Of a DNA stretch of 32,000 nt, positions 1 through 32,000 are shown one piece after another. Below the pieces are notes generated by a model. That model made no database searches, was not told the DNA's origin, and saw only the letters and a program-made list of their open reading frames with translations. The position numbers and the translations under genes were made by a program. Origin of the DNA: Clostridia bacterium (GTDB taxonomy: Bacteria; Bacillota; Clostridia; Oscillospirales; Acutalibacteraceae); assembly GCA_017435665.1 (NCBI GenBank), contig JAFSEP010000064.1, positions 5,357 through 37,356 of the forward strand, written 5' to 3'. How positions within the stretch are numbered: position 1 is the stretch's first letter; each line of letters opens with the position of its first letter.

Positions 1-399
1 TATAAAAGATGTAATATTGAAATCGGAGATTTTCTTATTGTAAATACAGGTGCAACAATAGGTAAATCTGCAATAGCAACTGATTCAAGAACAGAACACA
101 CACTTTTGCAGAAAAGTGTTGCATTATTAAAGGTTAAACATGAGTTGTTAAATCCTGTGTTCCTTAAATGGTGCTATAGGGTAAATACAAAAATGTATAT
201 GGTTGAAAGTGCATCAGCACAGCCTAACTTGTTGCTTTCAAAGATAAATGCAACTGAAATATATGTGCCACATATTGAGTTGCAAAATCAGTTTGCAACC
301 TTCGTCGAACAAGTCGACAAATCAAAAGTTGCAGTGCAAAAAGCACTCGATGAAGCGCAAACACTGTTTGACAGTTTAATGCTGGAATATTTTAGATGA
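1..399 (+). CDS. hsdS: Type I restriction-modification specificity subunit HsdS, C-terminal part (5' end outside window)
   Basis: Frame 1 is open from nt 1 (YKRCNIEIGDFLIVNTGATIGKSAIA...) to TGA at 397-399. It has a TRD-like GDxLxxxxGxxxGK segment and the typical HsdS C-terminal conserved helix (IYVPHIELQNQFATFVEQVDKSKVAVQKALDEAQTLFDSLMLEYF). The tracked start at 106 is a TTG inside a longer open frame. Confidence 0.85.
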   Translation, partial: YKRCNIEIGDFLIVNTGATIGKSAIATDSRTEHTLLQKSVALLKVKHELLNPVFLKWCYRVNTKMYMVESASAQPNLLLSKINATEIYVPHIELQNQFATFVEQVDKSKVAVQKALDEAQTLFDSLMLEYFR

Positions 400-408
400 G
401 GTGAAAAC

Positions 409-1569
409 ATGATTGAAAGACGGACAAAAGAAGATAAGCCTGTTTTAGCAATTTGCTATGATTTTGATAAAACTTTATCTCCTGATGATATGCAAGCTCA
501 AGGATATATACAAGAGGTTTTCGGCGATGACGTGCAAGCATTTTGGGATGAGTGTAAAGATTTGGCCGAAGCCAATGAAATGGACTCCAATTTAGCTTAT
601 ATGCGTAAAATGATGGAACATGCGCATGGGCGAATTGTGTTAACAAGAAAAACATTAAGGGAGTACGGCGCCAAAGTGAAATTGTTTCCCGGCGTAGAGG
701 AGTGGTTTGAACGAATCAGAGATTTCGGCAGACAGCACGATGTGATTGTCGAGCATTATATCATATCTTCAGGTCTTAAAGAAATGATTGAAGGAACAAA
801 TATTGCAAAAGAATTTGAACAAATATATGCAAGTTCATTTTTATTTGACGATAAAGAGGTTCCCATTTGGCCTGCTCAAGCCGTAAATTATACAAATAAA
901 ACACAGTTTTTGTTTAGAATTGAAAAGGGTGTTTTAGACGTTAATGATTCTGGTGTAAATGATTACTTTGAGCCGGAAAAGATTCGTGTTCCTTTTAGAA
1001 ACATTGTGTACATAGGTGACAGTATGACGGATATTCCGTGTATGAAGCTTGTCAATGCTAACGGTGGTCATTCCATAGCTGTTTATGATAATAGTACATT
1101 AGATAAAAGCAAAGCGTTTCAAATGTTGTCTGATAACCGCATTAAATATTTTACCCCTGCTGATTATACTGATGGATCGGAGTTGGACAAACTTGTAAAG
1201 TCTATTATTATCAGAACGGCAGCAAATGAGGTTTTAGAGGAGACACATTTTGCTTGCAAAAAAGAGCGAGATGCCGCACAAGACTCTAGCAATGCTAAGT
1301 ATTCACAGGAGCATATGAAACTGATTTTTTCGCTGGATGGAAGCCGAAATTTCGAATCCACTCATGCAATGATGCCCGAGTTGCTCTCTATTGACGATTG
1401 GTCAAAAGATGAAATTGACATATTACTTGATATCGCATTAAATCGTCACCCAGTTCGTTACTTGCTTAATGATGAGGATGTTAACGCTTTTTATCGTAAA
1501 ATCATTGGTATGTTGAAAAAGCCGACCGATAAAGCAAAAAAGGTTATGAAGCGTTTCGATAAAGAGTGA
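409..1569 (+). CDS. HAD-superfamily hydrolase/phosphatase (PSP-like) with an uncharacterised C-terminal extension of about 110 aa
   Basis: 386-aa ORF. ATG lies 9 nt after the hsdS stop, with GAGGTGA as RBS. HAD motif I is DFDKT (D18/D20, nt 460-468), motif II is ISSG, and motif IV is GDSMTD (nt 1015-1032). The C-terminal region after about aa 270 has no motif I recognise. Confidence 0.8.
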   Translation: MIERRTKEDKPVLAICYDFDKTLSPDDMQAQGYIQEVFGDDVQAFWDECKDLAEANEMDSNLAYMRKMMEHAHGRIVLTRKTLREYGAKVKLFPGVEEWFERIRDFGRQHDVIVEHYIISSGLKEMIEGTNIAKEFEQIYASSFLFDDKEVPIWPAQAVNYTNKTQFLFRIEKGVLDVNDSGVNDYFEPEKIRVPFRNIVYIGDSMTDIPCMKLVNANGGHSIAVYDNSTLDKSKAFQMLSDNRIKYFTPADYTDGSELDKLVKSIIIRTAANEVLEETHFACKKERDAAQDSSNAKYSQEHMKLIFSLDGSRNFESTHAMMPELLSIDDWSKDEIDILLDIALNRHPVRYLLNDEDVNAFYRKIIGMLKKPTDKAKKVMKRFDKE

Positions 1570-1590
1570 ATAATTTTGTGAGGTAAAAAT

Positions 1591-1977
1591 ATGGAATACA
1601 AATATATGACGGATGCTGAACTTGCTTCGGTAATGGTAAGCTATATCACCCGAATAGACCATCTTAGAAATATAATAGGTCGCTATTTAGATCGTAACGA
1701 TCATGGCAATGTTCGTGCAGACCAAATCAAAGCGGCGTACAGAGAGTTAAAGAATGAACTGCGTGAAACTGCAGATTATCTTTGGTTGGAAAGAAATCGC
1801 AAAGGAAGCGTTCTGTATATGAGCGCTTTTTCTCCAAGCATACGCGAGGCAATGGCGGAAGGCTTCACTGTTCCTGTAAATGCTGCTGTTAATTTCCGAA
1901 TGTTTTCATCAGTTTCTGATGCGCACTATAAATTAACAAAATATGTGTCCCTTGAAGAATGGGGAGAGTTAATGTAA
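1591..1977 (+). CDS. Hypothetical protein (128 aa, likely helical), second gene of the hsdS-hsdR nested cassette
   Basis: ATG is preceded by GAGG and sits 21 nt after the upstream stop, on the same strand in a tight operon context. I recognise no family. Confidence 0.55.
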   Translation: MEYKYMTDAELASVMVSYITRIDHLRNIIGRYLDRNDHGNVRADQIKAAYRELKNELRETADYLWLERNRKGSVLYMSAFSPSIREAMAEGFTVPVNAAVNFRMFSSVSDAHYKLTKYVSLEEWGELM

Positions 1978-2024
1978 AAATGAAAAAAATTGAAATTGAT
2001 TGTAATTAAGAAAGGAACTATATT

Positions 2025-2600
2025 ATGGAAGAAATTAAAAATGCAAGCATATCTATTAATCTTAATGAAGGAAATATCCTGATTTCTGGTTCGGAGGATT
2101 TTGTGGAGAAAAATATGGAGAGCATATTTGCTTTTGTTGAGCGTAACAACAAATACAAAAGTACATTATCTCAAAAACAGAACTTACCGATATCTGATTC
2201 TCAAAAAGAAACTCCTATTTCTGGAAAGAGTTTTGAAGAAGAAAACAACAGTATTGTAACTGACAAATACATTAAATCTGGCGTTTATCATGTCGATTCA
2301 GAGGATGGTTCTATTTCCATTCTGAAGAAAATACCTGGAGACAATAAAGCTGAGAAAATGAAAAATATTACACTAATCGTGCTGTATATTAGAAAAGGGA
2401 AAGTTCCCGGAAAGGAAATCATCCCTATTTGCGAAAAACATGCTTGTTATGATAGCGCGAATTTCTCAACTACATTTAAGAATGAGAAAACGAATATTAT
2501 TCGCAAGGGCAGTGGTCAGTCTTGGACAATTGAGCTAACACAACCTGGAGAATCTGCTGCATTAGCTTTACTGGAGGAAATGGCAAATGACAAGAAGTGA
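2025..2600 (+). CDS. Hypothetical protein (191 aa) with a low-complexity linker and a possible C-terminal winged-helix-like region
   Basis: ATG is preceded by AAAGGAA. The 3' end overlaps the next gene by 14 nt, suggesting translational coupling. The C-terminal segment NITLIVLYIRKGKVPGKEIIPICEKH...WTIELTQPGESAALALLEE has a wHTH-like pattern by eye only. Confidence 0.55.
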   Translation: MEEIKNASISINLNEGNILISGSEDFVEKNMESIFAFVERNNKYKSTLSQKQNLPISDSQKETPISGKSFEEENNSIVTDKYIKSGVYHVDSEDGSISILKKIPGDNKAEKMKNITLIVLYIRKGKVPGKEIIPICEKHACYDSANFSTTFKNEKTNIIRKGSGQSWTIELTQPGESAALALLEEMANDKK

Positions 2601-3339
2601 TATTCAAAATGTTTTGGCGACAGCATACCCGTCAGAACTTGTTGACTCTATGTTAGCCAGCTATGAGAATGCTCTTGCTGAATATAAAAAAGAGCATTGG
2701 CAGTATTTTGGTAATGAAATCGGACAATTTGTTGAGGTTGCTCGTCGCATGATTGAATATCAACTTGATAATCGATATACCCCCTTAGCGGATAAACTTG
2801 CCAATTTCAATGAAAGAATTTTAACAGCTTGGGAAAATTATGATTCAAAATTCTCTGAAGTATATCGCATAGTTATTCCGAGGTGTCTTTATTCGATGTA
2901 TTGTCTTCGCAACAAGCGAGGAATGATACATAAAAGTCATATTGACCCTAATAGAATGGATGCATCTGTATTGTTGAGCAATACGAAATGGGTTCTTGCA
3001 GAAATATTCCGTCAGATCTCTACGATGTCATTTGAGGAAACAGAAGAAATTGTAAATTCTATAATGTGTAAAGAATCTTCGATTGTTTGGGATACAGGCA
3101 ATTGCTTGCGTATTTTAGATACTAAAATGAGTTGTAAGAACAAGGTGTTATGTCTTTTATACATGAAAGACGGCCAATCGGACACGGATTTGCAAAAATC
3201 TATTGAATATAAAAACACAACAGAATTTAAGCACGTACTAAGACTGCTTCACAAAGAAAAATTCATAGAATATGCTGATTCGAAATGTATCATTTCTCCA
3301 AAGGGCTTAACAGAAGCAGAAAATTTATTGACGAAATAA
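2587..3339 (+). CDS. Hypothetical protein (250 aa) with a HEPN-like Rx6H motif and a possible C-terminal winged-helix-like region
   Basis: ATG is preceded by GGAGGA and overlaps the upstream ORF by 14 nt. The motif CLRNKRGMIHKSH (R108..H115, nt 2908-2931) sits in a predicted helical N-terminal half and resembles RNxxG..H motifs of HEPN/Abi_C/DUF4145-type domains. The C-terminal segment LCLLYMKDGQSDTDLQKSIEY...FIEYADSKCIISPKGLTEAENLL is wHTH-like by eye. Confidence 0.6.
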   Translation: MTRSDIQNVLATAYPSELVDSMLASYENALAEYKKEHWQYFGNEIGQFVEVARRMIEYQLDNRYTPLADKLANFNERILTAWENYDSKFSEVYRIVIPRCLYSMYCLRNKRGMIHKSHIDPNRMDASVLLSNTKWVLAEIFRQISTMSFEETEEIVNSIMCKESSIVWDTGNCLRILDTKMSCKNKVLCLLYMKDGQSDTDLQKSIEYKNTTEFKHVLRLLHKEKFIEYADSKCIISPKGLTEAENLLTK

Positions 3340-3353
3340 GTGATGGTGATTAA

Positions 3354-6300
3354 ATGACCAACTTTGACTTCTTAACAAAGGACAAGCAATTTGATACCTT
3401 TTCTTCTGTTGCAGTTGCGGCCGAAAAGACCTTACATATTGACCTGTCCACATCAATAATAAATTGTCGCAGGACGATGGAAATGGCTGTTAAATGGATG
3501 TATTCCGTTGACGGTTCTCTTGTTATGCCCTGGCAGGATACCTTGGTCAGCTTAATGAATACGGAGGAGTTCCGTGATATTGTCGGTACTGATATATGGC
3601 GAAGAATGGATTTCATCCGCCGTGTAGGTAATAATGCCGCGCATACGGGTAAAAAGGTCACTCTTGAACAGGCGGAGCTTTGCCTTGAAAACCTTTTTGT
3701 TTTTCTTGATTTTGTTGCTTATTGCTATTCTGATAATTATACCGAAAGTCAGTTTGATAAGGAACTTCTTAATCTTACTACTGAAGAAGCTCTTGATTTT
3801 GTGTCACATAAGGATATTGACCTTGCAGCATTGATCGCTGAAAATGAGTCCCTCAAGGCAGAGTTAACTGCCCGTCGAGAGGAGCAGCAGCAGACCTATG
3901 TTCCGAAGCCTCTTGATATTTCCGAGTATAAGACTAGAAAGATTTATATTGATACTATGCTCACCGATGCTGGCTGGACTGAGGGAAAGGATTGGGTTAA
4001 CGAATATGAACTGCCCGGTATGCCTAATAAGAGCGAGGTGGGTTTTGCAGATTATGTTCTTTTCGGTGACGACGGAAAGCCTCTTGCGGTTTTAGAAGCC
4101 AAGCGCACCTGCGTAGATGTGTCTAAGGGTAGACAGCAGGCTAAGCTCTATGCGGACCTTTTAGAGAAGAAATTTGGTTGCCGTCCTGTTATCTTCCTTT
4201 CTAACGGTTTTGATACCCGAATTACGGATAATCTTTATCCCGAACGCAAGGTTGCAACTATCTACTCCAAACGTGACATTGAAAAGATGTTTAATCTTCA
4301 GACTATGCGGACAAGCCTTAATCATGTGGTTATTGATAAGAATATAGCCGGCCGCTACTATCAGGAGGGTGCTATTAAGGCTGTTTGTGATAGCTTCGGC
4401 AAGAAAAACCGTCGTAAAGCCTTGCTTGTTATGGCTACTGGCTCAGGCAAGACAAGAACGGTTATTGCTCTTTGTGATGTGCTTTTACAGCATGGATGGG
4501 TTAAGAATATTCTTTTCCTTGCGGACCGCAACTCTCTTGTTACCCAGGCGAAACGTAGCTTTGTGAATATGTTGGATTATCTTTCCGTGACTAATCTTTG
4601 CGAAGAAAAAGACAACTATAACGCACACTGTGTATTCTCGACTTATCAGACAATGATGAACTGTATTGATTCGGTTAAGGATGAGAAGGGTAAACTCTTT
4701 ACCTGCGGTCACTTTGATTTGGTTATATGTGACGAGGCTCACCGTTCAATCTACAATAAGTATCGTGATATATTTAATTATTTTGACGCACCTTTGGTGG
4801 GTCTTACAGCTACGCCTAAAGATGAAATTGATAAAAACACCTATGAAGTTTTTGAACTTGAAAACGGCGTTCCTACTTACGGTTATGAACTTGCAGATGC
4901 TGTAAAAGATGGTTATCTTGTTGATTTTATGTCGGTAGAAACCAAGCTTAAATTTATAGAGCAGGGTATTATTTATGATGAACTCTCAGATGAAGATAAA
5001 GAAGAGTATGAAGCTACCTTTGCCCGTGACGGTGATATGCCCGACAGAATCGGTTCGGCGGCTCTTAATGATTGGATTTTTAATGAGGATACTATCAAAG
5101 AAGTGTTGAATGTCTTGATGACAAAGGGTATTAAAATTGATTACGGTCAGAAGATAGGAAAAACAATTATTTTTGCTAAGAACCATCGCCATGCAGAAAA
5201 GATATTTGAAGTATTTAATAAAGAGTATCCGCATCTTAATGGCTATGCAAAGGTAATTGATAACAAAATCAACTACGCTCAGAGTGCAATTGATGAGTTT
5301 TCTGATGCTAAAAAGTTACCGCAGATAGCTATATCTGTCGATATGCTAGATACGGGCATAGATGTGCCTGAGGTACTGAATCTAGTTTTCTTCAAAAAAG
5401 TAATGAGTAAGGCGAAATTCTGGCAGATGATTGGCCGCGGAACCCGTCTTTGTCCCGGACTTCTCGACGGTGAAGACAAGAAGATGTTCTACATTTTTGA
5501 TTTCTGCGGGAATTTTGAGTTTTTCCGTATGGGCGGAAAAGGAAAATCTGCTAATCAGATTGCTTTGCAGGGAGCCATTTTTAACCTCAAAGTACAGATG
5601 GCTTTCAAATTACAGGATTTAGCTTATCAGACTGATGAGCTTATTACATTCCGCAAAGAGTTAGTGGATGATATGGTTCGTAAAGTCAGAGAGCTCAATA
5701 AAGAGAACTTTGCTGTCCGTCAGCATCTGAAATATGTAGAGTTATATGCTAATCCTGATAATTTCACTTCACTTTCTTATGAAGATACTTTGATTATTGC
5801 GGATGAGCTTGCACCGCTTATTACACCTGACGAAGATGATCCAAAATCAATGCGATTTGATGCTCTTATGTACGGAATAGAATTGGCGTACCTTGTGGGT
5901 AAAAAATATAACAGAGCGCGAAGTGATTTGTATAAAAAGGTTTCAGGAATAGCAAGTGTTGCCAATATTCCTGAGATTATGGTTCAGTCAGAACTTATCG
6001 ATAAGATTCTTCATACTGATTATGTAGATAATGCAGGTATAAATGAGTTCGAATATATTCGTGAGAATTTAAGAGACTTAATCAAGTATATACCTTATAA
6101 CGGCGCTATATATCATACTAATTTTGATGATGAAATACTCTCTATTGATTGGAATGAATCGGATCTGGAGAGTGATGACCTTAAGAATTATAAGGCTAAA
6201 GCAGAGTTTTATGTTCGTCAGCATCAGGATAATGAGGTTATTGCCAAACTAAAATCAAACATACCTCTTGATTCTAACGATGTAAAAGTATTGGAGCAAA

Positions 6301-6644
6301 TCTTATGGAGCGAGGTAGGCTCTAAGGAAGATTATGTGGCTGAGTTTGGTGAAAAGCCTCTTGGTGAATTTGTTCGAGAAATTGTTGGCCTAGATATGAA
6401 TGCGGCAAAAGCCGCTTTTGCAGATTATCTGAACGATGTTAACCTTGATTCGAGACAGATTTATTTCGTTAACCAGATAGTTGAGTACATAGTCCATAAC
6501 GGCTTAATGAAGGATCTTTCTGTATTGCAGGAATCACCTTTTACAGACAAGGGTAGTGTTGTTGAGGTGTTTACAGACCTTAGTGTTTGGATGGGTATTC
6601 GTAAAATTATCGAACAAGTCAATGCGAACGCTGTGGCGGCATAA
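3354..6644 (+). CDS. hsdR: Type I restriction enzyme R subunit HsdR with N-terminal DUF4145/HEPN-like domain and EcoEI_R_C-like C-terminus
   Basis: 1096-aa ORF. The N-terminus has FIRRVGNNAAHTGK (DUF4145-type RxxGNxxAH, about nt 3618-3650). The PD-(D/E)xK nuclease motif is ADYVLFGDDGKPLAVLEAKR. Helicase motif I is MATGSGKT, motif II is ICDEAHRS, motif III is LTATP, and motif VI is QMIGRGTR. The C-terminal segment YFVNQIVEYIVHNGLMK...SPFTDKGSVVEVF is typical of the EcoEI-type R C-terminal domain. Confidence 0.95.
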   Translation: MTNFDFLTKDKQFDTFSSVAVAAEKTLHIDLSTSIINCRRTMEMAVKWMYSVDGSLVMPWQDTLVSLMNTEEFRDIVGTDIWRRMDFIRRVGNNAAHTGKKVTLEQAELCLENLFVFLDFVAYCYSDNYTESQFDKELLNLTTEEALDFVSHKDIDLAALIAENESLKAELTARREEQQQTYVPKPLDISEYKTRKIYIDTMLTDAGWTEGKDWVNEYELPGMPNKSEVGFADYVLFGDDGKPLAVLEAKRTCVDVSKGRQQAKLYADLLEKKFGCRPVIFLSNGFDTRITDNLYPERKVATIYSKRDIEKMFNLQTMRTSLNHVVIDKNIAGRYYQEGAIKAVCDSFGKKNRRKALLVMATGSGKTRTVIALCDVLLQHGWVKNILFLADRNSLVTQAKRSFVNMLDYLSVTNLCEEKDNYNAHCVFSTYQTMMNCIDSVKDEKGKLFTCGHFDLVICDEAHRSIYNKYRDIFNYFDAPLVGLTATPKDEIDKNTYEVFELENGVPTYGYELADAVKDGYLVDFMSVETKLKFIEQGIIYDELSDEDKEEYEATFARDGDMPDRIGSAALNDWIFNEDTIKEVLNVLMTKGIKIDYGQKIGKTIIFAKNHRHAEKIFEVFNKEYPHLNGYAKVIDNKINYAQSAIDEFSDAKKLPQIAISVDMLDTGIDVPEVLNLVFFKKVMSKAKFWQMIGRGTRLCPGLLDGEDKKMFYIFDFCGNFEFFRMGGKGKSANQIALQGAIFNLKVQMAFKLQDLAYQTDELITFRKELVDDMVRKVRELNKENFAVRQHLKYVELYANPDNFTSLSYEDTLIIADELAPLITPDEDDPKSMRFDALMYGIELAYLVGKKYNRARSDLYKKVSGIASVANIPEIMVQSELIDKILHTDYVDNAGINEFEYIRENLRDLIKYIPYNGAIYHTNFDDEILSIDWNESDLESDDLKNYKAKAEFYVRQHQDNEVIAKLKSNIPLDSNDVKVLEQILWSEVGSKEDYVAEFGEKPLGEFVREIVGLDMNAAKAAFADYLNDVNLDSRQIYFVNQIVEYIVHNGLMKDLSVLQESPFTDKGSVVEVFTDLSVWMGIRKIIEQVNANAVAA

Positions 6645-6671
6645 TGTAAACAAAAAAGGATTTTACATAAT

Positions 6672-6905
6672 ATGATGCGAAGAAAAGTAATTAAAAATGC
6701 AATTCAGTGTAATCTCTGCGGAGATATAATTGAATCAACCTACAGACATGATTTTGTTGAGTGTAGTTGTAAGGCTTGTTTCGTTGACGGTGGACACGAT
6801 TATCAACGAATTGGTTATGCAGAAGAAGGATGTTTTACAAATCTTTCTGTTTATGAAGAAGTTGATTATATTGAGGCGCGTTATAAAAAGTTGCTCGATA
6901 AATGA
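6672..6905 (+). CDS. Small Cys-rich (zinc-ribbon-like) protein, 77 aa
   Basis: The Cys pattern is CNLCGD...HDFVECSCKACFVDGGHDY (CxxC plus CxCxxC). It lies 27 nt after the hsdR stop and 12 nt before the first cyclase gene, on the same strand. Confidence 0.6.
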   Translation: MMRRKVIKNAIQCNLCGDIIESTYRHDFVECSCKACFVDGGHDYQRIGYAEEGCFTNLSVYEEVDYIEARYKKLLDK

Positions 6906-6917
6906 GGTGATGTTCAA

Positions 6918-7652
6918 ATGTATGAATATAAAAAATCAAAAGAAACCATTGAAAAAATATTAAAATCACCAACTAAAGTTATAGAGAAATCTGCAATTCC
7001 AAGTTCAGATTCCGAGTTTACCTACGAGAATGGATTGAAATCTTGGGTAGGAGCATTGTTTGTTGATATTGTTAATTCTAGCAAATTGTTTGAAAATGCC
7101 AATGAGGATACAGCACGAATTATAAGAAGTTTTTGCTCTGAGATTATTTCAATTCTAAAAGACGATAGTAACTATCGAGAAATTGGCATCAGAGGAGATT
7201 GTGTGTACTGTATTTATAATGCCCCTTACCAAACTGATTTGGTAGAAATATTTCGCCATGCATATCGAATTAATTCATTCATGAGTATGTTGAATAAGTT
7301 GCTTCAAAAGAATGGTTACTCTGCTGTCAGAGTTGGCATAGGTCTAGGATGTGGAGAAGATTTAATTATTAAGGCAGGTCAAAACGGTAGCGGCATCAAT
7401 GATAAAATCTGGATTGGAAAAGCGGTTGTTGATGCAGCGCATCTGTCGGATGTTGCCAACAGAAACGGAGTTTCACCCATTGCAATGAGTCCGTTGTTCT
7501 ATGATAATGTTATAAAACATTTATGTAAGGAAAATGAGAAATATAAATCGTGGATCAGCGCTCACACTTCCGGTTATTATGGTAGCGTTGATTATTACCA
7601 CTGTAGCATAATAGAAACTGGTTTTGATAAATGGATTGAGGAGAATATCTGA
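6918..7652 (+). CDS. Class III nucleotidyl cyclase-like protein (Pycsar PycC-like), copy 1
   Basis: 244 aa with GAGGTGA as RBS. The class III cyclase motif order is FVDIVNSS (FxDIxGFT-like, metal Asp), IGIRGDCVYCIY (GD metal Asp), VRVGIGLGCGEDLIIKAG, then IWIGKAVVDAAHL (equivalent of GxxVNxAxR). Assignment is by motif recognition only. Confidence 0.7.
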   Translation: MYEYKKSKETIEKILKSPTKVIEKSAIPSSDSEFTYENGLKSWVGALFVDIVNSSKLFENANEDTARIIRSFCSEIISILKDDSNYREIGIRGDCVYCIYNAPYQTDLVEIFRHAYRINSFMSMLNKLLQKNGYSAVRVGIGLGCGEDLIIKAGQNGSGINDKIWIGKAVVDAAHLSDVANRNGVSPIAMSPLFYDNVIKHLCKENEKYKSWISAHTSGYYGSVDYYHCSIIETGFDKWIEENI

Positions 7653-7653
7653 T

Positions 7654-8253
7654 ATGACAACAATTACAGAAGGAAAAGAGAATAGTAAAGTGCTCCCCAG
7701 CGCAGAAGATCTTGAATATAAAATCGAAATTGCAACTCAAACTCTTGATCGCAATATTGGCTTTGTTACAAATTGCGATAACAAAACGTCTATTGTTTTA
7801 GCCGCATTCGGTATGCTTCTTGCAATTATTCTCACGAACGAAGGTTTGAATGAGATATTTAACATTGTGAAAGTATGTATTGAAACAAAGACTTTCTGCA
7901 GCATACTATATTTGCTTTGTTTTGCAAGTGCCGTCTTCTCTATGGTATTGGGGATGTTTAATCTTGGTAGAGTGCTGATTGCAAAAACCTCAGAAGAAGC
8001 GATTGGAAGAAAAAATGAGAATTCTCGCATCTTCTTTGCTGGAATAAGAAAAAATGGTAACTATAATACCTACCATCAGAAATTCTGTGCTATGAGTAAG
8101 GAAGATGTCCTAAGCGACTTGATTGAACAGATATACATAAATGCAGATATTGCATCTGTCAAATATGCAACATATAATCGGGGGGTTAGACGCACAGTCG
8201 TAGGATTCGTTTTCTTCGTTGTGCTCCTGCTTATTGGCATTTATATCTATTGA
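7654..8253 (+). CDS. Pycsar effector-like membrane protein (PycTM/DUF5706-like), 3 predicted TM helices
   Basis: I place the start at ATG 7654, with GAGGAG 9 nt upstream and 1 nt after the cyclase-1 stop, rather than the tracked TTG at 7624. The N-terminal helix followed by NCDNKTSIVLAAFGMLLAIILTN resembles the ADTKA-type motif plus TM1 of PycTM. TM2 is FCSILYLLCFASAVFSMVLGMF and the C-terminal TM is TVVGFVFFVVLLLIGIYIY. Confidence 0.65.
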   Translation: MTTITEGKENSKVLPSAEDLEYKIEIATQTLDRNIGFVTNCDNKTSIVLAAFGMLLAIILTNEGLNEIFNIVKVCIETKTFCSILYLLCFASAVFSMVLGMFNLGRVLIAKTSEEAIGRKNENSRIFFAGIRKNGNYNTYHQKFCAMSKEDVLSDLIEQIYINADIASVKYATYNRGVRRTVVGFVFFVVLLLIGIYIY

Positions 8254-8263
8254 GGAGGACGCT

Positions 8264-9007
8264 ATGGCAACATATGATTATAGAAAAGGAAAAGAACGAG
8301 TTGAGTCAATATTAGACAATGATTTGACTGTAATTGAGCAAAACGAGGTGCCTAGTGATGAAGTATTTACATTTTCTAACGGTTATTATAGTTGGGTAAC
8401 GGGAGTGTTTGTCGACATTAGAGATTCCTCTACATTGTTTTCTGATGAAGATAAAGAGAAGGTATCAAAGGTTATTCGTAGTTTTACCTCTGAAGTTATT
8501 GAAATTTTAAGAAATGATGATAATTTAAGAGAAATAGGCATCCGTGGTGATTGTGTATATGCAATTTACACAACGCCTAAAAAATCGGCTATATTAGATG
8601 TTGCTGACAAAACATTCTATATTAATACATATATGGGAATGTTAAATAAACTGTTATCTGACCGTTCTCTTCCCAATATTAGTGTTGGCATTGGAATGTC
8701 CACTGCAAAAGAACTTGTTATAAAAGCTGGCAGAAAAAATGTTGGAATTAATAGTAAAGTATGGATAGGTAAAGCTGTAACAACAGCATCAAATCTATCA
8801 TCACTTGGTAATAAAAATGGGCGCAAAAGCTTAGTTTATTCTGTTTGCAGTTATAATAATTTCATTGAAGGATTAAAAGAAAGAAATAAAGATAAAAAAC
8901 CTGAAAGTTGGTTTACATATCATAATGATAGTAATGGCAAATATTATACGGCAAGTGTTGTAAAGAATGAGTTTGATAAGTGGATAACCAATGGTATGAA
9001 CGATTAA
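8264..9007 (+). CDS. Class III nucleotidyl cyclase-like protein (PycC-like), copy 2, paralog of 6918-7652
   Basis: I place the start at ATG 8264, with GAGGAGG 5 nt upstream, rather than the tracked 8219. Motifs are FVDIRDSS, IGIRGDCVYAIY, ISVGIGMSTAKELVIKAG and VWIGKAVTTASNL. It aligns with copy 1 over its full length at roughly 40 percent identity by eye. Shared blocks include IRSFxSExIxIL, REIGIRGDCVY, MLNKLL, GINxKxWIGKAV and FDKWI. Confidence 0.7.
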   Translation: MATYDYRKGKERVESILDNDLTVIEQNEVPSDEVFTFSNGYYSWVTGVFVDIRDSSTLFSDEDKEKVSKVIRSFTSEVIEILRNDDNLREIGIRGDCVYAIYTTPKKSAILDVADKTFYINTYMGMLNKLLSDRSLPNISVGIGMSTAKELVIKAGRKNVGINSKVWIGKAVTTASNLSSLGNKNGRKSLVYSVCSYNNFIEGLKERNKDKKPESWFTYHNDSNGKYYTASVVKNEFDKWITNGMND

Positions 9008-9029
9008 CTGAACTTTACCGCTTTAAAGC

Positions 9030-9058
9030 TTGACAATTAATTTATTATGTGCTACAAT
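9030..9058 (+). promoter_or_regulatory. Near-consensus sigma-A promoter (TTGACA - 17 nt - TACAAT) with no ORF behind it
   Basis: TTGACA is at 9030-9035, followed by a 17-nt spacer and TACAAT at 9053-9058. Confidence 0.6.
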
Positions 9059-9064
9059 TCATTT

Positions 9065-9300
9065 GCAATAGTAAAACAACAGAGTTTCAAGTGGCCCTGA
9101 AATTCACTTTGGGGAATGTTTGTCCCTCGTGATACTGTCCGTGATGCGATATTGTGATACCATATCTTAAAAGGGCGGTTTTGCACCCTCTGAAGCCCCT
9201 GTTTTACAGCGTTTTATAACAAATTTTTGCAAAACTAAGTGAGTGGGAATAAGAACCACAATCCCGAAACCCTTGATTTTACTGGGGTTTCGGGTGTTTT
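9065..9300 (+). ncRNA. Candidate unclassified small RNA or leader (about 235 nt) bounded by a consensus promoter and an intrinsic terminator
   Basis: The promoter at 9030-9058 and the terminator at 9263-9300 bracket a stretch with no credible ORF. Local hairpins are visible (aagtg...cactt, ggga...tccc), and gtgatac is repeated. I recognise no known riboswitch or T-box signature. Confidence 0.3.
9263..9300 (+). terminator. Rho-independent terminator
   Basis: CCCGAAACCC (9263-9272) pairs perfectly with GGGTTTCGGG (9285-9294). The loop is 12 nt and the stem is followed by TGTTTTT. Confidence 0.7.
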
Positions 9301-9346
9301 TGATGCTGCTTTTGATGTTATACTCATTTCCCGACTAACACAATAT

Positions 9347-9392
9347 CCCTCTGCCAAGTGTGCAACGCTTTGCAGAGGGACATCTTTTTTGT
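9347..9392 (+). terminator. Second rho-independent terminator
   Basis: CCCTCTGC (9347-9354) pairs with GCAGAGGG (9372-9379) and is followed by ACATCTTTTTTG. Confidence 0.6.
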
Positions 9393-9490
9393 ATGCTTGT
9401 GCCGGAATTTTATGTGAGCCTGTAAGCCGGTATTTTTCGGGGCTTGACTTTATACTCTCCGCCTCACCGCATAAATTTTAAAATAATTCA

Positions 9491-9519
9491 TTGACTAAAA
9501 CATCGGGTGATGATAAAAT
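9491..9519 (+). promoter_or_regulatory. Putative sigma-A promoter for the lipoprotein/uvrC genes
   Basis: TTGACT is at 9491-9496, followed by a 17-nt spacer and TAAAAT at 9514-9519. Confidence 0.5.
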
Positions 9520-9550
9520 TACCATATATATGTCCCGGAGGATTTATTAA

Positions 9551-10036
9551 ATGAAAAGAATTTTAACATTTGCAGTTTGTGCGGCGGTGTTCCTTTGCCT
9601 GCTTACCTCGTGCGGAGGCTCAAAAACATATGTTATAGCAACGGATAATCAGATGCAGCCATTCTGTTTCGTTGACGGTCAGGGGAATCCCATGGGCTTT
9701 GATGTCGATATAATAAAGGCTGTGGCTGAGAATACAGGCATCGAGATTGAATTGAAGCCTATGAGTCTGCTGGACGGCATTGAGGCACTGAAGGAGGGCA
9801 AGGTGGACGGCCTGATGGCTGCACTTATACCCTCAGACGAGATGATGCAGGATTTCGATTTCTCCGATATGTATTTTAATAATGAATATGCTTTTGCAGT
9901 TAAAAAGGGGAAAAATAAAAGACTGATTGAAAAGTTTAATGAAGGACTTTCGGCAATTACCGAAAGCGGAAAGTATAATGAGATTTACATCAGTAACTTC
10001 GGCGACGGAATTGACTATTTCGGCAGGGAGGACTGA
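9551..10036 (+). CDS. Lipoprotein resembling the N-terminal part of a family-3 amino-acid ABC substrate-binding protein (short, 161 aa)
   Basis: GGAGGA serves as RBS. The signal peptide with lipobox is LLTSCGG. The segment YVIATDNQMQPFCFVDGQGNPMGFDVDIIKAVAENTGIEIELKPMSLLDGIEALKEGKVDGLMAA is typical of SBP_bac_3. The protein is about 100 aa shorter than usual, and there are no adjacent permease or ATPase genes. Confidence 0.7.
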   Translation: MKRILTFAVCAAVFLCLLTSCGGSKTYVIATDNQMQPFCFVDGQGNPMGFDVDIIKAVAENTGIEIELKPMSLLDGIEALKEGKVDGLMAALIPSDEMMQDFDFSDMYFNNEYAFAVKKGKNKRLIEKFNEGLSAITESGKYNEIYISNFGDGIDYFGRED

Positions 10037-10060
10037 TTGATATAAACGGGAGGGATTACT

Positions 10061-11893
10061 GTGAATGATAAGCTGTCTGAGCTCAGAAAGAAGGCTATGA
10101 ATTTACCGCTTAATCCCGGTGTTTATATTATGAAAAACAAAAGCAGGGAAATTATTTATATAGGCAAGGCTAAGGTGCTTAAAAACAGAGTCAGCCAGTA
10201 TTTCGGCTCACAGAATAACCACAGCACCAAGGTCAGAAAAATGGTGGATAAGGTTGACGATTTTGACTATATCCTCACAGACAGCGAGTTTGAAGCACTC
10301 GTGCTTGAATGCAGTCTCATAAAGCAGCATATGCCTAAATATAACATTCTTCTCAAGGATGACAAGGGTTACAGCTATGTGAAAATAACCAAAGGACCTT
10401 GGGGCAAAATATCGGCCTGCTTCAGAAAAGACGACGATAACGCCGTATATCTCGGTCCCTTTACCTCAGGATACAGTATGCGTGCCACGGTGGAGGAGAC
10501 AAACAAAATCTATAAGCTTTATACCTGCAACAGAAAATTTCCACGTGATTTAGGAAAGGGGAGACCTTGCCTTAACTATTTTATAGGTCAGTGCTGTGCT
10601 CCCTGCAGAGGAAAAATTACCCCTGAGGAATACGAAGAAAACCTTAGAGATGCCGTTGAGTTTCTCAAGGGCGGACAGGGTCAGCAGGTTAAGAGACTCC
10701 GTGAGCTTATGGAGGAATACAGTGAAAACCTTGAATTTGAAAAGGCGGCAAAAATCCGTGACAGAATAAATTCTATGGAAAAAATTTATTCCGATAAGCA
10801 GAAGGTTGTGTCGTCTCTTATAAAGCATCAGGATGTTTTTGCCATAGTCAGCGCAGAGGAGAAGGCTTGTCTGCATATCCTGAGATTTAACAAGGGTGTG
10901 CTTTATGACAGTGAGGACTTCATTTTCGATGCAGAGGATGACCTGCCTTCCGTCAGATATGAGCTTATTATGAATTTTTATTCTCTCGGACGTGAGGTGC
11001 CGCCGAGAATTACCGTTGACGGCGAGGTTGAAAGCGATGAGATACTTTCACAATGGCTCAGCGAAAAAGCAGGACGAAAGGTAGTTATCGGTACCGTGCA
11101 GAAAGGCGAGCAGGCATCGCTTATGGCTATGTGCAGAAAGAATGCCGCTGAAAAGCTGGCTCAGTATCTTGGCAGAAAAGGAAAAGAAACAAATGCTCTT
11201 GATGAGCTGAAAACCTTGCTGGGCTTGCCGAAAATTCCCGAATATATTGAGTCGTACGATATATCCCACACAGCGGGAAGCGATAACGTTGCAGGTATGG
11301 TTGTATTCAGGAACGGGCTTCCCTATAAGAAAGCATACAAGCGCTTTAGTATAAAGGGCTTCAGCGGTCAGGACGATTACGGTTCAATGCGTGAGGTTCT
11401 TGACAGACGCTTTGCCCGTTATGCTGATGAAACCGAAACGGATGAAGGCTTCAAGGCTCTGCCTGATCTTATTCTCCTTGACGGTGGCGAGGGACAGGTA
11501 AATGCAGTTAAACCCGTTCTTGAAAAATACGGTCTGGATATACCGCTGTTCGGTATGGTGAAGGACGGTAAGCATAAAACACGGGCTATAACGGCAAACG
11601 GAAGCGAGATTTCAATCACATCAAAAAGGCAGGCGTTTACTCTTGTGTCAAATCTGCAGGAGGAGGTTCACCGTTACGCCATAACCTATCACAAGAAAAA
11701 GCATACTGCTTCTGCTCTTGAAACAAGGCTTACGGGCATTGAGGGCATCGGAAAGAAAAAGGCAGATTTGCTTATAAAGCATTTTAAGACAGTGAAAGCC
11801 ATAGCCTCGGCTGACGAGGAGACATTGGCGCAGATTAAGGGTATATCAAGGGAAAATGCCCGTAAAATATATGAGTTTTTCAGGGAGGATTAA
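10061..11893 (+). CDS. uvrC: Excinuclease ABC subunit C
   Basis: 610 aa with a GTG start after GGGAGGG. The GIY-YIG N-terminus is PGVYIMKNKSREIIYIGKAKVLKNRVSQYF. It has a UVR domain (EFEKAAKIRDRINSME), an Endo V-like nuclease region (YDISHTAGSDNVAGMVVF) and a C-terminal HhH (GIEGIGKKKADLLIKHF). Confidence 0.95.
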   Translation: MNDKLSELRKKAMNLPLNPGVYIMKNKSREIIYIGKAKVLKNRVSQYFGSQNNHSTKVRKMVDKVDDFDYILTDSEFEALVLECSLIKQHMPKYNILLKDDKGYSYVKITKGPWGKISACFRKDDDNAVYLGPFTSGYSMRATVEETNKIYKLYTCNRKFPRDLGKGRPCLNYFIGQCCAPCRGKITPEEYEENLRDAVEFLKGGQGQQVKRLRELMEEYSENLEFEKAAKIRDRINSMEKIYSDKQKVVSSLIKHQDVFAIVSAEEKACLHILRFNKGVLYDSEDFIFDAEDDLPSVRYELIMNFYSLGREVPPRITVDGEVESDEILSQWLSEKAGRKVVIGTVQKGEQASLMAMCRKNAAEKLAQYLGRKGKETNALDELKTLLGLPKIPEYIESYDISHTAGSDNVAGMVVFRNGLPYKKAYKRFSIKGFSGQDDYGSMREVLDRRFARYADETETDEGFKALPDLILLDGGEGQVNAVKPVLEKYGLDIPLFGMVKDGKHKTRAITANGSEISITSKRQAFTLVSNLQEEVHRYAITYHKKKHTASALETRLTGIEGIGKKKADLLIKHFKTVKAIASADEETLAQIKGISRENARKIYEFFRED

Positions 11894-11896
11894 AAT

Positions 11897-13330
11897 ATGG
11901 GAAACAAAGCAAGATTTGCAGTATTGACCGATTTACATTACTTTTCACCGAGCCTTACGGACGGCGGCAGAGCATATCAGCTCAGAAGCGGCTCTGACCA
12001 GAAGTGCCTTCTTGAATCGGGAGCAATTATTGATAAGGCCTTCACTATGCTCGCCGGTGACGAAACAATTGACAGCGTTCTTATCTGCGGTGATATTACC
12101 GATGACGGTGAAACGGTATGTCACGAGGAAATGGTCGAAAAGCTCAGATTTCTCAATAAGTATAAGAATGTTTATGTAATTACGGCTACACATGACAGAT
12201 GCACCGACGGTAATGCCAAAACCTATTTCGGTGATGAATATCAGCATCTTGAGGACACTGCAGATGCTGACGATATGTATAAGTATTACAGGAAATTCGG
12301 CATAGATCAGGCTATATCAACATACAAGACACATCTGGGTCTTTATTCATATGTTGTAAAGCTCTGCGACGGCTTCCGTCTTCTCGGTCTCAATGACGAC
12401 TCAAACGGCGTTAACGGCTCAGGCTATTCTCCCGAGCATATGCAGTGGATTGTTGAGCAGCTTCAGCAGGCGAAAAAGGAGGGTGACCGTGTTGTAGCAA
12501 TGCAGCACCACGTTGTGCTGGGCCATTACGTGCCCTTCCTTACGGGTATGGGTATCTGCTGCCGTGACAGAGAATGGGTTGCGGAAACCTTTGCTTCTAA
12601 CGGCGTAGAGGCTCTTTTTGTGGGACATTCTCACTTCCAGAATATAACCGAATATACGGCTGAAAACGGAAACAGATTGGTTCAGGCCAATATCGGCTCA
12701 CTTGTGGGTCATCCGGGTCCTATATTCAAGGTCAATATTGATGATGACTATATTTCGATGAACACCGAATACGTTAAGGAATTTACCTTTGAGGGCAAGA
12801 CGTATAACACAGAATACCTCTATGAGCATTCAAAGGGCGTCGTGGCAAACCTGCTCAATGCGGCGGCATCGGGTGATGTTGACGAGTTTGTTGCAAGATG
12901 CGGTGCTATGGGGATCAGGAATGAGAAGCTTCCAAAGTTTTATTTCCTTATAAAGAAGCTCGCAAGGTATATTACCACGGTAAACGTAGGCTCATTTGCA
13001 AAGACCGTCAACAGACTTACCTTCGGCAAGGGAATAGATAAGACTGCGGCAAAGCAGATTGCAGATAAAAAGGTAATAGACATTGCCTATGAAATTTTCC
13101 TTAACCTTTTTGACGGCGGCATCAATGCTCACAAGAAGGGGACACCTACATATACGGTGGTTTCCGATTTCATTTCCATACCGGGCAAGATTGTGAACAA
13201 GCTGGGCTTTGTCCCCGATAATGTGAAATCAATTCTCACGGAAATAACGGAGCTGGTCCACTTACTTATGGACGACAATATTGACAATAACTATTATCGG
13301 GCAAGGTGTACAAAGCTTATCGAAAAATGA
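11897..13330 (+). CDS. Metallophosphoesterase family protein (477 aa)
   Basis: Calcineurin-like motifs are present: LTDLH, GDITDDGE, MQHH and GHSHFQ. The RBS is AGGGAGGA. It lies 3 nt after the uvrC stop. Confidence 0.85.
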   Translation: MGNKARFAVLTDLHYFSPSLTDGGRAYQLRSGSDQKCLLESGAIIDKAFTMLAGDETIDSVLICGDITDDGETVCHEEMVEKLRFLNKYKNVYVITATHDRCTDGNAKTYFGDEYQHLEDTADADDMYKYYRKFGIDQAISTYKTHLGLYSYVVKLCDGFRLLGLNDDSNGVNGSGYSPEHMQWIVEQLQQAKKEGDRVVAMQHHVVLGHYVPFLTGMGICCRDREWVAETFASNGVEALFVGHSHFQNITEYTAENGNRLVQANIGSLVGHPGPIFKVNIDDDYISMNTEYVKEFTFEGKTYNTEYLYEHSKGVVANLLNAAASGDVDEFVARCGAMGIRNEKLPKFYFLIKKLARYITTVNVGSFAKTVNRLTFGKGIDKTAAKQIADKKVIDIAYEIFLNLFDGGINAHKKGTPTYTVVSDFISIPGKIVNKLGFVPDNVKSILTEITELVHLLMDDNIDNNYYRARCTKLIEK

Positions 13331-13347
13331 GTTTTTGATTATTATTG

Positions 13348-13376
13348 TTGATTTACGTCGTTTTTTGTGATATAAT
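13348..13376 (+). promoter_or_regulatory. Putative promoter with extended -10 for the XRE regulator
   Basis: TTGATT is at 13348-13353, followed by a 17-nt spacer ending in TGa and TATAAT at 13371-13376. Confidence 0.55.
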
Positions 13377-13409
13377 TATTTTCACAAAAAGTTTGAGGAG
13401 AATGTGAAA

Positions 13410-13769
13410 ATGGCGAACGAAATAATCATAGAAAGGCTCAAAAGTGCCAGAAAAAAATACGGATATACACAGAAGAACGTGGCTGAAATTCTCAAGATTA
13501 AAAGATCTACTTATGCAAAGTATGAAAACGGTCAGGCTGTTCCGCCTGCTGATATCTTTATCCGTCTTGCAACCATGTACGGTATACACGTCGATTACCT
13601 TATCGGCAGAGATGCCTACGCCAAGGAGATTATGAGCGACTCAGCCGCCGATACCGAAGACAAAATTAAATTCTTCAATTATTTTATGGCTATGACTGAG
13701 GAACAGAGAAACGATACTCTCAGGCATATGGAGGAGCTTATGAATAAGGAAGGCTCCGATGCAGAATAA
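13410..13769 (+). CDS. XRE-family helix-turn-helix transcriptional regulator
   Basis: The Cro/C1-type HTH is YTQKNVAEILKIKRSTYAKYENGQAVPPADIFIRLATMYGIHVDYLIG. ATG 13410 lies 9 nt after GAGGAG, so I prefer it over the tracked GTG at 13404. Confidence 0.85.
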   Translation: MANEIIIERLKSARKKYGYTQKNVAEILKIKRSTYAKYENGQAVPPADIFIRLATMYGIHVDYLIGRDAYAKEIMSDSAADTEDKIKFFNYFMAMTEEQRNDTLRHMEELMNKEGSDAE

Positions 13770-13774
13770 AGAAT

Positions 13775-13820
13775 ATATGCAGCTACCCTGCGTTTGTATA
13801 AGGTAGCTGCATATTTTTTG
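13775..13820. terminator. Bidirectional intrinsic terminator between convergent genes
   Basis: ATATGCAGCTACC (13775-13787) pairs perfectly with GGTAGCTGCATAT (13802-13814) and is followed by TTTTTT. An A-rich run upstream could serve the minus strand. Confidence 0.8.
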
Positions 13821-13821
13821 T

Positions 13822-14088
13822 TCAGATATTTTCTATGATATTAAGAAACAGCAGAGAGATGCTTCCGCAGGAGCCCAGAAGGGTGCAGACAAGAAGTGAA
13901 AAAGTGTTAACCGATATGCTGACTCCCGTAAGAAAGGAGAGAAGATTGACAGCAAAAAGTGAACCTATACCCGACAGAGCAGAAACGAAGAAGGATTTGA
14001 AGAAGTGCCCCGAGCTGAGCATAACGGCAAGAGATATAATTGCCGCAAGTCCCATTACCATACAGATTATCAAGGAATATTCAGGCAT
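13822..14088 (-). CDS. bofA: BofA-like pro-sigma-K processing inhibitor (small membrane protein, 88 aa)
   Basis: I use the internal Met (MPEYSLIICMVMGLAAIISLAV...) of the tracked 145-aa ORF. It is a two-TM small protein whose GSLFAVNLLSFLTGVSISVNTFSLLVCTLLGSCGSISLLFL segment resembles B. subtilis BofA. It lies immediately downstream of a YaaL-like gene, as in Bacillus. Confidence 0.65.
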   Translation of the reverse strand: MPEYSLIICMVMGLAAIISLAVMLSSGHFFKSFFVSALSGIGSLFAVNLLSFLTGVSISVNTFSLLVCTLLGSCGSISLLFLNIIENI

Positions 14089-14347
14089 CGTCTTTTTTGC
14101 CGTATGCACCGAATATTTCTCTGCAGGAATGAAGCTTGCTTTCCTTTGCTTTTTTGATAAGAAAGCTCTGCCTTGCCTTGAGTGACTGGAGCTGATAAAT
14201 ACAGGACTCCAGCAAATCCTCGTCAGTCTGATTCTGGAAAAGGTCATAAATTCTGTCAATTTCCTCCTGAGTCTGCCTGAGCTCTGATTTAATGATTTCG
14301 TCGGTGCTGACTGCTTCCTTTATCAAAGGCAAAATTTTCAAACGCAT
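14081..14347 (-). CDS. YaaL-like DUF2508 protein (88 aa)
   Basis: I use the internal Met (MRLKILPLIKEAV...), which has AAAGGAGG 8 nt upstream. It is a helical small protein (ELRQTQEEIDRIYDLFQNQTDEDLLESCIYQLQSLKARQSFLIKKAKE). It overlaps the bofA start by 8 nt, which recalls yaaL-bofA synteny. Confidence 0.55.
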   Translation of the reverse strand: MRLKILPLIKEAVSTDEIIKSELRQTQEEIDRIYDLFQNQTDEDLLESCIYQLQSLKARQSFLIKKAKESKLHSCREIFGAYGKKDDA

Positions 14348-14453
14348 ACCGCATACCTCCTTTTTGTAATTATCGGAATGTATTACCATTTTTATTCTTA
14401 CGTATTGAACTTTATGAGAAAATCTGATAAAATCAATCCGAGGAGATGATATT

Positions 14454-15410
14454 ATGTATGCGTTCAAGCTGACTCCTGCCATTAAGGATTATATCTGGGG
14501 CGGAAACAGACTTACAACTGAATTTGACTACGTTTCTTTTCTTGACAGACAGGCAGAGGCGTGGGTGCTTTCCTGTCATAAGGACGGGGAAAACATAATT
14601 GAAAACGGTGAATTTGAAGGCAGAAGCCTTCAGGAAATAATCAAAGAGCATCCTGAATATATGGGAGAAAACGGCAGAAATAAAGAGGATTTTCCCATAC
14701 TTATCAAGCTCATTGACGCAAAGGACAATCTTTCCGTTCAGGTGCATCCCGATGAGGAATATGCGCAGAGAGTGGAAGGGGAGCACGGCAAAACAGAAGC
14801 CTGGTATATACTTGACAACGATGAGGGTGCAGAGCTTATCTTCGGCTTTTCCGAAGATATAACAAAGGAAGAATTCAGAGAAGCCATAGAGAGTAATACT
14901 CTTACTGAAAAGGTCAACAGAGTAAAGGTGAAGAAGGGTGACCTGTTCTTTATTGAAGCGGGTACTCTCCACGCTATCGGAAAGGGCATACTTCTTGCAG
15001 AGGTTCAGCAGAATTCAAACACAACCTACCGGGTTTACGATTACGGAAGACTTCAGAACGGTAAACCCAGAGAGCTTCATATTGAAAAAGCCATAGAGGT
15101 AACAAGCTGCAAAAAAAGCGTTGTTTCTTCAGACAGCATTTCCGTTAAGGAGAACGAGCACTATACCGAAACACTTCTTTCAAGCTGCGACATATTCGTT
15201 TTTTCGAGAATTGATGTTAAGGATGAGGCTTCGTTCACGGCAGACGGGGATAGCTTTGTTTCTCTTGTATGTATAGACGGAAACGGCGTTCTTGAATACG
15301 GCGAAGAAACGGTAACCTTATATAAGGGTGACAGTCTGTTTTTGCCTGCAGGCCTGGGTGAATACAGACTTCTCGGGGAAATAAGTGTTCTTGAAACAAA
15401 AATCCCTTGA
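14454..15410 (+). CDS. manA: Mannose-6-phosphate isomerase, class I (Firmicutes type)
   Basis: Supporting motifs are KDYIWGG, LSVQVHPDEEYA, GKTEAWYIL and AGTLHAIGKGILLAEVQQNSNTTYRVYDY. The RBS is GAGGAG. Confidence 0.9.
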   Translation: MYAFKLTPAIKDYIWGGNRLTTEFDYVSFLDRQAEAWVLSCHKDGENIIENGEFEGRSLQEIIKEHPEYMGENGRNKEDFPILIKLIDAKDNLSVQVHPDEEYAQRVEGEHGKTEAWYILDNDEGAELIFGFSEDITKEEFREAIESNTLTEKVNRVKVKKGDLFFIEAGTLHAIGKGILLAEVQQNSNTTYRVYDYGRLQNGKPRELHIEKAIEVTSCKKSVVSSDSISVKENEHYTETLLSSCDIFVFSRIDVKDEASFTADGDSFVSLVCIDGNGVLEYGEETVTLYKGDSLFLPAGLGEYRLLGEISVLETKIP

Positions 15411-15435
15411 CATACATATATTGCTGATGTATAAT
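15407..15435 (+). promoter_or_regulatory. Consensus sigma-A promoter for the FMN riboswitch-ribU unit
   Basis: TTGACA is at 15407-15412 (overlapping the manA stop), followed by a 17-nt spacer and TATAAT at 15430-15435. Confidence 0.65.
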
Positions 15436-15443
15436 GAGCGTAA

Positions 15444-15614
15444 CAACTTCAGGGCGGAGTGAAATTCTCCACCGGTGGTAATGACGAAAGTTTAGCCCAC
15501 GAGCGAAAGCATGATTTCGGTGCGATTCCGAAGCCGACGGTAAAGTCCGGACGAAAGAAGAAATATCACGGTATTTTTCAATGCGTCCTGTTGTTTTTAC
15601 GGGGCGCATTTTTG
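15444..15614 (+). promoter_or_regulatory. FMN riboswitch (RFN element) with terminator expression platform
   Basis: The sequence AGGGCGGAGTGAAATTCTCCACCGGTGGTAA...AGCCCACGAGCG...GGTGCGATTCCGAAGCCGACGGTAAAGTCCGGACGAAAGAAG matches the conserved RFN core. The terminator stem at 15581-15609 (ATGCGTCC/GGGGCGCAT) is followed by TTTTT. Confidence 0.9.
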
Positions 15615-15646
15615 CTTCGTAAATCAAACATACGGAGGAAGTTATT

Positions 15647-16222
15647 ATGAAAAAAATAAGCACAAGAAAAATCGCATTACTCGCCATGCTTTCGGCTATG
15701 GCATTTGTTCTGTTCCTTTTTGAAATTCCCCTTATTCCCGGTAATTCATATCTCAAGCTCGATATAAGCGACGTTCCCGCCCTTGCGGGAGGTGTGTTGC
15801 TCGGCCCCGTTTCTGCGGTTATAATCGAAGCTGTTAAAAACATAATCGAGCTTCTTGTCAAGGGCATGGGATCACAGCTGGGCTTCGGTAACATAATGAA
15901 TTTTGTGGTAGGTGTAGCCTACGTTGTGCCGTTTGCCTTAGCTTATAAGGGCACTGTCAAAAAATATAAAACCGAAATTGCCGTGCTTATATCTTCGGCA
16001 ATCGGTCTTGTTTCAATTGTGGTTCTCGGTATCTGCGGAAACTATGTTATTGCACCCTTGTTCTTCAGATACTTTATGAATACAATACTCACAGGAGATG
16101 CTCTGTGGACTGCTATATGGTCAGCAACGATATTAAATCTTGTGAAGGGCGTTTTCCTGAGCATTGTCAGCTTTCCGCTTATAAAGGTGGTCTGTGAAAG
16201 AATAAAGAAGCTCATTATATAA
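15647..16222 (+). CDS. ribU: ECF-transporter S component, riboflavin-specific (RibU-like)
   Basis: 191-aa polytopic membrane protein (TRKIALLAMLSAMAFVLFLFEIPL...) directly downstream of an FMN riboswitch. The RBS is GGAGGA. Confidence 0.8.
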   Translation: MKKISTRKIALLAMLSAMAFVLFLFEIPLIPGNSYLKLDISDVPALAGGVLLGPVSAVIIEAVKNIIELLVKGMGSQLGFGNIMNFVVGVAYVVPFALAYKGTVKKYKTEIAVLISSAIGLVSIVVLGICGNYVIAPLFFRYFMNTILTGDALWTAIWSATILNLVKGVFLSIVSFPLIKVVCERIKKLII

Positions 16223-16249
16223 ATTTTTGTTAAATTTTTTCTGCAAATC

Positions 16250-16278
16250 TTGACGAAAGCAGGATGGCAGTATATAAT
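16250..16278 (+). promoter_or_regulatory. Sigma-A promoter for the SAM riboswitch-metK unit
   Basis: TTGACG is at 16250-16255, followed by a 17-nt spacer and TATAAT at 16273-16278. Confidence 0.65.
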
Positions 16279-16295
16279 AGCAACATAATTAAATA

Positions 16296-16437
16296 TTCCT
16301 TATTAAGAGTAGCTGAGGGAACAGGCCCTGTGAAGCTCGGCAACCTGCATAAATGCAAGGTGCTAAGTCCTGCGGTATGACCGAAAGATAAGGTGTCATA
16401 AAGGCATTACTGTGCGGTCAGAAATGACCGCATTTTT
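16296..16437 (+). promoter_or_regulatory. SAM-I riboswitch (S-box) with terminator
   Basis: The sequence CTTATTAAGAGTAGCTGAGGGAACAGGCCCTGTGAAGCTCGGCAACC...GGTGCTAAGTCCTGC...AGATAAGG matches the S-box core with P1 closure. The terminator GCGGTCA-GAAA-TGACCGC (16414-16431) is followed by ATTTTT. Confidence 0.9.
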
Positions 16438-16484
16438 CTTTGCCGGAAGGACCAAATAAGGAAAGAGAAAGGATGTAAATTATT

Positions 16485-17669
16485 ATGGCAAAAAGACTTT
16501 TTACTTCAGAATCAGTAACAGAAGGACATCCCGATAAAATCTGCGACCAGATTTCAGATGCAGTTCTGGATGAGCTTCTTGCACACGACCCTATGTCAAG
16601 AGTTGCCTGCGAAACAGCAACAACAACAGGTATGGTTCTTGTTATGGGTGAAATCACATCAGAGCATAAGGCAGACATTCCAAAGATTGTACGCAAGGTT
16701 GTGACCGAAATCGGCTATGACGATTCGGCAAAGGGCTTTGACGGAAACAGCTGTAACGTTCTTGTTGCACTTGATGAGCAGTCAGGTGACATTGCTATGG
16801 GCGTTGACAAGTCTCTCGAGCTCAAGGACGGTAAGGAGGAAGCATATAACCTTAACGGTGCAGGTGACCAGGGTATGATGTTCGGCTATGCCTGCAACGA
16901 AACCCCCGAGCTTATGCCCCTTCCCATTTCCCTTGCCCACAAGCTGGCTCTTCAGCTGACAAAGGTACGTAAGGACGGAATTCTTCCCTATCTCCGTGCA
17001 GACGGTAAGACTCAGGTAACAATCGAATATGATGACGATAAGCCTGTTGCAGTTGAAACAATCGTTGTTTCTTCACAGCACAGCGCTGACGTTTCTCTTG
17101 AACAGATCCGTAAGGATATCGTTGAATATGTTATAAGCCCCATCGTTCCCGAGGAGCTTATCAGAGAAAGCACAAAGATTTTCGTTAACCCCACAGGCAG
17201 ATTTGTTGTTGGCGGTCCCAACGGAGACAGCGGTCTTACAGGCAGAAAGATTATCGTTGACACCTACGGCGGTTATTCACGTCACGGCGGCGGTGCCTTC
17301 AGCGGTAAGGATCCCACAAAGGTTGACCGTTCAGCAGCTTATGCCGCAAGATATGTTGCAAAGAACGTTGTTGCCGCGGGTCTTGCAGACAAGTGTGAGG
17401 TTCAGCTTGCATACGCTATCGGTGTTGCAAAGCCCGTTTCTGTCAGAGTTGATACCTTCGGCACAGGTAAGCTTTCAGATGAAAAGCTGGATGAGATCGT
17501 TACTCAGGTATTTGATCTTCGTCCCGCAGCAATTATTGATACACTCAAGCTCCGTCAGCCCATCTACCGTCAGCTTGCTGCTTACGGTCACATCGGCAGA
17601 GAGGATCTCGGTGTTGAATGGGAAAAGACAAACAGAGTAGACGATCTTAAAAAGCTTGCAGGAATCTGA
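16485..17669 (+). CDS. metK: S-adenosylmethionine synthetase
   Basis: 394 aa with canonical MetK motifs: [53 protein letters not shown] and [19 protein letters not shown]. Confidence 0.97.
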
Positions 17670-17689
17670 TTTTCAAAGAGGTGTTCGCT

Positions 17690-18412
17690 ATGTCAAAGAT
17701 AATTGCCCACAGAGGCTTCAGCGGTAAGTATCCCGAAAACACAATGCTTGCCTTTTCAAAAGCAGTCGAAATCGGTGCTGACGGTATAGAGCTCGACGTA
17801 CACTTCACAAAAGACGGCGAGATTGTTATAATCCACGATGAAACTATCGACAGAACAACTGACGGAACGGGCTTTGTCAGGGATTATACCTATGAGGAGC
17901 TTTCAAGGTTCAACGCATACGGAAGATTTGAAGGTCAGTTTGAGTTTCAGAGAATACCCACACTCAGAGAATACTTTGAGCTTGTGAAGGATGTTGAGGG
18001 CTTCATAACAAATATTGAGCTCAAGACGGGTATCTTCGAATATGAGGGCATAGAAAAGGCTGTAATTGATCTTGTGAAGGAATTCGGTCTTGAGGACAGA
18101 ACAATACTTTCAAGCTTCAATCACTTTACGGTTATGCGTTGCAAGGAATATGAGCCTTCAATCAAAACAGGCTTTCTTGTTGAAAGCTGGATAATCGGTA
18201 TGGGCGAGTATACAAAGAGCCACGGCATTGACTGTGTTCATCCCATTTTTGTAAACCTCAAGCCTGAGCTTTATGCAGAAATGAAGAATGCAGGCAGAGA
18301 GGTAAACACCTGGACGGTAAATGAATATGATGATATCAGAAGACTTGCCGATATGGGTGTTGATGCACTTATCGGAAATTATCCCGACAGAATGACAGAG
18401 CTTCTCAGATAA
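17690..18412 (+). CDS. Glycerophosphodiester phosphodiesterase family protein
   Basis: GDPD motifs are IAHRGFSGKYPENTMLAF, GADGIELDVHFTKDGEIVIIHDETIDRTT and NIELK. ATG 17690 lies 8 nt after AAGAGG, so I prefer it over the tracked GTG at 17681. Confidence 0.9.
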   Translation: MSKIIAHRGFSGKYPENTMLAFSKAVEIGADGIELDVHFTKDGEIVIIHDETIDRTTDGTGFVRDYTYEELSRFNAYGRFEGQFEFQRIPTLREYFELVKDVEGFITNIELKTGIFEYEGIEKAVIDLVKEFGLEDRTILSSFNHFTVMRCKEYEPSIKTGFLVESWIIGMGEYTKSHGIDCVHPIFVNLKPELYAEMKNAGREVNTWTVNEYDDIRRLADMGVDALIGNYPDRMTELLR

Positions 18413-18416
18413 AATC

Positions 18417-18454
18417 AAAGGCGGTACGGTCAGCTAAAGCTCCGTATCGCCTTT
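18417..18454. terminator. Hairpin between convergent GDPD and cca genes (possible bidirectional terminator)
   Basis: AAAGGCGGTACGG (18417-18429) pairs with CCGTATCGCCTTT (18442-18454) with one G-T wobble. The flanks are A- and T-rich, and the cca stop lies in the loop. Confidence 0.5.
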
Positions 18455-19581
18455 ATTAATTCTTCTTTGGTATTCTCTGTTTTTTCGTTTATAACATCGT
18501 CAAGCAGTCTGTTCAGTATTCCGCCGATTTTATGGGATTCAACCCCGAGGGAAAGGATATCCTTTCCCGTGACGGCAAGCTGAGAAAGCTGATAACACTC
18601 ACCGCCTGATTTGATTTCCCCGTACCATCTCAGAGCATCTGTATTGCCTGAGCAGGTGAGATATTTCACAACATTTTCTTCCTTGAAGGCACCCAGCATT
18701 TTCTTTAATTCAATTTTGTTTTCGGGAGCCTCCATAGCACTCAGCTGTGATATGCTTTCGCAGACCTTTTTCGGAAGCCTGAGTGCAGTCAGCAATGCTT
18801 CATTGTGCGGATTATGCTTTATAAGAAGGGACATTCTGTATTCAAAATCCTCAGCAGAGGAGGAAAATTCATCGATATAGTTCTTCTGTATTTCAAAATC
18901 GGGGATAACTGCTTTTAAAACAGGCAAAAAGCCCTCAAGGACGTACCCTGTATTTTTACCGATAAGCATTTTTCTGAATTCCTCGGTAATTCGCTCTTTT
19001 GAAATATTTTGGAGCAGGGGAGCACAGCAGAGCATAGCGTTCGCTGTCTTTGCTTCAACGGTAAAGCCGAGCGAGGAAGCAAATCTCAGGCCCCTGAGAA
19101 TTCGCAGGGCATCCTCGGTGAAGCGCTTTTCTGCTTCACCTATGCAGCGGATTGTTTTACCTTTGATATCGTCAATTCCGCCGAAAAGGTCAATAAGACC
19201 GTCTTTTTCGTTATAGCAAAGGGCGTTGACGGTGTAATCACGCCTTGAAAGGTCATCACGGAGATTACGTGAGAAGGTTACGCTGTCAGGGTGTCGGGAA
19301 TCGGTGTATTCTCCGTCCACACGGAAGGTTGTGCATTCAAATATCTCATTGTCTGCGAAAACGGCAACGGTGCCGTGCTTTATGCCCGTTGTAAGAACAC
19401 GGTAAGAGGAGAAAATTTCAAGCATTTCATCAGCTGTTGCATCTGTGGTTATGTCAAAATCAAAGGGTTCTTTACCCATAATCTGGTCTCTTATGCAACC
19501 GCCTACCGCATAGGCCTTACGGTTATTGCTTTCGAGAAGCGACATTATTTCCTTCGCACCGTTACTTAGCGTGATATTCAT
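18430..19581 (-). CDS. cca: CCA-adding enzyme / tRNA nucleotidyltransferase (poly(A) polymerase family, no HD domain)
   Basis: 383 aa. Supporting segments are AYAVGGCIRDQIMGKEPFDFDITT, RRDYTVNAL and RILRGLRFASSLGF. GGAGAG is upstream. Confidence 0.85.
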   Translation of the reverse strand: MNITLSNGAKEIMSLLESNNRKAYAVGGCIRDQIMGKEPFDFDITTDATADEMLEIFSSYRVLTTGIKHGTVAVFADNEIFECTTFRVDGEYTDSRHPDSVTFSRNLRDDLSRRDYTVNALCYNEKDGLIDLFGGIDDIKGKTIRCIGEAEKRFTEDALRILRGLRFASSLGFTVEAKTANAMLCCAPLLQNISKERITEEFRKMLIGKNTGYVLEGFLPVLKAVIPDFEIQKNYIDEFSSSAEDFEYRMSLLIKHNPHNEALLTALRLPKKVCESISQLSAMEAPENKIELKKMLGAFKEENVVKYLTCSGNTDALRWYGEIKSGGECYQLSQLAVTGKDILSLGVESHKIGGILNRLLDDVINEKTENTKEELIKAIRSFS

Positions 19582-19652
19582 AGCTCTCTCCTTCCTTTGC
19601 TTTTATGCTTTATTATACATCAGCAAAAGAAATATGTCTATATAATATGTTG

Positions 19653-19681
19653 TTTACAAAAGGAATTTTTTTGTGTATAAT
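19653..19681 (+). promoter_or_regulatory. Putative promoter for the ArsC-family/DUF896 genes
   Basis: TTTACA is at 19653-19658, followed by a 17-nt spacer and TATAAT at 19676-19681. Confidence 0.5.
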
Positions 19682-19709
19682 ATATCCGATCAAAAAACAG
19701 GAGACGGTT

Positions 19710-20051
19710 ATGAATATACAGATTTACGGAAAAGCCAAGTGCTTTGATACTAAGAAGGCTGAACGCTATTTTAAGGAGCGCAAAATAAAATACCAGCTTA
19801 TTGACCTGAAAAAATACGGTATGAGCAAGGGTGAATACACAAGCATCAAAAGGGCGGTAGGTTCTATGGAAGCTCTGCTTGATACTTCCTCAAAGGAATA
19901 TGAGGTAGGCTTTATGAAATATCTTGCAAGCGAAGAAGCAAAGGAAGAAAAGCTGCTTGAAAATCAGGGAATGTTCAAAACTCCCATAGTAAGAAACGGA
20001 AAGCTTGCAACGGTTGGTTATCAGCCCGAAATATGGAAGAACTGGGAATGA
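19710..20051 (+). CDS. ArsC/Spx-family (glutaredoxin-fold) protein, 113 aa
   Basis: I use the internal ATG 19710, which follows AGGAGA. The segment MNIQIYGKAKCFDTKKAERYFKERKIKYQLIDL...KTPIVRNGKLATVGY is typical of the ArsC/YffB family. The tracked N-terminal 35 aa lie in promoter DNA. Confidence 0.8.
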   Translation: MNIQIYGKAKCFDTKKAERYFKERKIKYQLIDLKKYGMSKGEYTSIKRAVGSMEALLDTSSKEYEVGFMKYLASEEAKEEKLLENQGMFKTPIVRNGKLATVGYQPEIWKNWE

Positions 20052-20060
20052 GGTGTAAAA

Positions 20061-20276
20061 ATGGAACAAAAGAAAATGGACAGAATCAGTGAGCTTTACA
20101 GAAAGTCAAAGGATGTGGGTCTCACAGAGGAAGAAAAGGCAGAGCAGAAACAGCTCAGAGAGGAATATATAATGTCCTTCAAGAGAAGCCTTGTTTCTCA
20201 GCTTGAAAACACTTATATTGTTGACGAAAAAGGCAACAAGCGTAAGGTAGAAAAGAAAAACGGTACTAAGAACTGA
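20061..20276 (+). CDS. DUF896 (UPF0291/YnzC-like) small protein
   Basis: The pattern MDRISELYRKSKDVGLTEEEKAEQKQLREEYIMSFKRSLVSQLE is the characteristic DUF896 pattern. Confidence 0.75.
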   Translation: MEQKKMDRISELYRKSKDVGLTEEEKAEQKQLREEYIMSFKRSLVSQLENTYIVDEKGNKRKVEKKNGTKN

Positions 20277-20279
20277 TCA

Positions 20280-20831
20280 TTATTCCCGATTTTCAGCGAG
20301 AGTATAATTCTCCTGAAACTCGGGAATTTCTGTGGGTGAAACAGGTGTGAATTCGTTGAAATTCACATAAAACAGATTGCCTGCATCAGTTGAAATAAAA
20401 CCGTATGTCAGGTCCTTTTCAAATATGTAGGATTTACAGAAGCTGTCGGAACTGAGATGCTTCTCCATATTCAGTCCTTCGGTGATTTGATCGGCTTTAG
20501 CTGTATCACCGTCTGTGATACAGTTAATAATATCCTTGGCAAGGTTTTCCATATTTTCTGAGGAGACATTATCCCCACAGAGATTTATTCTGCTGACCTT
20601 GTTCAGGCTTCTGTCAACGGTGACGGACAGAAGAATACCGTCAAGCTCAGTGCAGTAATCGGTTTTATCCCGGTCTGTGTAAGAGATGAAATCTTCCTTT
20701 TTTATCGAGCTTCCCGAAACGGCATTATATTTTTCAATAAAGGAATCAACATTATAAAGATGCTCTTTGGAACAGGCAGAAAGCATAAGCATCATAACGG
20801 TAACCAAAGCTATAATTTTAAATTTCATCAT
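20280..20831 (-). CDS. Lipoprotein of unknown function (183 aa)
   Basis: The signal peptide with lipobox is MMLMLSACS. GGGAGA serves as RBS. I recognise no family. Confidence 0.7.
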   Translation of the reverse strand: MMKFKIIALVTVMMLMLSACSKEHLYNVDSFIEKYNAVSGSSIKKEDFISYTDRDKTDYCTELDGILLSVTVDRSLNKVSRINLCGDNVSSENMENLAKDIINCITDGDTAKADQITEGLNMEKHLSSDSFCKSYIFEKDLTYGFISTDAGNLFYVNFNEFTPVSPTEIPEFQENYTLAENRE

Positions 20832-20920
20832 ATTTCTCCCGTAAAATGCAGTTTATATGTTAAAATCTATTCTCAAAAGTTCATATATATTAAAAGATGT
20901 ATTAAAAATTCTAAAATCAT

Positions 20921-20949
20921 TTGATTATTTCGGAAATTTATTGTAAAAT
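20921..20949 (+). promoter_or_regulatory. Putative promoter for the adaptor/permease pair
   Basis: TTGATT is at 20921-20926, followed by a 17-nt spacer and TAAAAT at 20944-20949. Confidence 0.45.
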
Positions 20950-21011
20950 CAATGCTGTTACAGTTGCTCAGCAATAAATAAAAACAAATAACCTTAAAGG
21001 ATGGTTTATAA

Positions 21012-22580
21012 ATGAAAAACAAGAACAAGAATAAGAAAAAAATAACCAAGGCGGATGTGGATGATATGATTACAATGTATGACAAGCTCGGAGTTATGGA
21101 GAAGTTTATGGCTCTCTCAAGCGGAAAGAGACTTGCAATTGCATCTGTTGCAGTTTGTCTCGTTATAGCACTTATTGCGGGCATAGTTGTTGTTGCCACA
21201 CCGGACTATGCTGCTGAGGTATCCCTTGTTGAAGTTACCACGGGAGATGTAACCGAAACAATTTCTTCAACAGGTACTGTTGTTTCAAAGTCAAAGTCTG
21301 TGTATAAGATTTTTGACGGTGTGAAGGTAAAGGACGTAAAGGTAGCTTTAGGTGAAAATGTTGAAAAGGGTCAGGTTCTTGCAACCTTTGACTGCGCTGA
21401 AGCACAGACTCTTGTTGAACAGAAAAAGGATGCATATGAGCAGGCTAAGAAAACCTATGAGGACGGAATAAAGGCTGCAAAGGAAGCAAAACAGACACTT
21501 CCCGAGCTTGAAAAGGAGCTTGCAAAGCTGGAAAAGGAAATCGAAGCAGCAAAGGCTGCCGAGGAAGCAAAGGGTGAGCAGTCAGCACCCACAGAGGAGC
21601 AGAATTCAATTCTTGAAAGAATTGAAGCCATTGTAGAAAATCTTTCAAATTTAGGCGTCAGCTTCGATATGTCATCAATGCTCGGCTCAGGCTCAGAGTC
21701 TATGACGCTTCAGCTTGAATATGTTGAGCTTCTTGCACAGAAGGCAACTCTTGAAGCTCAGTCAAACGATACCGTTCAGTCCGTATATAAGACGATTATG
21801 GACACATCGAAGAAAACATATGACGATTATCAGGATACCTATAATAAGCTCAAGGACGGCTGGAAGGCTGAAAAGGACGGTATAGTCACAACCCTCAATA
21901 TTGCAAAGGGAGATGTTTTCAGCACTCAGAGCTCAGGCAGTGCAGGTCAGTCTATTGACCTTAACACGATTATGTCTGCCATGAACGAGGGTATCGACGT
22001 AAGCTCACTTGTTTCAAGCTTTACCGCATCGAATATTTCAACAGGCATTGTTATTGATAACTATGACGATTTTGAGATAGACTTTACCATCAGCAAATAC
22101 GATATTCCCAAGGTAAAGCTTAATCAGAAGGCTACGGTTACGGCACTTGATGAAGAGTTTGCGGGCAAGGTTTCATATATCAGCCCCACAATTCAGAGCT
22201 CATCGGGTCTTGACCTGAGCTCAATCGCCGGCTCACTTACGGGCGGAGCTGCTTCTTCAGGCGGTCTTGATGCGAAAATTAAGATTGATAAGCCCAATTC
22301 ATCGGTAATTATCGGTCTGACCGTTGATATTGTTATTGAAACAAACTCGGTTACCGGAACTACCGTTGTACCTCTTGAGGGCATTGAGATTGACGGAAGC
22401 TCTTACTATGTATACGTATACAACGAGGATTCAAGGACTATCGAAAAGCGTGAGCTTGAGGTTGGTATTTCCTCTGATACAACATATCAGATTATTTCAG
22501 GCTGTCAGGTAGGGGATAAGCTGGTTAAGAATCCCACCAATGCCCTTGTTGACGGCTCAATGGTCAAAGTTACAGGATAA
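21012..22580 (+). CDS. HlyD/MacA-type periplasmic adaptor (membrane-fusion) protein with long coiled-coil and Ser/Gly-rich inserts
   Basis: 522 aa with an N-terminal TM (LAIASVAVCLVIALIAGIVVVA). It has a lipoyl-like segment (GTVVSKSKSVYKIFDGVKVKDVKVALGENVEKGQVLATFD), a coiled-coil (AKEAKQTLPELEKELAKLEKEIEAAKAAEEAK) and a beta-barrel segment (NQKATVTALDEEFAGKVSYISP). Confidence 0.85.
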   Translation: MKNKNKNKKKITKADVDDMITMYDKLGVMEKFMALSSGKRLAIASVAVCLVIALIAGIVVVATPDYAAEVSLVEVTTGDVTETISSTGTVVSKSKSVYKIFDGVKVKDVKVALGENVEKGQVLATFDCAEAQTLVEQKKDAYEQAKKTYEDGIKAAKEAKQTLPELEKELAKLEKEIEAAKAAEEAKGEQSAPTEEQNSILERIEAIVENLSNLGVSFDMSSMLGSGSESMTLQLEYVELLAQKATLEAQSNDTVQSVYKTIMDTSKKTYDDYQDTYNKLKDGWKAEKDGIVTTLNIAKGDVFSTQSSGSAGQSIDLNTIMSAMNEGIDVSSLVSSFTASNISTGIVIDNYDDFEIDFTISKYDIPKVKLNQKATVTALDEEFAGKVSYISPTIQSSSGLDLSSIAGSLTGGAASSGGLDAKIKIDKPNSSVIIGLTVDIVIETNSVTGTTVVPLEGIEIDGSSYYVYVYNEDSRTIEKRELEVGISSDTTYQIISGCQVGDKLVKNPTNALVDGSMVKVTG

Positions 22581-22595
22581 CGGAGGGGCACGGCT

Positions 22596-23840
22596 TTGGA
22601 TATATTTGAAAACATAAGGATTGCCGTTTTCAGTATCAAGACAAATCTTATGCGCTCACTTCTGACAATGCTGGGTATCATCATAGGTGTTGCATCCGTT
22701 ATTGCAATTATCACCGTCGGTCAGGGCGGCAGAGACTATATCGTGGGAATGATCAAGGATATGGGTGCAAGCTGTGTTCAATTTACCGTTGATACCAGTG
22801 TAGCAAGTAAGAGTGATTACGTTACTGAAAAGGATATTGAGGCATTGAGAAACCTTGAGTCGGTTGAATATGTTTCACCGATGAATATGACTATGGGCAC
22901 CATGGAAAGCCGGACAACAAGCGGTATGGCTATGGTTATGGGCGGTTCACATGAGCTGGGCAAGATGCTTAATATGACACCGAAATACGGACGCTTCCCC
23001 ACAAACGAGGAGGGGGCAAACGGCAAGATGGTTGCAGTTATTGACCCCATGAGTGCATACACCTTCTTCGGCAAGGAAAATGCCGTTGGTGAAAGCATCA
23101 CTCTTAATGCTCTTACGGGAACGACGCTTACATTCAAGATTGTTGGTGTTGTTGATATGACGGCTATGATGGGCTCAAGCGAAGATATGGCATTAATGAT
23201 GGAGCAAAGTCAGGATATGATGACTATGACCGGCGGTATGCTTATCATCCCTTCAACAATCGTTGCCGACCTTAACGGTAATCCCGGTGCATACGAATCA
23301 CTGTATCTCAGTGCAGTAAATGAAAGTGAGCTTGACAGCGTGGGTGAATCTGCGGTTAAGCTTATGAAGGTCAGACACAATAACGCTGACCGTGATTTAT
23401 ATAATTATGTTAATATGGCAACCTATATCGATCTTCTCAACACGGTTATAAACGTGTTCACCATATTTATTGCTGCAGTAAGTGCTATTTCTCTTATAGT
23501 CGGCGGTATCGGTGTTATGAACATTATGCTTGTTTCCGTTACGGAAAGAACAAGGGAAATCGGTATCAGAAAGGCACTCGGTGCAAAAACAAGGACAATT
23601 ATGTTCCAGTTCCTGACCGAATCTGTTATCCTTTGTCTTATAGGCGGACTTGTGGGAATGGCGCTTGGCGTCGGAGGTGCAATGCTGGTATCCTATGTTA
23701 TGAAGATTCCTATTGCAATCCACTTCAGCACTATTGCGATAGCCGTGGGCTTCTCAAGTGCAATCGGTATTTTCTTCGGTATCAATCCTGCAAGAAGGGC
23801 AGCAAAGATGCTTCCCATAGAGGCACTGAGAAGAGAATAA
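22596..23840 (+). CDS. MacB-type ABC transporter permease (MacB_PCD plus FtsX domains)
   Basis: 414 aa with a TTG start after GGAGGGG. Supporting segments are NLMRSLLTMLGIIIGVASVIAI and TERTREIGIRKALGAKTRTIMFQFLTESVILCLIGGLVG, and the C-terminus is GINPARRAAKMLPIEALR. Confidence 0.9.
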   Translation: MDIFENIRIAVFSIKTNLMRSLLTMLGIIIGVASVIAIITVGQGGRDYIVGMIKDMGASCVQFTVDTSVASKSDYVTEKDIEALRNLESVEYVSPMNMTMGTMESRTTSGMAMVMGGSHELGKMLNMTPKYGRFPTNEEGANGKMVAVIDPMSAYTFFGKENAVGESITLNALTGTTLTFKIVGVVDMTAMMGSSEDMALMMEQSQDMMTMTGGMLIIPSTIVADLNGNPGAYESLYLSAVNESELDSVGESAVKLMKVRHNNADRDLYNYVNMATYIDLLNTVINVFTIFIAAVSAISLIVGGIGVMNIMLVSVTERTREIGIRKALGAKTRTIMFQFLTESVILCLIGGLVGMALGVGGAMLVSYVMKIPIAIHFSTIAIAVGFSSAIGIFFGINPARRAAKMLPIEALRRE

Positions 23841-23851
23841 AGCGTATAATG

Positions 23852-23893
23852 GCTCCGTATCGGAAGATTCTGATGCGGAGCGTATTTGTTTTC
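23852..23893 (+). terminator. Intrinsic terminator after the permease gene
   Basis: GCTCCGTAT pairs with ATGCGGAGC (one G-T wobble) and is followed by GTATTTGTTTTCTT. Confidence 0.55.
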
Positions 23894-24114
23894 TTGGATA
23901 AATGTGTACTGCTACGGGCTTTAGAATCAGTTTTAATAATTCTTTACAGAGAGTTAACAAAGTTTTCAGTTTTTTCTTCTTCTTTTGCTACTTTTTTAAC
24001 AAACGAACTGCTTGAAAGTGTTAGAATAATATTCGGATTATTATATGCATCCGGTGTCTGCACTTTGAAGGAAGCGTGACATCACAAAATGTAATCAAAA
24101 AGGAGAATGAATCA

Positions 24115-25779
24115 ATGTTACCGGAACCGAAAAATTATAACTGCTATGAGTATCTCAGATACTGCACAGAAATCTATGATGACGTATATATGATGCAGCA
24201 TTTTGGTGTTAAGTATATGCGTTCGGAGATTTTCAAGGACATAGAAGCTCTTGCAGCATATTTCCAGAATGTTCTTGGCCTCAGGAAGGGGGACGTTTAC
24301 ACAATCTTTATGCCCACAACAGTTCAGAGCATCGTTGCTTTCTATGCTCTTAACAAAATCGGCGTAATCACAAGCTTCGTTCATCCTCTTATGGCAACAG
24401 AATTCCTCAAGGAGCAGATCGAGCTCGTTCACTCAAAGGGTGTTATGGTTCTCGACCTTCTTGCAAAGGATCACATCAAGACAATTAATGACAGCGGTTT
24501 ACCCTGCCTTGTTTGTAACAGCTCTGACTATTCGGAAGGTTATAAGCGTTTCGGCTGTAAGATCGGTGAAGGTCTCATCAAGGGTATTTTCCCCAAGTAT
24601 GAGAGAGCTACATACTATAAAGAAGCTGTAAAGACAACATCAAGAGTTGAAGGCGAAAAGGAAAATGCCGATGATGTTGCAGCATACCTTAACGGCGGCG
24701 GCACAACAGGTAAGAGCAAGACAATCAAGCTCACAAACAGAGCTATTAACGAGCTTACACAGAGAGTTTCCGATATTGACGAAATTCACGATCCCGGTGA
24801 GGAAGCAGAGATTATCGTTCTTCCCATGTTCCATTGCTTCGGTCTTTGCATCGGTATTCATATGGCTATGTGTAACTCAGCCAGAATTATTCCTATGATG
24901 CAGTTTGACTCAAAGATTTTCACAAGACTTATGCGTGAAAACAAAGTTGTCGGCTTCGGCGGTATTCCTCTCTTCTTCCAGAAGCTTATGAGAGATAAGA
25001 ACTTCGACGGTCCCCACCTCAAGAATGTCAGACTTATGTTCTGCGGCGGCGACGATATTTCAGACGGCTTCATTGACGAATATAACTCATACTTTGAGAA
25101 GTGGGGTTCAACAGCAAGACTCCGTCAGGGCTACGGTCTTACTGAAATTGCTTCAGTTTGCTGTACAAATACAAATACTGTTTACAAGCGTGGTTCAATC
25201 GGTAAGGCTCTTCGTGGCGTTGAGGTTCAGATATGGGACGACGATCACAAGCAGCTTCCCACAGGCGAAATCGGTGAATTTGCTATTTCAGGTCCCACAA
25301 TTATGCAGGGCTACTATATGGAAGGCGAAGCAGAGGACTACGGTCTTTATACCGATGAAAACGGCAAGAAGTGGGTTCTTTCAGGTGACCTTGGCTATCA
25401 GGATGAAGAAGGCTTCTTCTTCTTCTCAGGCAGAAAGAAGAGACTTATCATTATTGCCGGCTACAATGTATATCCCACAGATATCGAAAAGGTAGTAGGT
25501 GAGCTTCCTTTCATTAAGGAATGCTGTGCTGTTCAGGGCTGGGATAACGGCAGAAGTATGGTTCGTCTTTATGCTACTGCACACTCAGGCAAGAGCGAAG
25601 AGGAAATGAAGCAGATTATCCGTGAGACATGTGAAGGCAACTTCTCAAAGTTCTATGTTCCCAAGGATATTATCTTTATGGATTCTCTTCCCGAGACTCC
25701 GCTTATGAAGGTTGACTTTATGAAGCTCACAGCTGCAGATCCCGAAAAGGCAAGAGCAGAAAGAAAAATTAACTCATAA
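24115..25779 (+). CDS. AMP-dependent synthetase/ligase (acyl-CoA ligase-like)
   Basis: ATG 24115 lies 9 nt after AAGGAG, so I prefer it over the tracked GTG at 24076. Adenylate-forming motifs are YLNGGGTTGKSKTI, GYGLTE, SGDLGYQDEEGFFFFSGRKKRLII and GYNVYPTDIE. Confidence 0.9.
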   Translation: MLPEPKNYNCYEYLRYCTEIYDDVYMMQHFGVKYMRSEIFKDIEALAAYFQNVLGLRKGDVYTIFMPTTVQSIVAFYALNKIGVITSFVHPLMATEFLKEQIELVHSKGVMVLDLLAKDHIKTINDSGLPCLVCNSSDYSEGYKRFGCKIGEGLIKGIFPKYERATYYKEAVKTTSRVEGEKENADDVAAYLNGGGTTGKSKTIKLTNRAINELTQRVSDIDEIHDPGEEAEIIVLPMFHCFGLCIGIHMAMCNSARIIPMMQFDSKIFTRLMRENKVVGFGGIPLFFQKLMRDKNFDGPHLKNVRLMFCGGDDISDGFIDEYNSYFEKWGSTARLRQGYGLTEIASVCCTNTNTVYKRGSIGKALRGVEVQIWDDDHKQLPTGEIGEFAISGPTIMQGYYMEGEAEDYGLYTDENGKKWVLSGDLGYQDEEGFFFFSGRKKRLIIIAGYNVYPTDIEKVVGELPFIKECCAVQGWDNGRSMVRLYATAHSGKSEEEMKQIIRETCEGNFSKFYVPKDIIFMDSLPETPLMKVDFMKLTAADPEKARAERKINS

Positions 25780-25809
25780 CATAGAGTTTTAATAATTGTT
25801 ATAAAAATT

Positions 25810-25840
25810 AAACTCCATTTGTGATTTACAAGTGGAGTTT
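25810..25840 (+). terminator. Hairpin after the ligase gene (weak terminator)
   Basis: AAACTCCATTTG pairs with CAAGTGGAGTTT (12 bp with one wobble, 7-nt loop). The following T tract is only TTT. Confidence 0.4.
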
Positions 25841-25853
25841 AATGTGATATAAT
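25825..25853 (+). promoter_or_regulatory. Putative extended -10 promoter for the oxidoreductase operon
   Basis: TTTACA is at 25825-25830, followed by a 17-nt spacer ending in TGa and TATAAT at 25848-25853. It overlaps the 3' arm of the upstream hairpin. Confidence 0.5.
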
Positions 25854-25943
25854 CAAAGAGATTTGAGTTCAGCTTATAAATTTAAGCAACCCATCTAAAC
25901 TAAGTGGCGTTACTCGTCATAACAGAAGGAGATCGTATATCAG

Positions 25944-26147
25944 ATGATTACAATCAATTCAATGATGTGCAAGGGCTGCGGATACTGTATCAAGTTCTGT
26001 CCCAAGCATATTCTGGAAATGGGTAAAGAGAGATCTGAAAAGGGTCACTTTTATCCCGTAAACATTAACACAGACGCATGCACAAGCTGTGCTATCTGCG
26101 CACTTATGTGTCCCGAAGCAGCTATTGAAGTTGCTGCAAAGAATTAA
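25944..26147 (+). CDS. 2-oxoacid:ferredoxin oxidoreductase delta subunit (2x[4Fe-4S] ferredoxin)
   Basis: Two CxxCxxCxxxCP clusters are present: CKGCGYCIKFCP and CTSCAICALMCP. Confidence 0.85.
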   Translation: MITINSMMCKGCGYCIKFCPKHILEMGKERSEKGHFYPVNINTDACTSCAICALMCPEAAIEVAAKN

Positions 26148-26163
26148 GAAGGAGGGCGCATCA

Positions 26164-27228
26164 ATGGAAAAGAGATTTATGAAGGGCTGTGAAGCTATCG
26201 CAGAAGCTGCTGTAAGAGGCGGCTGCAGATTTTTCGCAGGCTATCCCATTACTCCGCAGAACGAAATCCCCGAATATCTTTCATGGAGACTTCCTGAGGT
26301 AGGCGGTGCTTTTGTTCAGGGCGAAAGCGAAGTTGCATCAATCAATATGGTTTACGGTGCAGCAGCAACAGGTAAGAGAGCTCTGACAAGCTCATCAGGC
26401 CCGGGTATAAGCCTCAAGGCAGAAGGTATCTCATACCTTGCATCTGCTCAGCTTCCCGCAGTTATCGTTAATATTTCAAGAGGCGGCCCCGGTCTCGGTT
26501 CAATCCAGCCGGCACAGTCAGACTATCTTCAGGCAACCAAGGCTCTCGGTCACGGCGGCTTCAGAGCTATGGTTTTTGCTCCCGCAACACTTCAGGAAGC
26601 AGTTGACCTTACATACAATGCATGGGAATATGCTGAAAGAGACAGAGGCCCCGTTCTCATTCTTATGGATGGCTGTCTCGGTGCTATTATGGAAGAAGTA
26701 GAGCTTCCTCCCATGAAGGAGCTTAAAATCGAAAATACAGAGGATTGGGATCTTTCAAGAGCTAACGGCAGAACAGATGCTCATATGATTACACCCATTC
26801 TTCCCGAGCCTGCACTTGAAATGCTCAACAGAGCAAAGGGTATGGTTTACAATATGATGTGGCCTATGGATGCAAAGGCTGAGGAATATATGCTTGACGA
26901 TGCTGAGTATGTAGTAGTTGCATACGGTATTGCCGCAAGAGTTGCAAAGGAAGCTATTAACGAGCTTCGTGCAAAGGGCGTTAAGATCGGTATGATCCGT
27001 CCCATCACTCTTTATCCCTTCCCCAAGAGCATCGAAAACCTTGATTACAGCAAGGTAAAGGGTATTATTGATATAGAAATGACAATTCCCGCACAGATGC
27101 GTGACGATATTGAGCTTCAGGTCAAGGGCCGCTGCCCCGTTCACGAATACGGACGCTCAGGCGGTATGCTTCTTGACGATGAAGGCGTTTATAACGCTAT
27201 TGCAGAAATTACAGGAGGAGGTAACTGA
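26164..27228 (+). CDS. 2-oxoacid:ferredoxin oxidoreductase alpha subunit
   Basis: I use the internal ATG 26164, which follows AAGGAGGG. The segment MKGCEAIAEAAVRGGCRFFAGYPITPQNEI is typical of the KorA/VorA/PorA N-terminus. The tracked upstream extension overlaps the ferredoxin gene. Confidence 0.9.
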   Translation: MEKRFMKGCEAIAEAAVRGGCRFFAGYPITPQNEIPEYLSWRLPEVGGAFVQGESEVASINMVYGAAATGKRALTSSSGPGISLKAEGISYLASAQLPAVIVNISRGGPGLGSIQPAQSDYLQATKALGHGGFRAMVFAPATLQEAVDLTYNAWEYAERDRGPVLILMDGCLGAIMEEVELPPMKELKIENTEDWDLSRANGRTDAHMITPILPEPALEMLNRAKGMVYNMMWPMDAKAEEYMLDDAEYVVVAYGIAARVAKEAINELRAKGVKIGMIRPITLYPFPKSIENLDYSKVKGIIDIEMTIPAQMRDDIELQVKGRCPVHEYGRSGGMLLDDEGVYNAIAEITGGGN

Positions 27229-27229
27229 T

Positions 27230-27973
27230 ATGCCGGAATATAAGAGACCATCATCATTGATGCCTATGGCTACCGGATACTGTCCGGGCTGTATGCACGC
27301 ACTTGCAACAAGACTTGTGGCTGATGTTATTGATGAGCTTAATCAGGCTGATAACGCAATCAATGTTGTTTCAGTCGGTTGCTCAGCACTTAATCTTTAC
27401 AGCTGGCACGGTGACGTTATCGGTGCCGCACACGGCAGAGCTCCCGCTGTTGCAACGGGTATCAAGCGTTGCCTTCCCGAAAGACTTGTTTTCACATATC
27501 AGGGTGACGGCGACCTTGCCGCTATCGGTCTTGCTGAAATTATGTCAGCAGCCAACAGAGGCGAGAACTTCACAGTTGTTTTCGCAAACAACCAGACCTA
27601 CGGTATGACAGGCGGTCAGATGGCACCCACAACACTTATCGGTCAGAAGACAACAACAACAAGATTCGGACGTGATCCTCAGACAACAGGTTATCCTCTT
27701 AAAATGTGTGAGCTTATCTCAGTTCTTGAAGCTCCTGTGTTTGTTGCAAGATATGCATTGAACTCACCCAAGGGTGTAAGCGATGCAAAGAAGGGTATCA
27801 AAAAGGCATTTGAAATGCAGTTGGCAGGTAAGGGCTTCACATTTGTTGAGCTTCTTACAAACTGTCCCACAAACTGGGGCATGTCACCCCTTGACACTCT
27901 TGAATATATGAATACTAATACTATCCCGTATTTCCAGCCGGGTGTGTATAAAGATGCGGAGGCTGCAAAGTAA
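27230..27973 (+). CDS. 2-oxoacid:ferredoxin oxidoreductase beta subunit (TPP-binding)
   Basis: ATG 27230 lies 1 nt after the alpha stop, following GGAGGAGG. The segment YCPGCMH is followed by the TPP motif YQGDGDLAAIGLAEIMSAANRGENFTVVFANNQTYGMTGGQ. Confidence 0.9.
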   Translation: MPEYKRPSSLMPMATGYCPGCMHALATRLVADVIDELNQADNAINVVSVGCSALNLYSWHGDVIGAAHGRAPAVATGIKRCLPERLVFTYQGDGDLAAIGLAEIMSAANRGENFTVVFANNQTYGMTGGQMAPTTLIGQKTTTTRFGRDPQTTGYPLKMCELISVLEAPVFVARYALNSPKGVSDAKKGIKKAFEMQLAGKGFTFVELLTNCPTNWGMSPLDTLEYMNTNTIPYFQPGVYKDAEAAK

Positions 27974-28518
27974 TGAAAAAATCATTTGTATTTTCAGGTT
28001 CAGGCGGTCAGGGCATTATGAGCGCAGGTATTATGCTTGCTCACACCGCTATTGATATGAACAAGCATTCAACATATCTTCCCGAATACGGCCCCGAGCA
28101 GCGTGGCGGCAGTGCCAAGTGTACTGTTATTATCAGCGACGGCGAGATTATTTCTCCTCTCACAAAGAAATGTGACAATCTTATTGTTATGAACGAGCAG
28201 GCATATGCAAAGTTCGGTGATTCTGTCAAGGAAGGCGGACTTCTCGTTCTCAATTCAAGCAGAATTAAAGAAGAAATTACCAGAGAAGACGTGAAGGTTC
28301 TTGCTGTTCCCGTTGATGACATTGCTCTTGAGCTTGGCAACGTGAAGGCAGCAAATATTGTTCTTATCGGTGCACTTATCGGTGCAACTGATGTTGTAAG
28401 CAAGGATGCATTTGTTGCAAGTCTTGAAGAAAAGTTCAAGACAAAGAAGCCCGAAATTCTTGAGCTGAACTTAAAGGCTCTTGAAAAGGGTATTGAATTT
28501 GGTAAGGCAGCAAAATAA
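27973..28518 (+). CDS. 2-oxoacid:ferredoxin oxidoreductase gamma subunit
   Basis: The start shows a TAATG stop/start overlap. The segment FSGSGGQGIMSAGIMLA...PEYGPEQRGGSAKCTVIIS is typical of the gamma subunit. Confidence 0.9.
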   Translation: MKKSFVFSGSGGQGIMSAGIMLAHTAIDMNKHSTYLPEYGPEQRGGSAKCTVIISDGEIISPLTKKCDNLIVMNEQAYAKFGDSVKEGGLLVLNSSRIKEEITREDVKVLAVPVDDIALELGNVKAANIVLIGALIGATDVVSKDAFVASLEEKFKTKKPEILELNLKALEKGIEFGKAAK

Positions 28519-28550
28519 CTTAAAATAAAATAAAAAAGGAGACTGTTATT

Positions 28551-28772
28551 ATGTCAAAGTATTCTTTCGACACTAAGTTCAGCGTACTTATGAAGGATCC
28601 TCAGGTTATGGAGATCGTTGAAGATCTTTGTCCTGAAATCGTTAACCACCCCATGAAGAGCCTTGCTCTCAGCCTCGGCTTCACACCGAATATGGGTATG
28701 GCAGTTCTTTCTAAGATGTACAGCAAGGAAAAGATCGAAGAGTTCAGAGTAAGACTCGAAGCAATTGAATAA
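28551..28772 (+). CDS. Small hypothetical protein (73 aa), last gene of the oxidoreductase operon
   Basis: AAGGAGA lies 9 nt upstream of the ATG. It sits 32 nt after the gamma-subunit stop and before the terminator. I recognise no family. Confidence 0.55.
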   Translation: MSKYSFDTKFSVLMKDPQVMEIVEDLCPEIVNHPMKSLALSLGFTPNMGMAVLSKMYSKEKIEEFRVRLEAIE

Positions 28773-28782
28773 TTAAGCTTAA

Positions 28783-28804
28783 CGCCACACCGAAAGGTGT
28801 GGCG
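28783..28804 (+). terminator. Intrinsic terminator hairpin ending the oxidoreductase operon
   Basis: CGCCACACC-GAAA-GGTGTGGCG forms a perfect 9-bp GC-rich stem with a GNRA-like loop. The following T tract is weak (CTTAGTCTT). Confidence 0.6.
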
Positions 28805-28857
28805 CTTAGTCTTCAGGACTGGATTATTTAATATTAAATATTAAAAGGATGTTGAAA

Positions 28858-31800
28858 ATGTATAAATTGAAGAAAACATTGAGGGTGTTTGTGCTGACAT
28901 TCTCAGTTGTTCTTATGCTGTGCCTTTTGTCGGGTACGGCATCTGCCGTTATGTCTGCAGATAATGCGGGTGACAGACTGGGAGTATATTCCGATTGGGT
29001 TGAAAGCATATCGGACGGTCAGATATATTTGAAATGCCCCGACAAAAATATTGATGAAGCATATTATACGGATATGCTCAACGAGCTGTTTGACAGCTTC
29101 AAGGGTGAAATCGGCTCAGATTATTGCGAAATAACGGTTTTCATCGAATACAGCGCTGAATCATATCCTGATACAGATACCTTCAGAGAGAAAATGTTTG
29201 AAACGGAAAGACACCTTAACATCTGCTGGCCGGAATGGAGTGGACGTGACGGTGTCAACTTCAATGTTGGCGCATATGTTTACGGTGACGGAACAATTGC
29301 AAAATATTATGTTGAAGCCGAACTGAAAATTAACGGACAAAGCCCTGAGGGAGCATATGCTGATTACAATACACAGCTTAAACAGATAGTATCTCAGGCG
29401 CAGAGCAGCTGCTATACAGATGAAGCGCTTGTAAAGTATTACTGCGATTGGATTAAAAACAACATCACTTATGATATAAATGAGGCTGCCACAAACAGCG
29501 CTTGTGAGGCTCTTCTGAAGAAAAGGGCGGTATGCGGCGGCTTTGCAAACCTTCTGCGTGATCTGTGCAACGAGTCGGGAATTCCTGCAATCGTGCCCTC
29601 AAGCAAAAGCCTGAATCACGCATGGAATGAAGTATTCATTGACGGAACATGGTATACAGTCGACCTTCTCAATGTGGTCAGACCAATTTCAGGAGGCTAT
29701 GAAAACACATATTTCTTTACCGACCCGAACGGCAGCTGTGATTATCCCGAGGAAACGGATGAAATGAAAAACAAGCTTTTCATTTTTACTTTCGGCTGCG
29801 GTGAAAGCCTCCTTTGGAAGCTGAACACGGGCTATGACAGACTTACAATAACAGGCAACGGAGCTATGCCTGATTACGATTGGGGAGAGGTATTTCCCGA
29901 ATGGATTGACTATCTCGGTTTTTCAGAGGTGTATATTTCTCACGGCGTAAGCTCTGTGGGTGCTTATGCCTTTTGGGATGCCTTCGGTGTGGGCGGTCTT
30001 ACAACGGTTTATCTGCCCTCAACAATAGAATATATCGGCGAGGGTGCTTTTTCGGATTGCTGTGACCTTCAGGAAATTATATTTGACGGAACAAAAGAGC
30101 AATGGGATAAAATTGAAAAAGCTCCTGATTTTGAAGATGTTGCGTCAACCGTAACAATAAAAGTAAAAGAAAATGCACATACCCATTCCTACGGCAGCTG
30201 GACGGTATCCGTACAGCCTACGTGTACGTCAGACGGATTAAAATATAAGGTCTGCTCAGGATGCGGGGATATGGTGGAAGAAGCTATTATCTCAGACGGC
30301 CACAGCTATACCCATACGGTAACCCCACCGACCTGCACACAGATGGGATACACAACGCATACCTGTAATGTTTGTCAACATAGCTACGTTGACAGCTATG
30401 TTGCAGAAAACGGACACTCAATGGATGTATGGAAAACCCTTAGTGAAGCCACCTGCACCAAGGAGGGTCTGAAGAAAAGAGAATGCCTTAACTGCGGTTA
30501 TTTTGAAAGTGAAGCTATCGGTGTAACAGAGCACACCTTCAGCAACGAATGGACGGTTGATGTTAAGCCTGACTGTGAAAATGCCGGCAGTAAATCACGC
30601 CATTGCACTAAGTGCGATGCCAGAACAGATGTTACAAAAATACAGCCAACGGGTCACAGCCACATTCCTTCCGTGACCTTGCCTGACTGCAATAACGGCG
30701 GTTATACAACCTACATCTGCCATTGCGGAGACACATATATCGGCAACAAGACCCCGGCTCTCGGGCACAGCTTCGGTGATTGGTATGAAGTAGCTTCTCC
30801 CGATTGCGAAAATAACGGTACCGAAGTCAGAAAATGCTCTGTTTGTGAGCTTGAAGAAACTAAGAAAACCGATGCTCTCGGACACACTTACGGTACCGAA
30901 TGGACGGTTGACACAGAGGTCACCTGCACTAAGGACGGCTCTAAGTCCCACCACTGTGTAAGATGCGGTGATAAAAAGGATGTCACCGTTATCAAAGCAG
31001 AGGGACATAAGCACAGCGCTGTTGTGACGCCCGTTACCTGCACAAGTGACGGTTATACAACCTATACCTGCCATTGCGGAGATACATATATTTCGGATTA
31101 TGTATATTCAAAGGGACATACAAAGGTGACCGATATCAGAGTTGAGCCCACCTGTACTTCAACAGGACTTACGGAGGGTGAACATTGCTCCGTCTGTGGG
31201 AAAGTTTTTGTTGCTCAGACAGTTATCGGTAAGCTTGAGCATACATACACAGAAGCTCTCGTTCCGCCTACCTGCACAGAGGACGGGCTCAAGACATATA
31301 CCTGCTCTTGCGGTGATACATATACAGAGACAGTCGGAGCTTCGGGACACAGCTATGAAACCGAATTTACGACAGATGAAGCTGCAACCTGCACGAAAGA
31401 GGGCAGCAAGTCAAGGCATTGTAAAAACTGCAGTTCTGTTACGGATGTGACTATAATTCCCGTAAAGCCTCACAGTATAAAGATCACCGTATTTGAGCCG
31501 GATTGCACCCATTCGGGATATACTCTCAATGAATGTGTGAGCTGTGGCTGTGACTTTGAGGAAATTACGGATGAAAAAGATGCAAAGGGACACAGCTTGG
31601 GTGAAGCCTATACCGTAGAACAGGCTACCTGCAGTAAAGAAGGGACAAAGAGGGCAGACTGTATAAGATGTGGTTATTATGAGGTATACATTATCGAAAA
31701 AACATCCCACATTTACACAGAAGCTCTCATTCCGCCTACCTGCACAGAGGACGGACTCAAGACATATACCTGCTCTTGCGGTGATACATATACAGAGACA

Positions 31801-32000
31801 GTCGGAGCTTCGGGACACAGCTATGAAACCGAATTTACGACAGATGAAGCTGCAACCTGCACAAAAGAGGGCAGTAAGTCAAGGCATTGTAAAAATTGCA
31901 GTTCTGTTACGGATGTGACGGTGATTCCCGTGAAGCCTCACAGTATAAAGACCACCGTATTTGAGCCGGATTGTACCAATTCGGGATATACTCTCAATGA
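28858..32000 (+). CDS. Large secreted multidomain protein (3' end outside window): signal peptide, transglutaminase-like core, LRR-like segment, His/Cys3 repeat array
   Basis: It is absent from the ORF track because no stop occurs. I hand-translated frame 1 from ATG 28858 to nt 31998 and found no stop. The signal peptide is MYKLKKTLRVFVLTFSVVLMLCLLSGTASA. The transglutaminase-like Cys/His/Asp core is AVCGGFANLLRDLCNESGIPA...NHAWNEVFIDGTWYTVD (about 29527-29663). The BspA-type LRR-like segment is VYISHGVSSVGAYAF...TVYLPSTIEYIGEGAFSDCCDLQEIIF. A repeat array follows from 30178. Confidence 0.85.
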   Translation, partial: MYKLKKTLRVFVLTFSVVLMLCLLSGTASAVMSADNAGDRLGVYSDWVESISDGQIYLKCPDKNIDEAYYTDMLNELFDSFKGEIGSDYCEITVFIEYSAESYPDTDTFREKMFETERHLNICWPEWSGRDGVNFNVGAYVYGDGTIAKYYVEAELKINGQSPEGAYADYNTQLKQIVSQAQSSCYTDEALVKYYCDWIKNNITYDINEAATNSACEALLKKRAVCGGFANLLRDLCNESGIPAIVPSSKSLNHAWNEVFIDGTWYTVDLLNVVRPISGGYENTYFFTDPNGSCDYPEETDEMKNKLFIFTFGCGESLLWKLNTGYDRLTITGNGAMPDYDWGEVFPEWIDYLGFSEVYISHGVSSVGAYAFWDAFGVGGLTTVYLPSTIEYIGEGAFSDCCDLQEIIFDGTKEQWDKIEKAPDFEDVASTVTIKVKENAHTHSYGSWTVSVQPTCTSDGLKYKVCSGCGDMVEEAIISDGHSYTHTVTPPTCTQMGYTTHTCNVCQHSYVDSYVAENGHSMDVWKTLSEATCTKEGLKKRECLNCGYFESEAIGVTEHTFSNEWTVDVKPDCENAGSKSRHCTKCDARTDVTKIQPTGHSHIPSVTLPDCNNGGYTTYICHCGDTYIGNKTPALGHSFGDWYEVASPDCENNGTEVRKCSVCELEETKKTDALGHTYGTEWTVDTEVTCTKDGSKSHHCVRCGDKKDVTVIKAEGHKHSAVVTPVTCTSDGYTTYTCHCGDTYISDYVYSKGHTKVTDIRVEPTCTSTGLTEGEHCSVCGKVFVAQTVIGKLEHTYTEALVPPTCTEDGLKTYTCSCGDTYTETVGASGHSYETEFTTDEAATCTKEGSKSRHCKNCSSVTDVTIIPVKPHSIKITVFEPDCTHSGYTLNECVSCGCDFEEITDEKDAKGHSLGEAYTVEQATCSKEGTKRADCIRCGYYEVYIIEKTSHIYTEALIPPTCTEDGLKTYTCSCGDTYTETVGASGHSYETEFTTDEAATCTKEGSKSRHCKNCSSVTDVTVIPVKPHSIKTTVFEPDCTNSGYTLN
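30178..32000 (+). repeat. Array of at least 16 tandem coding repeats of 36-41 aa, each with one leading His and three Cys
   Basis: Hand translation gives 16 units of the form H-x(9-13)-C-x(3)-G-x(5-6)-C-x(2)-C-x(10-15)-G. Examples are HSYTHTVTPPTCTQMGYTTHTCNVCQHSY... and HTFSNEWTVDVKPDCENAGSKSRHCTKCDART... Confidence 0.85.
31247..32000 (+). repeat. Near-identical tandem duplication with a 468-nt (156-aa, four-module) period inside the repeat array
   Basis: nt 31247-31532 aligns to 31715-32000 at a constant offset of 468 nt. I counted roughly a dozen mismatches in 286 nt by hand. The second copy runs off the window. Confidence 0.85.

Follow-up and report, generated by a model that had tools for sequence, protein, structure and literature searches.

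The hsdS-hsdR cargo slot of a Clostridia type I restriction-modification operon and its candidate two-gene defence pair

A stretch of 32,000 nucleotides from a Clostridia bacterium (hereafter the window) carries four genes on the same strand, A to D, between the specificity gene hsdS and the restriction gene hsdR of a type I restriction-modification (R-M) operon. The question is whether these genes work together as one defence system, as was originally predicted, or are separate passengers that share a position.

The hsdS-hsdR slot and its contents

The features of the locus are as follows, in window positions.

1-399, + strand: 3′ part of hsdS, type I specificity subunit (ORF 106-399; Pfam Methylase_S, PADLOC Specificity_I 9.8e-18)
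409-1569, + strand: gene A, HAD-IB-type phosphatase, 386 aa (PADLOC PDC-S34, Pfam HAD)
460-474, + strand: HAD motif I of gene A, D18-F-D20-K-T22 (sequence reading; YDFDxTL at least 90% conserved in 71 family members)
1591-1977, + strand: gene B, 128 aa, narrow unannotated family (ORF, family clusters)
2025-2600, + strand: gene C, 191 aa, partner protein of D (ORF, family alignment)
2587-3339, + strand: gene D, 250 aa, putative HEPN-like domain and winged helix (AF2 models, Foldseek)
2908-2931, + strand: Rx6H motif of D, R108-N-K-R111-G-M-I-H115, putative active site (residue conservation)
3354-6644, + strand: hsdR, type I restriction subunit, 1096 aa, right border of the slot (Pfam, PADLOC)
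6672-9007, + strand: DUF7695 gene followed by a Pycsar system (Pfam DUF7695 7e-24, PADLOC)
6918-7652: PycC (PADLOC 4.1e-87)
7624-8253: PycTM (PADLOC 1.1e-29)
8219-9007: second cyclase-like ORF of the Pycsar region

The arrangement of four ORFs on one strand was exact to the base (ORF list, Pfam, PADLOC), with gaps of 9, 21 and 47 nt, a 14-nt overlap of C and D and a 14-nt gap before hsdR. The left edge of the window cuts hsdS, whose full-length product is 370-373 aa in longer contigs of the same locus. HsdR was matched by REase_I in PADLOC (3e-150) and by ResIII (7e-37), EcoEI_R_C and an N-terminal DUF4145 in Pfam; the DUF7695/Pycsar region is supported by gene calls in loci L001 and L011. No terminator- or promoter-like signals above shuffled expectation were found between the genes, and no Rfam RNAs within positions 1-9600. 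The operon has the order Fic-hsdM-x-hsdS-(slot)-hsdR and lies on a mobilisable island flanked by Mob and TnpV. The defence setting of the prediction was thus borne out by the surrounding type I R-M operon, the Pycsar system downstream and the island itself. That the hsdS-hsdR gap is a known site of R-M-linked defence genes agrees with published “guilt-by-embedding” candidates.

A single system of four genes had been expected to recur as a conserved block in other genomes. It did not: C or D was found in 0/79 A-family loci and B in 1/79, and among 70 evaluable D-family loci A was found in none and B in three, so the four genes are not one system. That A, B, C and D nevertheless work together as four components is highly improbable, for although they are tightly spaced on a common strand with no internal terminator and the block is intact in more than 20 contigs, these contigs represent essentially the same strain (proteins 99-100% identical), all four are found together in near-identical strains of a single Clostridia MAG lineage and never outside it, and every module is seen with other partners, with DNA breakpoints between the modules.

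The contents of the slot differ among sister operons whose HsdR proteins are 69-90% identical:

L032: A only
L030, L036: A, 106 aa, 74 aa
L031: DUF6173, A, HNH, B, Mrr_cat
L034: A, HNH, DolA/DolB (Dodola; E 8e-50 and 4.8e-102)
L028: B, 184 aa, DUF2971/PDC-S31
L022-25: B-C-D
L019, L109-133: C-D

The same units were recovered at the DNA level. Blastn homology blocks corresponded to A (w397-1569, where w denotes window position), B (w1585-1981) and C-D (w2021-3350), and the breakpoints between them sit in intergenic spacers. Homology of gene A with L030, L032 and L034 stops at w1565-1569, the block w1585-1981 alone is common to the window and to L028 and L031, and homology with all sister loci restarts at the hsdR border (w3345-3354). 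Taken together, these comparative data show positions 409-3339 to be a cargo slot, holding three independently exchangeable modules (A; B; C-D). All of them are probably co-transcribed with the R-M genes, and the benefit of the position would lie in shared expression and co-transfer rather than in a shared mechanism. The best explanation of the whole, which we consider probable, is that three modules are stacked here and that C-D is a unit of the toxin-antitoxin or abortive-infection type with D as its HEPN-like effector. Tight operon spacing, then, does not by itself make one system. The hsdS-hsdR gap is better seen as a cassette slot whose unrelated defence modules are exchanged from strain to strain, a natural example of “guilt-by-embedding”.

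The C-D pair

Gene D is directly preceded by a C-family gene in 61 of the 70 evaluable loci, and in eight further loci an ORF of ~190-205 aa without detectable similarity to C takes its place. The two genes overlap by 11-14 nt, an overlap conserved across Listeria, Tannockella and metagenome loci; adjacency, co-direction and translational coupling are hence those of type II toxin-antitoxin-like modules. About one third of the sampled C-D loci lie inside type I R-M operons, and HsdR is absent from 25 of the 43 loci with enough downstream DNA. Elsewhere the pair is found beside a type IIG R-M system and Cas12a (L021), directly after AbiA and AbiLi (L157) or near MzaC (L164), and in Listeria monocytogenes feoB and a metallophosphatase gene flank a solitary copy of it. 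Several non-R-M loci, that of Listeria among them, have no recognisable defence neighbours, which leaves room for a non-defence role of the pair; further non-R-M loci show just generic PADLOC partial matches. Among 2.9 million viral contigs a single match was found, the phage and plasmid collections gave none, and the genes are, judged from these sequence searches, host-side rather than viral. Split D genes occur in L117, L119 and L120 and a frameshifted A in L003, which would fit costly accessory genes.

None of the 5027 PADLOC v2.0.0 models matched B, C or D. The 128-aa and 191-aa proteins, B and C, had been called unassignable to any family, and indeed neither has a Pfam, NCBIfam, PADLOC or PHROG match. 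The C family comprises 116 clusters, whose members share a conserved N-terminal mini-domain of ~40 aa, a variable low-complexity linker and a conserved C-terminal domain of ~110 aa. Weak signals (E 0.002-0.03) suggest a KH-like N-terminus and a winged-helix-like C-terminus, and the C-terminal domain may be a winged helix.

The D family is far larger, with at least 715 clusters at 50% identity (1071 at E<=1e-3 in the 50%-identity library) from gut Firmicutes, Listeria and soil, sediment and marine metagenomes; no model of it was found in Pfam, PADLOC or NCBIfam. In AF2 models of D (pLDDT 90.8 and 92.3) residues 1-163 form an all-helical domain (pLDDT 92) and residues ~165-250 a winged helix. 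The Rx6H motif noted in the prediction held, R108 and H115 being invariant in 113 homologues. Its general form, RNxRxxxH, is near-invariant among 128 representatives of at most 50% mutual identity (R108 in 126, N109 in 115, R111 in 123, H115 in 126), and E50, P98, D125, W135 and E139 each occur in 125 or more of them. In the model the motif spans a helix end and a loop of lower confidence (pLDDT ~64-69).

The label “HEPN-like” stood in part. HEPN structures lead the natural-protein matches of the N-terminal domain in a Foldseek search of the PDB, all of them weak (E above 0.1, TM 0.42-0.57; for the listed PDB entries E 0.3-1.3, TM 0.32-0.57): sacsin 3o10 (prob 0.91), AbiV 9bj5/9bj6 and TT1696 1ufb (TM 0.56), as well as ST0689, Csm6 and 4nqf; the PDB list includes 1wol and 6tug. 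Designed helical bundles score similarly and are mixed among them. The Rx6H motif and, weakly, these fold matches speak for the label; profile evidence does not, since HEPN-clan Pfam models found no match in 25 D members at E<=1. A PDB profile search with D found nothing, and hhalign of D against the operon's own DUF4145 domain was not significant (probability 0.6%). The HEPN-like character of D is plausible but unproven. The C-terminal domain, by comparison, aligned by Foldseek with MarR, OhrR and MepR over 62-68 residues at an rmsd of 1.5-2 A (prob 1.00, E ~0.1-0.3), and in BFVD with MotA and MarR-type proteins.

We infer, as our best guess, that C and D make up an abortive-infection RNase module resembling toxin-antitoxin systems. 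It would be self-contained and act against phage or as an addiction module. D would be the effector, probably a dimeric HEPN-like ribonuclease with a putative RNxRxxxH site cleaving RNA, and its winged helix would serve nucleic-acid binding or regulation. C, as the co-translated upstream partner, would hold D inactive or sense infection, and its own winged-helix-like domain probably serves autoregulation. More tentatively, and at somewhat less than an even chance, C-D may be an undescribed, widespread two-gene anti-phage system in which D represents a new HEPN-like/winged-helix clade controlled by a partner without known relatives, and B a new small defence-island protein at the junction after restriction genes.

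Alternatively, C-D could be a defence or addiction module in which D is no nuclease. The helical domain would then bind a ligand or sense nucleic acid, and DNA would be the target of the winged helices, for instance in switching transcription or in binding or occluding phage DNA. The winged helix is the sole strongly supported fold of D (rmsd 1.5-2 A, MarR-type), non-catalytic HEPN proteins (sacsin, TT1696) are among the best of the weak HEPN matches, and no catalytic HEPN family matched D by profile. However, R108, N109, R111, H115 and D125 are near-invariant across clusters of at most 50% identity, as in a catalytic site. Moreover, an R followed by N, with H six residues past the R, fits the HEPN signature, which is reportedly Rx4-6H. 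A D without nuclease activity is therefore unlikely, though it keeps a real share of our expectation.

Still less likely is that C-D has no part in defence and is a pair of DNA-binding regulators for genes of the R-M operon or of mobile elements, travelling with R-M. Both proteins seemingly end in winged-helix-type domains, the share of loci inside type I R-M operons is consistent with such a role, and regulators embedded in defence islands have a precedent in RptR (PMC12255303). Against this, Listeria and most of the distant loci have C-D on its own and far from R-M, the pair always lies inside an operon or at an operon end and not at a promoter, and a 160-residue domain with enzyme-like conservation would be unusual in a simple repressor.

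The abortive-infection type module thus remains our preferred reading of C-D, and the pair is the only widespread, uncatalogued candidate among the four genes worth testing. It is sharply delimited, with exact boundaries and putative active-site residues (R108, H115, D125), and natural stand-alone copies exist in the tractable L. monocytogenes. The family is large and diverse, yet Pfam, NCBIfam, PHROGs and PADLOC v2 have no entry for it. Phage protection by C-D would add a HEPN-like effector of new architecture, and a lack of protection would mark the limits of inferring function from embedding.

Genes A and B

Gene A is a HAD phosphatase with intact catalytic motifs, as predicted: PF12710 scored 35.3 bits (cutoff 27) and motifs I-IV are conserved, reading Y-D18-F-D20-x-T-L, EHYIISSG, NYTxKTQ and GDxMTDIPCMK across 71 family members. 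The catalytic residues D18-x-D20-x-T22, S120/S121, K164 and GD204-x-x-T-D208 are at least 90% conserved, and the NCBIfam HAD-IB model TIGR01488 matched under its cutoff. The HAD domain (residues ~14-280) is followed by a helical C-terminal extension of ~100 aa that occurs only in the R-M-embedded subclade of the family. Almost the whole protein (residues 3-382 of 386) matched the PADLOC PDC-S34 model PDLC05001 at E 7.6e-180, and PDLC05002 (1.5e-122) and PDLC05000 (1.3e-93) also matched. The PDC candidates were drawn from genes nested within BREX, DISARM and type I R-M systems (Payne et al. 2024, bioRxiv 10.1101/2024.01.29.577857). Since PDC-S34 arose from this “guilt-by-embedding” screen, both the idea of hitch-hiking and gene A had been described earlier; of the proposal of an undescribed defence module, the part concerning A falls, and the part concerning C-D stands as an uncatalogued candidate.

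No anti-phage activity of PDC-S34 was reported in the literature searched, and no paper naming it was found there. Short-form relatives of A sit in housekeeping synteny, with spo0A, rluA-like, dac-like and ybeY genes as neighbours, so a defence role of the PDC-S34 family has the status of a candidate, and users of its PADLOC model should be cautious. The likeliest substrate of A is a phosphorylated small molecule such as a nucleotide or a signal, on which it would act separately from C-D.

The B family consists of 96 clusters, all ~128 aa and at least 53% identical, and no family assignment was obtained across them. B is found after HsdS, after RE_Eco47II or near HsdR, with TIR, Abi_C, DUF2971 or Mrr genes as neighbours. 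In two loci that lack A, C and D it follows RE_Eco47II and precedes ThsB-TIR genes (L190) or Abi_C (L194). C-D is likewise missing where B lies close to a different HsdR and a TPR protein (L192), precedes DUF2971 (L028) or Mrr_cat (L031), or adjoins a transposase (L026). B recurs at the junction of restriction genes of type I and type II R-M systems with unrelated defence genes. It might instead be an optional third component of C-D, a B-C-D variant, since C immediately follows it in the window and in the diverged lineage L022-25 (60-67% identity), as it does in L117, L118 and L120. This is very doubtful, as all of these cases fall within one family of related R-M operons, 67 of the 70 C-D loci have no B, and the six loci above carry B without C-D.

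Comparison with known systems

PrrC and TgvAB (PMC11411939) are examples of defence genes embedded in type I R-M, BREX and DISARM operons. Genes A-D differ from PrrC/RloC by lacking the ABC-ATPase/anticodon-nuclease make-up and from TgvAB by lacking that of GmrSD; a PrrC/RloC-type anticodon nuclease was rejected because neither PADLOC nor Pfam gave an ATPase or PrrC match for A, B, C or D. The arrangement is that of the “guilt-by-embedding” PDC candidates, with unrelated same-strand defence genes nested between type I R-M subunit genes. A itself matches PDC-S34 and sister slots hold Dodola, PDC-S31, HNH and Mrr genes, whereas B, C and D lie outside all PADLOC v2.0.0 models.

HAD domains occur in defence systems, in a role described as unknown (DefensePredictor, PMC13092281). 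Like PDC-S34 and DS-9B of DefensePredictor, A is a HAD protein with intact catalytic motifs in a defence locus. Unlike DS-9, it does not adjoin a metallophosphatase, and it bears the C-terminal extension.

D resembles the HEPN systems AbiV, HEPN-MNT, HEC-08 and DS-11 in its helical domain, its Rx6H motif and the N following the R. The AbiV RNase is among its best natural structural matches, albeit weak, and as in AbiV and HEPN-MNT, D belongs to a two-component unit with an upstream partner. However, no HEPN Pfam family is detectably related to D in sequence, and the C-terminal winged helix of D is not described for these four systems in the literature searched. The partner also differs. It is a protein in C-D and an RNA antitoxin in AbiV. 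HEPN-MNT was rejected: C, built of mini-domain, linker and winged-helix-like domain, has no nucleotidyltransferase match in Pfam, NCBIfam or PADLOC, and lacking such features it is not an MNT.

Although neither C nor D matches a known toxin or antitoxin family, type II toxin-antitoxin systems share with the pair small co-directional genes with a stop/start overlap, a smaller, putatively DNA-binding gene first and a putative enzyme second, a patchy, mobile distribution and decayed copies.

Gene layout and surrounding island

The ORF list exactly reproduced the predicted arrangement of four ORFs between hsdS and hsdR of this type I R-M operon, with spacings, read from hsdS through A, B, C and D to hsdR, of 9, 21 and 47 nt, a 14-nt overlap and a 14-nt gap. 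The DNA comes from a Clostridia MAG (MBQ6874547-51).

Genes in the window (window positions)
ends at 399: hsdS, C-terminal part, confirmed by Pfam and PADLOC
409-1569: gene A, 386 aa, HAD phosphatase
1591-1977: gene B, 128 aa
2025-2600: gene C, 191 aa
2587-3339: gene D, 250 aa
3354-6644: hsdR, confirmed by Pfam and PADLOC
within 6672-9007, directly after hsdR: DUF7695 ORF, zinc-ribbon-like, 77 aa
6918-7652: PycC, Pycsar, after the DUF7695 ORF, PADLOC 4.1e-87
7624-8253: PycTM, Pycsar
8219-9007: second cyclase-like ORF, weak Guanylate_cyc match in database gene calls

In longer contigs of the same locus the island begins with Mob_Pre, DUF6809, TnpV, Fic, HsdM, a 180-aa ORF and HsdS, continues through A, B, C, D, HsdR, DUF7695, PycC/PycTM and the second cyclase, and is followed by the chromosomal genes SBP_bac_3 and uvrC. 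The promoter/terminator scan gave no site above shuffled expectation and the Rfam scan found no RNA, so co-transcription of the cargo genes with the R-M genes is plausible. A second variable slot, the hsdM-hsdS gap, lies outside the window (L001:5149-5691 and equivalents); it holds the 180-aa ORF in the window lineage, RhuM in L022 and a 138-aa ORF in L028, and is empty in Tannockella (L019). One near-identical strain carries two extra ORFs of 63 and 168 aa, belonging to no family, between hsdS and the HAD gene (L007:2490-3200).

The C-D pair

Neither C and D nor B are among the families of Pfam, NCBIfam, PADLOC v2.0.0 or PHROGs, in which none of the three found a match; the 128- and 191-aa proteins had likewise been described as not assignable to any family. 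Homologues of all three are annotated "hypothetical".

The AF2 model of D (pLDDT 90.8) has two domains, all-helical at residues 1-163 and a winged helix at about 165-250. Full-length D matched only MarR-type winged helices in Foldseek, and the N-terminal domain was therefore modelled separately (pLDDT 92.3). Its Foldseek matches were weak (all E>0.1); among natural proteins they were led by HEPN structures (sacsin HEPN, AbiV RNase, TT1696, ST0689, 4nqf and Csm6). R108-N-K-R111-G-M-I-H115 conforms to the Rx4-6H motif, its R being followed by N. R108, R111 and H115, along with E50, P98, D125, W135 and E139, are present in at least 123 of 128 D representatives that are mutually at most 50% identical. 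Alignment and model together show an enzyme-like conserved site joined to a predicted winged helix. [quoted passage not shown] Of the HEPN-like Rx6H assignment originally made for D, the motif therefore stands, the fold matches are weak and a HEPN profile match is lacking.

In alignment, C shows an N-terminal mini-domain of ~40 residues and a C-terminal domain of ~110 residues, both conserved and separated by a linker that is variable and of low complexity. Scanning its family member by member against Pfam gave KH-like and DUF6429 matches, all sub-threshold noise, and hhalign of the C-terminal part with the winged helix of D was weak (E 0.033, probability 1.5%). These are sub-threshold hints of a possibly KH-like N-terminus and a winged-helix-like C-terminus.

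Linkage was assessed in 80 D-family loci from scanned metagenomes, 70 of them with enough upstream DNA, and in 79 A-family loci from a scan of one genome per GTDB species; in all of them B, C and D were sought with HMMs, and A and HsdR with phmmer. A C-family gene abuts D in 61 of the 70 loci, the overlap of 11-14 nt is conserved among loci, and C-D is shown to be an obligate pair, with D invariably in second place. At eight of the nine remaining loci, D is abutted by a same-strand ORF of 154-205 aa whose HMM similarity to C is undetectable. Such an ORF, of 189-205 aa, adjoins D in the eight loci L139-L144, L149 and L154 and seems to represent a second family of partners; for one example, L139:4643-5257, a Pfam match was not found. 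Two tandem C-family genes precede a single D at L137:6802-8002.

The pair is autonomous of R-M. Of the 43 D-family loci whose downstream DNA extends for 1.5 kb or more, 25 lack HsdR, and the D copies embedded in R-M are those that share at least 60% identity with the D of the window. In Listeria monocytogenes strains such as GCA_003173215.1 C-D stands alone, flanked by feoAB and a metallophosphatase gene. The pair is flanked by a type IIG R-M/UDG and a Cas12a CRISPR locus in L021, directly follows AbiA and AbiLi in L157 and is near MzaC in L164. Occurrence away from type I R-M and near defence genes, which had been proposed as a check on the whole block, was found for C-D (L021, L157, L164) and not for the four genes together. 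A PADLOC scan of 148 pooled neighbour ORFs yields family counts with many generic ATPase matches, and only specific strong matches were used.

A library clustered at 50% identity contains 1071 D-family clusters with E<=1e-3, of which 715 reach E<=1e-10; among the matches listed, almost all are ~250 aa, fragments apart. D was not found in phage and plasmid collections, and viral contigs almost entirely lack it. Three contigs from gut metagenomes, all of the L022-type lineage (L117, L119, L120), carry a decayed D split into two ORFs. A 296-aa homologue, P0122, is annotated PF13337 (Lon-like ATPase), presumably the BrxL-type family, and is probably a merged gene call beside a BREX-type locus.

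We propose a toxin-antitoxin or abortive-infection mode of action for C-D, in which D would serve as a HEPN-like RNase, probably as a dimer, with R108 and H115 forming a putative active site, and C would be its co-translated inhibitor or sensor, possibly also an autoregulator. D, with its MarR-type winged helix, might alternatively be a non-catalytic sensor or DNA-binding protein, which we consider unlikely; that C and D, the one with a hint of a winged helix and the other with a modelled one, form a regulator pair is more doubtful still.

Genes A and B

That A is a HAD phosphatase with intact motifs was confirmed by PF12710, above cutoff in Pfam, and by conservation of HAD motifs I-IV in the family alignment. 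PADLOC also assigns A to PDC-S34, with a full-length match (E 7.6e-180). The PDC families are candidates drawn from published work that looked for genes lying inside BREX, DISARM and type I R-M operons (Payne et al. 2024). A is therefore a candidate that has already been catalogued, and of the four genes only B, C and D are absent from the libraries searched. A literature search found no paper naming PDC-S34, a name also absent from the supplement of Payne et al., and PDB sequence and profile searches with A found nothing. Only seven GTDB loci were found to have the 386-aa form, which carries a C-terminal extension of ~100 aa; the five that could be evaluated all lie in this R-M slot. Shorter relatives (~285 aa, 40-61% identical, catalytic motifs kept) are common, and those from GTDB (L037-L108) lie in conserved housekeeping synteny: spo0A adjoins in 24 of 72, and other neighbours are an RluA-type pseudouridine synthase, a D-Ala-D-Ala carboxypeptidase, ybeY and ham1. 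Some PADLOC matches to PDC-S34 may for that reason have nothing to do with defence. The proposed role of A is hydrolysis of a phosphorylated small molecule, on its own. Among defence operons that have been validated, some include HAD phosphatases, whose role there is unknown (DS-9, PMC13092281). On a contig otherwise identical, the HAD gene is frameshifted (L003:4851-6019, 323 + 66 aa).

A member-by-member Pfam scan of the B family gave sub-threshold noise only, including Abi_2 in 3 of 42 members (best E 0.0096), which was given no weight, and conserved catalytic-type residues were not found in the alignment. B recurs just after restriction genes.

Neighbours of gene B in comparison loci
L190: after RE_Eco47II, before two ThsB-TIR genes and an OLD/UvrD pair
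L194: after RE_Eco47II, before an Abi_C protein
L192: near another HsdR, with a TPR protein
L028: before DUF2971
L031: before an Mrr-type nuclease
L026: adjoins an IS

In several unrelated islands B seems to be a marker of the junction that follows restriction genes. Although B precedes C-D in the window, it is present in only 3 of the 70 D-family loci with enough upstream DNA, and a role as an optional third component of C-D is very improbable. In L190 (3937-12387) B lies on a Mob/TnpV/integrase element, between the Eco47II-type R-M and the two ThsB-TIR genes, which are followed by an HpaII-type nuclease fragment and the OLD-ATPase/UvrD (Gabija-like) pair.

Exchangeable cargo between hsdS and hsdR

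Among related operons whose HsdR is 69-90% identical, the cargo between hsdS and hsdR differs.

Cargo of the hsdS-hsdR slot in comparison loci
L032: A alone
L030, L036: A and two small ORFs
L031: DUF6173, A, HNH, B, Mrr_cat
L034: A, HNH and Dodola (DolA 8e-50, DolB 4.8e-102)
L028: B, a 184-aa ORF and DUF2971/PDC-S31
L022-25: B-C-D
L019 (Tannockella kyphosi), L109-133: C-D

The Dodola system in the sister operon's slot is complete (L034:9730-11639) and lies beside the HAD gene and the HNH protein.

When the window was compared with related loci by blastn, the homologous blocks were 397-1569 (A), 1585-1981 (B) and 2021-3350 (C-D), with hsdR homology resuming at 3345-3354. All breakpoints fall in spacers, the signature of a cassette hotspot with three independent modules, and the slot is thus shown to be a cargo site for A, B and C-D. 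The original prediction of a single four-gene system is hardly credible and was rejected, since the contigs with all four genes represent essentially a single strain (99-100% protein identity), C or D occurs in none and B in one of the 79 A-family loci, A occurs in none of the 70 D-family loci, and the DNA breakpoints separate the modules.

The hsdS-hsdR position was correctly recognised as a site of R-M-linked defence genes, and the overall arrangement is of an already known kind (Payne et al. 2024), TgvAB (PMC11411939) and PrrC being further defence genes that lie within type I R-M. C-D resembles HEPN two-component systems, of which AbiV is one. However, it has no sequence link to them, and differs from them in its partner and in its winged helix.
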